Shown here: positions 1-64,000 of the stretch, one piece after another | How positions within the stretch are numbered: the first letter of the stretch is position 1 | Layout: each line of letters starts with the position of its first letter | Source: an uncultured Pseudomonadota bacterium | GTDB taxonomy: Bacteria > Pseudomonadota > Alphaproteobacteria > JACZXZ01 | Length of the DNA: 64,000 nucleotides | Assembly (NCBI GenBank): GCA_963749075.1 | Contig: CAVVLJ010000021.1 | Location: forward strand, 64,001-128,000 | Reading direction: 5' to 3' | Notes under the pieces: generated by a model | Databases searched by the model: none | What the model was told of the DNA's origin: nothing | What the model saw: only the letters and a program-made list of their open reading frames with translations | Position numbers and translations under genes: made by a program

Positions 1-736
1 CATCCTGCCGATCCTCAGCCTCGTCGTCGAGGTGTACAAGGTGCGGCGTCTCGGCGCCACGCTTCTCGACGTCTATCTGGGCGCGCAGACGGGGCCGCGC
101 GTTCTGCAAGGGGCGATCCAGCGCGGCCAGCACGAGACCATTCACGCCGTGCTGTGGTACTGCGACCTGCGCGGCTTCACCAACCTCTCGGATACCCTGC
201 CGCACAACGAGCTCATCGAGCTCCTCAACGCCTATTTCGAGGCCGTGGGCCAACCCGTCATCGCGCACGGCGGGGAGATCCTGAAATTCATCGGCGACGC
301 GGTGCTGGCGATCTTCCCGCTCGACGGCGGGCGCGGGAGCACGGGCGTCGAAAGCGGCGCGGCGGCGGCCGTCGAGGCGCTGGCGAACGTGCGGCGGCTC
401 AACACGGTGCGCGCGGCGTCCGGGCTGCGCAGCATCAAGCTGGGCATAGCCCTCCACATCGGCGACGTGGGCTACGGCAATATCGGCACCCCGCAGCGGC
501 TCGACTTCACCGTCATCGGCTCCGCGGTAAACAAGGTGGTCCGCATCGAGGCGCTTTCCAAGGTTCTGGACCGGCCGTTCCTGGTCTCCGCCGACTTCGC
601 CCACGCCTATGGCCGGCCCCTCCTGTCTCTCGGCTTCCAGGTCCTGCGCGGCATCTCCGAGCCCGAGGAGGTCTTCGCCTACCCCGAACCCGCCGACGGC
701 TCCGACGCTCGAGAGCCATCGGTGGCCGAGCTCTGA
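1..736 (+). CDS. Class III adenylate/guanylate cyclase (5' truncated by window edge)
   Basis: Motifs CDLRGFT, KFIGDAVLAIF, GIALHIG, GNIG..RLDFTVIG.AVN; frame open from the window start. Confidence 0.9.
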   Translation, partial: ILPILSLVVEVYKVRRLGATLLDVYLGAQTGPRVLQGAIQRGQHETIHAVLWYCDLRGFTNLSDTLPHNELIELLNAYFEAVGQPVIAHGGEILKFIGDAVLAIFPLDGGRGSTGVESGAAAAVEALANVRRLNTVRAASGLRSIKLGIALHIGDVGYGNIGTPQRLDFTVIGSAVNKVVRIEALSKVLDRPFLVSADFAHAYGRPLLSLGFQVLRGISEPEEVFAYPEPADGSDAREPSVAEL

Positions 737-874
737 GGGCGCCGGGCACGGCGCGTACGCGTACGGCGCCCTTGGCGAAAAATTCGTTTAAATCAAGTCA
801 ACGAACGGCGAGCGTGCGGATTGGCTCGTCGAGCGTACGTGCGGCTGGAAGCGGCTTGCAAGCACGTACTCCCG

Positions 875-1360
875 TCACGCAAGCAGGTCGATGCGCTCCT
901 CGGCGAGGTTGCCTGGGACGATGGTGAGCGGCACGCGGAGCTTGGCGATGTGCTTGCCGCTCAGGGCGGAGACGAGCGGCCCAGGACCCTGCGGGCCGGG
1001 GTCGGCGCCGAGCACGAGACTGCAGATTGCGGGGTCCTCGTCGATGAGCTTGAGGAGCTCGTCGAGCGGCCGCCCTTCGCGGATATAAATCGCCGGCATG
1101 AGGCCGGTCCATTCGACCACCTTGGCCGAGAGCGCCTGGAGCTTCTCCTCGGCCTCCTGGCGCCCCTCGCGCTCGGCGAGCTTCTCGACCGCCATCCAGC
1201 CGATGCCCTCGGGCGGCTCGACCACCCAGAGGAGGGCGACGCGGCCGCCGCGCCGGCGGGCGCCGCGGCAGGCGAAGCGCAGCGCCAGGTTGAGCTCCTC
1301 GCTGCGGTCGACGACGACGAGGAAGACGTGATCGGCACCCCCCTTCGCATCCTCTGCCAT
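875..1360 (-). CDS. Universal stress protein
   Basis: FLVVVD.SEE, LVLGA..GPQGPGPLV, P.TIVPG typical of alphaproteobacterial USP; ATG at 1360. Confidence 0.85.
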   Translation of the reverse strand: MAEDAKGGADHVFLVVVDRSEELNLALRFACRGARRRGGRVALLWVVEPPEGIGWMAVEKLAEREGRQEAEEKLQALSAKVVEWTGLMPAIYIREGRPLDELLKLIDEDPAICSLVLGADPGPQGPGPLVSALSGKHIAKLRVPLTIVPGNLAEERIDLLA

Positions 1361-1377
1361 GGCACGGCTCCGTCGCT

Positions 1378-2124
1378 TCAGGCCCTGCGGAAGATGGCGC
1401 CTGCGAGCCACCCTGCCACCAAGGCCATGGCGATTGCAATCGCGCCATAGGCCGCGGCAAAGCGGTGGGCGAAGTCGAAGATGTCGGCGCTGGCGCCCAC
1501 CTTGCTGATGACGAGGGGCGTGGTCTGGGCGCCGGCGACGGCACCGCCGCGCACGAGGAAGACCCGCACCTGATAGGTGCCGACCGGCACATTGGAGGGA
1601 AAGTTGAGGTTGACGCGGAAGAGCCGGCTGCCGAGGAACGTCACCTTGAGCGGCGCCTTGGAGTAGAGCCCCTCCGCCTCCTCGTCGCGGACGAGTGCGG
1701 CGCGGAATTCCGCGACCGCCGCCGGATCGCGCTCGACCTCCGGCACGAAGTGCAGATGCTCGCTGCCGATCTCCTCGCGCGCCTGCTCGGAGGCGGGAAC
1801 GATCTTGTCGAGCTCGCGGCTCGCCGCCACCACGTAGAAGGAGGGCACCGCGGCGAAGCTCATCTCCTTCCTGTTGAAGTAGATGCCGAGCGATCTCGCC
1901 TTGCGCCGCACGATGACGCGCTCGTCGGGCCCGCGCACCACCACCACCACGTCGCCCGGCCCCTCGACCGCACCGAAGAGCAGCACATCGGTGCCGGTGA
2001 AGCCCGTGGTGATGGCGACGAGGTGGCTCGAGAGGTCGGCGATGAGCGCCTGGGCCTGCGCCTCCGGCACCGCTGCCGCCGCGCTCAGAAGCGAGGCAAG
2101 GACGAGGGCGGCGCTACGCATCAT
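1378..2124 (-). CDS. TIGR02186-family transmembrane protein
   Basis: Signal peptide, LIADLS...VAITTGFTG..LLFGA, C-terminal TM; follows tauE as is usual. Confidence 0.85.
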   Translation of the reverse strand: MMRSAALVLASLLSAAAAVPEAQAQALIADLSSHLVAITTGFTGTDVLLFGAVEGPGDVVVVVRGPDERVIVRRKARSLGIYFNRKEMSFAAVPSFYVVAASRELDKIVPASEQAREEIGSEHLHFVPEVERDPAAVAEFRAALVRDEEAEGLYSKAPLKVTFLGSRLFRVNLNFPSNVPVGTYQVRVFLVRGGAVAGAQTTPLVISKVGASADIFDFAHRFAAAYGAIAIAMALVAGWLAGAIFRRA

Positions 2125-3041
2125 CCCGGCGCCCGGGTGATCGAGTAGAGGTCCGCGGGCGGGATCACCAGCTCGTAGAGCAGCTTGCCGGCGACCGCGA
2201 GCAGCAGGACGGCGAGGAGCGCCCGCACGTGCTCGCCCTTGAGCCTGTCGTTCGCGCGCGCGCCGGCCTGGGCGCCCAGCACGGCGCCGATCAGCATGAT
2301 GAAGGCCAGCACCGCATCGACCGTCTGGGTGGTGACGGCCTGGAGGAAGGTTACGTTCGCGGTGATGAAGATGACCTGGAAGAGCGAGGTGCCGGCGACC
2401 ACGGCCGTCGGCATGCCGAGGAGATAGATCATCGCCGGCACCATGACGAAGCCGCCGCCCACCCCCATGATGGCGACCACCACCCCCACGGCGAGGCCGA
2501 GGGCGAAGGGGACGAGGGCGGAGATGTAGATGCGCGAGCGGTAGAAGCGCATCTTGAAGGGCAGCACGCGCACCCAGAGGGGATGCCGGCCGGCGCGCGG
2601 CCTGGGTGGTGCGTGGCGGTGCTGGCGCAGGAGCGCCCGCAGCGTCTCGAACAGCATGAGGAAGCCGATGACGCCGAGGAGGAAGACGTAGCTCAGCGAG
2701 ATCACCAGCTCGACTTGGCCGAGCTGGCTCAGGTGCTTGAAGAGCCACACGCCGAAGGAGGAGCCGACGAGGCCGCCGCCCATGATGACGAAGCCCATGC
2801 GGAAGTCGACCGCCTTGCGGCGCCAGTGGGCCATCACGCCGGAGACCGAGGCGGCGACGAGCTGGTTCGCCTGGGTGCTCACCGCGACCGTGGGCGGCAC
2901 GCCGATGAAGATGAGAAGCGGCGTCGTGACGAAGCCCCCGCCCACGCCAAAAAGGCCGGAGAAGAAGCCCACGATGCAGCCCAGCCCGAGCAGCAGGAAA
3001 ACGTTGACGGAGAGCTCGGCGATGGGGAGGTAGATTTGCAT
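2121..3041 (-). CDS. Sulfite exporter TauE/SafE family protein
   Basis: MQIYLPIAE start; two GVGGGF motifs; hydrophobic. Confidence 0.9.
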   Translation of the reverse strand: MQIYLPIAELSVNVFLLLGLGCIVGFFSGLFGVGGGFVTTPLLIFIGVPPTVAVSTQANQLVAASVSGVMAHWRRKAVDFRMGFVIMGGGLVGSSFGVWLFKHLSQLGQVELVISLSYVFLLGVIGFLMLFETLRALLRQHRHAPPRPRAGRHPLWVRVLPFKMRFYRSRIYISALVPFALGLAVGVVVAIMGVGGGFVMVPAMIYLLGMPTAVVAGTSLFQVIFITANVTFLQAVTTQTVDAVLAFIMLIGAVLGAQAGARANDRLKGEHVRALLAVLLLAVAGKLLYELVIPPADLYSITRAPG

Positions 3042-3044
3042 GCC

Positions 3045-3124
3045 GGAGGACGGACGACAGAGGACGGACGACGGATGAGGTTATTCCGTCTGCCGCCGTC
3101 TGTCGTCCGTCATCTGTCGTCCGA
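3045..3124. repeat. Imperfect palindrome built from ~7-bp units (GACGGAC/GACAGAG versus GTCTGTC/GTCCGTC)
   Basis: ggaggacggacgacagaggacggacgacggatg ... ccgtctgtcgtccgtcatctgtcgtccg. Confidence 0.65.
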
Positions 3125-3126
3125 CT

Positions 3127-3426
3127 TCAGAATCCCTTGACCGCCACGCTCGTGTGCTCGACCGCCGGCGGCTCCGCGAAGCAATGGCCGACGAGCTTGC
3201 GCCAGGACTGGAAATCCGCGGAGCCGCGGAAATCGACGGTGTGGTTCTCGAGCGTCTCCCATTTGACGAAGAGGCGGTAGCGGTGCGGCTTCTCGTGCGA
3301 GCGCTGCAGCTCCACGCCCGTGCAGCCCTTGGCGCGGCGGAAGAGCGGGGCCGCCTCCTTGACGCCGGCCTCGAAGGCCGCTTCCATGCCGGGCTTCACG
3401 TCGATCTGCGCGATTTCGAGAATCAT
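3127..3426 (-). CDS. Antibiotic biosynthesis monooxygenase (ABM) family protein
   Basis: MILEIAQIDVKPG.E.AFE...YRLFVKWETLENHTVDFRGS. Confidence 0.85.
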   Translation of the reverse strand: MILEIAQIDVKPGMEAAFEAGVKEAAPLFRRAKGCTGVELQRSHEKPHRYRLFVKWETLENHTVDFRGSADFQSWRKLVGHCFAEPPAVEHTSVAVKGF

Positions 3427-3469
3427 GGCGCTTCTCCCATCTTGCCTGTCGAGAGGATCGCGCCGGCCC

Positions 3470-4468
3470 CTAGACCCTGAGGAAGCCGACGATGTCCTGG
3501 ACCTGGCGCAGCACGGGCGTGGCGATCTCCCGCGCCCGCGCGGCACCTTGGCGGAGCACGCCCTCCACATAGGCTTCGTCCGCCTGGAGCCGCTTCATCT
3601 CGCTGCCGATCGGCCCGAGCACGGAAGCCGCGAGCTCGGCGAGCTCCTCCTTGAACTTCGAGAACATGGCGCCGTCGTAGCGCCGGCACACCGCCTCGGT
3701 CGGAAGATCGGCAAGCGCTGCATAGATGCCGACGAGATTGGCGGCCTCGGGCCGGTTCAAGAGCCCGACCGGGTCGCCCGGCAGCGGGTCCGCATCGGTC
3801 TTGGCGCGGCGGATCTTGAGCGCTATGGCGTCGGCGCCGTCGGTCATGTTGATGCGGGAGAAGTCCGAGGGATCCGACTTGCTCATCTTCTTGGTGCCGT
3901 CGCGCAGGCTCATGACGCGGCTCGCCTCGCCGAGGATGAGCGGCTCGATGAGCGGGAAGAAATCGACCTTGTAGTCGCTGTTGAACTTCTGCGCGATGTC
4001 GCGGCAGAGCTCGAGATGCTGCTTCTGGTCCTCGCCTACCGGCACATGGGTCGCCTTGTAGAGGAGGATGTCGGCCGCCATCAGGTTGGGATAGACGTAG
4101 AGCCCGGCGGAGGCGTTCTCGCGGTGCTTGCCCGCCTTCTCCTTGAACTGGGTCATGCGGTTGAGCCAGCCGATGCGCGCCACGCAATTGAAAATCCAGG
4201 CGAGCTCGGCGTGGGCCGCGACCTGGCTCTGGTTGAAGAGGATGGCGCGCTCGGGATCGATGCCGGCCGCGAGCAGGCCGGCGGTCACCTCGCGGGTGCT
4301 CGCGCGCAGCTCGGCCGGCTCCTGCCATTGCGTGATGGCATGGAGGTCGACGACGCAGAAGAGGCAGTGGTACTCGCCCTGCAAAAGCACCCAGTTCCGG
4401 ATGGCACCGAGGTAGTTGCCGAGGTGCAGATTGCCGGTGGGCTGGACGCCCGAGAAGATGCGGTTCAT
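3470..4468 (-). CDS. trpS: Tryptophan--tRNA ligase
   Basis: [32 protein letters not shown]. Confidence 0.97.
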
Positions 4469-4547
4469 GGCGGGGGCCTCACGTGCGGTGCGCACGACGC
4501 GCGCGGCGAGTTATGGCGGCTCGTGCGGGGAGCGGTCAAGGGCCGGC

Positions 4548-6104
4548 CTAGTCTCGTCGGCGCCCGCGGAGAAATGCACGACCGAGGAGTCCGAGCTCGA
4601 CGGCGCCAGTCGCAAGCACGAGCGCGCCATAGAGCGCCGCCCCGCCGCCGACGAGTGCCGCGAGTGCCGCGACCTTAGCCGCGAGCCCGGCGGCAAAGGC
4701 GCCGTGGAGCGCGCGTGCGCCGAGCACGAGGGCGGCCGCCATCGCAGCACTGGCAAGGACGGCGCGCGGCACGCGCCGGTGGAAGCCGGCGTCGAGGGCG
4801 AGATGCGCATGGCGCCTCAGCCAATAGGCGAGCGTCGCCGCATTGACCCAGGCGGCGGCTGAGCTCGCAAGCGCGATCCCGGTCGGCCCCAGCGGCCGCA
4901 CGAGCGCCAGGCTGAGGGCGATGTTGGCCGCCACCGCGATGACCGCGGCACGCACGGGGGTCGCCGTGTCCTCGCGGGCGAAGAAGGCGGGCGCCAGGGC
5001 CTTGACGATGACATAGGCGGGCAGGCCCAGGGCATAGGCCGCGAGTGCCGCCGCCGTCGTCCGCGTGGCAGCTGCGCCGAAGGCGCCGTGCTGGAAGAGC
5101 ACCGTGGTGATCGGCGCCGCGATCGCGGCGAGCGCCGCTGCTGCGGGCAGCGTGAGCACGAGGGCGAGCTCGAGCGCGCGGTTCTGGCTCACGGCCGCCC
5201 CCGCCGCATCGCCCGTGCGCAGCTTGCGCGCGAGCTCGGGCAAAAGGACCGTGCCGATCGCCGTGCCGATGACGCCGAGCGGCAGCTGATAGAGCCGGTC
5301 GGCGTAATAGAGGCTGGCGACCGCACCCGTGGGCAGGAGCGAGGCGATCACGGTGCCGATCACGATGTTGATCTGGATGACGCCGGCACCGAAGGCTCCG
5401 GGCAGCATGAGGCGGAGTAGGCGGCGCACCGCGGGCGTGAGCCGCGGGCGCGGCAGGCGCGGCAGGAGGCCGTGGCGCCCTGCCGACCAGGCGAGCCAGA
5501 GGAACTGGCCGATGCCCGCCACCATCACCGCCCACGCGAGGGCATGGCCGGGCTCGGCACCCCAGCTGCGCGGCAGGAGGAGGGCTGAGATGAGCGTGAG
5601 GTTTAGGAGGATGGGCGAGACCGCCGCGGCCGCGAAGCGGAAGCGGCTGTTGAGCATGCCGCCCAAGAGTGCTACCAGCGCCATGCAGAGGAGATAGGGG
5701 AAGGTGATGCGCGTGAGCTCGACCGCGAGCGCGTATTTCGCAGGGTTCGCCACGAAGCCGGGCGCCAGCGCCGCCATGAGCCAGGGCATGGCGGCGAGGG
5801 CGACCAGGGTGAAAAGCACGAGAGAGGCGAGAAGGACGGCCAGCACCTCGCCGGCAAAGGCGATGGCCCGCACCTCGCCGCCCTCGGCGTCGGCGCGGGT
5901 GAAGAGCGGCACGAAGGCGACGCTGAAGGCGCCCTCGGCCACCAGGTTGCGGAAGAGGTTGGGGAAGCGGAAGGCGACCACGAAGGCGTCGGCTACGGGA
6001 CCAGCACCCAGGGCTGCCGCGATCATCACGTCGCGCACGAAGCCGAGCACGCGGCTCGCCATGGTGTAGCCGCCGACCACGGCGCTCGAGCGCAGGAGGG
6101 CCAT
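4548..6104 (-). CDS. murJ: Lipid II flippase MurJ
   Basis: SRVLGFVRD, FRFPNLFR..AEGAF, YYADRLYQLPLG, REDT.TPV. Confidence 0.96.
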   Translation of the reverse strand: MALLRSSAVVGGYTMASRVLGFVRDVMIAAALGAGPVADAFVVAFRFPNLFRNLVAEGAFSVAFVPLFTRADAEGGEVRAIAFAGEVLAVLLASLVLFTLVALAAMPWLMAALAPGFVANPAKYALAVELTRITFPYLLCMALVALLGGMLNSRFRFAAAAVSPILLNLTLISALLLPRSWGAEPGHALAWAVMVAGIGQFLWLAWSAGRHGLLPRLPRPRLTPAVRRLLRLMLPGAFGAGVIQINIVIGTVIASLLPTGAVASLYYADRLYQLPLGVIGTAIGTVLLPELARKLRTGDAAGAAVSQNRALELALVLTLPAAAALAAIAAPITTVLFQHGAFGAAATRTTAAALAAYALGLPAYVIVKALAPAFFAREDTATPVRAAVIAVAANIALSLALVRPLGPTGIALASSAAAWVNAATLAYWLRRHAHLALDAGFHRRVPRAVLASAAMAAALVLGARALHGAFAAGLAAKVAALAALVGGGAALYGALVLATGAVELGLLGRAFLRGRRRD

Positions 6105-6106
6105 GG

Positions 6107-6547
6107 TCAGAGTGCCGCCGGCACTTCGGAAAGGGCTACGAGCCGCTCGCTAAATCGGCCGCGACCCGCGCGCGCTTTGGCGACGAGGCGCGCATCGGCG
6201 GTGACGAGAGGCAGCGCCATGGCTTCGGCCACCGCGAGATAGATACCGTCGTAAGCCGGATGATCGAGCTCGATGGCGATCGCCGCGGCCGCCGCGAGAT
6301 ACGGCCTCGTCGCCACGAGCTCGACCTCCGCACCCTCGAGCGCCCGCGCCGCCAGATCGGCCTCTTCCGCCGTCAGCTCGCGCAGCATGACTTTCTTCCA
6401 GAGAATGTTCGCGCACTCGGAAGAGAGCAGGTCCGGTGCCATGAGCCGCCGCTCGAGAAGCAACGCCGCCACGGCGCTCCCCGGCTCGTCGACCACCCAT
6501 TTGATCGCGACGCTGGCATCGACGAGCACGCGCTCGGGCAGCTTCAC
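6107..6547 (-). CDS. vapC: VapC/PIN-domain toxin
   Basis: VDASVAIKW, E.ANILWK, YD.IYLAVA, LVTAD. Confidence 0.9.
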   Translation of the reverse strand: MKLPERVLVDASVAIKWVVDEPGSAVAALLLERRLMAPDLLSSECANILWKKVMLRELTAEEADLAARALEGAEVELVATRPYLAAAAAIAIELDHPAYDGIYLAVAEAMALPLVTADARLVAKARAGRGRFSERLVALSEVPAAL

Positions 6548-6780
6548 CGCTCGTCCCGCCCCTCGCGAAGGAGGACCTCCGCGGGCGTATGGCGCCGATT
6601 GGCCGTCATCGCGCGCAGCCTGGCGGCGATCTCCTTGAAGGACTGCCGCGGCTCCCCGCCGAGCGCCTGGCGCAGAATCTCGCGATGCTCCGCCTCCGCC
6701 GAGCGCTGATTGCGCGCCGCGCGCAGCTTGAGCTTGGCCACCAGCTCGTCATCCACGTTGCGCACGATCAAAGATGCCAT
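6544..6780 (-). CDS. FitA/StbC-like ribbon-helix-helix antitoxin
   Basis: MASLIVRNVDDELVAKLKLRAARNQRSAEAEHREIL; 4-bp overlap with vapC. Confidence 0.88.
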   Translation of the reverse strand: MASLIVRNVDDELVAKLKLRAARNQRSAEAEHREILRQALGGEPRQSFKEIAARLRAMTANRRHTPAEVLLREGRDER

Positions 6781-6802
6781 GGAGTCCCAGCCGAGGTGTA
6801 TC

Positions 6803-6822
6803 GTTGATATCTTTGATATCAA
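6803..6822. promoter_or_regulatory. Probable TA operator (repeated TGATATC palindromic boxes)
   Basis: ttgatatc-t-ttgatatcaa directly upstream of the RHH antitoxin. Confidence 0.5.
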
Positions 6823-6882
6823 TTTTTCGGAAACGATGTCAAGCCACCCAGGCCCTCATCCGCGCGGTTTCAGGGGCGGCAA

Positions 6883-7007
6883 GCCCGAGTGATGCTCATG
6901 GATCTTTCTCAGCTTCTGCTCGTGCTCGATCTTGAGGCCGAAGACGTCTTTCACATAGAACACGTCGACGGCGCGCTCGCCGTAGGTCGAGATCTTGACC
7001 GAGGAGA
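6883..7007 (-). pseudogene. glnD: Diverged duplicate of the glnD 3' region
   Basis: 125 bp matching 8322-8446 with 11 mismatches by manual alignment; reads KISTYGERAVDVFYVKDVFGLKIEHEQKL. Confidence 0.9.
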
Positions 7008-7041
7008 GTGGCACAGTACGTGTCTCTCGCGGCCCTATCAT

Positions 7042-7602
7042 TCAGTCGGCACGAATGATGCCATGGCTCTCGGCCCAGGCGCGCCACTCGATCAGCTCAT
7101 GACCGGTCGGCTCCAGCTTCGCATCCTGGGTGTGATTGTCGGTAAAGATCATCAGATTTTCGCACTCCCAACGGGCGGAAGGAGCGATAAGACCGTCCAA
7201 GCCCAGCCAAGCCAGGGTGCTGCCGATCTCCTGAGTCCGCGCATAGTCGCGTTCGCCGTAACGACTCATGTCGACATCCAATGCCTCCAGATCGGCACGG
7301 GCCAAGTGAAGCGTCTTGGAGGTGGTCACCGCAAGCCGCGTCAGCTTGAGTTCCCGTGGCCCGGGCATCGGCGTCTGATCGGCCAAAAATGATACCGCCT
7401 CTGCCATGGCTCCGTCCCGCTCCAGACTGGTGTAGAGCACGTTTGTGCCAGGGTCGCCATTCTGGGGCCGCGCCCAGCGGCCGCCGTAAAGCGAGGGTGC
7501 TGTCGGATCGGCGCTCGTGCGGGTAGTGCGAAAGACCTCTCCGGAAAATGCCTCCGTCGCAAACGCACCAAGACGATCCGCAAGGTCCGGGTCATAGCTC
7601 AT
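7042..7602 (-). CDS. RES-domain toxin
   Basis: VFR, GGRW, LYTSLE..A.AE, Y.RTQ.IG, GL..PSAR, NLMIF. Confidence 0.88.
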   Translation of the reverse strand: MSYDPDLADRLGAFATEAFSGEVFRTTRTSADPTAPSLYGGRWARPQNGDPGTNVLYTSLERDGAMAEAVSFLADQTPMPGPRELKLTRLAVTTSKTLHLARADLEALDVDMSRYGERDYARTQEIGSTLAWLGLDGLIAPSARWECENLMIFTDNHTQDAKLEPTGHELIEWRAWAESHGIIRAD

Positions 7603-7614
7603 CCCCGAGGACCG

Positions 7615-7950
7615 TCAGATGTAGACACCATCCCGCAGTTGGTTAACCAATCGACGCACCTCGTCCATTTTGCCGTCCTGAATCAATTCGGCCGGTGAAT
7701 GCCCCCGAAGATGCTTCTGAGGCGAGAACAGCCATTGGCGTGCTTCCTTCGGCTCGTAAAAATCGCAGAGCTGATCGACGATGAATTCGAGCTCGAGCAG
7801 TGCCTTTTCGGTCGAGGAGTGCGGGTAGGCCTGGCCCTTGTTCCAACGCGATACTTGCTCCGGCCGCGTGCCCAGGAGGATTGCCACCTCGGTCTGCCTG
7901 ATCCCTTTGTTGCGCAGCGATTCTAGCTTTCGTGCGACCGGGCTGGTCAT
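7615..7950 (-). CDS. Xre/MbcA/ParS (DUF2384-type) antitoxin
   Basis: N-terminal HTH (QTEVAILLGTRPEQVSRW) and A.QWLFSP...L.G.SPAELI; AGAGGA RBS before ATG 7950. Confidence 0.85.
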   Translation of the reverse strand: MTSPVARKLESLRNKGIRQTEVAILLGTRPEQVSRWNKGQAYPHSSTEKALLELEFIVDQLCDFYEPKEARQWLFSPQKHLRGHSPAELIQDGKMDEVRRLVNQLRDGVYI

Positions 7951-8258
7951 GGTCTGCCGTTCCTCTTGTGCTGCAGTTTGAAAATTTCCGCTCATTCACT
8001 GGGCCCGTTCCCCGCGGGTCCGCATGGCGGCGGAATCGCAGCGCTATGCTATCGTTCATGCGGACCTGGCTCGCCCCACGATATAAACCTGCCTTTTGAA
8101 TTGCGCAATATAATGCGCTTTGTATTGCCTTTTCCTGGGATTTTCGCCAGGGCCAAGCCGCTGTCAGGCAGTGTTCGTCGCTCGAGACGGCTCACGATAG
8201 CGGAATCTCGCGAGGGGGAAGGGACGCAGGACCGTTTCGTTCCAGGGTGCGCTCTTAG

Positions 8259-11033
8259 CTAACCTGCCTCGGCGGCGGTGCGCCGCGCCGTCTCCGGCTC
8301 CCCTCCCGCCCCGGCCAGCACGCCCGAGAGATGCTCGTGGATGCGCCTCAGCTTCTGCTCGTGCTCGACCTTGAGGCCGAAGACGTCCTTCACGTAGAAC
8401 ACGTCGACGACGCGCTCGCCGTAGGTCGAGATCTTGGCCGAGGAGATCTGCAGGTTGAGCTCGGTGAGCGCCCTCGTGAGCGCATAGAGGAGGCCGGGGC
8501 GGTCGCGGCCGTTGACCTCGATGACCGTGTGGGTGGCGCTCGCCCTGTTGTCGATGAGGACGCGCGGCGGCACCTGGAAGACGTCGAGCCGGCTCGGCAG
8601 GCCGCGGCCCACCGCGGCGACCTCCTCGGGCCACAGGCGGCCGGCGAGCGAGCGCTCGATGGTGGCGGAGAGCCGGGCGAGCTTCTGCGGCCGGTCGAAG
8701 CTGTTGCCGGCGGTGTCTTGCACCGAGAAGCTGTCGAGCGCCATGCCGGTCGCCAGCGTGAAGATGCGGGCGTCCACGATGTTGCCGCCGGCGACCGCGA
8801 TGGCGCCGGCGATCTTGGCGAAGAGCCCGGCGTGATCCGCCGTATAGACGGTGAGCTCGGTGACGGCGCGGTAGGCGTCGATGCGCCAGTCGAGGGCGAG
8901 CGGCGCGTTCTCGGCCTCGGCCTGGCGGATGATGCGCGCGTGGCGTGCCAGCGTATCGATGTCGAGCGCCAGCCAATAGGCGGCCTGTCCGCGCGCCACA
9001 TGGGCCTGCCAGTCCGCCTCGCTCCACTCGGCAAGCGCTGCGCGCAGCTCCGCGAGCACGCCCCTGACGCGCGCCGCGTCGCCGTGGGTGGCGAGCGCCC
9101 CGGTGAGCACCTCCTCGGTCTTGAAATAGAGGTCGCGCAGGAGTGCCGCCTTCCAGTTGTTGAACACCTTGGGCCCGGTCGCCTTCATGTCGACGACGGT
9201 GAGCACGAGGAGGAGGCGCAGGCGCTCCGGCGACTGCACCAGGCCCGCGAAGTCGGTGATCGTCTTGCGGTCGCCGATGTCGCGCTTCTGCGCCGTGTGG
9301 CTCATGGCAAGGTGATAGCGCACCAGCCAGGCGACGGTGTCGGTCTCCTCGGGTGTCAAGCCCAAGCGCGGGCAGAGCTTGCGCGCCACCTCGGCGCCGA
9401 GCGTCGAATGGTCGCCGCCGCGTCCCTTGGCGATGTCGTGCAGCAGGAGTGCGAGATAGAGCACACGGCGGGAGAGGAGCTGATGCACGAGCTCGCTCGA
9501 CAGCGGATGCTCGGCCTTGAGCTTGCCCTGCTCGACGGCGTGGAGGAGGCCGATCGCCCGGATGGTGTGCTCGTCGACCGTGTAGACATGGTACATGTCG
9601 TACTGCATCTGGGCGACGACGCGGCCGAAGTCGGTGATGAAGCGGCCGAACACGCCGGCCTCGTTGAGCCGGCGGAGCGTCGTTTCCGGGTCGTTCGGCG
9701 AGGTCAGCATCTCGAGGAAGAGGCGGTTGGCCTCCGGGTCCTCGCGCAAGCGGGCGTCGACGAGGCGGAGCGCGCGGCGCACGCCGCGCAGCGCCTTGGG
9801 ATGGATGTCGAGGCCGTGCTGCTGGGCCACGTGGAAGAGCTTGAGGAGCTTGACCGGATCCTTGCGGAAGAGCGCCTCGTCGGCGACGGTGAGACGCTCG
9901 CCCTCGAGCTGGAAGCCCTCGATGTCGCGGCGGCGGCGGAGGAGGGCTGCGAGGCTGAAGCGCGGCGGGCGCTTGTGCTCGGCCTCGAGGGCCGCGCAGA
10001 AGATGCGCGTGAGATCGCCCACGTCCTTGGCCACCAGGTAATAGTGCTTCATCAGCCGCTCGACGCGCTGGCTGCCGGCATGGTCGGTGTAGCCCATGTG
10101 CCGGGCGATCTCCGGCTGCACGTCGAAGGTGAGGCGCTCCTCGGCGCGGCCGGTGAGCCAATGCAGCGTGCAGCGCAGTGTCAAGAGGAAGTCCTGCGCC
10201 TTGGCGAAGGCCTGGTACTCCTCCTCGGTGAGGAAGCCGAGCGGCACCAGCTCGCGCGCGTCGTCGATGCGGTAGAGGTACTTGGCGATCCAGAAGAGCG
10301 TGTGGAGGTCGCGCAGGCCCCCCTTGCCCTCCTTGATGTTGGGCTCGACCACGTAGCGCGAATCGCCCATGCGCTGATGGCGCTGATCGCGCTCGGCGAG
10401 CTTGGCGGCGGCGAAGGCGAGCCCGGTGCCGGCGATCACCTCGCGGGCGAAGCGCCGCTTGAACTCGAGATAGAGCGCCTCCTCGCCCGAGACGTAGCGG
10501 GACTCGAGAAGGGCGGTGCGGATGGTGATGTCGGCCTTGGCCTGGCGGATGCACTCGTCGATCGAGCGCGTGGCGTGGCCGACCTTGAGGCCCAAGTCCC
10601 AGAGCAGGTAGAGCATCCACTCGACCACCTGCTCGGTATAGGGCGTCGATTTGTAGGGCAGGATGAAGAGGAGATCGATGTCGGAGAAGGGTGCGAGCTC
10701 GCCGCGGCCATAGCCGCCGACCGCCACCACCGCCAGGCGCTCGCCCACCGTCGGGTTGGCAAGCGGGAAGACCCTGGTGGTGGTGAACTCGTGGAGCGTG
10801 CGCACGAGCTGGTCCATGAGGGCGGCCAGGCTGCGCACCGTCTCGCTGCCCGAGAGCTTCGCCTCGAAGCGCTTGCGCACCTGGCGCCGGCCGTCCTCGA
10901 GCGCCCGGCGGAAAGAGGCGAGCACCTCGGGGCGCAGCGCCTCCCAAGAGGTCCCGCCCGCGGCAAGTGCGGCGAGCTCCTCCGCGAGGGTGCGCCGGCT
11001 CACGGTCTCGCGCGGATTGGCAATGGCGGTCAT
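8259..11033 (-). CDS. glnD: [Protein-PII] uridylyltransferase
   Basis: AVGGYGRGEL.PFSDIDL, EPNIKEGKGGLRD, YTVDEH, LLHDIAKGR, two ACT domains. Confidence 0.97.
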   Translation of the reverse strand: MTAIANPRETVSRRTLAEELAALAAGGTSWEALRPEVLASFRRALEDGRRQVRKRFEAKLSGSETVRSLAALMDQLVRTLHEFTTTRVFPLANPTVGERLAVVAVGGYGRGELAPFSDIDLLFILPYKSTPYTEQVVEWMLYLLWDLGLKVGHATRSIDECIRQAKADITIRTALLESRYVSGEEALYLEFKRRFAREVIAGTGLAFAAAKLAERDQRHQRMGDSRYVVEPNIKEGKGGLRDLHTLFWIAKYLYRIDDARELVPLGFLTEEEYQAFAKAQDFLLTLRCTLHWLTGRAEERLTFDVQPEIARHMGYTDHAGSQRVERLMKHYYLVAKDVGDLTRIFCAALEAEHKRPPRFSLAALLRRRRDIEGFQLEGERLTVADEALFRKDPVKLLKLFHVAQQHGLDIHPKALRGVRRALRLVDARLREDPEANRLFLEMLTSPNDPETTLRRLNEAGVFGRFITDFGRVVAQMQYDMYHVYTVDEHTIRAIGLLHAVEQGKLKAEHPLSSELVHQLLSRRVLYLALLLHDIAKGRGGDHSTLGAEVARKLCPRLGLTPEETDTVAWLVRYHLAMSHTAQKRDIGDRKTITDFAGLVQSPERLRLLLVLTVVDMKATGPKVFNNWKAALLRDLYFKTEEVLTGALATHGDAARVRGVLAELRAALAEWSEADWQAHVARGQAAYWLALDIDTLARHARIIRQAEAENAPLALDWRIDAYRAVTELTVYTADHAGLFAKIAGAIAVAGGNIVDARIFTLATGMALDSFSVQDTAGNSFDRPQKLARLSATIERSLAGRLWPEEVAAVGRGLPSRLDVFQVPPRVLIDNRASATHTVIEVNGRDRPGLLYALTRALTELNLQISSAKISTYGERVVDVFYVKDVFGLKVEHEQKLRRIHEHLSGVLAGAGGEPETARRTAAEAG

Positions 11034-11206
11034 GCGCTCGCCCGGCTCTCCCGGCTCTCTCCCGTATTGTCGCCGTCCAGCGAGATATAATATCGTATTT
11101 GAGGAAGGTTTGCCGTCGCCGCGAGCATGACGCCCGTCGCGGCCGTGCCTGCTGCGGCACTTGGTGCGGGATGCGGCCGGCCGTCCCAAGGCAAGGACGC
11201 TCCGCC

Positions 11207-12073
11207 ATGCGCCTCACCGTCATCGTTGCCTTCGCCGCAGGCGGCGTGCTTGCCCTCGCGTCCGCGCCGGGTGCCGCGCGCGCGAACGCGACGACGGACG
11301 CCCTGAGCGCCGCCGAGGCGTCCTTCGGGCGGCACGATTATGCCGCTGCCCTCAAGCTGCTGCAGCCTTTGGCCGATGCGGGCAATGCGGCGGCAGAGAA
11401 CGGGCTCGGCGTGCTCTACGCCGACGGCGAGGGCGTGGCCCAGAGCTATGCCGAGGCCGCGCGCTGGTATCGCATGGCCGCCGACCAGGGCTATGCGGTG
11501 GCCCAGAGCAACCTCGGCTTCCTCTACGCCAAGGGCGAGGGCGTCCGGCAGGACGATGCGCAGGCCGTGCGCTGGTACCGCCTGGCCGCCGAGCAGGGCT
11601 ATGCGCCGGCGCAGAACAACCTCGGTATCCACTACGAGGCCGGGCGGGGCATCGCCAAGAGCGACGCTGAGGCCGTGGCCTGGTACCTCAGGGCCGCCGC
11701 CCAGGGCTATGCCGATGCGGAGTCTAATCTCGGCAGCATGTATGCCGACGGCGCGGGCGTTCCGCGCGACTATGCGCAGGCGCTGCGCTGGTATCGCAAG
11801 GCGGCCGTGCAAGGCAATGCGGGCGGGCAATACAATCTCGGGGTGCTCTACGCCAACGGCGAGGGCGGGCCCAAGGACGAGGTCCAGGCTTTCATGTGGT
11901 TCAGCCTCGCCGCCGCCGCGGGCAACGCGCTCGCAGCCAAGGATCGCGACCGCCTGGCGCAGTCCATGCCGGCGGATGCGCTCGCCAAGGCGCGGCAGCA
12001 GATCGCCGCCTGGCATGCCACGCCGGAGGTCGACGAGGATGCGGGCAAGCCGCCCGCCCGCGCGGCACCCTGA
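11207..12073 (+). CDS. Sel1-repeat secreted protein
   Basis: Signal peptide plus about five A..NLG..Y..G.GV...A..WY..AA.QG repeats. Confidence 0.9.
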   Translation: MRLTVIVAFAAGGVLALASAPGAARANATTDALSAAEASFGRHDYAAALKLLQPLADAGNAAAENGLGVLYADGEGVAQSYAEAARWYRMAADQGYAVAQSNLGFLYAKGEGVRQDDAQAVRWYRLAAEQGYAPAQNNLGIHYEAGRGIAKSDAEAVAWYLRAAAQGYADAESNLGSMYADGAGVPRDYAQALRWYRKAAVQGNAGGQYNLGVLYANGEGGPKDEVQAFMWFSLAAAAGNALAAKDRDRLAQSMPADALAKARQQIAAWHATPEVDEDAGKPPARAAP

Positions 12074-12168
12074 CCGCCTCGGCTGAGGCGCCCGCCGGGG
12101 TGACGAACCGAGGTGGCGCCCACTATAATGCCGGCAATTGCCGCGATTAAAGGAGGCGGAGATCGGCC

Positions 12169-12633
12169 ATGAGATTCTTCTTGGCAGCGGCGGCGCTGCT
12201 CGTCGCGAGTGCGGCCGCGGCACGGGCCAACGATCTCGCCTGCCTGAGCACGACCTTCAACCTGCTGTCGCCGAACGACAAGGTGTGCGTGAGCGAATTC
12301 GGCGACCCCAGGGTGCCCGGGGTCGTCTGCTACATCTCGCAAGCGCGCAAGGGCGGCTGGGGCCAGCCGCTCGGCCTCAACGAGGACCCCTCGAATTTCT
12401 CGCTCGCCTGCCGCCAGGTCGGCCCCATCGCCGTCGACATAGCTAAGCTGCCCAGGCGCGAGGAGGCGTTCAGCGAGAAGACGAGCATCTTCTTCAAGGC
12501 GACGCGCATCTACCGGCTGCCCGACGCGAAGCACAATTCGCTCGTCTATCTCGCCATCAGCACCAAGATCGTCAACGGCTCGCCGGCCAACGCGATCAGC
12601 ACCGTGCCGATCATGCCGTGGGCGCAGCACTGA
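12169..12633 (+). CDS. creA: CreA family protein
   Basis: DP.V.GV.CYIS.A..GG, EDPS..S.ACRQ.GP, FK, NGSP.NAIS.VP. Confidence 0.88.
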   Translation: MRFFLAAAALLVASAAAARANDLACLSTTFNLLSPNDKVCVSEFGDPRVPGVVCYISQARKGGWGQPLGLNEDPSNFSLACRQVGPIAVDIAKLPRREEAFSEKTSIFFKATRIYRLPDAKHNSLVYLAISTKIVNGSPANAISTVPIMPWAQH

Positions 12634-12686
12634 CGGCCCGCGCCTCGCTGGCGCGTTGCCGCACGCCGGCGCATAATGGCCGCATC

Positions 12687-13529
12687 ATGTCCATGCCCTT
12701 GTCGCACGACGCCAGGGTCCCCGCTCGCTGGAGGCGCGTCCGCCGAGACTGGAGCGCTCTCCTCCGTTGGCTCCGCCGCTGGCGCAAGCATGCGCGGCGG
12801 GCGCGGCGGAAGCTCGACGCGGCGCCGCCGGCGGCGCGAATCGCCATCATGGCGACGGCGGTCCTGGCGCTCTTCGCGGCCGCTGACCTCGTCTATCAGG
12901 TGGCAAGCAAGCCGACCGAGATGCTCTTTCCCCTGAGCGGCGCGCTCGACAAGGCGCCGGCCGAAACCTGGCGGCAATACGCCCCGCTCTTCCGCGAGTA
13001 TTCCACGGCGGCCATCACGCCCGAGCTGCTGGCGGCACTCGCCCAGGTCGAAAGTGCCGGCAATCCGGTCGCGCGCACCTATTGGCGCTGGCGCCTCGCC
13101 TGGAATCCCTTGGCGATCTTCGAGCCCGCCTCGAGCGCCGTCGGCTTATATCAGATGACCGATGCGGCCTTTGCCGAGGCGCGGCGCTATTGCATCCGCC
13201 GCCACGCCGTCGTCGAGGACGGCTGCTGGCCGGGCGACCTCTATTTCCGCGTGCTCCCGAGCCACGCCGTCGAGCTCACGGCGGCCTATCTCGACCGCGG
13301 CGTCGCGGCCGTTCTCGCGCGCCGGCCCCGCGCCAAGGCGACTGCACGGCAGAAGCAGGACCTCGCCGCCATCATCCATCTCTGCGGCGCCGGTCCGGCC
13401 ACGGCCTTCGCGCGCCGCGGCTTCCATTTGACCCCAGGCGAGCGCTGCGGCGATCACGACGCCGCGGCCTATCTCGCCCGCGTCGACGCCGTCAAGCGGC
13501 AGTTCCAGCGTCTCGCCGCCGAGCGGTAG
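12687..13529 (+). CDS. Transglycosylase SLT-domain protein
   Basis: LAALAQVESAGNP and SSAVGLYQMT motifs; start uncertain. Confidence 0.75.
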   Translation: MSMPLSHDARVPARWRRVRRDWSALLRWLRRWRKHARRARRKLDAAPPAARIAIMATAVLALFAAADLVYQVASKPTEMLFPLSGALDKAPAETWRQYAPLFREYSTAAITPELLAALAQVESAGNPVARTYWRWRLAWNPLAIFEPASSAVGLYQMTDAAFAEARRYCIRRHAVVEDGCWPGDLYFRVLPSHAVELTAAYLDRGVAAVLARRPRAKATARQKQDLAAIIHLCGAGPATAFARRGFHLTPGERCGDHDAAAYLARVDAVKRQFQRLAAER

Positions 13530-13543
13530 AGGGCGCGCGAGCG

Positions 13544-13736
13544 CTCACCCCTTCCCCACCATCCCCTTCAGCCGATAGAGAAGCCCGAGCGCCTCCTTGG
13601 GCGTGAGCTCGTCGGGGTGCACCTCGCCGAGCGCCTCCGCGCCCGCCTCAAGGGTGACGAGGATCTCCTCGGCGCGGGCGACGATGGCCGCCGGCAGCCC
13701 GCCGAGCTTCGCCGCGTGGATGCCGCAGGAGCGGTC
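13544..13736 (-). pseudogene. mutS: Diverged, internally deleted duplicate of the mutS 3' end
   Basis: DRSCGIHAAKLGGLPAAIVARAEEIL..LE / [30 protein letters not shown] parallels mutS 17996-18290 minus ~100 bp. Confidence 0.9.
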
Positions 13737-13826
13737 CGCCCTGGCGGCGCGGCGCATGTTTCATCCCATTCGGCTTTTATCGGATAATGTTGGCGCCCGG
13801 TCTCGTTTGCGGAAGGGAGCCCCGAC

Positions 13827-14471
13827 ATGCGGTTCGGCGTGGTCATCTACGAAGGGGTCGAGCCGATCGACCTCGCGACCTTCGGCGTGCTCTCGATGGC
13901 GCGGCGCATCCGGCCGGACATCGAGATCTGCACGATCGCCCCGGAGCGCGGGCCCGTGGCGCTGGTGAATGGCCTGCGCGTCATCGCCGAGCACGATTTC
14001 CGCTCGGCGCCGCCCCTCGACGCGGTCATCGTGACCGGCGGCGCGAGCTGGCGCGCTCAGGCAGCGCGTCCGGACACGCTCGAGTTCCTCAGCCGGCGCT
14101 CGGCCGATGCGCTTCTCGTCTCGGTCTGCACGGGTGCCATGATCCTCGCAGCGAGCGGCGTGCTTGACGGCAAGGCCGCGACGACGAAGCGCGCGGTCGT
14201 GCCGCCCGAGGTGCCGCCGCTCAACGTCATGCGCGAGGCGCATCCGCGCATCGAGGTGCACGAGGCGAGCCTGGTCGACGAGGATCGCGTCATCACCGGC
14301 GGCGGGGTCACGCTCTGCATCGATACGGTGCTCCATCTCCTGATGCGGCTCTGCGGCCGCGAGGTGGCGCTGGAGACCGCCCGCATCCTCGAGTATCAAC
14401 GCGCCTGGTCGGCAAATCTCGCGCAGTTCCCGCCGCTCGTGAGGGTTGCGCAGGCTAACCCCCGGGCTTGA
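13827..14471 (+). CDS. DJ-1/PfpI family protein
   Basis: IVTGG, SVCTGAMILAASG.LDG..ATT, VDEDRVIT.GGV. Confidence 0.88.
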   Translation: MRFGVVIYEGVEPIDLATFGVLSMARRIRPDIEICTIAPERGPVALVNGLRVIAEHDFRSAPPLDAVIVTGGASWRAQAARPDTLEFLSRRSADALLVSVCTGAMILAASGVLDGKAATTKRAVVPPEVPPLNVMREAHPRIEVHEASLVDEDRVITGGGVTLCIDTVLHLLMRLCGREVALETARILEYQRAWSANLAQFPPLVRVAQANPRA

Positions 14472-14608
14472 CCCAGGGAAATCGCATGCCAATTCCTGGC
14501 GAAGCGCCGGCGGTTGAGCTTCCTTGACTGCGCGGTGCGGGCTGCTACTGTGCCGGCCGGACGAGGGCGCGAGCCCGCGGCAATCACAAGACATTCAGGG
14601 AGGAGAAG

Positions 14609-15187
14609 ATGGCAGGCGCAATCTCGATTCACCCCTCGGTCGATCGCGGCATCAAGCCGGCGGCCAAGGATTTCGCGGGCGGCACCCTCTCGTGCAAATG
14701 CGCGACGAATCCCGTCAAGGTGACAGTCGCCTCGCAGTCCGCGCATAACCACGCCTGCGGCTGCACCAAATGCTGGAAGCCCGCAGGCGCCCTCTTCTCG
14801 GTCGTGGCCGTGGTGCCGCGGGACAAGCTCACCGTCAGCGCCAACGCCGACAAGCTCAAGGTGGTCGATCCCTCAGCCACGATCCAGCGGCATGCCTGCA
14901 AGGTGTGCGGCGTGCACATGTACGGCCGCATCGAGAACGCGAAGCACCCGCTCTACGGGCTCGATTTCATCCATACCGAGCTCTCGCCCGAGTCCGGCTG
15001 GTCGCCGCCGGAGTTCGCCGCCTTCGTCTCCTCGATCATCGAGAGCGGGGCCGATCCCAAGGAGATGGGCGCCGTGCGCGCGCGGCTCAAGGAGCTCGGC
15101 CTCGAGCCCTACGACTGCCTCTCGCCACCGCTCATGGATTTCCTCGCGACCGCGGCCGCCAAGGCCGCGGGCACGCTCCGCGCCTGA
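14609..15187 (+). CDS. gfa: S-(hydroxymethyl)glutathione synthase
   Basis: [35 protein letters not shown]. Confidence 0.95.
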
Positions 15188-15212
15188 GTGCCGCCGGATC
15201 GGGAGAAGAGCC

Positions 15213-16323
15213 ATGGAACGTCCGCGCAGCCGTCGCCTGGGGGGCGGGCAAGCCGCTCGCCGTCGAGACCGTTCAACTCGACGGTCCGCGCGCCGGAGAG
15301 GTGCTGGTCGAGATCAAGGCGACCGGCATTTGCCACACCGACAAATACACGCTCTCGGGCGCCGACCCGGAGGGGCTCTTCCCCGCCATCCTCGGCCATG
15401 AGGGGGCCGGCATCGTGGTCGACGTGGGCGCCGGCGTCGCGAGCGTCAAGAAGGGCGACCACGTCATCCCGCTCTACACGCCCGAATGCCGCCAGTGCAA
15501 ATCCTGCCTCTCGCGCAAGACCAACCTCTGCACCGCGATCCGTGCGACGCAGGGGAAGGGGTTGATGCCGGACGGCACCAGCCGCTTCTCCTTCGGCGGC
15601 AAGCCGCTCCTCCATTACATGGGCTGCTCGACCTTCTCGAACTTCACCGTGCTGCCGGAGATCGCCTTGGCCAAGGTGCGCGAGGACGCGCCCTTCGACA
15701 AGATCTGCTACATCGGCTGCGGCGTCACGACCGGCATCGGCGCCGTCATCTATACGGCGAAGGTGGAGCCCGGCGCCAACGTCGTGGTCTTCGGGCTCGG
15801 CGGCATCGGCCTCAACGTGATCCAGGGGGCGCGGCTCGCCGGCGCCGACATGATCATCGGCGTCGACGTCAATCCCAAGCGCGAGGCGATGGCGCGCAAG
15901 TTCGGCATGACGCATTTCGTCAATCCCAAGGAGACGGCGGGCGATCTCGTGGCCCATCTCTTCGAGCTCACCAAGGGCGGCGCCGATTACAGCTTCGAGT
16001 GCGTCGGCAATACCGAGCTCATGCGCCAGGCGCTCGAATGCTGCCACCGCGGCTGGGGAGTGAGCACCATCATCGGCGTGGCGGCGGCGGGGAAGGAGAT
16101 CTCGACGCGGCCCTTCCAGCTCGTCACCGGCCGCGTCTGGAAGGGCACCGCCTTCGGCGGCGCCCGCGGCCGCACCGACGTGCCGAAGATCGTCGACTGG
16201 TACATGGAGGGCAAGGTCAACATCGACGACCTCATCACCCACACCATGCCGCTCGAGAGGATCAACGACGCGTTCGAGCTCATGACCAAGGGCGAATCGA
16301 TCAGGAGCGTCGTGGTGTATTGA
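15213..16323 (+). CDS. frmA: S-(hydroxymethyl)glutathione dehydrogenase (class III ADH); one extra base just after the ATG
   Basis: CHTD, GHEGAG, YTPEC..C..C, RPFQLVTGR.WKG; ATG at 15213 is out of frame with the body (atggaacgtc). Confidence 0.92.
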
Positions 16324-16361
16324 GGGGCGAGCGGCGCGGGGCGGGCGGCGCTACGGATGAA

Positions 16362-16645
16362 ATGAACAGGTTCAGCAAAGAGCTGATCCAAAGCCTCTCG
16401 GAGGCGGTCGCGCACGCCGAGGGCAAGAAAGCCGCCGCGCGCGTACATGTGATCGAAGGCCCGGAAGTGCGGGCGATCCGCAAGCGCCTGTGCATGCCCA
16501 GCAAGCCTTCGCGCGCGCCTATCGCATCCCGCTCGCGACGCTGAAGAATTGGGAGCAGGGCCGCCGCCAGTCCGACGCACGCGCCGCCGCCTATCTCAAG
16601 GTCATCGCCAAGCGCCCGCGGGAGACGCGCGAGGCGTTGAGTTAA
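16362..16645 (+). pseudogene. Orphan XRE-HTH (HigA-like) antitoxin, frameshifted near 16497
   Basis: MNRFSKELIQSLSEAVAH...VRAIRKRL then QQAFARAYRIPLATLKNWEQGRR in another frame. Confidence 0.75.
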
Positions 16646-16855
16646 AGGGCGGCGGTTGGTGGCAACGCGTCCCCGATGTCGCCATGTGCAGCTATGGGCA
16701 ATGACGCCATTCGCTGAACCCAGTTCACGGATGGTCAGCCTTGATGCAATGAGAATGGCATCCTTACTGGCAACGGGCGAAAGTGGCGGAAAAAGCGATT
16801 GAAGCTTGGCCCGCCACAGGGAGCGACGTTTGACACCCTACCTGGACGCGAAGGA

Positions 16856-17845
16856 TTATAGCCGTAACGGTTGAACGTTGCGTGGTTGCACAAGCTCATT
16901 GGCGCCAAAACAGATTAGATCATCGCGCTGATTCGTCGGGAGCAATACGTTCGGCACATAAAAGGACTTGGGGTCACAGTCTTTGATTTCGATTGAAAAA
17001 AGCTGATTGGCTAGAGCGGCAAGCGAGCCTGCCGCGTGAAAGAGATGAAACGGCCCGAAGCGGACGCTAAACAGCACTATGTTGGCGGCAACGGCCTGGA
17101 GGCAATTCCAAAGTGTGGCCTCGGAGAAATGGGCTCTGCGATCGTGCTTTGTCTTATTGTAAGCTTCATACCATGGCAGCGTCTTCGTTGGGCTCGTTAG
17201 GTTCCACCCCAGAAAAGGGCGAATTGGCGGAATGTCAGTGTATCTTGGGAGGCTGATCTCGAACTCCGCAAGAAACAAAGGGCTTCCGAGCCCCACGTAA
17301 TTTTTGGTGGTGAACTGGCCGCTTGCAGGGGTGTGGACATCTGCTATTCGGAGATAATGCTTCCAAATATTTTCGACTTCCGTACAAGCGAGAATAAGAA
17401 GTTCTCGTACCTTGTGGCTGTGCGTGTTCATTGCACCGGAAGCAGGCTCGACGAAGTAAAGTAGCTCATCGAGCCGCTGCACTAGCAGCAGCAAAGCTTG
17501 CTCGGCTAACCGAAGTTCGACATTGGTAGCCCCCAAGCCTTGCAAAATCTCTTCAGTAAAATAGAGGCCAGGTCTCCACACGCCTTCTATCGTGCAGCCT
17601 ACGTCGTTCTCAGTCTCTTCGACAGCTTGTGCCCCAAAAGTCCGTTCGACCCAGTCCCGTAGTGATCCCGATTTCTTCTCCGTGACCGTCAGCCCGGGCG
17701 AGATTACCCATAGTCCTCGGTCTTTTCCATAATGGTGGACAAAGTGCGTATGCGTCTCATACGCGACGCCCCGTGGCTCCTTCTCATGAAGGGGCACCCA
17801 TCTAGGAATGGTGTGCTTAGTGTTACGGTAGACTAGCGCGCGCAC
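16856..17845 (-). CDS. Low-GC hypothetical protein with HEPN-like motifs
   Basis: 329-aa ORF, visibly AT-richer than the flanks; RELLILACTEVE and LPWYEAYNKTKHDR motifs. Confidence 0.7.
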   Translation of the reverse strand: MRALVYRNTKHTIPRWVPLHEKEPRGVAYETHTHFVHHYGKDRGLWVISPGLTVTEKKSGSLRDWVERTFGAQAVEETENDVGCTIEGVWRPGLYFTEEILQGLGATNVELRLAEQALLLLVQRLDELLYFVEPASGAMNTHSHKVRELLILACTEVENIWKHYLRIADVHTPASGQFTTKNYVGLGSPLFLAEFEISLPRYTDIPPIRPFLGWNLTSPTKTLPWYEAYNKTKHDRRAHFSEATLWNCLQAVAANIVLFSVRFGPFHLFHAAGSLAALANQLFSIEIKDCDPKSFYVPNVLLPTNQRDDLICFGANELVQPRNVQPLRL

Positions 17846-17996
17846 GACTCCGCTCCAGGGCGGTTGGATGGACGGGATATAGAATGCTTGCCTTTATGGC
17901 GCTCGTCACCAATCCAAGGATTAACCCACCCTGGGATTCTGTGGGATTTGCAATTCCCTCCAAGCCCTCCCGCCGCTCGATCGACCAAACGCGCCC

Positions 17997-20687
17997 TCAC
18001 CCCTTCTCCCCCATCCCCTTCAAGCGATAGAGGAGCTCGAGCGCCTCTTTCGGCGTGAGCTCGTCCGGATGCACCTCGGCGAGCGCCTCCTCGGCGGGCG
18101 AGGGCCCGCGCGGGAGGCCCCCTTGCGGGCGCGCGGCGGCGGCGCTGAAGAGGGGGAGGTCGTCGGCGAGGCGGGCGAGCGCGCTTGCCTCCTCGCCTGA
18201 CTCGAGGGTGGCGAGAATCTCCTCGGCGCGGGCGATGACGGCAGCCGGCAGCCCCGCGAGCTTCGCCACGTGGATGCCGTAGGAGCGGTCGGCGGCACCG
18301 GGTGCGACCTCGTGGAGGAAGACCACGTCGCCCTGCCATTCCTTGACGCGCATGGTGTAGCAGGCAAGCGCGGCGAGCTTGGCGGCGAGTGCTGTGAGCT
18401 CGTGGTAGTGCGTGGCAAAAAGGGCGCGGCAGCGGTTCACCTCGTGGAGGTGCTCGAGCGTCGCCCAGGCGATCGAGAGGCCGTCGAAGGTCGCCGTCCC
18501 CCGCCCGATCTCGTCGAGGATGACGAGCGCGCGCTCGCCCGCCTGGTTGAGGATCGCCGCGGTCTCGACCATCTCGACCATGAAGGTCGAGCGCCCGCGC
18601 GCGAGGTCGTCGGCGGCACCCACGCGGCTGAAGAGGCGGTCGACGACGCCGATGTGCGCGCGCTCGGCCGGCACGTAAGCGCCCATTTGCGCCAAGATCG
18701 CAATGAGCGCGTTCTGGCGGAGGAAGGTGCTCTTCCCCGCCATGTTGGGACCGGTCACGAGCCAGAGGCGGCGCTCGGGCGGGAGCGCGCAGTCGTTCGC
18801 CACGAAGGTGCTGTCCTGACGCTCTTGAAGTGCTGCCTCGACGACCGGATGGCGGCCGCCCGCGATCTCGAAGGCGAGGCTCGCGTCGACGAGCGGCCGG
18901 GCGTAGCGCCGCTCGACCGCGAGCGCCGCGAGTGCCGCTGCCACGTCGAGGGCGGCGAGTGCCGCCGCGGTCGCGGCTATGGCCTCGGCGCGGGCGAGGA
19001 CGGTGCTGGCGAGCTCGTCGAAGAGCGAGAGCTCGACGGCGAGCGCCTTGTCGGCGGCGCGCGCGATCTTCTCCTCGAGGCCGGCGAGCTCGGCCGTGGT
19101 GAAGCGCACGGCGCTCGCCATGCTCTGGCGGTGGATGAAGCGCCCGCCGGCGCCCGAGGGCAGCTTGTCGGCGTGCGCCGCCGTGACCTCGACGTAATAG
19201 CCGAGCACGTTGTTGTGGCGGATCTTGAGCGAGGCGACGCCCGTCTCGCCGCGGTAACGCGCCTCGAGGGCCGCCACCAGGCGCCGGCTCTCGTCGCGCA
19301 GCAGGCGCTCCTCGTCGAGTGCCGGATTGTGCCCCGCCGCGATGAAGCCGCCGTCGCGCGCGAGAAGCGGCAGATCGGGCGCCAGCGCGCGGGCGAGAAG
19401 GTCCACGAGCGCCTCGTGGCCGCCGAGCCTGGTGCTGGCCTCCGCGATCCCTGAGGGCGGCTCGACGAGCCCGGGTGCGGAAAGTGCCAGCTCGAGCTCC
19501 GCCGCCTCGCGCAAGCCGTCCCTGAGACCCGCGAGGTCGCGCGGGCCGCCGCGCCCGAGGGCCAAGCGCGAGAGGGCGCGCTCGAGATCGGGGCAGCGCT
19601 TGAGGATGCGGCGCGCGTCCTCGCGGAGGCGCTCGAGGCCGGCGAAGAACTCCACCATGTCGAGGCGTGCGGCGATCGCCGCGGGGTCGGTCAAGGGGGC
19701 GGCCAAGCGCGCGGCGAGGAGGCGGGCGCCGCCGGCGGTGACCGTGCGGTCGATGACCGAGAGGAGGCTGCCGCGGCGCTCGCCTGAGAGCGTCTCGGCG
19801 AGCTCGAGGTTGCGCCGCGTCGCCGGGTCGATCTCCAAGACCGCCCCGGCGCGCACCTGCTGCAGCCGCCCGAGACGCGGCAGCTTGCCCTTCTGGGTGA
19901 GCTCGACATAGTCGAGGAGGGCGCCGGCCGCAGCAAGCTCGGGGCGGGAGAAGCTGCCGAAGCCGTCGAGCACGGTAACGCGGTAATAGGCCTCGAGCCG
20001 GCGCCGCCCGGAATCGCTGTCGAAGCGCGCCTGAGGCTGCGGCGTGAGTTCGGCCCGCCAATCGGCGAGAAGGGCCGCGAGCGCCGGGCGCGCCAAGAGG
20101 CGGTCGGAGAGGACGAGCTCGCCCGGCTCGAGGCGCGCGAGCGTGCTCGCGAGTGCGGGCTCGTCGAGCGCCTGGACCTGGAAATCGCCGGTCGAGAGGT
20201 CGAGCCAGGCGAGTGCCAGGGCGCCCGCCGCTTCGGCCAGGGCCGCCAGGTAATTGTGCCGCCGCGCGTCGAGGAGCGTGTCCTCGGTCAGCGTCCCCGG
20301 CGTCACGATGCGGACCACGCCGCGGCGCACCACCGCCTTGCCGCCGCGCCGCTTGGCCTCGGCCGGGTCCTCCATCTGCTCGCACACGGCGACGCGGAAG
20401 CCCTGGCGGATGAGGCGCGAGAGATAGGCATCTGCCGCATGCACCGGCACGCCGCAGAGGGGCACGTCCTCGCCCTCGTGGCGGCCGCGGCGGGTGAGCG
20501 TGATGTCGAGCGCCTTGGATGCTGCCACCGCGTCCTCGAAGAACATCTCGTAGAAGTCGCCCATGCGGTAGAAGAGAAGGCAGTCCGGATGGGCGCGCTT
20601 GACCTCGAGATATTGCGCCATCATGGGCGTGGCGGGCGCCAATGCGGCAGCCTCGCGCGCGGGCGCGGGCGGAGGGCTCTCGCTCAA
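17997..20687 (-). CDS. mutS: DNA mismatch repair protein MutS
   Basis: [41 protein letters not shown]; start uncertain. Confidence 0.97.
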
Positions 20688-20969
20688 GGGCTCGGCAGGG
20701 AACGGCAAGGCTCGCTCGGCTCGCGCGCGACGGTTGCGGGAAGTGGCCAAGGCCGGCGGCACCTTAGCATGGCGCGCGAGCGCCGGGCTACGGCCGCCGC
20801 GAGCGCGCGCCGGAGCGCCGTGCAAGGCGGCCCCGCATTCTTCGTCCTTAACAGCCGTGGCGGCGAGGCGCTATGCTCGGCGAAGCGCGGGGCGGCACGG
20901 CCGCCCCTCGGCCGAGCACCGGCTCTGCGCCCCGGAAAACTCCGCACAAGACGAACGACGGAGATATTT

Positions 20970-23252
<2,283 letters not shown>

Positions 23253-23266
23253 GATAGCCGACTAAG

Positions 23267-23409
23267 CCCCTCTCCCGCTTGCGGGAGAGGGAAGGGGCCC
23301 ATCCCGAAGGGATGGGAAGGGTGAGGGACGGCCCGATGCCGGCGTGGTCCCTCACCCTCCCACGGCCTTACGGCCGCGGGCCCCTCCCTCTCCCGCAAGC
23401 GGTAGAGGG
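23267..23409. repeat. Alphaproteobacterial RIME/REP-like palindromic element
   Basis: cccctctcccgcttgcgggagaggg...gggtgaggg...ccctcaccc...ccctctcccgcaagcgg; half copy near 26467-26492. Confidence 0.8.
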
Positions 23410-23457
23410 ACCTCCCGCCTTGCCACGCGCCCCGCTTTGGCGGAGATTGGCGCTGCC

Positions 23458-24921
23458 ATGGCCGGCGGACCCATCCCCGTGAAGCCGCTCTTAGCGATGA
23501 CGGCGCTCCTAGCCCTGCCGCTCGCCCTCGTCCTTGCGGCGCTCGTGGCGCTCGACCGCCTCGACGCCGCCGCCGCGGCACTCGCCTTCCTCGTCATCGT
23601 GCCGGCAACCGCCTTCCTCATCCGGCCCCACCTCGCGGCCGTCGTGCGCCTCACCGCCTATCTCGACGCCCTCGCCGAGGGCGAGGACCCGGCGCCGCAG
23701 AGCCCGCTGTGGCCGCCGCTCGTGGTGGCGCTCGCCTCTGCGATCGGCCGGCTGCGCCGGCGCACCCAGGCGCGGCGCGACGACATGGCCGCCAGGCTGG
23801 CTGCCCTCGAAGCGGTGCTCGACGGGCTTCCGGACCCCCTCATCATGCTCGACGACCGGCTGCGCGTGGTGCGCGCCAACCGCGCGGCCGAGGAGCTCCT
23901 CGCCGACGAGCCCCAGGGGCGCGAGCTCTCGGCGGTCTTCCGCGTTCCCGCCCTCCTCGAGGCGGCCCAGTCGGCGCTCCGCCGCGGCGCCGGCTCGACC
24001 GCCAGCTTCGAGCTCGCGAGCCCGGTGCGCCGCGCCTTCGTCGGGCGCGTCGAGCGGCTCGCCGGCTTCGCGCGCGACGAGATCTCGCTCATCATGGTGC
24101 TGCACGACCTGACCACCGAGAAGCGCGCCGAGCAGATGCGCGCCGACTTCGTGGCCAACGCCAGCCACGAGCTCAGGACCCCGCTCGCCACTCTCCTCGG
24201 CTTCATCGAGACCCTCCAAGGCCCGGCGAGCCAGGACGCCCGCGCCCGCGGCCGCTTCCTCGCCATCATGCAGCAGCAGGCGAGCCGCATGTCGCGCCTG
24301 GTCGACGACCTCCTCTCGCTCTCCCACATCGAGCTGCGCGAGCACACGGCACCGACCGATGCGATCGACGTCGTCAAGGTGCTGCGCGGGGTGATCGACG
24401 CGCTGCAGCCCCTCGCGCGGGCGCGCGACATGCCGATCGCCCTCGAGCTCAAGGGCGAGGAGCCGCCGAGCGTGCTCGGCCACGGCGACGAGCTCGCCCA
24501 GGTGTTCCAGAACCTCATCGACAACGCCCTCAAATACGGCCGCCGCGGCACCACGGTGCGCGTCACGGTGGCGAGCGCCGAGCGCGCACCCCTGCCGCTC
24601 GGCCGTGCCCCCGCCGCGGGCCTCGTCGCCGTCGCCGTCGCGGACGAGGGCGAGGGCATCGCCAAGGAGCAGATCCCGCGCCTGACCGAGCGCTTCTACC
24701 GGGTGGACGCCGCGCGCTCGCGCGAGCTCGGCGGCACCGGCCTCGGCCTCGCCATCGTGAAGCACATCGTGAGCCATCACCGGGGCGCCTTGCAGATCGA
24801 GAGCGAGCCGGGACAGGGCAGCGTCTTCACGGTCTTCCTCCACGCGGCCGGAGCGGCACCCAGGCCCGAGGAGGACGCCGCGGCATCCTCGTCCAGTCAC
24901 GGAACTGTCACATCACCGTAG
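23458..24921 (+). CDS. phoR: Phosphate regulon sensor kinase PhoR
   Basis: TM, PAS, DFVANASHELRTP, RLTERFYRVD.ARSR..GGTGLGL. Confidence 0.92.
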   Translation: MAGGPIPVKPLLAMTALLALPLALVLAALVALDRLDAAAAALAFLVIVPATAFLIRPHLAAVVRLTAYLDALAEGEDPAPQSPLWPPLVVALASAIGRLRRRTQARRDDMAARLAALEAVLDGLPDPLIMLDDRLRVVRANRAAEELLADEPQGRELSAVFRVPALLEAAQSALRRGAGSTASFELASPVRRAFVGRVERLAGFARDEISLIMVLHDLTTEKRAEQMRADFVANASHELRTPLATLLGFIETLQGPASQDARARGRFLAIMQQQASRMSRLVDDLLSLSHIELREHTAPTDAIDVVKVLRGVIDALQPLARARDMPIALELKGEEPPSVLGHGDELAQVFQNLIDNALKYGRRGTTVRVTVASAERAPLPLGRAPAAGLVAVAVADEGEGIAKEQIPRLTERFYRVDAARSRELGGTGLGLAIVKHIVSHHRGALQIESEPGQGSVFTVFLHAAGAAPRPEEDAAASSSSHGTVTSP

Positions 24922-24922
24922 T
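24894..24922 (+). promoter_or_regulatory. Pho box
   Basis: CAGTCAC-ggaa-CTGTCAC-atca-CCGTAGT at 11-bp period upstream of phoU. Confidence 0.7.
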
Positions 24923-24985
24923 AATTTCATCGCGCACCACGGGTAGGCTGGGAAACGCTGGGGGCGCGCGAGGCAGGAGAACGAG

Positions 24986-25750
24986 ATGGCCGCTGAGCAC
25001 ATCGTCAAGGCCTACGATCAGGAGCTCGACCAGCTCAACAACACGATCGCCCAGATGGGCGGACTCGCGGAGATCCAGCTTGCCAACGCCATCGCCGCGG
25101 TCGTCCAGCGCGACCCCGAGCTCGCCGCCGAGACGGTCGAGGCCGACGTGCGCATCGACGCGCTCGAGCACGAGGTGCAGGACCAGGTGGTGCGCCTCTT
25201 GGCGCTGCGCCAGCCGATGGCGCGGGATCTGCGCAACATCGTGGCGGCGCTCAAGATCTCGAGCGATATCGAGCGCATCGGCGACTACGCGACGAACGTC
25301 GCCAAGCGCGCCATCGTGCTGAGCCAGACCCAGGCGGTGAAGCCCGCCTATGCCGTGCCGCGCATGGGGGCGATCGCGCAGGCGCTCATCAAGGACGTGC
25401 TCGACGCCTTCGCCGAGCGCAACACCGAGAAGGCGATGCGGGTGTGGCGCAGCGACGAGGAGCTCGACGACATGTACTCGGGCCTCTTCCGCGAGCTCCT
25501 CACCTACATGATGGAGGATCCGCGCAACATCACGCCCTCGACGCACCTCCTCTTCATCGCCAAGAACATCGAGCGCATCGGCGACCACGCGACCAACATC
25601 GCGGAGACCGTGCATTTCCTCGTCGAGGGCGGCTCGTTCCGCGAGCACCGCCCCAAGGGCGACAATTCGAGCTTCACCGTGGTGGCGCCGAGCGCCCAGC
25701 GCGCGAGCGAGCGCGGGGCCGAGCCGGGCGAGGGGAAGAGCAACGATTAG
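24986..25750 (+). CDS. phoU: Phosphate signalling protein PhoU
   Basis: RQPMARDLR, DIERIGDYA.N, KNIERIGDHATNIAE. Confidence 0.96.
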   Translation: MAAEHIVKAYDQELDQLNNTIAQMGGLAEIQLANAIAAVVQRDPELAAETVEADVRIDALEHEVQDQVVRLLALRQPMARDLRNIVAALKISSDIERIGDYATNVAKRAIVLSQTQAVKPAYAVPRMGAIAQALIKDVLDAFAERNTEKAMRVWRSDEELDDMYSGLFRELLTYMMEDPRNITPSTHLLFIAKNIERIGDHATNIAETVHFLVEGGSFREHRPKGDNSSFTVVAPSAQRASERGAEPGEGKSND

Positions 25751-25757
25751 CGAGCTC

Positions 25758-26450
25758 ATGAAATTGCACGTCCTGATCGTCGAGGACGAGGCGGCACTCG
25801 TCGAGCTGCTGCGCTACAACTTCGAGCAGGAAGGCTTCCGCGTCTCCGCCGCCGCCGACGGCGAGGAGGCGCTCATCATGGTGGCCGAGGATCCGCCCGA
25901 CATCATCGTGCTCGACTGGATGCTGCCGCTGATGTCCGGGCTCGACGTCTGCCGCCAGCTGAGGAGGCGCCCCGAGACGCGCAACGTTCCCATCATCATG
26001 CTGACCGCCCGGGGCGAGGAGGGCGACCGCATCCGCGGCCTCAACAGCGGGGCGGACGACTACATCACCAAGCCCTTCTCGCCGCGCGAGCTCGTGGCGC
26101 GCGTGCGCGCGGTCCTGCGCCGCGCCCGTCCGGCGCTCGCCGAGGAGCGCTTGAGCTTCGTCGACATCGTCATGGACTTGGCCGCCCACCGGGTGACGCG
26201 CGGCGGCCGCAACGTCCATCTCGGGCCGACCGAGTTCCGCCTGCTGCGCTACCTCCTCGAGCATCCCGGCCGCGTCTTCTCGCGCGAGCAGCTCTTGGAC
26301 GCGGTGTGGGGGAGCGACGTCTACGTCGAGCCGCGCACCGTCGACGTGCACATCCGGCGCCTCCGGCGCGCGCTCAACGGCGAGCGCGATTCCGATCCCA
26401 TCCGCACCGTGCGCTCCGCCGGCTACGCCCTCGACGACGCCCTCGTCTGA
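25758..26450 (+). CDS. phoB: Response regulator PhoB
   Basis: LDWMLP, GADDYITKPFS, GPTEFRLL, RTVDVHIRRLR. Confidence 0.96.
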   Translation: MKLHVLIVEDEAALVELLRYNFEQEGFRVSAAADGEEALIMVAEDPPDIIVLDWMLPLMSGLDVCRQLRRRPETRNVPIIMLTARGEEGDRIRGLNSGADDYITKPFSPRELVARVRAVLRRARPALAEERLSFVDIVMDLAAHRVTRGGRNVHLGPTEFRLLRYLLEHPGRVFSREQLLDAVWGSDVYVEPRTVDVHIRRLRRALNGERDSDPIRTVRSAGYALDDALV

Positions 26451-26604
26451 CGAGACGCCCGCGAATCCCTCTCCTGCTTGCGGGAGACGGGGTTAACATG
26501 CACCAGCGCTTTCTCCGGGGTGACGAGAGAGGCGGTTCCATCCAAACGGGAACCGCTCTAAGCTCCGGCCCCTCGGAAACGCGCAAGCCCCGGGGAGCAG
26601 AGCG

Positions 26605-27708
26605 ATGCCGGAGATGGCCGAGCGGGTGACGGCGGCGATCGAGGACGTCCGTGCCGGGCGCCTCGTCGTGGTGGTCGACGACGACGACCGCGAGAACGAG
26701 GGCGACCTCATCATGGCGGCGGCGCTGGCGACGGCGGAGCAGGTCGCGTTCATGGTGCGCCACACGAGCGGCATCCTCTGCACGCCGCTTGGCGCCGCCG
26801 ACGCCGCGCGCTTGGGCCTGCCCCCCATGGTCGCCGTCAACGAGGGCCTGCAGGGCACCGCCTTCACCGTCTCGGTCGATTTTCGCCACGGCTTGACGAC
26901 GGGGATCTCCGCCGAGGAGCGCTGCAGCACGGTGCGGGCGCTTGCCAACGGCAATACAGGGGCGAGCGACTTCGTGCGGCCCGGGCACGTCTTCCCGCTT
27001 ATCGCGAAGGAGGGCGGCGTGCTCATGCGCTCGGGGCACACCGAGGCGGCGGTCGATCTGGCGCGGCTTGCCGGGTTGGCCCCGGTCGGCCTCTTGGCCG
27101 AGCTCGTCAACGACGACGGCAGCGTCAAGCGCGGCGCCGAGGTGCGAAGCTTCGCCGCCGAGCATCGCCTGACGGTCATCTCGGTCGCCGATCTCATCGC
27201 CTACCGCCAGGCGCGCGAGCGGCTGGTCGAGCGCATCCGCGAGTTTCCCGTGGCGACCGCCATCGGCGAGGCGCGCGGCTACGCCTATCGCACGCCGTTC
27301 GACGAGGTGCAGCACTTGGCCCTCGTCTATGGCGCGCTCGGCGACGGCAGTGCGGTGCCGACGCGCCTTCACCGCGAGGAGATCATGAGCGACGTGTTCG
27401 GCGGCGGCCGCGTGCTGGCCAAGGTCTTCGAGCGCTTCCGCGCCGAGGGCAGGGGCGTGCTCATCTATTTGCGCGACGGCACCGCCGGCGTGCCGGCGGG
27501 CGGCCTAGCCGAGGCGGAGGCAGCGGTGCGCGGGGCGAGCAACAGCGAGGCCGCGCGCGAGCGCCAATGGCGCGAGATCGGGCTCGGCGCCCAGATCCTG
27601 CGCGACCTCGGCGTGCGCTCGATCCGCCTCCTCGCCGTGCGACCGCGCCAATATGTGGCGCTCTCCGGCTTCGGCATCTCGATCGCCGGCACCGAGCTCA
27701 TCGCCTGA
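26605..27708 (+). CDS. ribB: 3,4-dihydroxy-2-butanone-4-phosphate synthase with degenerate GCH-II domain
   Basis: DDDDRENEGD, TGISA.ER, RPGHVFPL, GHTEA; C-terminal domain lacks the zinc cysteines. Confidence 0.92.
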   Translation: MPEMAERVTAAIEDVRAGRLVVVVDDDDRENEGDLIMAAALATAEQVAFMVRHTSGILCTPLGAADAARLGLPPMVAVNEGLQGTAFTVSVDFRHGLTTGISAEERCSTVRALANGNTGASDFVRPGHVFPLIAKEGGVLMRSGHTEAAVDLARLAGLAPVGLLAELVNDDGSVKRGAEVRSFAAEHRLTVISVADLIAYRQARERLVERIREFPVATAIGEARGYAYRTPFDEVQHLALVYGALGDGSAVPTRLHREEIMSDVFGGGRVLAKVFERFRAEGRGVLIYLRDGTAGVPAGGLAEAEAAVRGASNSEAARERQWREIGLGAQILRDLGVRSIRLLAVRPRQYVALSGFGISIAGTELIA

Positions 27709-27710
27709 GA

Positions 27711-28226
27711 TCAGCCTTTACCCTCGACCAGCGTGCGATAGAGGCGCGCCGCCTCGGCGCCGAAGCAGCAGAAGAGAACCCGCTCGGGCCCCGGCGCCTT
27801 GGCGAGCTCGCCCTCGACCGTGGCAAAGGCGATCGCAGCCGCGCGCGCCAGCGGAAAGCCGTAGGCGCCGGTGCTGATCGAGGGGAAGGCGATGCTCGCA
27901 GCGCCGATCTCGCGGGCGCGCGCGAGGGAATTGCGGTAGCAGCTTTCGAGCAGTCGCTCCTCGCCGTGGCCGCCGCCGCGCCACACGGGACCGACCGTGT
28001 GGATCACCCATGCGGCGGGGAGGCGGTAGCCCTTGGTGAGCTTGGCCTCGCCGGTGGGACAGCCGCCGAGAAGCCGGCACTCCTCGCGCAGCTCGGGCCC
28101 GGCCGCGCGGTGGATGGCACCGTCCACCCCGCCGCCGCCGAGCAGGGCGCTGTTCGCGGCATTGACAATGGCATCGACCGCGAGCCGGGTGATGTCGCCT
28201 TCCACGACCTCGAGCGAGTGAGCCAT
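27711..28226 (-). CDS. Macro-domain O-acetyl-ADP-ribose deacetylase
   Basis: [35 protein letters not shown]. Confidence 0.93.
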
Positions 28227-28228
28227 GG

Positions 28229-29347
28229 CTAAGGCTGGATCGCCTCCTCGGCCGGCTGATAGGCGAGGCCGAGGTCGCGCGCCACGGCCCTGTGGGTGAC
28301 CTTGCCGCGATGCACGTTGAGGCCGGCGAGGAGATGGCGGTTCTCGGCAAGGGCGCGGCGGTAGCCCTTGTCGGCGAGCTCGAGGGTGAACGGGAGGGTC
28401 GCGTTGGTGAGCGCGAAGGTCGAGGTGCGCGCCACGGCGCCCGGCATGTTGGTGACGCAGTAATGCACCACGCCCTCCTCGACGTAGGTCGGTGCCGCGT
28501 GGCTGGTGGGCCGGCTCGTCTCGCAGCAGCCGCCCTGGTCGATCGAGATGTCGACGATGACCGAGCCGCGGCGCATGCGGCGCACCATCTCGCGCGTCAC
28601 CAGCTTGGGCGCCGCCGCCCCCGGCACGAGCACGGCGCCGATCACGAGATCGGCCTGGCTCACGTGCTCCTCGATGGCGGCCATGGTGGCGAACATGGTG
28701 TGCAGCTTGGCGCCGAACTGCAAATCGAGCTCGTAGAGCCGCTTCAAGGACTTGTCGATGACGATGACGTGCGCCTCAAGGCCCATGGCCATGCGCGCCG
28801 CGTTGGTGCCGGAAACGCCGCCGCCGATGATGACGACCTTGGCCGCGGCCACCCCCGGCACGCCGCCCAAGAGCATGCCGGCGCCGCCCTGCTCCTTCTC
28901 GAGGCAGTGGGCGCCGACCTGGATCGACATGCGGCCGGCGACCTCGCTCATGGGGGCGAGGAGCGGGAGGCCGCCCGTCTCGTCGGTCACCGTCTCGTAG
29001 GCGATGGCGGCGACGCCGCTCGCAATGAGGGCCTTGGTCTGCTTGGCGTCGGGCGCCAGGTGCAGATAGGTGAAGAGCACCAGGCCCTCGCGCAGCAGCT
29101 TGTATTCGACGGGCTGCGGCTCCTTCACCTTGACGATGAGCTCGGCCGCGGCGAAGACCTCGGCGGCCGAGCCGAGCACCTTGGCGCCCGCCTTGCGGTA
29201 GGCCTCGTCGTCGAAGCCGATGCCCTGGCCGGCTGCCGTCTCGACCGAGACCTGGTGGCCGCGGTGGACGAGCTCGCGCACGCCCGCCGGCACCAGGCCG
29301 ACGCGGTACTCGTGGGTCTTGATCTCCTTGGGGACGCCTACGTGCAT
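28229..29347 (-). CDS. ald: Alanine dehydrogenase
   Basis: [33 protein letters not shown]. Confidence 0.96.
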
Positions 29348-29382
29348 GGAGCGTTTCCTCGCCTTTGCCGGAGTATGGCGCG

Positions 29383-30690
29383 TCAGGGGCGGGAGTGCCA
29401 AGCCTCGGCCGCAGGAGGTGCCGCGCGCTCGCGCAGCATGAGCCAGACGAGCGCCACCAGCCCGGGCACGCCGAGGAACGCTGAGGCGGCGAAGAAGGCG
29501 ATCCAGCCGAGCTGCTCGGCCAAGATGCCGCTCAAGGAGGAGATGAGGGTGCGCCCGACGGTCGCGAGGGAGGAGAGGAGCGCGTATTGCGTCGCCGTGT
29601 AGCCGCGCGAGCAGAGCCCGGAGAGATAGGCCACGAGTGCTGCCGAGCCCATGCCGCCGGTCACGTTCTCGGCCGCTATGGTGAGCGCGAGCATGGCGAT
29701 GTCGTGGCCGGCCCAGGCCTGGAGCGCATACATGAGGTTCGAGGCGGCTTGGGCTATGCCGCAGATGAGGAGGCTCGGGAACATGCCCAGGCGCGTCACC
29801 ATGAGGCCGCCCAGGAAGGCGCCGATGAGGGTGGCGAAGAAGCCGAAGACCTTGGAGACGCTGGCGATCTCGGAGAGCGAGAAGCCGAGGCCGATGTAGA
29901 GCGGGTTGGCCATGACGCCGGCCACCGCGTCGCCGAGCTTGTAGAGGAGGATGAAGAGGAGGATGGCGAGCCAGTGAGGCCGCCGCATGAAGTCGGCGAA
30001 GGGGGCGACCACGTGGTCGCGCGCCCAGGCCGCAACGGGCGGCGCGCCGCCTCGCCCCGGGGCTTGCGCGCGCGCTCCCGCCGCCGGCTCCGGATTGGCG
30101 AGGATCGTCGCCATGCCGATCGAGATGAGGAGCGCCATCACGTAATAGGCCGCATGCCAGCCGAAGGCGTCGGCGAGATAGAGGGCGCCGGCGCCGGCGA
30201 TCAAGAGGCCCAGGCGGTAGCCGGTCTGGATCATGGCGGCACCGGGGCCCTGCTCCTCGGGCGTCAGGATCTCGACGCGGTAGGCGTCGATCACGATGTC
30301 CTGGCTCGCCGAGAGGAAGGCGACGAGGAGGGCCAGGGCGGCTGTGGCGAGCGGCTGCTCGTTCGGCGTCAGGCTGCCGAGGGCTGTGATCGCGGCGATC
30401 AGGAGGAGCTGCACGAAGATCGCCCAGCCGCGGCGCTGCCCCAAGCGGCCGAAGAGCGGCAGCGGCAGCCCGTCAATCAAGGGCGACCACAGGAACTTCA
30501 AGGAATAGGGCAGCCCCACCGCGGCGAAGAGCCCGATCGAGGCCTTGGAGACGCCCTCCGTGGCGAGCCACGCGCTGAGCGTCGAGAAGGTGAGGAGCAG
30601 CGGCAGCCCGCTCGAGATGCCGAGGAGGAGGATGGCGAGCACCCGGCGGTCGCTGTAGACACGGAGGGCTTGGAGCCAGCTCTTCGGCAC
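29383..30690 (-). CDS. ampG: AmpG muropeptide MFS permease
   Basis: SSGLP, KFLWSP, SASQDIVIDAYR, TATQYALLSS. Confidence 0.93.
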   Translation of the reverse strand: MPKSWLQALRVYSDRRVLAILLLGISSGLPLLLTFSTLSAWLATEGVSKASIGLFAAVGLPYSLKFLWSPLIDGLPLPLFGRLGQRRGWAIFVQLLLIAAITALGSLTPNEQPLATAALALLVAFLSASQDIVIDAYRVEILTPEEQGPGAAMIQTGYRLGLLIAGAGALYLADAFGWHAAYYVMALLISIGMATILANPEPAAGARAQAPGRGGAPPVAAWARDHVVAPFADFMRRPHWLAILLFILLYKLGDAVAGVMANPLYIGLGFSLSEIASVSKVFGFFATLIGAFLGGLMVTRLGMFPSLLICGIAQAASNLMYALQAWAGHDIAMLALTIAAENVTGGMGSAALVAYLSGLCSRGYTATQYALLSSLATVGRTLISSLSGILAEQLGWIAFFAASAFLGVPGLVALVWLMLRERAAPPAAEAWHSRP

Positions 30691-30841
30691 GGAAGGCCTC
30701 TCTCGGGTGGGCCGCAAGCGATCTTAGGGCAGGGCGGCGGGCACGTGCTAGCGGGCTTTGGCAGCGTCGAGGCGGAAGGATTCCCCTGCGTTTCTACAGA
30801 TGATAGTGTGCTGCGCGCCGGGCCTTCCAAAGCCAACCACC

Positions 30842-31318
30842 ATGACCGGCGGGCCAACCGAGGAGCACCCCAAAACCATGCTGCGCCGCGGCGGTTGCCA
30901 GTGCGGCGCTGTCCGCTACGAGATCTCGGCGCCGCCGACCGTGGTCTATGCCTGCCATTGCCTGGAGTGCCAGAGGCAGTCGGGAAGCGCCTTCGCCATG
31001 GCCATGGTCGTCCCGGCAAAGGGCTTCCGGCTGCTGCAAGGCCAGCCGAAATCCTTCGCGCGGACCGGCGAGAGCGGGCGCACCATGCTGTGCTGGTTCT
31101 GTCCCGACTGCGGGACGCGGCTCTACCATTCGCCCGCCAAGCTTGCAGAGAACGTCAACGTCAAGCCCGGCACGCTGGACGACACCGCATGGCTGCGGCC
31201 GAGCGTGCATGTCTGGACGCGGAGCGCGCAGCCCTGGGTCCGCATCCCGAGCGACGCTATCCGGCACGACACCCAGCCGCAAGATCGCAGCTGGCTGCTC
31301 CCTCCGGAACGGCGCTGA
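30842..31318 (+). CDS. GFA (CENP-V) family protein
   Basis: GGCQCGAVRY, CHC.ECQR.SG, FCPDCGT. Confidence 0.88.
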   Translation: MTGGPTEEHPKTMLRRGGCQCGAVRYEISAPPTVVYACHCLECQRQSGSAFAMAMVVPAKGFRLLQGQPKSFARTGESGRTMLCWFCPDCGTRLYHSPAKLAENVNVKPGTLDDTAWLRPSVHVWTRSAQPWVRIPSDAIRHDTQPQDRSWLLPPERR

Positions 31319-31333
31319 GAGGAGGGGTCGATT

Positions 31334-32092
31334 GTGACGTCCGGCGCCGGCATCTCGACCGCGGCCAGCGGCGGCACGCCAGCGCGCGCGGTCTTCCGGG
31401 TGCCGCTCGCAGCGCGCCTCCTCTCGCTCTTCGGCGTGCTGGTGGTCGGCGCCGCGAGTGCTGCCATGACGGCTTTCGCCGTCGTGCTGCTGTTCGGCAG
31501 GCAATGGCAGGTCGGCCTCTTCGTCCTGGCACCCTGCGCCTGTTTTATCGCCGGCCTCACGGGCTATGTAGCGCGGGATTTGCGCGGCAAATGGGGCCTC
31601 CGCGTGGCGCTCGACGCCAACTCACTCGCCCTCGAGCTGCCTGCCGGGCGCTCGCTCATCCACCGCCCGCAAGCGACGCACGCGATCATCCCCTATGGGG
31701 ATATCGAGGCGATCGAGACGCGGCTCGAGGCCTATTCCAGCCTCGGCATGGCGAGCATGCAGCGCGCCTACGCGCTGCGGCGCAAGGGCGGCGAGCTGAT
31801 CTTCCTCTTCGAGGACCGCGCACTCGGAACGCCGCTCGCGACCCCGTATTTTCAGCACCTCGCGGCCGAGATCGCCGCGCGCGCCCAAGTCCCCTTTCGC
31901 GATCTCGGCATGGTCGAGGGCAAGGGCAGCGTCCTCGCCGTCTGGGGCACGCAGGCGCCCGACTGGGCGGCGCCTTCCCTCCCGCTCGCCCGCCAGCTGC
32001 GCATTTGGCGGCACGTGTGGGCGACCGGCGCACTCGCGGTTGCCGTCGTCATCATTGCGCTGGTGGTGCGACTGCTGAGCGCTCCGCTGTGA
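31334..32092 (+). CDS. Hypothetical membrane protein
   Basis: 252-aa ORF with three hydrophobic segments and genome-like codon usage. Confidence 0.65.
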   Translation: MTSGAGISTAASGGTPARAVFRVPLAARLLSLFGVLVVGAASAAMTAFAVVLLFGRQWQVGLFVLAPCACFIAGLTGYVARDLRGKWGLRVALDANSLALELPAGRSLIHRPQATHAIIPYGDIEAIETRLEAYSSLGMASMQRAYALRRKGGELIFLFEDRALGTPLATPYFQHLAAEIAARAQVPFRDLGMVEGKGSVLAVWGTQAPDWAAPSLPLARQLRIWRHVWATGALAVAVVIIALVVRLLSAPL

Positions 32093-32130
32093 GCGCGGCC
32101 TAACGGCCTAGAACGCTCGCCCCGCCCCGC

Positions 32131-33948
32131 TCACCCCGCCTTGCGCGCTTCCTTCTTGCGCTCGTGGCGGTCGAGGTATTGCTTCCTGAGCCGGATGACC
32201 TTGGGCGTCACCTCGACGAGCTCGTCCTCGCCGATATAGGAGATCGCCTGCTCGAGGGTGAGGAGGCGCGGCGGGGTCAAGCGCACCGCCTCGTCCTTGT
32301 TCGCGGCGCGGATGTTGGTGAGCTGCTTGCCCTTCAAGGGATTGACCTCGAGGTCGTTGCCGCGGCTGTGCTCGCCGATGATCATGCCCTGGTAGACGCG
32401 GTCGTTCGGATTGATGAAGAGCACGCCGCGCTCCTCGAGGTTCCAGAGGGCGTAGGCGACGGCAAGGCCGTCGCCGAGCGAGACGAGCACGCCGTTGCGG
32501 CGGCCCTGCATCGGGCCCTTGAAGGGCGCGTAGCCGTGGAAGAGGCGCGAGAGCACGCCGGTGCCGCGCGTCTCGGTCAGGAACTGGCCCTGGTAGCCGA
32601 TGAGGCCGCGCGCGGGCACCAGGAGCGTGAGCCGCGTCTTGCCGCCGCCGGAGGGCCGCATCTCGACGAGCTCGCCCCTGCGCTCGGCGAGCCCGTCGAT
32701 GACGACGCCGGTATGGGCGTCGTCCACGTCGATCAGCACCTCCTCGATGGGCTCGAGGCGGGCGCCGGTCAAGGGATCGTCCTTGAAGAGCACGCGCGGC
32801 CGGCTGATCGAGAGCTCGAAGCCCTCGCGCCGCATGGTCTCGATGAGCACGCCCATCTGCAGCTCGCCGCGGCCGGCGACCTCGAAGGCGTCGCGCTCCT
32901 CGGACTCGCTCACCTTGATGGCGACGTTGCCCTCGGCTTCGCGCATAAGCCGCGTGCCGATCTCGCGCGAGGTGAGGCGCGTGCCGTCGCGGCCGGCAAG
33001 CGGCGAATCATTGACCGAGAAGGTCATGGCGATGGTGGGCGGGTCGATCGGCTGGGCCTTGAGCGCCTCCGTCACCTCGGGGGCTGCGAGCGTGTCGGCG
33101 ACGGTCGCCCGCGCGAGCCCGGCGATCGCGATGATGTCGCCGGCCTCGGCGTGCTCGATCGGCACGCGCTCGAGCCCGCGGAAGGCGAGGAGCTTGGTGA
33201 GCCGCCCCTCCTCGAGGACGCCGCCGTCGCGCGCCAGCGCTCTCACCGGCATGTTGAGCCGTGCGGTGCCTGAATAGATGCGGCCGGTGAGCACGCGGCC
33301 GAGATAGGAATCGTATTCCAGCGTGCTCGCCAGCATGGCGAAGGGTCCTAGGGCGTCGGCCTTGGGCTGAGGGATATGGGAGATGATGAGCTCGAAGAGC
33401 GGCGCCATGCTCTCGCGCGGTGCCTCCAGGCTGGCGGCGGCCCAACCCTCGCGCCCCGAGGCGTAGAGCAGCGGGAAGTCGAGCTGCGCCTCGCTCGCGT
33501 CGAGCGCGGCGAAGAGATCGAAGATCTCCTCGTGCACCTCGTGCGGCCGCGCGTCGGGCCGGTCGCACTTGTTGATCAGCACGATCGGCCTCAAGCCCAG
33601 GCGCAGCGCCTTGGAGAGCACGAACTTGGTCTGCGGCAGCGGGCCCTCGGCGGCGTCGACCAGCACCACCGCACCATCCACCATGTCGAGGATGCGCTCG
33701 ACCTCGCCGCCGAAATCCGCGTGACCCGGCGTATCCACGATGTTGAGGCGCACGCCCTGCCAGGCGACGGAGGTGCATTTGGCGAGGATGGTGATGCCGC
33801 GCTCGCGCTCGAGGTCGTTCGAGTCGAGCGCACGCTCGGCCATCGCCTGGTGGGCGCGCACCGCACCGCTCTGCCTCAAGAGCACGTCGATGAGCGTGGT
33901 CTTGCCGTGGTCGACGTGCGCGATGATGGCGAGGTTGCGGATGTCCAT
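32131..33948 (-). CDS. typA: Translational GTPase TypA/BipA
   Basis: [34 protein letters not shown]. Confidence 0.97.
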
Positions 33949-34040
33949 GGGGCTCGCAGAGGTTCTCCGGTTGCGCCGTAACATAGTGATTGCGGCCTGC
34001 CGGAACAACCATCGCGGCCGTCGCCGTTAAAAGAATTGTT

Positions 34041-34135
34041 CAGCGCAGAGGACGCAGGGGATGCGCAGCAGACGCGGGAGATCCCGGGGACGTCCTGACT
34101 TTGCGCCCTCCGCGCATCCCCTGCGTCCTCCGCGC
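34041..34135. repeat. Intergenic inverted repeat (CGCAGAG-type)
   Basis: gcgcagaggacgcaggggatgcgc ... gcgcatcccctgcgtcctccgcgc. Confidence 0.7.
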
Positions 34136-34158
34136 TAGTCCCTTCCTTACGTCCAGGG

Positions 34159-35169
34159 TTATGCCAGGCCTGCTTCGCGGGCGAGCTCGGCGAGCGGGCG
34201 CTCGGGACGCGCGCCGAGGTGGCCGATCGCCTCGGCCGCTGCCAGGCTTCCGAGGCGGCCCGCGCGCGCGAGATCGTAGCCGTGGGTGTAGCCATAGAGA
34301 AATCCGGCGGCGTAGAGATCGCCGGCGCCGGTGGTGTCCACCACCTGGGCGACGGGTGCCGCGTCGATGACGTGCACTTCGCTGCCGGCGAGGATGACCG
34401 AGCCTTTCTCGCTCCGCGTCAGGCAGGCGATCTCGCAATGGCCGCGCACCGCCTGGAGTGCTGCATCGAAGCTCGGCACCTCGTAGAGTGCCGCGATCTC
34501 GTGCTCGTTGGCGAAGAGGATGTCGACGTGCGCCTCGACGAGGTCTTGGAAGGCGGCGCGGTAGCGCTTAACACAGAAGGGATCGGAGAGCGAGAGCGCC
34601 ACCTTGCGCCCGCTCGCGTGGGCGACCTCGGAGGCCTTGCGGAAGGCCTCCTGGGCGCGCGGCGGGTCATAGAGATAGCCCTCGAGATAGGTGAGCTCGG
34701 CGGCGGCGACGAGCTCGCCCTCCACGTCCTCCGGCCCGAGCTCGATGCAGGCGCCGAGATAGGTCTGCATGGTGCGCTGGCCGTCGGGCGTCACGAAGAC
34801 GAGGCAGCGCGCGGTCGCCGGACCCACGGGTGCTGGCGGCGTCGGGAAATGCACGCCGAGCGCCTGGATGTCGTGGCGGAACACCCGGCCGAGCTGGTCG
34901 CTCTTGACCTTGCCGATGAAGGCGGCCCGCCCGCCTAGGGAAGCGATGCCCGCGATGGTGTTCGCCGCCGAGCCGCCCGAGCATTCGATGCCCGGCCCCA
35001 TGCGGCGATAGAGCGTCTCCGCCTCGCCTGCGTCGACCAGCGTCATGGCGCCCTTCTCGAGGCCGAGCTCGGCGAGCGCCTCCTCCCGCGCATGCGCCAG
35101 CACGTCGACGATGGCATTGCCGATGCCTAAGGCGTCGAAGCGCGCGTGGCCGGATGGAGTGCTGGCCAT
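34159..35169 (-). CDS. PfkB-family adenosine kinase
   Basis: GIGNAIVD, SGGSAANT, VVDTTGAGDLYAAG. Confidence 0.9.
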   Translation of the reverse strand: MASTPSGHARFDALGIGNAIVDVLAHAREEALAELGLEKGAMTLVDAGEAETLYRRMGPGIECSGGSAANTIAGIASLGGRAAFIGKVKSDQLGRVFRHDIQALGVHFPTPPAPVGPATARCLVFVTPDGQRTMQTYLGACIELGPEDVEGELVAAAELTYLEGYLYDPPRAQEAFRKASEVAHASGRKVALSLSDPFCVKRYRAAFQDLVEAHVDILFANEHEIAALYEVPSFDAALQAVRGHCEIACLTRSEKGSVILAGSEVHVIDAAPVAQVVDTTGAGDLYAAGFLYGYTHGYDLARAGRLGSLAAAEAIGHLGARPERPLAELAREAGLA

Positions 35170-35315
35170 GGGGTCTTGCCTCTCGCTCGTTGCGGCTTTC
35201 GTGGGGGATCAGGCGTCGCCGGCAAGGCGCCGGGCGGCGCAGTATAGCGATGCCGCACTTGTCCGCAACAGGATGCGCGCCGCTTGCCCCGGGCGGTAAC
35301 GCATATGGCCGCCTC

Positions 35316-35421
35316 GCCCTTCGAGACGCGCGCTCTGCGCGCTCCTCAGGGTGAGGTGGCCCCCGCGGTTGGTGGATTTCCTCATCCCGAGGGGGGCCGC
35401 AGGCCCGTCTCGAAGGATGAG
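35316..35421. repeat. Intergenic palindromic repeat element
   Basis: cccttcgagacg...ctcctcagggtgagg...cctcatcccgagg...cgtctcgaagg. Confidence 0.65.
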
Positions 35422-35541
35422 GAAATCCGCTCGGCGCCAATTGCGATTGCGCTGGCGCTTGCCGCGGGTGGCGGCGCTGAGCTAAGGAGAGGACGAGGAG
35501 CCCGGCCGCCGCCGAGCGCCGCAAGGGATCGCGCGAAAAGC

Positions 35542-36222
35542 ATGCTCGGCTATATAGCCTCGTCGCTCGCACAGCTCTCGGATGCGCGCATTCTCGCCGT
35601 GCTGCTCAAGAGTGCTGCGCTCACCGTGATCGTCATGGCGCTCCTCTTGGGCGGTGCGGCGCTCGGGCTCGCGCAAATTCCCTTCGCGCAATCCTGGCTG
35701 CATTGGGCGGCCGGCCTCTTGGGCGCGCTCGCCGCACTCTTCCTCGCAGCCGTGCTCTTCACGGTGGTGGCAAGCGTCGTGGTGAGCTTCTTCCTCGACG
35801 AGGTGGCGGATGCGGTCGAGGTGCTGCACTACCCCGAGGCGGGGCCGGCGCGGCGGCAGGGCTGGGGCGAGCTTGCCATGGCGGGGTTGCGCTTTGCCGG
35901 AACGAGCGTTCTTCTCAACCTCCTGGCACTCCCGGTCTATCTCTTCTTTCCGGCAATAAATCTGTTGTTTTTCTATGGCTTGAACGGCTATCTTGTGAGC
36001 CGGGCGTATTTCGAGCTGGTGGCCTTCCGGCGGCTTACGCCGCCCGAGGCGCGGCGTCTGCGCCTCGCCCATCCGGCTCAGATGCTCCTCGTGGGGGTAC
36101 TCACCGCCGTGGCGCTGACGGTGCCGGTGGTGAACCTGCTGGCACCCGTGTTGGCGACCGCCCTCATGGTGCATGTCTATCACGGGATGACGCGGGTGCG
36201 CCGGCCCCGCGGCATGCCATGA
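35542..36222 (+). CDS. EI24/CysZ-like membrane protein
   Basis: FLDEVADAVE..HYP, NGYL..R.YFE, PVVNLL.P. Confidence 0.82.
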   Translation: MLGYIASSLAQLSDARILAVLLKSAALTVIVMALLLGGAALGLAQIPFAQSWLHWAAGLLGALAALFLAAVLFTVVASVVVSFFLDEVADAVEVLHYPEAGPARRQGWGELAMAGLRFAGTSVLLNLLALPVYLFFPAINLLFFYGLNGYLVSRAYFELVAFRRLTPPEARRLRLAHPAQMLLVGVLTAVALTVPVVNLLAPVLATALMVHVYHGMTRVRRPRGMP

Positions 36223-36298
36223 TGTCCGGCAGCGATGGCCTTGCGCCGCGGCGGGCTCCTCTTGCGAGGGTCCGCTCGGCTCGGGAGAGGGGGTTGCG

Positions 36299-36964
36299 AT
36301 GATCTTCAAACGCAGGAAGCCCGGCGAGGAGGGCGGCAGCGAGGCGCCCCGCGAAGAGCCGCCGCCGCCGCTCGATGCCGGCGCCGCCGCTGCCCGGCCC
36401 TTCACGCGGCCGGCCAGCTCGGAACTCCTTGCCCGGCCGTTGCCCGCCGTACCCAAGAGTGCGGTTGCGGTGCCGCCGCGGGCCGATCTCCCGCGCCGCG
36501 TCGTCGACATTCCTTCGCTGCCGCGCCGGGTCGAGCGCCCGGCAGCACCCGCGGCAGACAGCAAGAAGCTGATCGTCGGCCGCGAGATCTGCCTGAATGG
36601 CCATATTTCCGCGTGCGAGCGGCTGGTGGTCGAGGGCACGGTCGAGGCCGAGCTCAACGACTGCCGCGCCATCGAGGTGGCGGATTGCGGCACCTTCAAG
36701 GGGGCCGCCGAGGTCGAGGGCGCCGAGATCTCGGGCCGCTTCGAAGGCTCGCTCACGGTGCGCGAGCGCCTCTTGATCCGCAGTTCCGGCCGCGTCACCG
36801 GCAAGGTGCGCTACGGCCGCCTCGAGATCGAGCAGGGCGGCGAGATCAACGGCGAGGTGAGTAGCCTGGGCGCCGCCGCGGCGCCGGCCCGGCATCTCAC
36901 GGCGGCACCGGCGGTCGACAGCAGCTTCCTCGATAGCGCCGCCGCAGGCGGCGGCGAGGAGTGA
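36299..36964 (+). CDS. Bactofilin (polymer-forming cytoskeletal protein)
   Basis: Pro-rich N-terminus, then LIVG..I.L.G.I..C..L.VEG.V beta-helix. Confidence 0.88.
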   Translation: MIFKRRKPGEEGGSEAPREEPPPPLDAGAAAARPFTRPASSELLARPLPAVPKSAVAVPPRADLPRRVVDIPSLPRRVERPAAPAADSKKLIVGREICLNGHISACERLVVEGTVEAELNDCRAIEVADCGTFKGAAEVEGAEISGRFEGSLTVRERLLIRSSGRVTGKVRYGRLEIEQGGEINGEVSSLGAAAAPARHLTAAPAVDSSFLDSAAAGGGEE

Positions 36965-37029
36965 CGCGGAGCGCCGCGCGTTAGATCGAGGGGTGCCGTC
37001 GGGGGCGGCGGACAAGGGGGGAGGTCGTC

Positions 37030-37668
37030 GTGAGGGGGGGCATGGTGCTGGCGCCGCGCGGCGGACCGCAGCTGTTGCGGACGGGCGCCGTGGCGGGCAT
37101 GCTGCTGCTCGCCGCCTGCGCCCAGCCGGGGGGGTACCCTGGCGCTGCACTCTCCGAAAAGGCTCCAAGCGGCTCAGGCGAAGGCCTTGAGGCGCACGCG
37201 GCGCCGCCGCCGCTCGCGGCCGGCGGCAAGTTGGCGCTGCCTGCGGCGGTGGCGCGTGGTGCCATGCTCGCGGCGATCCCCGTCGCGGCGAAGCGCACGG
37301 CCGGACCGGCAGGTGTTCCGACGCCCGAGGACCTCAAGGGGCTCGCCGCCGACGAGCTTGCGGCGATGCTGGGAGCACCCTCGCTCCTCAGCCGCGACGG
37401 GCCGGCGCAGATTTGGCAATATGCCGGCGGCGGCTGCGTGCTGCACGTCTTTCTCTATGACGAGCGCGGCACCTTCCGCGTGACCTATGCGGAGCTCCGC
37501 GTCGACGACCGCGAGGCGGCACGGCCGCCCTTCTGCGTCGAGCGCAGGCGGCGGCCGCAAGCGAGCGCCGGCATCAGCTTCGGCAAGACCACGCTCGGGC
37601 CCGGCGCACTGCCGGCGGGCTTCGCCAGGAAGGCGCCGCCAGGGCAGATTCTGACAGGGCGAATCTGA
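37030..37668 (+). CDS. Hypothetical lipoprotein
   Basis: LLAAC lipobox; LG.P...R.DG..IWQY....C.L.VFLY. Confidence 0.7.
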   Translation: MRGGMVLAPRGGPQLLRTGAVAGMLLLAACAQPGGYPGAALSEKAPSGSGEGLEAHAAPPPLAAGGKLALPAAVARGAMLAAIPVAAKRTAGPAGVPTPEDLKGLAADELAAMLGAPSLLSRDGPAQIWQYAGGGCVLHVFLYDERGTFRVTYAELRVDDREAARPPFCVERRRRPQASAGISFGKTTLGPGALPAGFARKAPPGQILTGRI

Positions 37669-37675
37669 GGCCCGC

Positions 37676-38320
37676 TTACGCCACCGTCTTCCCCTTGAAG
37701 CCGCAGAGATCGCGCACGATGCAGCGCCAGCACTCGGGCTTGCGCGCCTTGCACACGTAGCGGCCGTGGAGGATGAGCCAGTGGTGGGCGTGGAGCCTGA
37801 ATTCGGGCGGCACGCGCTTCAGGAGCTTCATCTCCACCTCGAGCGGCGTCTTGCCGGGGGCGAGGCCGGTGCGGTTGCCGATGCGGAAGATGTGGGTGTC
37901 GACGGCGATGGTGGGCTCGCCGAAGGCGATGTTCAGCACCACGTTCGCGGTCTTGCGCCCCACGCCCGGCAGCGCCTCGAGCTTCTCGCGCGCGCGCGGC
38001 ACTTGGCCGCCGTGCTCGCTGAGCAGGATTTCGCTCAGCGCGATCACGTGCTTCGCCTTGCTGTTATAGAGGCCGATCGTCTTGATGAAATGCTTGAGCC
38101 GCGCCTCGCCGAGCTTGAGCATCTTCGCCGGCGCGTCGGCTACCTTGAAGAGCGCGTCGGTCGCCTTGTTGACGCTGGCATCCGTCGCCTGGGCCGAGAG
38201 CACGACGGCGACCAGCAGCGTATAGGGATTGATGAAGTCGAGCTCGCCGCGCGGATTGGGCCGCTCGGCGGCAAGGCGGCGGAAGAACTCCGCCACGGCC
38301 TCCTTCCTCATGCTCGTCAT
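37676..38320 (-). CDS. nth: Endonuclease III
   Basis: LSAQATD, LPGVGRKTA, VDTH, C..RKP.C..C.....C. Confidence 0.96.
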   Translation of the reverse strand: MTSMRKEAVAEFFRRLAAERPNPRGELDFINPYTLLVAVVLSAQATDASVNKATDALFKVADAPAKMLKLGEARLKHFIKTIGLYNSKAKHVIALSEILLSEHGGQVPRAREKLEALPGVGRKTANVVLNIAFGEPTIAVDTHIFRIGNRTGLAPGKTPLEVEMKLLKRVPPEFRLHAHHWLILHGRYVCKARKPECWRCIVRDLCGFKGKTVA

Positions 38321-38427
38321 GGCTTCATGCTCGTCATGGCCGCCACTCTATACGGGCAGGCGCGCCGCCGGAAGACGCGGCTCGCGGCACTTTACCGCGC
38401 CCTGAGCGCCACCCTATAGTGCCCGAC

Positions 38428-38967
38428 ATGAGTGCCCCGCCCGACCCCAACGCGAGCGAAACCGCCGAGCCCCTCCTCTTCGATGCGGTGCTCGTGCCGC
38501 ACCGCAGCCTGGAGCCGGCCGGCTTCTGGCTGCTCATGGCGGTCGTCAGCGCCGTGAGCTTCGTCTCCGGCATGTATTTCGTGCTGCGCGGCGCCTGGCC
38601 GGTGTTCGGCTATTTCGGGCTCGACGTGCTGCTGCTCTATCTCGCCTTCCGGGCGAGCTACCGCTCGGCGCGGTTCTGCGAGACGATCAGGCTCGGGGCC
38701 GACGCCCTCGTCGTCGAGCGCTTGGGTCCGCGCGGCCGCCGCGCGCGCTGGAGCTTCCAGCCCTACTGGCTCAAGGTCGAGATCGACGAGCCGCCGCAGC
38801 ACGGCAGCCAGCTGCGCCTCACCTCCCACGGCCGCTCGCTCGTCGTCGGCGCCTTCCTGCCGCCCGGCGAGCGCTACGAGGTCGCCCAGGCCCTGCGCGC
38901 GGCACTCAGCCGCCAGCGCGAAGGCCGCAATGCCGGCGACTGGGCCGCGGCGGCCGAGCACGGCTGA
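38428..38967 (+). CDS. DUF2244 membrane protein
   Basis: L.PHRSL...GF, GAWPV.G.FGLD, G.FL...ER. Confidence 0.85.
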   Translation: MSAPPDPNASETAEPLLFDAVLVPHRSLEPAGFWLLMAVVSAVSFVSGMYFVLRGAWPVFGYFGLDVLLLYLAFRASYRSARFCETIRLGADALVVERLGPRGRRARWSFQPYWLKVEIDEPPQHGSQLRLTSHGRSLVVGAFLPPGERYEVAQALRAALSRQREGRNAGDWAAAAEHG

Positions 38968-39004
38968 GACCGCCCGGCGCGCGCCGGGCGAGACGACAAG
39001 GGCG

Positions 39005-39355
39005 ATGGCCAAGATCGCACTCCCCGAGAACGCCGTGCTCATGGTCATCGACCTGCAGAAGGCGATCGACGATCCGCGCTGGGGCCGGCGCAACAATCCG
39101 GGCTGCGAGGCGAGGGTGGCGGCACTCCTTGCGGCTTGGCGCGCGCGCGGCATGCCCATCGTCCATATTCGCCACGATTCGCGCAAGGCCAACTCGACCT
39201 ACCGCCCGGACCGGCCGGGCCACGGTTTCAAGCCGGAGACCGCATCCCTCGCCGGCGAGACCGTGATCGCGAAAGAGACCAACAGCGCCTTCATCGGCAC
39301 CGAGCTCGAGCCCTGGCTGCGCAGCTGCGGCTACGGCACCCTCGTCGTCGCCGGC
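39005..39355 (+). pseudogene. Isochorismatase/cysteine hydrolase, 5' half (interrupted)
   Basis: VIDLQKAID, HIRHDS, K.TNSAFIGT.LE..LR..G..TLVVAG, then switches abruptly to transposase sequence. Confidence 0.9.
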
Positions 39356-40115
39356 TACAATCGCGACAAGTTGCGCTATCCGAGCGATCTGACGGATGCG
39401 GAATGGCAGCATATCGAGCCGCTGATACCACCGGCCAAGAGTGGCGGCGGCAAGCGGAGCGTCAGACATGCGCGAGGTGGTCAACGGTGTGATGTATGTC
39501 CTGAGCACAGGGTGCCAGTGGCGCTACATCCCAAAAGACCTGCCGCCGCGGAGCACGGTGAACGGCTACTTTTGCCTATGGGGCTACAACGGCGCGTTGG
39601 AGAAGATTCACCACGCGCTCTACGTCAAATGCCGCGAGCAGGATGAAGCCGAGGCGAGCCCCACCGCCTGCATCATCGATAGCCAGAGCGTGAAAAGCGC
39701 AGAAAAAGGGGGGCCTGCATCGATCCCCATGGGTTCGATGCAGGCAAGTTGATCAAAGGCAAGAAGCGCCACATCCTCGTCGATACGCTGGGTTTGTTGC
39801 TGCACGCGCTGGTTACGTCCGCTGATGTTCAGGATCGCGACGGCGGGCTGATGGTCTTGGCCACGTTGTTCGGACAGTTCCCGTTCCTCAAGAAGCTGTT
39901 TGCCGACAGCGCCTATGCGGGGCCGGTGTTCCATGACGGCCTGGCGAACATCATGCCGGACCTCGTCACCGAAATTGTGCGCCGTTCGCGATCGGGCCAA
40001 GGCCTTCGTCGTTCTGCCCAAACGATGGATCGTCGAACGCACTATCGGTTGGCTGGGTCGTTGTCGCCGGCTGGCCAAGGACTGGGAAAATCTCAACCAT
40101 AACGCGCTCGTTTAA
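39356..40115 (+). pseudogene. IS5-family transposase, truncated at both ends and frameshifted
   Basis: [31 protein letters not shown]5G6 slippery site 39703-39713, [25 protein letters not shown]. Confidence 0.9.
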
Positions 40116-40189
40116 TTTATTAAAATATAATATTTAATTATTTAATATAATTAAATAAATTTAATTAAATAATAATTAAAAAAAAAAAT
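40111..40189. other. 79-bp A/T-only tract containing A11 at its 3' end
   Basis: No G or C from 40111 to 40189. Confidence 0.95.
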
Positions 40190-40224
40190 GAGTTCCCGCG
40201 CGGGCTCGTGCGGGTCCTAGAAGA

Positions 40225-40443
40225 TTATGCTTTTTGGTTCTTGAGAAGACGCGCTCTGATTGCGTCGCGTCCGCGCTCAAGGTCGTCTTCCATGAGAAGA
40301 TTACCCTGCTGCATAGACACGTTGCCGCGCGTAAATCGGCGTATCACGCTGTCGGCAATCTCGTCGTCTTCGGCGGCGGCATCGATGGGCGTGATGCCGC
40401 GCTTCAGCAAGAGACGAATTGCAAGGGTCCGCTCATTCTTCAT
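40225..40443 (-). CDS. Small hypothetical protein (72 aa)
   Basis: ATG with GAGGGAG RBS; downstream GC hairpin (40195-40214) then a T-run on the minus strand. Confidence 0.6.
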   Translation of the reverse strand: MKNERTLAIRLLLKRGITPIDAAAEDDEIADSVIRRFTRGNVSMQQGNLLMEDDLERGRDAIRARLLKNQKA

Positions 40444-40895
40444 CGTAGCTCCCTCGGGTGATCAGCGTTTCTTGCCATCCGCCCGATGGTCGGTTGTACG
40501 CCCTACCCCGCGCCGCCTCGCGGTCTAGGGAGTTGCGCGCATCCTACTGCGACATTTTGTCACAGCCCCACAGATTGGCTAGACAGGGGTCTGTACGCTT
40601 GCGGGCTTCTCGCGTGATCATAGCGTGTCCTCGCGTACGCGACACCGCTAATACACCTGAGACGCCAACGATTTGTGGCCGGGCGCTAATCGGACCACAA
40701 CATGTTGAGCAAGGGCACCCTACTCCAACATATTCGTTGAATTAAGCGTTTCTCGGCACTTCCTTCCCCCGCATCTCAATTCGTGGCAATGCGGGACCTA
40801 GCCGACTTGCGGGGCAAGAGTTAACCGGCGATGATGTTAAATAGGGGGGCGCGCGCCAACAACTAGGAGAGATTGCTCATACTAAGTGTGCGGCA

Positions 40896-41216
40896 TCAGC
40901 ATAGGCCAACACTGGCGCGGAATGGGCTGCTCCCATTCGCGCCAGAATACCGGAGATAGATTGATTTGGCGGTCGGCAACACCGTCACATTATCCCCCTC
41001 AATCGACCCGCGCCTTTTCCGGCGCTCTTCGTCGAATCTCTTTTTTAGCTCTGGCTCCGCCTTCAATCGTGCGTCGATAAATGCGCGCAGAGCGTCCGCG
41101 ATGATTCGGTGCTCGGGCGCGCCGCGATGGGCTTCGCAAAAATCGACAAGGTCGCTGGCGAGGGGTTCCCGCAGCTTCCACCGGCCTTTCGGCGGATTGG
41201 GGTCGGCTGTCACCAT
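40896..41216 (-). CDS. Small hypothetical protein, possibly RHH/CopG-like
   Basis: WKLREPLASDLVDFCEAH...RIIADALRAFI strand-helix-helix pattern; upstream repeats gtaccaac/gttaccag/gttaccag. Confidence 0.55.
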   Translation of the reverse strand: MVTADPNPPKGRWKLREPLASDLVDFCEAHRGAPEHRIIADALRAFIDARLKAEPELKKRFDEERRKRRGSIEGDNVTVLPTAKSIYLRYSGANGSSPFRASVGLC

Positions 41217-41297
41217 GCTTCGGACAGTACCAACTGTTACCAGCCGTTACCAGATTTTGCTTGACGGCGCTGGCGGCAGAGGGGCAAGATAGGCGCA

Positions 41298-41324
41298 CAA
41301 AAAGAGCGCCCCCGAAGGGGCGCT
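41298..41324 (-). terminator. Intrinsic terminator
   Basis: Minus strand AGCGCCCC-TTCG-GGGGCGCT-CTTTTTG. Confidence 0.85.
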
Positions 41325-41597
41325 GAGTTGCCGGATCAGTTTCTACGGGTGGCCGCGTGTGAGGCGCGGCCATTTCCGTATGTGAGCTTCGATGGTTTCC
41401 CATCGTCCGCGTCTGCACCTGAGGTATCTCCTTACGGAGACCATCCGCCCCCAGGGCAGTCCGCACGCGAATGCATCCATGTGCTGCTCCGCCACGGTGG
41501 GCAGGTTTTGGCCTGCCGACCTCGGAGCGCCCGATGCGCCCCGCCCAATCAGGGCGCGGGCGCCGTCCTTAGACGGAGGGCCGGAGCATTCGCGGCA
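41298..41597 (-). ncRNA. Candidate ~300-nt structured RNA of unknown family
   Basis: At least seven hairpins, including GAAA, GUAA and UUCG tetraloops on the minus strand; 9-bp long-range stem 41466-41474/41586-41594; TTGACC at 41628-41623. Confidence 0.6.
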
Positions 41598-41634
41598 GAA
41601 AGGGAACCAACAAGATCGCGTCGGTCAATCCAAA

Positions 41635-41679
41635 GTTATCCACAAGAACTAGCGGTTTGTTAATATTTCTGTGGATAAC
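41635..41679. promoter_or_regulatory. Inverted pair of consensus DnaA boxes
   Basis: TTATCCACA 41636-41644 and TGTGGATAA 41670-41678. Confidence 0.75.
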
Positions 41680-41698
41680 CTTCGTCGATCAAGCGCCG

Positions 41699-41938
41699 GT
41701 CATCACCAACAACTCGGTCGAGGCGACGGTGCGCATGGCGGGCAACCTCGGTTTCGCCACCTATGTCGTCGCCGACGGCTGCTTCACGGTGGACAAGCGC
41801 GATCTTTCAGGCGAGCTCCATCCCGCCGAGCGCGTCCACGCGCTCTCGCTTGCCAACATGCAGGGCGAATATGCCCAAGTGGTAGAGAGCCGCGAGCTCC
41901 TCGCGGCCCTCGCCCGCACGCCCGGCAGCTCGTCCTGA
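41699..41938 (+). pseudogene. Isochorismatase/cysteine hydrolase, 3' half
   Basis: VITNNSVEATVRMAGNLGF..YVVADGCFT...HALSLANMQGEYA. Confidence 0.9.
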
Positions 41939-41942
41939 GCGA

Positions 41943-41961
41943 TAGTGCAACAGTTGCACTA
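41943..41961. promoter_or_regulatory. Palindromic operator upstream of DUF4160 gene
   Basis: TAGTGCAAC-A-GTTGCACTA. Confidence 0.65.
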
Positions 41962-41972
41962 GGGCGAGACTT

Positions 41973-42200
41973 ATGGTAGCGCTCCACCGTGACGCCGATC
42001 GGAAAATTGCCGTCTACGGGCGCGAGCATGGCGTGCCCCATTTCCACGTGGAGGGCCGCGGATTTCGCTGCTCTATCATCATCGGAACGGAAGAGCCGAT
42101 CATCGGGACAGCTCCCCGCGCGATCTTGAAAGCGGCTTGCGCTTGGGCGCGGGAGAATCGCCAAATGCTGATGGCGAAATGGCAGGAGCTGAATTCATGA
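41973..42200 (+). CDS. DUF4160 family protein (putative toxin)
   Basis: EH..PHFHV, WAREN...L...WQ. Confidence 0.82.
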   Translation: MVALHRDADRKIAVYGREHGVPHFHVEGRGFRCSIIIGTEEPIIGTAPRAILKAACAWARENRQMLMAKWQELNS

Positions 42201-42637
42201 GTGCCGAAGACAAGCTCCGCACGATCGCGGCGGTGAAAGCCAAAGCTCCCGCGGCGATCGCGGTCAAATGGTCCGACGGCACGCGTGCCGATCTCGACCT
42301 CGGCGCGCTGCTCAGCAAAAAAGCCTACAGCGCTTTGCGCGATCGAGCCGAATTCGCGCGCGTTCGCGTGGGCGAATGGGGTCACTCCGTCGAATGGCCG
42401 TCCGGAGCAGAGCTCGGCGCGGAGACGCTCTGGCTGGAGACCTTGTCGGCCACCGGCCGCGCGGATGCGCGAAGCTTCCTCGAATGGCGCCTGAGGCACG
42501 GCCTGTCTTTGAGCAAGACCGCAGAGGCATTGGGCCTTTCCCGGCGGATGGTTGCCTACTACTCGAACGGGGAGAAGCCCGTGCCGCGCCCGATTTTGCT
42601 CGCCTGCAAGGGCTGGGAAGTCAGTCACGCGGCATAG
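42197..42637 (+). CDS. DUF2442 plus HTH protein (putative antitoxin)
   Basis: V.WSDG, F..V.V..WG.SVEW..G.EL; C-terminal HTH (GLSL..TAEALGLSRR.V.YY..G). Confidence 0.82.
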   Translation: MSAEDKLRTIAAVKAKAPAAIAVKWSDGTRADLDLGALLSKKAYSALRDRAEFARVRVGEWGHSVEWPSGAELGAETLWLETLSATGRADARSFLEWRLRHGLSLSKTAEALGLSRRMVAYYSNGEKPVPRPILLACKGWEVSHAA

Positions 42638-42657
42638 CGCCGAACGGTCGGCCTCGC

Positions 42658-43464
42658 TCAAAAGCCCAGCACGTCGCGCATGCCGTAGAGGCCGGGCGGC
42701 CTGCCCCGGGCCCAGAGGGCCGCGCGCACGGCACCCTGGGCGTAGATCTCGCGGCTCGCGGCGCGGTGGGTGAGCTCGAGCCGCTCGCCGGTGCCGGCGA
42801 AGACGACGCTGTGGTCGCCCACCACGTCGCCGCCGCGCAAGGCCGCGAAGCCGATGGCGCCCGCCGGGCGCGGACCCGTGTGGCCGTGGCGCGCAGGTAC
42901 TGCGACCGCATCGAGCTCGACGCCGCGGCCCTTGGCGGCGGCACGGCCGAGGCCGAGCGCGGTTCCCGAGGGCGCATCCACCTTGTGGCGGTGGTGCATC
43001 TCCACGATCTCGATATCGTAGCGCTCGTCGAGCGTCGCCGCCACGCGCTCGACGAGGGCCAAGAGGAGGTTGACGCCGACGCTCATGTTGGGCGCCAGCA
43101 CGATGGGCGCCTTGGCAGCCGCCCGGCGGATGGCGGCCTCGTCCTCGGCGCCGATGCCGGTGGTGCCGATGACGTGCACGGTGCCGCGCGCCGCGGCGAG
43201 CCCGGCGTGCTGCACGCTCGCCTGGGGCGCCGTGAAATCGAGCACCGCATCGACGCTTGCGAAGAGTGCCGCCGGGTCGTCGCCCACCGCCAAGCCGAGG
43301 GTGCCCAAGCCGGCGAGCTCGCCGAGATCGCGCCCGAGTGCTGCATGGCCCGGCACCTCGCTGCCGCCCGCGAGCCTGCAGCCCTTGGTGCGCGCCACCT
43401 CCGCCGCCAACGTCTGCCCCATGCGGCCCGCGCAACCGACGATGCCGATCCGCACCTCCGCCAT
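42658..43464 (-). CDS. dapB: 4-hydroxy-tetrahydrodipicolinate reductase
   Basis: G.AGRMG, DFT, IGTTG, EMHHRHKVDAPSGTA. Confidence 0.96.
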   Translation of the reverse strand: MAEVRIGIVGCAGRMGQTLAAEVARTKGCRLAGGSEVPGHAALGRDLGELAGLGTLGLAVGDDPAALFASVDAVLDFTAPQASVQHAGLAAARGTVHVIGTTGIGAEDEAAIRRAAAKAPIVLAPNMSVGVNLLLALVERVAATLDERYDIEIVEMHHRHKVDAPSGTALGLGRAAAKGRGVELDAVAVPARHGHTGPRPAGAIGFAALRGGDVVGDHSVVFAGTGERLELTHRAASREIYAQGAVRAALWARGRPPGLYGMRDVLGF

Positions 43465-43570
43465 GTCCGCTTCCTCCCCCGCTTTGACGGCCACGATAGC
43501 ACCGGGCCGCGCACCCGGACGAGCAAATCCGCCTCCCGGCGGAGGGCTGCGGCAAGAAATTCCGCCGACG

Positions 43571-45797
43571 CTATTGCCGCGCGACCGAGACCTTGCAGTT
43601 CCGCGCGTAAGGGCTTCGCCCCGGCCGCGGGATGCTCTCCGTCCCGCTCAGCTCGATGCGGCCGTCCCTGAGCTTGCCCTGATAGGCGGAATCGAAATGC
43701 CAATCGGGCCCCTGCGCGCCGCCCGTGAGGCTCATGGTGCCGTCCGCGGCGAGGCTGCCACTCGCCGTCTCCTTGCCCCTGATGCTGCTGCCGTCCAGGG
43801 TGAGGACCGAGCGCGAGAAGTCCGCGCGCGCGCCGCTCACCACCACGACCGCCTCGACGCTGACGGGGCCCATGGTGGAGTTGGGGATCTGCTCGCAGGT
43901 GATGCGGCCGACGTAGCGGCCATCGTTGGGCCCGGATTTGCCCGGCCCCGCCGCGGGTGCCGCAGCGGCACTCGGTGCCGAGGCGACCTTCTCGGGGGCC
44001 TGCGAGCTCTCTCTCTGCTTTTCGGCCTCGCGCTCGCGCTGCTCCTTCTCCTTGCGCGCCTGGAAGGCCGCGGGCTCCTCGAGCGCGATTGAAGCCACAT
44101 AGGCAAGCGTGCCGCCCTTGAGCTGGACGCCGTACCAGCCGCCCGACTTCAGCTTGCCGGCGACATGCACCGTCTCCCCCTCCTTGAGGCGGCCCACCTG
44201 CTTCGCCCTGATGTCGGGTGCCTCGCGCAAGGGGGCGGTATGCCCGGCGATCATGTCCGCGTCGAGCACCTCGAGCGCCGGCACGTTTTTGACCGCCGTC
44301 TGCGCCTCCTGCAGTGCGGCAAGGCGGGCGCGCGCGGCAGGTGCGAATTCGGCGTTCGGATAGCGCTCGACATAGGCCGCGAAGTCGGCGGCGCTCTTGC
44401 TGTCCTTGAGCGCCTCCCAGGCCGCGGCAGCCGCCTCTGCCTCCTTGAGCGCCGCCAGGCGGGCGCGCGCGGCAGGCGCGAACTCGCTCGTCCGGGTAGC
44501 GCTTGAGATAGGCATCGAGATCGGCCGTGCTCTTGCTTTGCTTGAGGGCGTCCCAGGCCGTTGCCGCGGCCTCGGCCTCCCTCAAGGCGGCAAGGCGCGC
44601 GTGCGCGGCGGGTGCCGACTCGGCTTGCGGGTAGCGCTGCAGATAGGCCTTGAGATCGGCCAGGCTCTTGGTGTCCTTGATCGCCGACCAGGCTGCCGCT
44701 GCCGCCTGAGCCTCCTTGAGCGCGGCGAGACGCTCGCGCGCGGCGGAGGCGAACTCGCCCTTCGGATAGCGCTCGAGATAGGCCTCGAGATCGGCCGTGC
44801 TCTTGCTGTCCTTGAGCGCATCCCAGGCCGCGGCGGCGGCCGCGGCCTCCTTGAGTGCAGCTATGCGCGCGGCGGCGGCGGCGGCGAATTCGGAGTTGGG
44901 ATGGGCCGCAAGATAGGCCGCGAGTGCCGCCTGGTCGTTGCTCTCCTTGAGCGGCTCCCAGGCCGCGGCCTCGGCCGCGGCCTCCCTGAGGGCGTCGAGC
45001 CGGCTGCGCGCGACCGCGGCAAAGTCGCCCTTCGGATATTTCTGCAGATAGGCCTCGAGCTCGACGGTCTTCTTGCTGTCCTTGATCGAATCCCAGAAGG
45101 CGATCTCGACCTGATGGTCGCGGGCGGCATTTGCCGCGACATCGCCGGCGGGCGAGCTGGCGGGAGCCGGGCTCGCCTCGCCGCCGGCGCGTCCGCTACC
45201 GCCGGCGAGGCTCGTGGGCGGCGCACGCACCTCCTCCTTGCCGCCATGGAAGAGGAGAAAGGCGATGCCGGCCGCGGCAATCGCGGCGGCAAGCCCGGCC
45301 AGCGCCAGGAGCTTGCGCCGCGGCAGGCCTGCCGCCCGGCCGGGCGTCTCCGGATGGGCCGCGGCGCGAGACGGCGGTTCCGCCACCTCCGCGGCTCCCG
45401 TTCCGGCCGCGACCTTCTCGACGAGGTCGGCCACGAGCTTGGCGCAGCCGCCGGAGGCACTGCGACCGTCCCACGAGGAGAGGTCGACCGTATGGACGTG
45501 GAGGAAACGCAAGGGGGGAGCCGCGTGGTCGAAGCGCACCGGCACCAGCTTGCTCTTCTCGAGCGCGTAGCCGGCCTCGGCGCGCACCCAGGACGAATCG
45601 ACGGAGTGCTGCGACCAGGCGACGATGACGACCTTGGCGTCGGCGATGGCCTTCTCGATGACGAGATCGAAGGAATCGCCCGACTTGATCCGCCGGTCCC
45701 ACCACACGGAGAGGCCGGCGCCCTCGAGCACCGCCGCCAGCGCCTCGACCCTGTCCTGGTCCTGCCTCGAGTAGCTGATGAAGAGGTCGCTCGCCAT
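43571..45797 (-). CDS. TIR-domain membrane protein with six ~45-aa repeats and an SH3-like domain; frameshift near 44490
   Basis: LFISYSR.D...VWWD..I..G...W...S..S.WV..EA; one TM; AW..LKDS...L.AYL..YP...FA..A..RL repeats; GWY.V..G...YV. Confidence 0.8.
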
Positions 45798-45925
45798 TCC
45801 CCCGGCCTCGCTCCGCCGCTCCCCCGGGCGGCATTTTGGGGCCTCTCGCACGCGTCTTTCGAGCTGCAATGCTATCGTGCTGAAATGGCTAAGACAACCG
45901 GAGGAGCGGCCGCAGGGGGCCGCCG

Positions 45926-46639
45926 TCAAGCGGCGGCGAAGAGCCTGGCAATGCGCGCCTGAATGGCCGCCGCCGCCTCATGCGGATCGCGGGCCGCCCG
46001 GATGGGCCGGCCGACCACGATGTAATCGGCGCCCTTGCGGAAGGCCTCCTCCACGTCGACCGTGCGCTTCTGGTCGTCGCTGTTGGCGACCGGACGGATG
46101 CCGGGAACCACGACGAGGAAGTGCGGCCCGAGCTCGGCGCGGAGCCGCTCGGCCTCGAGGCCCGAGGAGATGACGCCGTCGCAGCCGATGGCAAGCGCCC
46201 GCTTGGCCCGCGAGAGCACGAGGGCCGCGGCATCGACCGTGAAGCCGAGCGCCTCGAGATCGCCGTTGTCGAGGCTGGTGAGCACCGTGACGGCGAGGAT
46301 CTTGACCCCGCCCTTCTCGGCGCAGGCGGCGCGCAGGATCTCGTCGTTGCCGTGCACGGTGGCGAATTCCGCGGGATGTCCGCGGAGCTGGCGGACGGCA
46401 GAGGCGACCGTATTGGGTACGTCGAAGAACTTGAGATCGACGAAGCACTTCTTGCCGCGCCCGGCGAGCCAATCGATGAGCTCGAAATAGCCCCCGGCCA
46501 TGAAGATCTCGAGGCCGAGCTTATAGAAGACGACCTCATCGCCGAGCGCCTCGACGAGGCGCTTGGCCTCGGCCACGCTCGCCACGTCGAGGGCGAAGAT
46601 GAGCCGCTCGCTCGCCGGTATGGGCTTTTCGGAGAGCAT
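45926..46639 (-). CDS. pyrF: Orotidine-5'-phosphate decarboxylase
   Basis: IFALD, DLKFFDVPNT, VTVLTS, PGIRP, VVGRPI. Confidence 0.96.
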   Translation of the reverse strand: MLSEKPIPASERLIFALDVASVAEAKRLVEALGDEVVFYKLGLEIFMAGGYFELIDWLAGRGKKCFVDLKFFDVPNTVASAVRQLRGHPAEFATVHGNDEILRAACAEKGGVKILAVTVLTSLDNGDLEALGFTVDAAALVLSRAKRALAIGCDGVISSGLEAERLRAELGPHFLVVVPGIRPVANSDDQKRTVDVEEAFRKGADYIVVGRPIRAARDPHEAAAAIQARIARLFAAA

Positions 46640-47779
46640 CTACTCGGTGAGATCGTCCCACAGCTCGCGCACCTTGGCGAAGAAGCCGGCGGACTGCGGG
46701 CTGTTGGGCTTGCCGCCGCCCTCCGCCTCGCCGAACTCGCGCAAGAGCTCGCGCTGGCGCTTGGAGAGATTGACCGGTGTCTCGATCACCGCCTCGATGT
46801 ACATGTCGCCGCGCTGGTGCGAGCGCAGGACCGACATGCCCTTGGCGCGCAGACGGAACTGGTTGCCGCTCTGGGTGCCGGCGGGCACGTTGACGCGGGC
46901 GCGCGAGCCGTCGACCGTCGGCACCTCGATGACGCCGCCGAGCGATGCCGTGGTCATCGGGATGGGCACGCGGCAGAAGATGTTGGCGCCGTCGCGCCGG
47001 AAGAGGAGATGCGGCTTGAGCGAGAGGAAGATGTAGAGATCGCCGGGCGGCGACCCGCGCATGCCCGCCTCGCCCTCGCCCGCGAGCCTGATGCGCGTGC
47101 CGTCCTCGACGCCGGGCGGGATCGAGACCGAGAGCGTCTTCTCGCGCGCCACCCGGCCGTTGCCGTGGCAAGTGCGGCAGGGATCGCGGATGACGCGGCC
47201 CGAGCCCTGGCAGGTCGGGCAGGTGCGCTCGATGGTGAAGAAGCCCTGCTGGGCGCGCACGCGGCCGTGGCCCTGGCAGGTCTGGCAGCTCGCCGGCTGG
47301 GCGCCGCCCTCACCGCCCGTGCCGTGGCAGACCTCGCACATGACCGAGCTCGGCACGCGCACCTTGGCCTGGCTGCCGCGGAAGGCCTCCTCGAGCGAGA
47401 TCTCGAGATTGTAGCGCAGGTCGGCACCCCGCGCGGCGCCGCTGCCGCGGCGGCGGTTGCCGGTGAACTCGCCGAACATCTCGTCGAAGATGTCGGCGAA
47501 GCCGGCGCCGAAGCCGAAGCCGTCCGGGCGGAAGCCGCCGGCGCCGCCGTTGGCCGCGAAGGCGGCATGGCCGTAGCGGTCATAGGCGGCGCGCTTCTGC
47601 TCGTCCTTGAGGACGTCGTAGGCCTCGTTCAGGTCCTTGAATTTCTGCTCGGCCAACTTGTCGGCCGGGTTGCGGTCAGGGTGATGTTGCATGGCGAGCT
47701 TGCGGTAGGACTTCTTGAGGTCCTCCGGGCTCGCCCCGCGGCCCACGCCCAGGGTCTCGTAGTAGTCTGCCTTGGCCAT
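46640..47779 (-). CDS. dnaJ: Chaperone DnaJ
   Basis: HPD, G/F region, four CxxCxGxG. Confidence 0.97.
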
Positions 47780-47869
47780 CGTCCTGGCATCCGGACATGG
47801 CGCCGCCCCGGTCCCGTCAAGGGCCCGGGGCGGTGCCGAGGTTCACCTCATTGCGGTCATGCGCGCCCT

Positions 47870-49831
<1,962 letters not shown>

Positions 49832-49943
49832 GATGTGTCCCACCTCTTACGGCGGGCCCGCCGGACCTGCAACAGCGCCCAGAGGGCCCCCTCAATATGT
49901 GCCGGTTAGAGCATTGCTTGCGCTCGGCTAACCCCGGGAACTC

Positions 49944-49972
49944 ATATAGGGAGCCGCAAGCGGCGCTACAAG
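49944..49972 (-). promoter_or_regulatory. RpoH (sigma-32) promoter of dnaK
   Basis: Minus strand CTTG-N17-CCCTATAT. Confidence 0.7.
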
Positions 49973-50129
49973 CCGGGGAGGGCGCCATCCCGCCTCTCTG
50001 ACCCCCTCCGGCACGCGGCAGCAAGGCTGGCGCAGTCCGGGCGGGAAGTCGAGGAGGAAATGGCGCTTCCGCGGCCCAGGGAGCCCGCCCGGCCGGGCCG
50101 CGGCAGCCGCCATGCTATAAGCTCCCCTC

Positions 50130-51011
50130 ATGATCGTCTCGGCAAGCTATCGGACCGACATCCCGGCCTTCTACGGCCGCTGGTTCATGGCGCGGCTGGC
50201 GGCCGGCTTCTGCCGCACGGTCAACCCCTACGGCGGCCAGCTCCTCGAGGTGCCGCTCGCCCGCGAGGCGGTCGACGGCTTCGTCTTCTGGACGCGCAAT
50301 CCGGGGCCGTTCCTGCCAGCGCTCGAGGCGCTCAGGGAGCAGGGCTTTCCCTTCGTCGTGCAGCTCACCATCACCGGCTATCCCAGGGCGCTCGACGCCG
50401 CGGTGATCGAGGCCGAGCGCGCGATTGCGCTCGCCCGCCGCCTCGCCCGGGCCTACGGCCCCAAGGCGGTGGTGTGGCGCTACGACCCGATCGTCGTCAC
50501 GAGCATCACGCCGCCGGCATGGCACCTGGCCAATTTCGCGGGGCTCGCGCGCGGCCTCGAAGGTGCTGTCGACGAGGTGGTGGTCTCCTTCGCGCAGATC
50601 TACCGCAAGACCCGGCGCAACCTCGATGCCGCGGCGAGGCGCCACGGTTTCGCTTGGCACGACCCCGCCGAGGAGGCCAAGCGCGCGCTCCTGGGCGAGC
50701 TCGTGCCTCGCGCCCGCGAGCAAGGCATGCGGCTCTCGCTCTGTACCCAGCCGGGGCTCCGCGCGGAGGGCAGCGAAGAGGCGCGCTGCATCGACGCGGA
50801 GCGGCTCGCCGCCATAGCGGGCAAGCCCATCGCGGCACGCACCAAGGGCAACCGCCCGGGCTGCCTCTGCGCCGCGAGCCGCGACATCGGCGCCTACGAG
50901 AGCTGCCCCCACGGCTGCGTCTATTGCTACGCGGTGGCCTCGCGCGCGCGGGCACGGGAGCGCCAGCGGGCGCATGATCCGGCAGGCGAGTTCCTGCTCG
51001 CGCCAGGGTGA
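50130..51011 (+). CDS. DUF1848 family protein
   Basis: MIVSAS.RTDIPAFY, VFWT.N, WRYDPI, DIG.Y..C.HGC.YCYA. Confidence 0.9.
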   Translation: MIVSASYRTDIPAFYGRWFMARLAAGFCRTVNPYGGQLLEVPLAREAVDGFVFWTRNPGPFLPALEALREQGFPFVVQLTITGYPRALDAAVIEAERAIALARRLARAYGPKAVVWRYDPIVVTSITPPAWHLANFAGLARGLEGAVDEVVVSFAQIYRKTRRNLDAAARRHGFAWHDPAEEAKRALLGELVPRAREQGMRLSLCTQPGLRAEGSEEARCIDAERLAAIAGKPIAARTKGNRPGCLCAASRDIGAYESCPHGCVYCYAVASRARARERQRAHDPAGEFLLAPG

Positions 51012-51015
51012 GGCC

Positions 51016-51650
51016 CTAGGTGCTGGTATCCGTGCTCTCGGCGGGTGCACCCGCCGCCGCGGCGGCGGGCGGCGCCTTGGCCACGCCGACCATGGCGGCG
51101 CGTAAGAGGCGGTCGTGGATGAGATAGCCGGGGACGAGCACCTGGACGACGGTGCCGGGGGGGCTTCCGCGGTCGCCACCTCGAAGAGGGCCTGGTGCAG
51201 GTTGTGGTCGAAGGGCCGGCCGAGCGCCTCGATGCGCGTAATGCCGTGGCGCTCGAGGATGGCGAGGAGCTCGCGCTCGACGAGCTCGACGCCCGAGGCC
51301 AGGCGCTCGAGGAGCGCGTCCGCCTGGCGTCCCTCGGGCGGGATGGCGTCGAGCGCTCTGCGCAGGTTGTCGGGTGCCGAGAGCAGCTCCTTGGCCAGAT
51401 TGGCGACCGCGTAGCGCGCCGTGTCCTCGACCTCCTTGCGCGCGCGCCGGCGCGTGTTCTCGGCCTCGGCGAGGGCGCGGAGGAGCTGGTCCCTGAGCTC
51501 GGCCACCTGCGCCTCGAGTGCGGCGATGCGCTCCTCGGGCCTCTCCTCGGGCCTCTCCTCGGGCCGCGGCTCGGCCGCGGCCTCCTCGGCCGCCGCGTCG
51601 GCGCCCTCGATGTCGTTCGTCTCCTCGTTCGCGTCCGGCATGGCGTCCAT
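51016..51650 (-). CDS. grpE: Nucleotide exchange factor GrpE; frameshift in the G7 run 51157-51163
   Basis: LRALAE.EN.RRR, DNL.RAL, FDHN.HQA; then GTVVQV...GY.IHDRLLR.AMV.V in another frame. Confidence 0.9.
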
Positions 51651-51672
51651 TCCTTGCGGTTCTCGGCTCGGC

Positions 51673-52725
51673 TCAGCCGAGCATGCGACCGATCACTTTG
51701 GCGGTGTAATCGACCATGGGGATGATGCGGGCGTAATTGATGCGGGTCGGACCGATCACGCCGATGGCGCCGAGTATCTTCTCGCGGCTGTTGCCGAAGG
51801 GCGCGATGATCAGCGAGCAGCCGGCATGGGCGAAGAGGTTGTTCTCGGCGCCGATGAAGATCTGCACGCCCTCGGCGGTGCCCGCCGCCTCGATGAGGCG
51901 CAGCAGGCTCTCCTTGGTGTCGAGCACGGCGAAGAGCTCGCGGATGCGCTCGAGGTCCTCGACCGCGCGCACGTCCTCGAGGAGGTTCGACTGGCCGCGC
52001 ACGATGAGGACGCCCGACGCCCCCTCGCCAGCCGGCACGGCGAGCCCGGCCTCGACCACCTTGCGGGTGAGCTCGTCGAGCTCGGCGCGCCGCGCCTCGA
52101 GCTCGTCGAGCACGACCTTGCGCGCCTCCTCGAGAGTGCGGCCGCCGAGCTTGCTGTTGAGGTAATTGCCGGCCTGCACGAGGGCCGATGCCGGCAGGCC
52201 CGCCGGCAGGTCGATGATGCGGTTCTCGACCAGGCCGTCCTCGCTCACCAGCACGACGAGCGCCCGGCTGCTGCCGAGATTGACGAACTCGACGTGCTTG
52301 AGCGGGCTCTCGATCTTGGGCGCCACCACGAGGCCGGCGCAGTGCGAGAGGCCCGAGAGCATCGCCGTCGCCTCCTCGAGCGCCTGGGGCAGGCTGCGCC
52401 CGGCCGCCTTGCACTGGCTCTCGATCTGCCGGCGCTCCTCCTCGCCGACGCCGCCGATCTCAAGCAGGCCGTGGACGAAGAGGCGCAAGCCCGCGTCGGT
52501 CGGCAGCCGCCCCGCCGAGGTGTGCGGCGCATAGACCAGGCCTGAGTCCGTGAGGTCCGCCATGACGTTGCGGATGGTCGCCGGCGACAGTGCTATGCCC
52601 TTCTGGCGCGAGAGGGTGCGCGAGCCGACCGGGTCGCCGGTCTCGAGATAGCCGTCGATGATGCGCCGCAGGATCTCGCGCGCGCGCTCGTTCAGCGGGA
52701 TGTCGCTCGTCGGGGTGGCGTTCAT
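51673..52725 (-). CDS. hrcA: Heat-inducible repressor HrcA
   Basis: PVGSRTL, SPATIRNVM, PHTSAGR.PT, GVIGPTR.NY. Confidence 0.96.
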   Translation of the reverse strand: MNATPTSDIPLNERAREILRRIIDGYLETGDPVGSRTLSRQKGIALSPATIRNVMADLTDSGLVYAPHTSAGRLPTDAGLRLFVHGLLEIGGVGEEERRQIESQCKAAGRSLPQALEEATAMLSGLSHCAGLVVAPKIESPLKHVEFVNLGSSRALVVLVSEDGLVENRIIDLPAGLPASALVQAGNYLNSKLGGRTLEEARKVVLDELEARRAELDELTRKVVEAGLAVPAGEGASGVLIVRGQSNLLEDVRAVEDLERIRELFAVLDTKESLLRLIEAAGTAEGVQIFIGAENNLFAHAGCSLIIAPFGNSREKILGAIGVIGPTRINYARIIPMVDYTAKVIGRMLG

Positions 52726-52883
52726 GTGGCGGTTTTGTCCAAAGCCGGCCTGAAATGTAGTGAGCGCCCCCCGGAGCGTCAACGCCGGCCGGCTACCGGT
52801 AGGCCGCCAGCGCCTTTGGCGGGGTGGACAGGGCCGCCCGCGCGACGATAGGTTATGCCCCCTTCCCCAAGCAGGATCCGCCC

Positions 52884-53600
52884 ATGCGACCCTCCGGCCG
52901 CTCTCCCGACCAGCTTCGCGCCGTCAGCCTCGAGCCGCGCTTCAACAAATACGCCGAGGGCTCCTGCCTCGCCCGCTTCGGCGACACCCACGTGCTGTGC
53001 ACCGCGTCGGTCGAGGAGCGCGTGCCGCCGCACCTGCGCAACAGCGGCACCGGCTGGATCACCGCGGAATACGGCATGCTGCCGCGCTCGACCGGCACGC
53101 GCACCGACCGCGAGGCGGCGCGCGGCCGGCAGAGCGGCCGAACCATGGAGATCCAGCGCCTGATCGGCCGCGCGCTCCGCGCCGTGACCGACCTTAGCGG
53201 CTTCGGCGAGCGCGCCATCCGCATCGACTGCGACGTGCTGCAGGCGGACGGCGGCACGCGCACGGCGGCGATCACCGGGAGCTACGTCGCCCTCCATCTC
53301 GCCTTCCAGCACCTCATCAAGACCGGCCTCCTCGACCGCGTGCCGCTCACCGACCAGGTGGCGGCGGTCTCTTGCGGACTCTATGCCACGATACCAGTTC
53401 TCGATCTCGACTATGCCGAGGACAGCAAGGCCGAGGCGGACGCCAATTTCGTCCTGACGGCGGGCGGCCGCCTCGTCGAGGTGCAGGCGAGCGCCGAGAA
53501 GCATCCCTTCGAGCGCCGGGCCTTCGAGGCCCTGCTGGCGCTGGCCGAGAAGGGCATTGCCGAGTTGGCGCTCCTGCAGCGCGCAGCACTCGGGCAATGA
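52884..53600 (+). CDS. rph: Ribonuclease PH
   Basis: MRPSGR..DQLR, TAEY.MLP, QRLIGR.LR, QADGGTR. Confidence 0.96.
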
Positions 53601-53627
53601 CGCCGCCGAACAAGGACGGAGCAGGCC

Positions 53628-54227
53628 GTGTCGAGACGCTTCGCCGGCGCCAAGCTGGTCATCGCCAGCCACAATGAGGGCAAGGTGCGCGAGATCGCGG
53701 ATCTGCTGGCACCCTACGACGTGGAGACCGTAGCCGCCCGCACCCTCGGCTTAGCCGAGCCCAAGGAGACGGGTGCCACCTTCCTCGCCAATTCCGAGCT
53801 CAAGGCGCTGGCCGCCGCGCGCGCGAGCCAGCTCCCTGCCCTGGCCGACGATTCAGGGCTCGTGATCCCGGCGCTCGACGGCGCTCCCGGCATCAACTCG
53901 GCGCGCTGGGCCGGGCGCAAGCGCGACTTCGCCAAGGCCATCGCGCGCGTCGAGAAGGCGCTCGGGGGCAAGCCGGAGTGCTCCGCCCATTTCGTCTGCG
54001 CCCTCAGCCTGGCGTGGCCGGACGGCCACGCGGAGAGCTTCGAGGGCCGCGCCGACGGCGAGGTCGTCTTCCCGCCGCGCGGAGAGAAGGGCTTCGGCTA
54101 CGACCCCATCTTCCGGCCGACGGGCTATCAGGTGACCTACGGCGAGATGGAGCCGGCGGCCAAATACGCCATCAGCCACCGCGCCGACGCCCTGCGCAAG
54201 CTGATCGCCGCCTGCTTCGCGGCATGA
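53628..54227 (+). CDS. rdgB: dITP/XTP pyrophosphatase
   Basis: ASHN.GK, ADDSGL, GFGYDP.F, ISHR. Confidence 0.95.
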
Positions 54228-55426
54228 GCCCCAAGGCGCACGGCGAGGCGCACGGCGCGGAGACTCCCGGCGAGGACGAGCCCGGCTTGGCGGTCTACGT
54301 CCATTGGCCCTTCTGCCTCGCGAAATGCCCCTATTGCGATTTCAACAGCCACGTGCGCGCGCGCGTCGACGAGGCCCGCTGGCGCGCGGCACTCCTGGCC
54401 GAGCTCGACCATTACGCGGCCGAGACCGCGGGGCGCACCGTCACCAGCCTCTTCCTCGGCGGCGGCACGCCCTCGCTCATGGCGCCCGAGACCGTGGCCG
54501 CGATCATCGCGCGCGTCCTTGCGCGCTGGACGGCCGCCCCCGACATCGAGGTGACGCTCGAGGCCAACCCGACCTCGGTCGAGGCCGGCCGCTTCGCCGG
54601 CTATGCCGCGGCCGGCGTCAATCGCCTCTCGCTCGGCGTGCAGGCGCTCGACGATGCCTCGCTCGCCTTCCTCGGCCGCCGCCACTCGGCAGCCGAGGCG
54701 CTCGCCGCCGTGGCGCTCGCGGGGCGGCACTTCCCGCGCACGAGCTTCGATCTCATCTATGCGCGGCCCGGCCAGAGCGTCGCTGCCTGGTGCCATGAGC
54801 TCGCCCGTGCGCTTCCGCACGCACGCGGCCACCTCTCGGTCTATCAGCTCACCATCGAGCCGGAGACCGTGTTCGCGCAAGCCCATGCGCGAGGCGACTT
54901 CGTTCTCCCCGACGAGGGCACCGCGGCAGCACTCTACGAGGCGACCCAGGAGGTGCTCGAGCGTGCCGGCCTGCCGGCCTACGAGATCTCGAACCACGCA
55001 GCGCCCGGCCAGGAGTCGCGCCACAACCTCAGCTATTGGCGCTACGGCGATTACGTGGGCGTCGGCCCCGGCGCCCATGGGCGCTTGACGATCGACGGCA
55101 CGCGCTTCGCGACCCGCCAGCACCGTGCGCCCGAAGCCTGGCTCGAACGCGTCGAGCAGCACGGCCACGCCACGCGCACGCGCACGGCGCTCAGCGCGGA
55201 CGAGCTCGTGGAGGAGATGCTGATGATGGGCCTGCGCCTCGCCGAAGGCGTGAGCCGCAGGCGCTTCCGCTCGGTCACGGGCAGCGAGCTCGAGTCCGCG
55301 CTCGACGGCGCCCGCCTGGCGCGCCTCGCCGACGGCGGCTTCCTCGCGCTTGACGCCCGCGGCCTCCGCGCCACCGCCGCCGGCCGCCAGCGCCTCAACG
55401 CGGTGCTCGGGGCGCTCCTCGCGTAA
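54224..55426 (+). CDS. hemW: Radical SAM heme chaperone HemW
   Basis: [30 protein letters not shown]. Confidence 0.93.
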
Positions 55427-55438
55427 AGGCGCGATCCG

Positions 55439-55566
55439 TTAGAGCATGATCCGATCAGGTTGAAACACCCGCCGTCACCCCGCGAAAGCGGGGGTCCAGA
55501 CGCTGCTGGATTCCCGCTTTCGCGGGAATGACGAGGTGCATATGCGATTCAATTTGACTGGATCAC
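55439..55566. repeat. Nested palindromic REP-like element
   Basis: cgtcaccccgcgaaagcgggg...cccgctttcgcgggaatgacg inside an outer tgatcc...ggatca repeat. Confidence 0.75.
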
Positions 55567-55580
55567 GCGCCTGCTACCCC

Positions 55581-57047
55581 CTACTGCCCCGCGAAGCTGG
55601 TGGGCGCCGGGCTCACCACCTTGGGCGCGTCGCGCTGCACCTCGAGCACGGCTAAGCCGCGCTCATTGAGGCCGTCGGGGCGGAAGCGGAAGATGCCGTC
55701 GAGGCCGCTGAAGCCCTCGTCGCTGGTGAGCGCGTGGATGCTGAAATCGGGGCCGCCCTGGGCATGGTCGAGGGCCAGCGCCAGCGCGGTGGCGTCGTAG
55801 CCGAGGGTGGCGATGCGCGGCGGCTTGGCGCCGTAGAGCGCGGCATAGTGCTGCTCGAAGGTGGCGCGCGCCGCGGGCTCGGGTGCGGCGTACCAGCCGC
55901 CGACGAGGGCGGGCTCCGTGGCGAGGTGCCTATCGTCCCACAGGCCGGTGCCGAGGAGCCGCACGCGCGCGGGATCGATGTCGTAGTAGGGGAGGAGCGG
56001 TGCCAGGGCCAGGAGACGCTCGCCGCCCTCGGGCAGCATGATGGCGTCGAAGCCGACGCCGCCCACCCCCTCGTCGGCCTCGAGGCGCTGGAGGGCCTGC
56101 TTCGAGACCTCGTCGTCCTTCTTCTCGAGGACCTTCTTCTGGGCGAGGTAAGCGGCGTGCCGGCTCTCGTAATTGCCGAGCTGGCGCACCACCTGCGCGG
56201 CATCGCCGGCCCCGGGGTCGTAGGTCGCGATCTGGTCGATGTCGCCGCCCGCGTCGCTCACGGCGTCGCGGAGGAGCGCCGAGATGGCGTCGCCGTAGGG
56301 CGTGTCGGGCACGATCGCGGCGAAGCGGCTCAAGCCCTGCTCGTGGGCGTAGCTCACCACGCGCCGCACCTGGCTCCTCGGCAGGAAGCCCATGAGAAAG
56401 ACGCCCTGGCCGGCCGCGTGCTCGTCGGTCGAGAAGGCCACCACGCTGACGCCGGCAGCACGCGCAATGGGTGCCGCAGCCGTCACCTCGCCGGAGAAGA
56501 ACGGGCCGAGGATGAGGCGCGCGCCGGCGTCGAGCGCCGAGCGCGTGGCGCGCGCGGCACCGTCGGGCGTGCCCCCCGTATCGCGCGGCAGAAGTGCGAA
56601 GTGATCGCCTGCGATATCGAAGAGCGCCAGCTGCGCCGCATTGAGGAGGGCATTGCCGAGGGCAGCTCCCTGGCCGCTCAAGGGCAAGAGCAAGCCGACC
56701 TTGACGGTCTCGCCCTCGGCCAAGGGCGGCGGTGCGAGGCCCGGAGCGGCGCCCGGCACCGGGCTCGTCCCGGACGGCACCGGCTCGACGGTCACGGGTG
56801 CGACCGGCGCCGAGGCGGCCGGCGGCGAGCTCTCGGCGGGCGGCGGCGGCGGCACGGCGGCGGCCGGCGGCGGCGGCGCGCGCCGTGCCGGCGGCGTGGG
56901 CATCGTCGGCGTCCATTGCAGTTCGTGACCGCTCTCGGCTAGGCTTCGGTTCTGGCAGCCATCGAATGCCACGAGCGCGAGCCATGCCACGAGCAAGGCG
57001 CAGGCGCGGAGCGGCAGCGACCTCCCGGCTATCGCAAGGCAGCGCAA
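55581..57047 (-). CDS. Penicillin-binding protein activator (LpoA/LppC-like periplasmic binding fold)
   Basis: KVGLLLPLSG, DT.GT, LILGP, LGYDA, F.G.DGIFRF..DG..ERGLAV; start uncertain. Confidence 0.85.
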   Translation of the reverse strand: MRCLAIAGRSLPLRACALLVAWLALVAFDGCQNRSLAESGHELQWTPTMPTPPARRAPPPPAAAVPPPPPAESSPPAASAPVAPVTVEPVPSGTSPVPGAAPGLAPPPLAEGETVKVGLLLPLSGQGAALGNALLNAAQLALFDIAGDHFALLPRDTGGTPDGAARATRSALDAGARLILGPFFSGEVTAAAPIARAAGVSVVAFSTDEHAAGQGVFLMGFLPRSQVRRVVSYAHEQGLSRFAAIVPDTPYGDAISALLRDAVSDAGGDIDQIATYDPGAGDAAQVVRQLGNYESRHAAYLAQKKVLEKKDDEVSKQALQRLEADEGVGGVGFDAIMLPEGGERLLALAPLLPYYDIDPARVRLLGTGLWDDRHLATEPALVGGWYAAPEPAARATFEQHYAALYGAKPPRIATLGYDATALALALDHAQGGPDFSIHALTSDEGFSGLDGIFRFRPDGLNERGLAVLEVQRDAPKVVSPAPTSFAGQ

Positions 57048-57050
57048 CGA

Positions 57051-57982
<932 letters not shown>

Positions 57983-57986
<4 letters not shown>

Positions 57987-58405
57987 GCGACGCCCGGCGC
58001 CAGCGCGCCTACCGGCACGGCCGCTTCTCCGAGGCGCTCTGCCGCATCGTGCTGCGCGTCAAGGGCTATCGCATCCTCGCCTGCGGCTTCCGCGTGAAGG
58101 CGGGCGAGATCGACATCGTGGCGCAGCGGGGACAAACGCTTGCCATCGTCGAGGTGAAGGCGCGCGCCACGCTCGCCGATGCGGCGGAGGCGGTGGGCGC
58201 GCGCCAGCGCCGGCGCATCGCGCGCGCGGCGAGCGCCTTCCTCGCCCGCCATCCGCCGGCGCGCGGGCTTGCCGTGCGCTTCGACGTGATGCTGGTGCGG
58301 CGCTGGCGCCTGCCGCGCCACGTGACGAACGCGTGGCGGCTCGAGGACGCCTCGCTGCCGCGAGCGCGCACCCCTCACACGGCGCGTGACCGCGCGCGAT
58401 TTTGA
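57983..58405 (+). CDS. yraN: YraN family protein
   Basis: GEIDIVA, VEVKAR, RFDV. Confidence 0.9.
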
Positions 58406-58467
58406 CGCTAAGAATCGGGGACGCTAGGAATCGGGGACGCTAGGAATCGAGGACGCCAAGAGTCCGC
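58404..58467 (+). repeat. 16-bp tandem repeat, three copies plus a degenerate fourth
   Basis: GACGCTAAGAATCGGG / GACGCTAGGAATCGGG / GACGCTAGGAATCGAG / GACGCCAAGAGTCCGC. Confidence 0.85.
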
Positions 58468-58496
58468 GGGAGCGGAAAGCGGGGGACGGCATCCGC

Positions 58497-59363
58497 ATGG
58501 AGACGTGGTCGAGCCAGGGAACGGGCGAGCCCGACGATCCGCGCGACTATCTGCGGCGCGTAGGCGCGCTGCCGGACGAGGCGATCGACCTTGCCGAGGC
58601 CGCACTCCGCCTGGCGTCGCTCGACCGGCCGCATGTGCCGCTCGAGCGCTACCGCCATCACTTGGCACTCCTCGTGCGCGACGTGGCGGAGGCGGGCCGC
58701 GGCAGCCTCGCAGCACACGACACGCTCGAGGCGCGCATCGCGGCGGTCAATCACGTGATGTACGCGCGCCACGGCTATCGCGGCGACAGCCTGCATTACG
58801 ACGACCTGCAGAACGCCAACCTGATGCGGGTGATCGACCGGAGGCGCGGCCTGCCGGTGTCGCTCAGCATCCTCTACATCCACCTGGCGCGCGCGCAGGG
58901 CTGGCAGGTGGCGGGCATCATGTTCCCGGCGCACTTCATGGTGCGCCTCGAGCACGGCGGCAGGCGCGCCATCATCGATCCCTTCAACGAGGGCGTCCTG
59001 CGCGAGGTCTCGGAGCTGCGCGAGATGCTCAAGTCGAGCCACGGCGAGGGCGCCGAGCTCAGCCCCAGCCACTATGCGCCGGTCGGCAACCGCGACGTCA
59101 TCATGCGGCTCCAGGGCAATCTCAAACTGCGCCTCTCCCAATCGGGCGACCATGCGCGGGCGCTCGCCGTCGTCGAGAGCATGCTGCTCTTCGCGCCCAA
59201 GGAGGCGAGCCTGTGGCACGAGGCGGGCGCCTTCAACGCCAAGCTCGGCAATCTGCGCGCGGCGATCGCAGCACTCGAGACGTTCCTCGGCAGCGCCGGG
59301 CAGGCCGGCGCCAAGCATCAGGCGGCCGCCCTCCTCCAGCAGCTGCGCGCGCGGCTCAACTAG
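58497..59363 (+). CDS. SirB1/transglutaminase-like protein with TPR
   Basis: Y.D..N.NL..V.DRRRGLPV.L, FP.HF, IDPF. Confidence 0.88.
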   Translation: METWSSQGTGEPDDPRDYLRRVGALPDEAIDLAEAALRLASLDRPHVPLERYRHHLALLVRDVAEAGRGSLAAHDTLEARIAAVNHVMYARHGYRGDSLHYDDLQNANLMRVIDRRRGLPVSLSILYIHLARAQGWQVAGIMFPAHFMVRLEHGGRRAIIDPFNEGVLREVSELREMLKSSHGEGAELSPSHYAPVGNRDVIMRLQGNLKLRLSQSGDHARALAVVESMLLFAPKEASLWHEAGAFNAKLGNLRAAIAALETFLGSAGQAGAKHQAAALLQQLRARLN

Positions 59364-59386
59364 CGGCGCGCGGCGAGTAGCGAGCC

Positions 59387-60352
59387 ATGAGCCTAGCGGT
59401 CGCCATCCAGATGGACCCCATCGAGTCGGTCAACATCGACACCGACAGCACCTTCGTCATGGCGCTCGAGGCGCAGCGGCGCGGCCACGCGCTCTGGCAC
59501 TATCTGCCGCAGCACCTCATGCTGCGCGACGGGCGGCTCTATGCGCGGGCGCGCCGGCTCGAGGTGCGGCGCCGGCAGGGCAATCACTTCACCCTCGGCG
59601 GCTTCGAGACGCTCGACCTCTCGACCATGGACATCGTGCTGATGCGCCAGGATCCGCCCTTCGACATGGCCTACATCACGGCGACCCATCTCCTCGAGCA
59701 CATCCAGCCCGAGACCCTCGTGCTCAACGACCCCGCGCACGTGCGCAACGCGCCCGAGAAGCTCTTCGTCACCCACTTCAGGGAGGTCATGCCGCCGACC
59801 CTGATCGCGAGCGACAAGCCCGCGATCGAGGCGTTCCGCGCCGAGCACGGCGACATCGTGCTGAAGCCGCTCTTCGGCAACGGCGGCTCGGACGTCTTCC
59901 ACCTGACGCCCGCGGACGAGAACTTCAACGCCCTCATCGAGCTCTTCACCCGGCTCTACCGCGAGCCCATCATCGTGCAGCGCTACATCCCCGAGGTGCG
60001 CCAGGGCGACAAGCGCATCGTGCTGGTCGACGGCGTGCCGCTGGGTGCGGTGTCGCGGGTGCCCAAGGCGGGCGAGGCGCGCGCCAACCTCCACGTCGGC
60101 GCCGTCGCGGTCAAGGCCGGGCTCAGCGCGCGCGACAAGGAGATCTGCTCGGCGATCGGCCCCACGCTCAAGGAGCACGGCCTCGTCTTCGTCGGCATCG
60201 ACGTGATCGGCGACTACCTCACCGAGATCAACGTCACCTCGCCGACCGGCATCCAGGAGATCAACCGCCTCGACGGCGTCGCCCTCGAGATCCCGCTCTG
60301 GGAGGCCATCGAGGCGCGCTTCCAGGCGCGCCACCCGCTCCGGCCGATGTGA
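59387..60352 (+). CDS. gshB: Glutathione synthetase
   Basis: QMDPI, MRQDPPFD, GDKR, EINVTSPT. Confidence 0.96.
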   Translation: MSLAVAIQMDPIESVNIDTDSTFVMALEAQRRGHALWHYLPQHLMLRDGRLYARARRLEVRRRQGNHFTLGGFETLDLSTMDIVLMRQDPPFDMAYITATHLLEHIQPETLVLNDPAHVRNAPEKLFVTHFREVMPPTLIASDKPAIEAFRAEHGDIVLKPLFGNGGSDVFHLTPADENFNALIELFTRLYREPIIVQRYIPEVRQGDKRIVLVDGVPLGAVSRVPKAGEARANLHVGAVAVKAGLSARDKEICSAIGPTLKEHGLVFVGIDVIGDYLTEINVTSPTGIQEINRLDGVALEIPLWEAIEARFQARHPLRPM

Positions 60353-60385
60353 GGGGCGCGTAGAGCGGCGTGCGAGCGACGCCTC

Positions 60386-60400
60386 TTCCAATTTTTGGAA
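60386..60400. promoter_or_regulatory. Palindromic operator upstream of higBA
   Basis: TTCCAA-TTT-TTGGAA. Confidence 0.55.
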
Positions 60401-60420
60401 TTTTGTGCCATGCTTCGGCA

Positions 60421-60732
60421 ATGTTCGTCATCGGCACGGAGGTCGTCGAGCGCTACTTCAGAACTCACGCTGGCCACAAAGGGATCAAAACCGCGCGGAT
60501 GCAATACAACGCCTGGCTTGCCATTGCGGGCGGTGCTCGATGGCGCAACCCGGAGAATGTCAAGGCGTCCTATCCAAAAGCGAGCATTCTCAAGGGCAGC
60601 CGAGTGGTGTTCAACATCAAGGGCAATGACTACAGATTGATTGCGGCCGTTCAGTATCGGGCAGGAGTCCTGGCAATTCGATTCTTCGGGACCCATTCCG
60701 AGTACGATAAAGTCGACGCGGAGACCGTGTAA
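60421..60732 (+). CDS. higB: HigB toxin
   Basis: W.NP..VK..YP.AS, RVVFNIKGNDYRLI, GTHSEYDK. Confidence 0.92.
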   Translation: MFVIGTEVVERYFRTHAGHKGIKTARMQYNAWLAIAGGARWRNPENVKASYPKASILKGSRVVFNIKGNDYRLIAAVQYRAGVLAIRFFGTHSEYDKVDAETV

Positions 60733-61133
60733 TGGATGCAACCCTGATCTTGATCGAGAACGATGCGGAACTCGCCCGCGCTCGCGCACTCGTCGACCAG
60801 CTGTGGAACTCGAACGATCCGGCCAACAACGCCCGGTTGGAGGCACAAGCGCGCCTGATCGCCGCCTATGAGGAGAAGAAATGGCCTCGCCGGCAGCCGA
60901 GCGCGGCTGATCTGATCCGCCACCTCATGGACCAGCACGGCCTCACGCGCGCGGACCTGGTTCCGATCCTGGGCACTCCGAGCCGCGTGAGCGAGGTCCT
61001 GCGGGGCAAGAAGGGATTGAGCATGGCGATGGTGCAGCGTCTGCGCGCTCGTTTCCGCGTGCCGGCCAACGTGCTCCTTCCGCCTTTGCGGAAAACATCG
61101 GGAAAGCGCCCGACGAAGCGTGCCGCTGCCTGA
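60732..61133 (+). CDS. higA: HigA antitoxin
   Basis: LI.AYE, LMDQHGLT..DL...G..SRVSEVL.GK..LS. Confidence 0.9.
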   Translation: MDATLILIENDAELARARALVDQLWNSNDPANNARLEAQARLIAAYEEKKWPRRQPSAADLIRHLMDQHGLTRADLVPILGTPSRVSEVLRGKKGLSMAMVQRLRARFRVPANVLLPPLRKTSGKRPTKRAAA

Positions 61134-61281
61134 CCCGAGCCGTAGCCTTGGAGATAGCTCGGCAGGGACGGCTAAGCCAAGCTCGCGACGGTGCTCGAGG
61201 AAAAAAGCGTTCCCGGCTTGAGGCTGCGCGCATCATGGCTCCGGATCGAGCATGAGGCTCACGGCGGCCCTCATGGCGTTC

Positions 61282-61310
61282 TTGCAGTGAGTACTGAATA
61301 TCAGTATATT
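61282..61310 (+). promoter_or_regulatory. Sigma-70 promoter with overlapping palindrome
   Basis: TTGCAG-N17-TATATT; TACTGA-ata-TCAGTA. Confidence 0.6.
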
Positions 61311-61327
61311 CAGGGCTGGGGCAAGCG

Positions 61328-61594
61328 ATGGACTTCGAGTGGGACGACGCCAAGGAGCACGCCAACCGGAAGAAGCACGGCCTCGACTTCTGAACCGCCG
61401 CCAAGGTGTTCTTGGACCCGCACGTGATCGAGTTTGACGATCGCGGTGCCGACGGCAAGCTGCGCTTCAACGCGTTTGGCTTGGTCGAAGGCCGGATGCT
61501 CTTCGTGACTTGCACGATGAGAGCGGCCGTCGTCCGCATCATATCCGCCAGAGGGGCAGAGCCGCATGAAAAAAGGAAGTACCGCGAGCTTTAG
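61328..61594 (+). pseudogene. brnT: BrnT toxin with in-frame TGA at 61391-61393
   Basis: MDFEWDDAK...NRKKHGLDF*TAAKVFLDP...VRIISAR.A...E...Y. Confidence 0.85.
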
Positions 61595-61922
61595 GCTCAA
61601 TCCGAAGAAGCCGCCAAGGACCGATTGGCGGACCTTCGACGCCATGAGCGAGGAGAAGCGCCATCAGGCGGCACTCTCCGACCCCGACTGTCCGCCCGCG
61701 ACCGAGGCGCAGCTTGCCGGCGCTCGCCGCGTCCCGACTGTCCGTGCCTTGCGCAAGAAGCTGAATGTGACGCAGGAGGAGTTCGCAGCGCGGTTCCACC
61801 TGCCGCTCGGTACCGTCCGCGACTGGGAGCAAGGCGCCCATCGGCCGGACAAGGCGGCTCAAGTGCTTCTGACAGTCATCGCGAAAGACCCCGACGCCGT
61901 GGCCCGCGCTCTCGAAAGTTAG
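61566..61922 (+). CDS. XRE-HTH antitoxin
   Basis: ALSDPD.PP, TQEEFA.RF.LPLGTVRDWEQG...PD. Confidence 0.85.
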   Translation: MKKGSTASFRLNPKKPPRTDWRTFDAMSEEKRHQAALSDPDCPPATEAQLAGARRVPTVRALRKKLNVTQEEFAARFHLPLGTVRDWEQGAHRPDKAAQVLLTVIAKDPDAVARALES

Positions 61923-61974
61923 GGTAGCGGGAAATTGGAGAAAATGGCGCACTCAGAGTGGATTTCCCCCTCCC

Positions 61975-62009
61975 GGCGCGCCACCCTCTCGGGCCGGTGT
62001 GAGGGGCGC
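61975..62009 (+). repeat. Diverged copy of the gshB 3' end and stop codon
   Basis: 35 bp with 3 mismatches to 60325-60359. Confidence 0.8.
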
Positions 62010-62039
62010 TAGGATCGGCGCCGCAGCCGAGCCTTACCA

Positions 62040-62273
62040 TCAGAGCAAATCCCGGAAATCCTCGACCGTCATGCCGGCCTGCCGGATGATGTTGCGGAGC
62101 GTTCCCGGCTTGAGGCTGCGCGTGCCATGGTAGGGCACCGTCACGGCGCGCAGGGGATCGCTTGGATGAGCGAGAATGTAATGGCTGCCTGACGTGCGTG
62201 CGATGACGAAGCCGGCGCGTCCAAGCGCGCGCAACACCTCACGGGCGGTCGCGACCGGCAGCCGGCCGCTCAT
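62040..62273 (-). CDS. hicA: HicA toxin
   Basis: L..AGF...R.SGSH, VTVP.H, L.PGTLR.IIRQAG. Confidence 0.92.
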   Translation of the reverse strand: MSGRLPVATAREVLRALGRAGFVIARTSGSHYILAHPSDPLRAVTVPYHGTRSLKPGTLRNIIRQAGMTVEDFRDLL

Positions 62274-62500
62274 GCGGCAATGGTGATCTTCCGTACCCTC
62301 GGAGACGCATCGGAAGGGACCGGAAGCCCATGCTCGCGGCGGTACTCGAGGACCAGCCGGATGGCGTCCTCCGCCATCCTGAGTGCTTCCTCCTCGGTCT
62401 CGCCTTCGGTCGCCACCTCCGGAAGGGCCGGCACCGAGACCGTGAAGCCGCCCTCGGGCTGCGGCTCCAGCACAACCGTGAAGTCCCGCATTTCAGTCAT
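62270..62500 (-). CDS. hicB: HicB antitoxin (short form)
   Basis: GGFTVSVPALP...TEGETEEEAL....DAI. Confidence 0.9.
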   Translation of the reverse strand: MTEMRDFTVVLEPQPEGGFTVSVPALPEVATEGETEEEALRMAEDAIRLVLEYRREHGLPVPSDASPRVRKITIAA

Positions 62501-62667
62501 TGCTGTTCGGCTGCTCCACGCGAGTTTGGCCCTGAACGAAATGGATCATACCATGCGCCAGCCCGTGCCGATATCGAATGACCTGCGCGGCAACGATGCG
62601 AAAGCTGGCGCCGCCCGATGCCGAGGCCTAAGATCGCGCGTGGGTTGAGGACGGGGGATGCCGTTCC

Positions 62668-64000
62668 ATGGTCGCGCGCATCAACACGGTCGCCTTTCAG
62701 GGCATCGACGTGCTGGCGATCGACGTCCAGGTGCAGATGGCGGGCGGCCTCCCGGCCTTCACGCTCGTGGGCCTGCCGGACAAGGCGGTCGCCGAATCGC
62801 GCGAGCGTGTGCGCGCGGCCCTTTCCGCCATGGGGTTGGCACTGCCGAGCGGGCGCATCACCATCAACCTGGCACCGGCCGACGTGCTCAAGGAGGGCAG
62901 CCACTTCGACCTGCCGATCGCCTTGGGCCTCCTCGTCGCCATGGGCGTGCTGCCCAAGGAGGAGATGGCGAGCTACACGGCCTTGGGCGAGCTCGGCCTC
63001 GACGGCTCGCTGGCACCGGTGGCGGGCGTGCTGCCCGCGGCGATCACCGCGTCGGCCCAGGGCCGCGGGCTCATCTGCCCGGCGCAGCAGGGCGGCGAGG
63101 CGGCCTGGGCGGGCGAGCTCGAGGTGCTGGCGCCCACCGATCTCATCGCCCTCGTCAACCACTTCAAGGGCACCCAGGTGCTGCCGCGGCCGGTGCCGCG
63201 CTTGGCCGACGGGCCCGAGCGCCTCCCCGACCTCAAGGACATCAAGGGCCAGGAGAGCGCCAAGCGCGCCCTCGAGCTGGCTGCGGCGGGGGCGCACAAC
63301 CTCCTCATGATCGGCCCGCCGGGTGCCGGCAAGTCGATGCTCGCGGCACGCCTTCCCGGCATCCTGCCGCCGCTCGATCCGGCCGAGGCGCTCGAGGTCT
63401 CGATGATCCACTCGATCGCGGGCGAGCTGAGCGAAGGCCGTCTCCTCCGCGCGCGGCCGTTCCGCGATCCGCACCATTCGGCGACGCTGCCCGCCCTCGT
63501 GGGCGGCGGCCAGCGCGCGCGGCCGGGCGAGGTGTCGCTCGCCCACCACGGCGTGCTCTTCCTGGACGAGCTCCCCGAATTCGCGCGCCAGAGCCTCGAG
63601 GCGCTGCGCCAGCCGATCGAGAGCGGGCGCGCCACCATCGCGCGCGCCAACCATCACGTCGCCTATCCGGCGCGCTTCCAGCTCGTGGCGGCGATGAACC
63701 CCTGCCGCTGCGGGCATCTGGATGATGCCGCGCTGGCGTGCGGCAGGGCGCCCAAATGCGCGCTCGAGTACCAGGCGCGCATCTCGGGTCCCCTCTTCGA
63801 CCGCATCGATCTCCACGTCGACGTGCCCGCGGTGAGCCCGGCCGATTTGAGCCTGCCGCCGCCCGCCGAGGGCTCGGCGCAAGTGGCGTCGCGGGTCGCA
63901 GCAGCCCGCGAGCGCCAGCGCCGCCGCTACCGGCGCCTCGGCGACGGAAGCGTGCCCATCCGCAGCAACGCCGAGGCGGACGGCCGGCTTCTCGAGGAAG
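62668..64000 (+). CDS. comM: ComM/YifB Mg-chelatase-like ATPase (3' truncated by window edge)
   Basis: VGLPD.AV.ESRERV, NLAPAD..KEGS.FDL, GPPGAGKSM, LFLDELPEF, MNPC.CG. Confidence 0.93.
   Translation, partial: MVARINTVAFQGIDVLAIDVQVQMAGGLPAFTLVGLPDKAVAESRERVRAALSAMGLALPSGRITINLAPADVLKEGSHFDLPIALGLLVAMGVLPKEEMASYTALGELGLDGSLAPVAGVLPAAITASAQGRGLICPAQQGGEAAWAGELEVLAPTDLIALVNHFKGTQVLPRPVPRLADGPERLPDLKDIKGQESAKRALELAAAGAHNLLMIGPPGAGKSMLAARLPGILPPLDPAEALEVSMIHSIAGELSEGRLLRARPFRDPHHSATLPALVGGGQRARPGEVSLAHHGVLFLDELPEFARQSLEALRQPIESGRATIARANHHVAYPARFQLVAAMNPCRCGHLDDAALACGRAPKCALEYQARISGPLFDRIDLHVDVPAVSPADLSLPPPAEGSAQVASRVAAARERQRRRYRRLGDGSVPIRSNAEADGRLLEE

Follow-up and report, generated by a model that had tools for sequence, protein, structure and literature searches.

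What does the strongly folded stretch at 41298-41628, on the minus strand of the window (the whole 64,000-nt stretch of DNA that was analysed), encode? The initial annotation regarded it as an unannotated structured RNA of about 300 nt, either an independent non-coding RNA or an attenuator- or riboswitch-like leader of the RHH-like gene downstream. According to the present analysis, it is, with a probability of roughly 0.8, an unannotated small protein gene within a transposon remnant, which would be read from a DnaA-box promoter, begin with a conserved leader hiding the ribosome-binding site and end at a terminator of its own. The claim of a discrete minus-strand unit (~295 nt) with conserved structure and with its own -35 element and terminator is retained, while its interpretation as a novel non-coding RNA is given up. 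The stretch would then be a member of a recurrent, unnamed family of small genes; leader-controlled small genes on mobile DNA are a known kind of arrangement, and the novelty of the stretch is modest.

The structural elements from which the claim was built were all recovered when the minus strand was read. A 9-bp closing helix, CGCGAAUGC (41594-41586) with GCAUUCGCG (41474-41466), encloses the hairpins CCGUC/GACGG, GCGCCC..GGGCGC, and GGCAGG/CCUGCC; a second domain, CUGC-CCUGGGG/CCUCAGG-GCAG, holds UCUCC-GUAA-GGAGA; the hairpin CGAUGG-GAAA-CCAUCG and an extended arm, UGGCCGCG/CGCGGCCA, are also present. As stated originally, only the minus strand gives correct GNRA and UUCG loops. The minimum free energy of this strand is -173.1 kcal/mol, compared with -138.2 ± 5.9 kcal/mol for 100 dinucleotide shuffles (z -5.96), none of which matched it, and the stretch is thus clearly better folded than shuffled sequence. 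Since the plus strand folds strongly too (z -4.87), folding energy alone cannot choose between the strands. Of 49 further 331-nt segments taken from these 64 kb (mean z -0.64, sd 1.42), only one was similarly extreme (33801-34131, z -5.5). The fold at 33801-34131 (minus strand) consists chiefly of an almost perfectly paired hairpin of ~85 nt at its 5' end, with a GTPase-like ORF roughly 190 nt downstream.

A search of the whole window with 4227 Rfam models gave no match at the gathering threshold. Nine sub-threshold matches in 40100-41800 were all far under the cut-offs, the best of them (E 0.04) being to a microRNA model, and no Rfam family matches the stretch, in keeping with the first impression that its family was not a recognisable one. 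ARAGORN detected no tRNA or tmRNA gene in the window or in L002, and RF00005 had no match in the window. A tRNA with a group I intron, or another tRNA-like RNA, was rejected because both a T-arm and an Rfam match are absent; a bridge or guide RNA was rejected because no IS110, TnpB, or IscB gene is present. The size of the stretch, its GC-rich helices, and its GNRA tetraloops resemble those of HEARO/omega RNA, OLE, raiA, ROOL, tmRNA, RNase P, and group I/II introns, some of which also share its association with mobile elements. It differs from these large RNAs in matching 0 of the 4227 models and in that half of it is coding.

Searches for DNA homologs of the stretch turned up just one, 81% identical over 331 nt, in the congeneric genome G003. 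Counting the window's own genome, the stretch is present in 2 of 11 genomes of the order and in 2 of 401 genomes of the class (matches longer than 51 nt), and of 151 genomes searched with a covariance model of its 190-nt core (R1), G000 and G003 alone matched, with nothing significant in the other loci collected. The remaining 27 of the 29 matching genomes in the class-wide BLAST, which had merely 20-51-nt matches, were discarded, as was a 37-nt match in G021, which lies in coding-like DNA and was ascribed to chance. BLAST of plasmids and phages with the stretch yielded no homolog. Loci on metagenome contigs that were found by 18-mers were also counted as chance, because none of the 49 was similar beyond 31-53 nt. 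Two of three pattern scans of viral contigs gave no match, and the eight viral contigs matched by the DnaA-box palindrome pattern contain ordinary DnaA-box clusters in low-GC DNA, unrelated to the stretch.

On the minus strand, an ORF for a basic protein of 45 residues occupies 41343-41480, from an AUG at 41480-41478 to a UAG stop codon at 41345-41343. A Shine-Dalgarno sequence, GGAG (41487-41490), which is predicted to be paired, lies 6 nt before the AUG, and a GUG at 41495, five codons upstream, is a possible alternative start. The assignment as a CDS is based on homologs, the ribosome-binding site, and the codon-position pattern. The sense ORF is open at equal length in the window and in G003, where both copies stop at codon 46 by different stop codons, and the upstream start has undergone a G-to-A change between the copies that still leaves a start codon. 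For the ORF, pN/pS between the two copies is 0.40. In the 251-nt ungapped block, the ratio is 0.58 in the ORF frame versus 0.99-1.26 in the five other frames, and a ratio this low was reached in ~1% of trials when the 32 substitutions were randomly moved (before six-frame correction). An antisense ORF (111/138 aa) was rejected as the gene, its pN/pS being about 1, and a word-indexed protein search with its 111-aa form gave no match.

The protein reading draws further on nine loci at which the DNA around the core is unrelated and a peptide core is common to all. A start codon stands 4-8 nt behind a GGAG-type ribosome-binding site in 9/9 of them. Over the 25-codon core, identity is 0.60 at the first codon position, 0.68 at the second, and 0.33 at the third, and amino-acid identity is 0.53, as averaged over 35 locus pairs (all pairs of the nine loci except the window with G003). 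Such a pattern across diverged DNA is a signature of selection on the protein. A conserved ORF that explains the region, the finding which the initial annotation itself had set against its proposal, is present at 41480-41343; with ~138 of ~295 nt accounted for by these 45 conserved codons, the stretch is not an independent non-coding RNA. The content of Trp, Cys, and His in the product is high for a protein. A word-indexed search of 5.8 billion proteins with the 50-residue form returned no match, not even the window's own gene, which indicates that gene callers did not call the ORF here.

Relatives of the small protein were detected by phmmer among 1.84 billion representatives (27 proteins at E <= 1e-3, best 6.8e-10). 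Among the matches listed, P0059, P0068, P0076, and P0077 start exactly at query residue 6, which corresponds to the AUG at 41480. As relatives of this kind are detectable only when the frame is open, the database matches carry an ascertainment bias. An alignment of 26 rows was made from 24 of the 27 relatives and the proteins of the window and G003, omitting as long or repetitive P0066, P0067, and P0072 (192, 1840, and 916 aa). Its consensus, M.AF....GR.V.VR.YLR.R.G.WETV.SH.RKWPR, contains five invariant and four nearly invariant residues, and the replacements seen are conservative. When the alignment was used as a query against the 401 class genomes, 12 matches were obtained at E <= 0.01, nine of them at E <= 1.5e-5; the three weakest were counted as chance because they lie inside ORFs of 262-653 aa. 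No model in Pfam or NCBIfam matches the small protein, and the 10 clusters looked up among the relatives were all unnamed metagenomic ORFs. An unnamed family of small proteins has thereby surfaced, with at least 27 cluster representatives and an occurrence in 9 of 401 sampled class genomes, and annotation gains one further small ORF and a family profile.

AlphaFold2, run on the 26-row alignment, predicted four short beta strands (residues 12-16, 19-23, 26-30, and 33-37) with a mean pLDDT of 73.6 and 84-94 in the core. Foldseek found no fold match in the PDB (best E 4.2), and the ESM Atlas returned unnamed clusters only (scores 0.87-0.88), which serve as leads only. The protein is very basic and lacks a hydrophobic stretch. 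Judging from its charge and its conserved aromatic residues, it most likely binds nucleic acid, a function read from composition only, since neither a Pfam or NCBIfam model nor a known fold matches. Literature searches turned up no title or abstract opening on this small gene.

The ~115-nt 5' leader (41481-41597, minus strand) forms a multi-hairpin domain according to the fold models and the comparison with G003. It is closed by a predicted helix between the leader 5' end and codons 1-9, and an inner helix, GCUCCG/CGGAGC, is predicted to pair the ribosome-binding site. Identity to G003 falls from 107/119 (90%) in the leader to 105/138 (76%) in the CDS and 18/47 (38%) at the 3' end. When the whole transcript is modelled, the GGAG has an unpaired probability of no more than 0.02 in either copy, and codons 2-9 have a mean of 0.19 in the window and 0.13 in G003, versus 0.34 and 0.33 overall; where the leader pairs with codon 2, the U:A of the window is replaced by G:C in G003. 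The idea of a riboswitch-like leader has thus survived in part, as a structured and conserved leader of the small ORF that would hide its ribosome-binding site, and has been dropped for the RHH gene.

The other seven loci likewise have a wholly or partly paired ribosome-binding site in their minimum-energy folds, which gives weak support, as most bases pair anyway in GC-rich RNA. A like layout, with a 5' anti-Shine-Dalgarno strand, several hairpins, and then the Shine-Dalgarno strand, is seen in L115 and L118. The leader sequence itself was not detected beyond the two genomes (2/151 by the covariance model, 2/401 by BLAST above 51 nt), and on the other family loci the covariance model gave E values of 0.12-0.4, with no detectable relationship between leaders. 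Riboswitches are recognised by an aptamer conserved with covariation across many lineages, and no such aptamer was found in the leader. In a soil DNA run (X1), the window form, a G003-like form, and a short third leader variant (corresponding to 41486-41557, with 9 differences in 72 nt) were observed, which indicates that more relatives exist than the genome collections show.

Upstream of the leader, a -35-like TTGACC is located at 41623-41628 (minus strand), and the overlapping ATTGAC is conserved in G003. As originally noted, the -10 element is poor, and a promoter scan found no sigma-70-type site in 40100-41800; a sigma-54 promoter was rejected because its GG is not kept in G003. Transcription would start near 41597, implying a transcript of ~295 nt. 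Just upstream of the -35 element, two perfect inverted copies of the 9-mer TTATCCACA, which we take to be the DnaA-box consensus, are located at 41636-41644 (plus strand) and 41670-41678 (minus strand). They are the only two perfect matches in the 64 kb, and G003 carries one perfect and two one-mismatch boxes at the same place. Given consensus boxes this near to it, the promoter would class as DnaA-regulated; DnaA-like boxes stand upstream in 3 of the 9 small-gene loci. At the other end, the UUCG-loop terminator with its T-run was found again as a predicted intrinsic terminator (41298-41324, minus strand) with an 8-bp stem and UUCG loop at 41324-41305, followed by the U-tract. G003 and L114 each have a terminator in the corresponding position, and the three differ in sequence. 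Contigs of the RNA runs X2, X18, and X19 reach only the conserved isochorismatase part at 41699-41760 and have no bearing on transcription of the stretch.

The RHH-like gene (40965-41216, minus strand; family members ~84 aa) does lie where it had been placed, starting at 41216, about 85 nt after the terminator. The stretch is, however, not its leader, as the terminator separates the two genes, and does so in G003 and L114 as well, and the RHH gene has an upstream region of its own (41227-41265, minus strand). About 40 nt after the terminator, this region begins with GTCAAG (41265-41260), followed by three repeats 10 nt apart: TGGTAAC (41252-41246), TGGTAAC (41242-41236), and TGGTAC (41232-41227). 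A like layout, with CTGGTACC repeats, is found in L069, L070, and L071. RHH repressors of the CopG, Arc, and omega type bind short tandem repeats, and the three TGGTA(A/C)C repeats 10 nt apart before the gene resemble their sites; we infer that they act as an operator. The RHH-like protein differs from those repressors in that no Pfam model matches it, and its gene is a neighbour of the small gene, not part of it.

The junction between the two genes is a mosaic, in which 41698 to 41260 resembles G003 and 41329 to 40959 resembles the RHH loci L069-L072. The RHH proteins of the window and G003 are of two unrelated types (E 0.037), and an RHH gene follows the small ORF in 3 of 9 loci (window, G003, and L114). 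The family of the window's RHH protein has 58 relatives in the protein collection, and four convincing loci plus one weak locus in the genome collection; in 3 of the 4 convincing loci, the slot before the RHH gene is taken by a tRNA gene, not by the small ORF. Searches of viral contigs with the RHH family and with the 155-aa protein that adjoins the module in G003 gave no match. The window's RHH frame runs to 40896, 22 codons past the usual end of the family (...LPTAK). DNA homology to L069 and its sister loci ends at 40959, and the module appears truncated exactly where the RHH stop codon stands.

The tRNA genes that take this slot in L069 and L070 are unusual. The one in L069 (1086-1188), with a 30-nt variable arm and a UAU anticodon, is missed by ARAGORN and scores 59 bits with Rfam; the one in L070 (3797-3869) has a 9-nt anticodon loop and scores 49 bits. 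In L070, a 161-bp direct repeat (2747-2907 and 4316-4476; 86% identical) surrounds a 1.57-kb low-GC island with a 162-aa gene, the odd tRNA, and the RHH gene, which adjoins hslUV in a complete chromosome. PADLOC, run on the neighbouring proteins, reported only weak AbiEi matches (E 0.005-0.01), to this 162-aa protein.

The stretch is single-copy in its genome. In the window, an isochorismatase-family gene is interrupted by 2,343 bp of inserted DNA (39356-41698), and the stretch lies at the right edge of this insertion. Positions 2-122 of the isochorismatase Pfam model lie in one ORF and 122-173 in another, 2.3 kb away, and the gene is contiguous in all five related loci examined. The insertion is flanked by an imperfect direct repeat (18/21 bp; 39338-39355 and 41678-41698). 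It is a mosaic, whose left end is an IS5-family transposase fragment lacking ends (39356-40112) and whose right-hand 734 bp are the small-gene/RHH module; a 72-codon ORF of no known family and the two inverted 9-mers also lie within the insertion. From the stop codon of the truncated IS5-type transposase, a run of 79 nt (40112-40190) is purely A/T in a genome of ~70% G+C, and could be real or an assembly join. No IS1595-type transposase was found in 39356-41698, and the terminal-repeat motif is missing from the insertion ends, its sole match in the window being 8 kb off, at 31565.

The G003 copy is carried by a 4.74-kb element that is bounded by 23-bp terminal inverted repeats and has duplicated 9 bp of its target, an MFS gene. 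The transposase of this element contains DDE_Tnp_IS1595 (Pfam E 1.2e-33) and Zn_ribbon_IS1595 domains, and the stretch lies near the left end of the element, 415 bp inward of the terminal repeat. Passenger genes are known from IS1595-family transposons of subgroups such as ISNwi1 and ISPna2, and target duplications in this family are about 8 bp. Judged by its transposase, 23-bp repeats, and 9-bp duplication, the G003 element is an intact IS1595-family transposon, whereas the window copy, without transposase and terminal repeats, does not qualify on the same features. Related terminal repeats are found in L072, remnants of IS1595-type transposases immediately precede L115 and L118, and the small-gene module persists as stranded mini-islands in L117 and L119. 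Besides the module, the G003 transposon (L068, 4154-8895) has a DUF6471 gene and, at low GC content, three ORFs of 121, 201, and 245 aa that neither Pfam nor PADLOC matched. Of 401 class genomes, 22 (counting G249, unpublished, on which no other result depends) encode relatives of the 155-aa protein that adjoins the G003 module, and among these loci, that of G003 alone carries the stretch.

Taken together, the small-gene reading would work as follows. From the TTGACC -35 element behind two inverted consensus boxes, a transcript of ~295 nt would be made, ending at the intrinsic terminator. Its leader would fold compactly, pairing the GGAG in the inner helix and codons 1-9 with the leader 5' end, and the remainder would encode the very basic 45-residue protein, a predicted four-stranded beta-meander. 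By comparison with controlled small proteins of other mobile elements, the leader may hold translation low until a trigger opens the fold, and the protein probably acts in the biology of its carrier. The small gene and the separately transcribed RHH gene would form a module in passenger-carrying IS1595-family transposons or their stranded remnants. Strongly structured leaders and carriage by such transposons and remnants would characterise the family.

A bolder version, which we consider unlikely, is that the ~115-nt leader is a new translational switch responding to a trigger (a ligand, a protein, or a cell-cycle step) and gating a hitherto unrecognised family of nucleic-acid-binding beta-meander proteins of ~45 residues, which together with a swappable RHH repressor would make up a control module of IS1595-type transposons, in a slot that unusual tRNA genes fill in sister elements. 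If the leader were a true switch, or if the protein regulated transposition, the locus would offer a compact model for the control of small genes in mobile elements.

Small, tightly controlled proteins are known from the type I toxin mRNAs hok, tisB, and zorO, whose 5' leaders sequester the ribosome-binding site. Like them, the locus has a short ORF behind a long structured leader and lies on mobile DNA, and long-range pairing is predicted here to hide the Shine-Dalgarno sequence and the first codons. It could accordingly be asked whether it is a type I toxin-antitoxin-like locus, in which a toxic protein would be encoded by a leader-locked mRNA and countered by an antisense RNA or by the RHH protein as antidote or repressor. 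The survival of the module as stranded mini-islands (L117 and L119) and the RHH gene that follows in three of the nine loci would agree with this. A type I toxin is a small hydrophobic membrane peptide with an antisense RNA encoded in cis or in trans, however, and the protein here has no hydrophobic segment, being basic and predicted to be soluble and all-beta instead of a membrane helix. Moreover, the scan of 40100-41800 revealed no promoter-like site on either strand, and the RHH partner is of two unrelated types, is missing from six of the nine loci, and in the window's own RHH family otherwise stands behind tRNA genes, not behind a small ORF. A toxin-antitoxin role is thus decidedly unlikely.

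Still less probable is that the entire ~300 nt is a purely non-coding structured RNA whose 45-codon frame stays open by chance or through constraint on the RNA. Besides the folding energy (z -5.96), the strand-specific GNRA and UUCG loops, and the tRNA gene that takes the slot before the RHH gene in sister elements, the CDS part supports such a view, as it is strongly folded when taken alone (z -3.5 in the window, -3.9 in G003) and contains two GNRA hairpins and one G:C-to-C:G compensatory pair, which implies that an RNA-level constraint is mixed with the coding constraint. These hairpins, however, are confined to the window and G003, and the GAAA hairpin is missing in L114. Between the window and G003, 89 predicted pairs are kept, 72 invariant, 10 changed on one side, and seven changed on both sides, a number reached by 2 of 500 shuffles, in a structure that was derived from the same two sequences on which the pairs were counted. 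Non-coding RNA also fails to account for nine loci with unrelated nucleotide sequence and a common peptide core, for third codon positions that are near random (0.33), and for a ribosome-binding site and start codon in every one of them. With the small protein gene preferred, a tempting false positive is removed: the "new 300-nt ncRNA" is largely a missed small protein gene, and GC-rich small genes can resemble structured RNAs.

Hardly any credence can be given to a structure acting at the level of DNA, as a replication or transposition site by the DnaA boxes (e.g., a single-strand initiation signal or a protein-binding end region); both strands fold well, two consensus boxes abut the stretch, and its place in the G003 transposon is close to the left end, but it is 415 bp inward of the terminal repeat there, the terminators, ribosome-binding site, and coding signature are all strand-specific, and just three of the nine family loci have DnaA-like boxes.

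Finally, a separate insertion of 715 bp (41914-42627) was identified between the isochorismatase gene and dapB, which is absent from five related loci. It contains DUF4160 and DUF2442-HTH genes, with weak NCBIfam matches to the DhiT/DhiA toxin-antitoxin pair.
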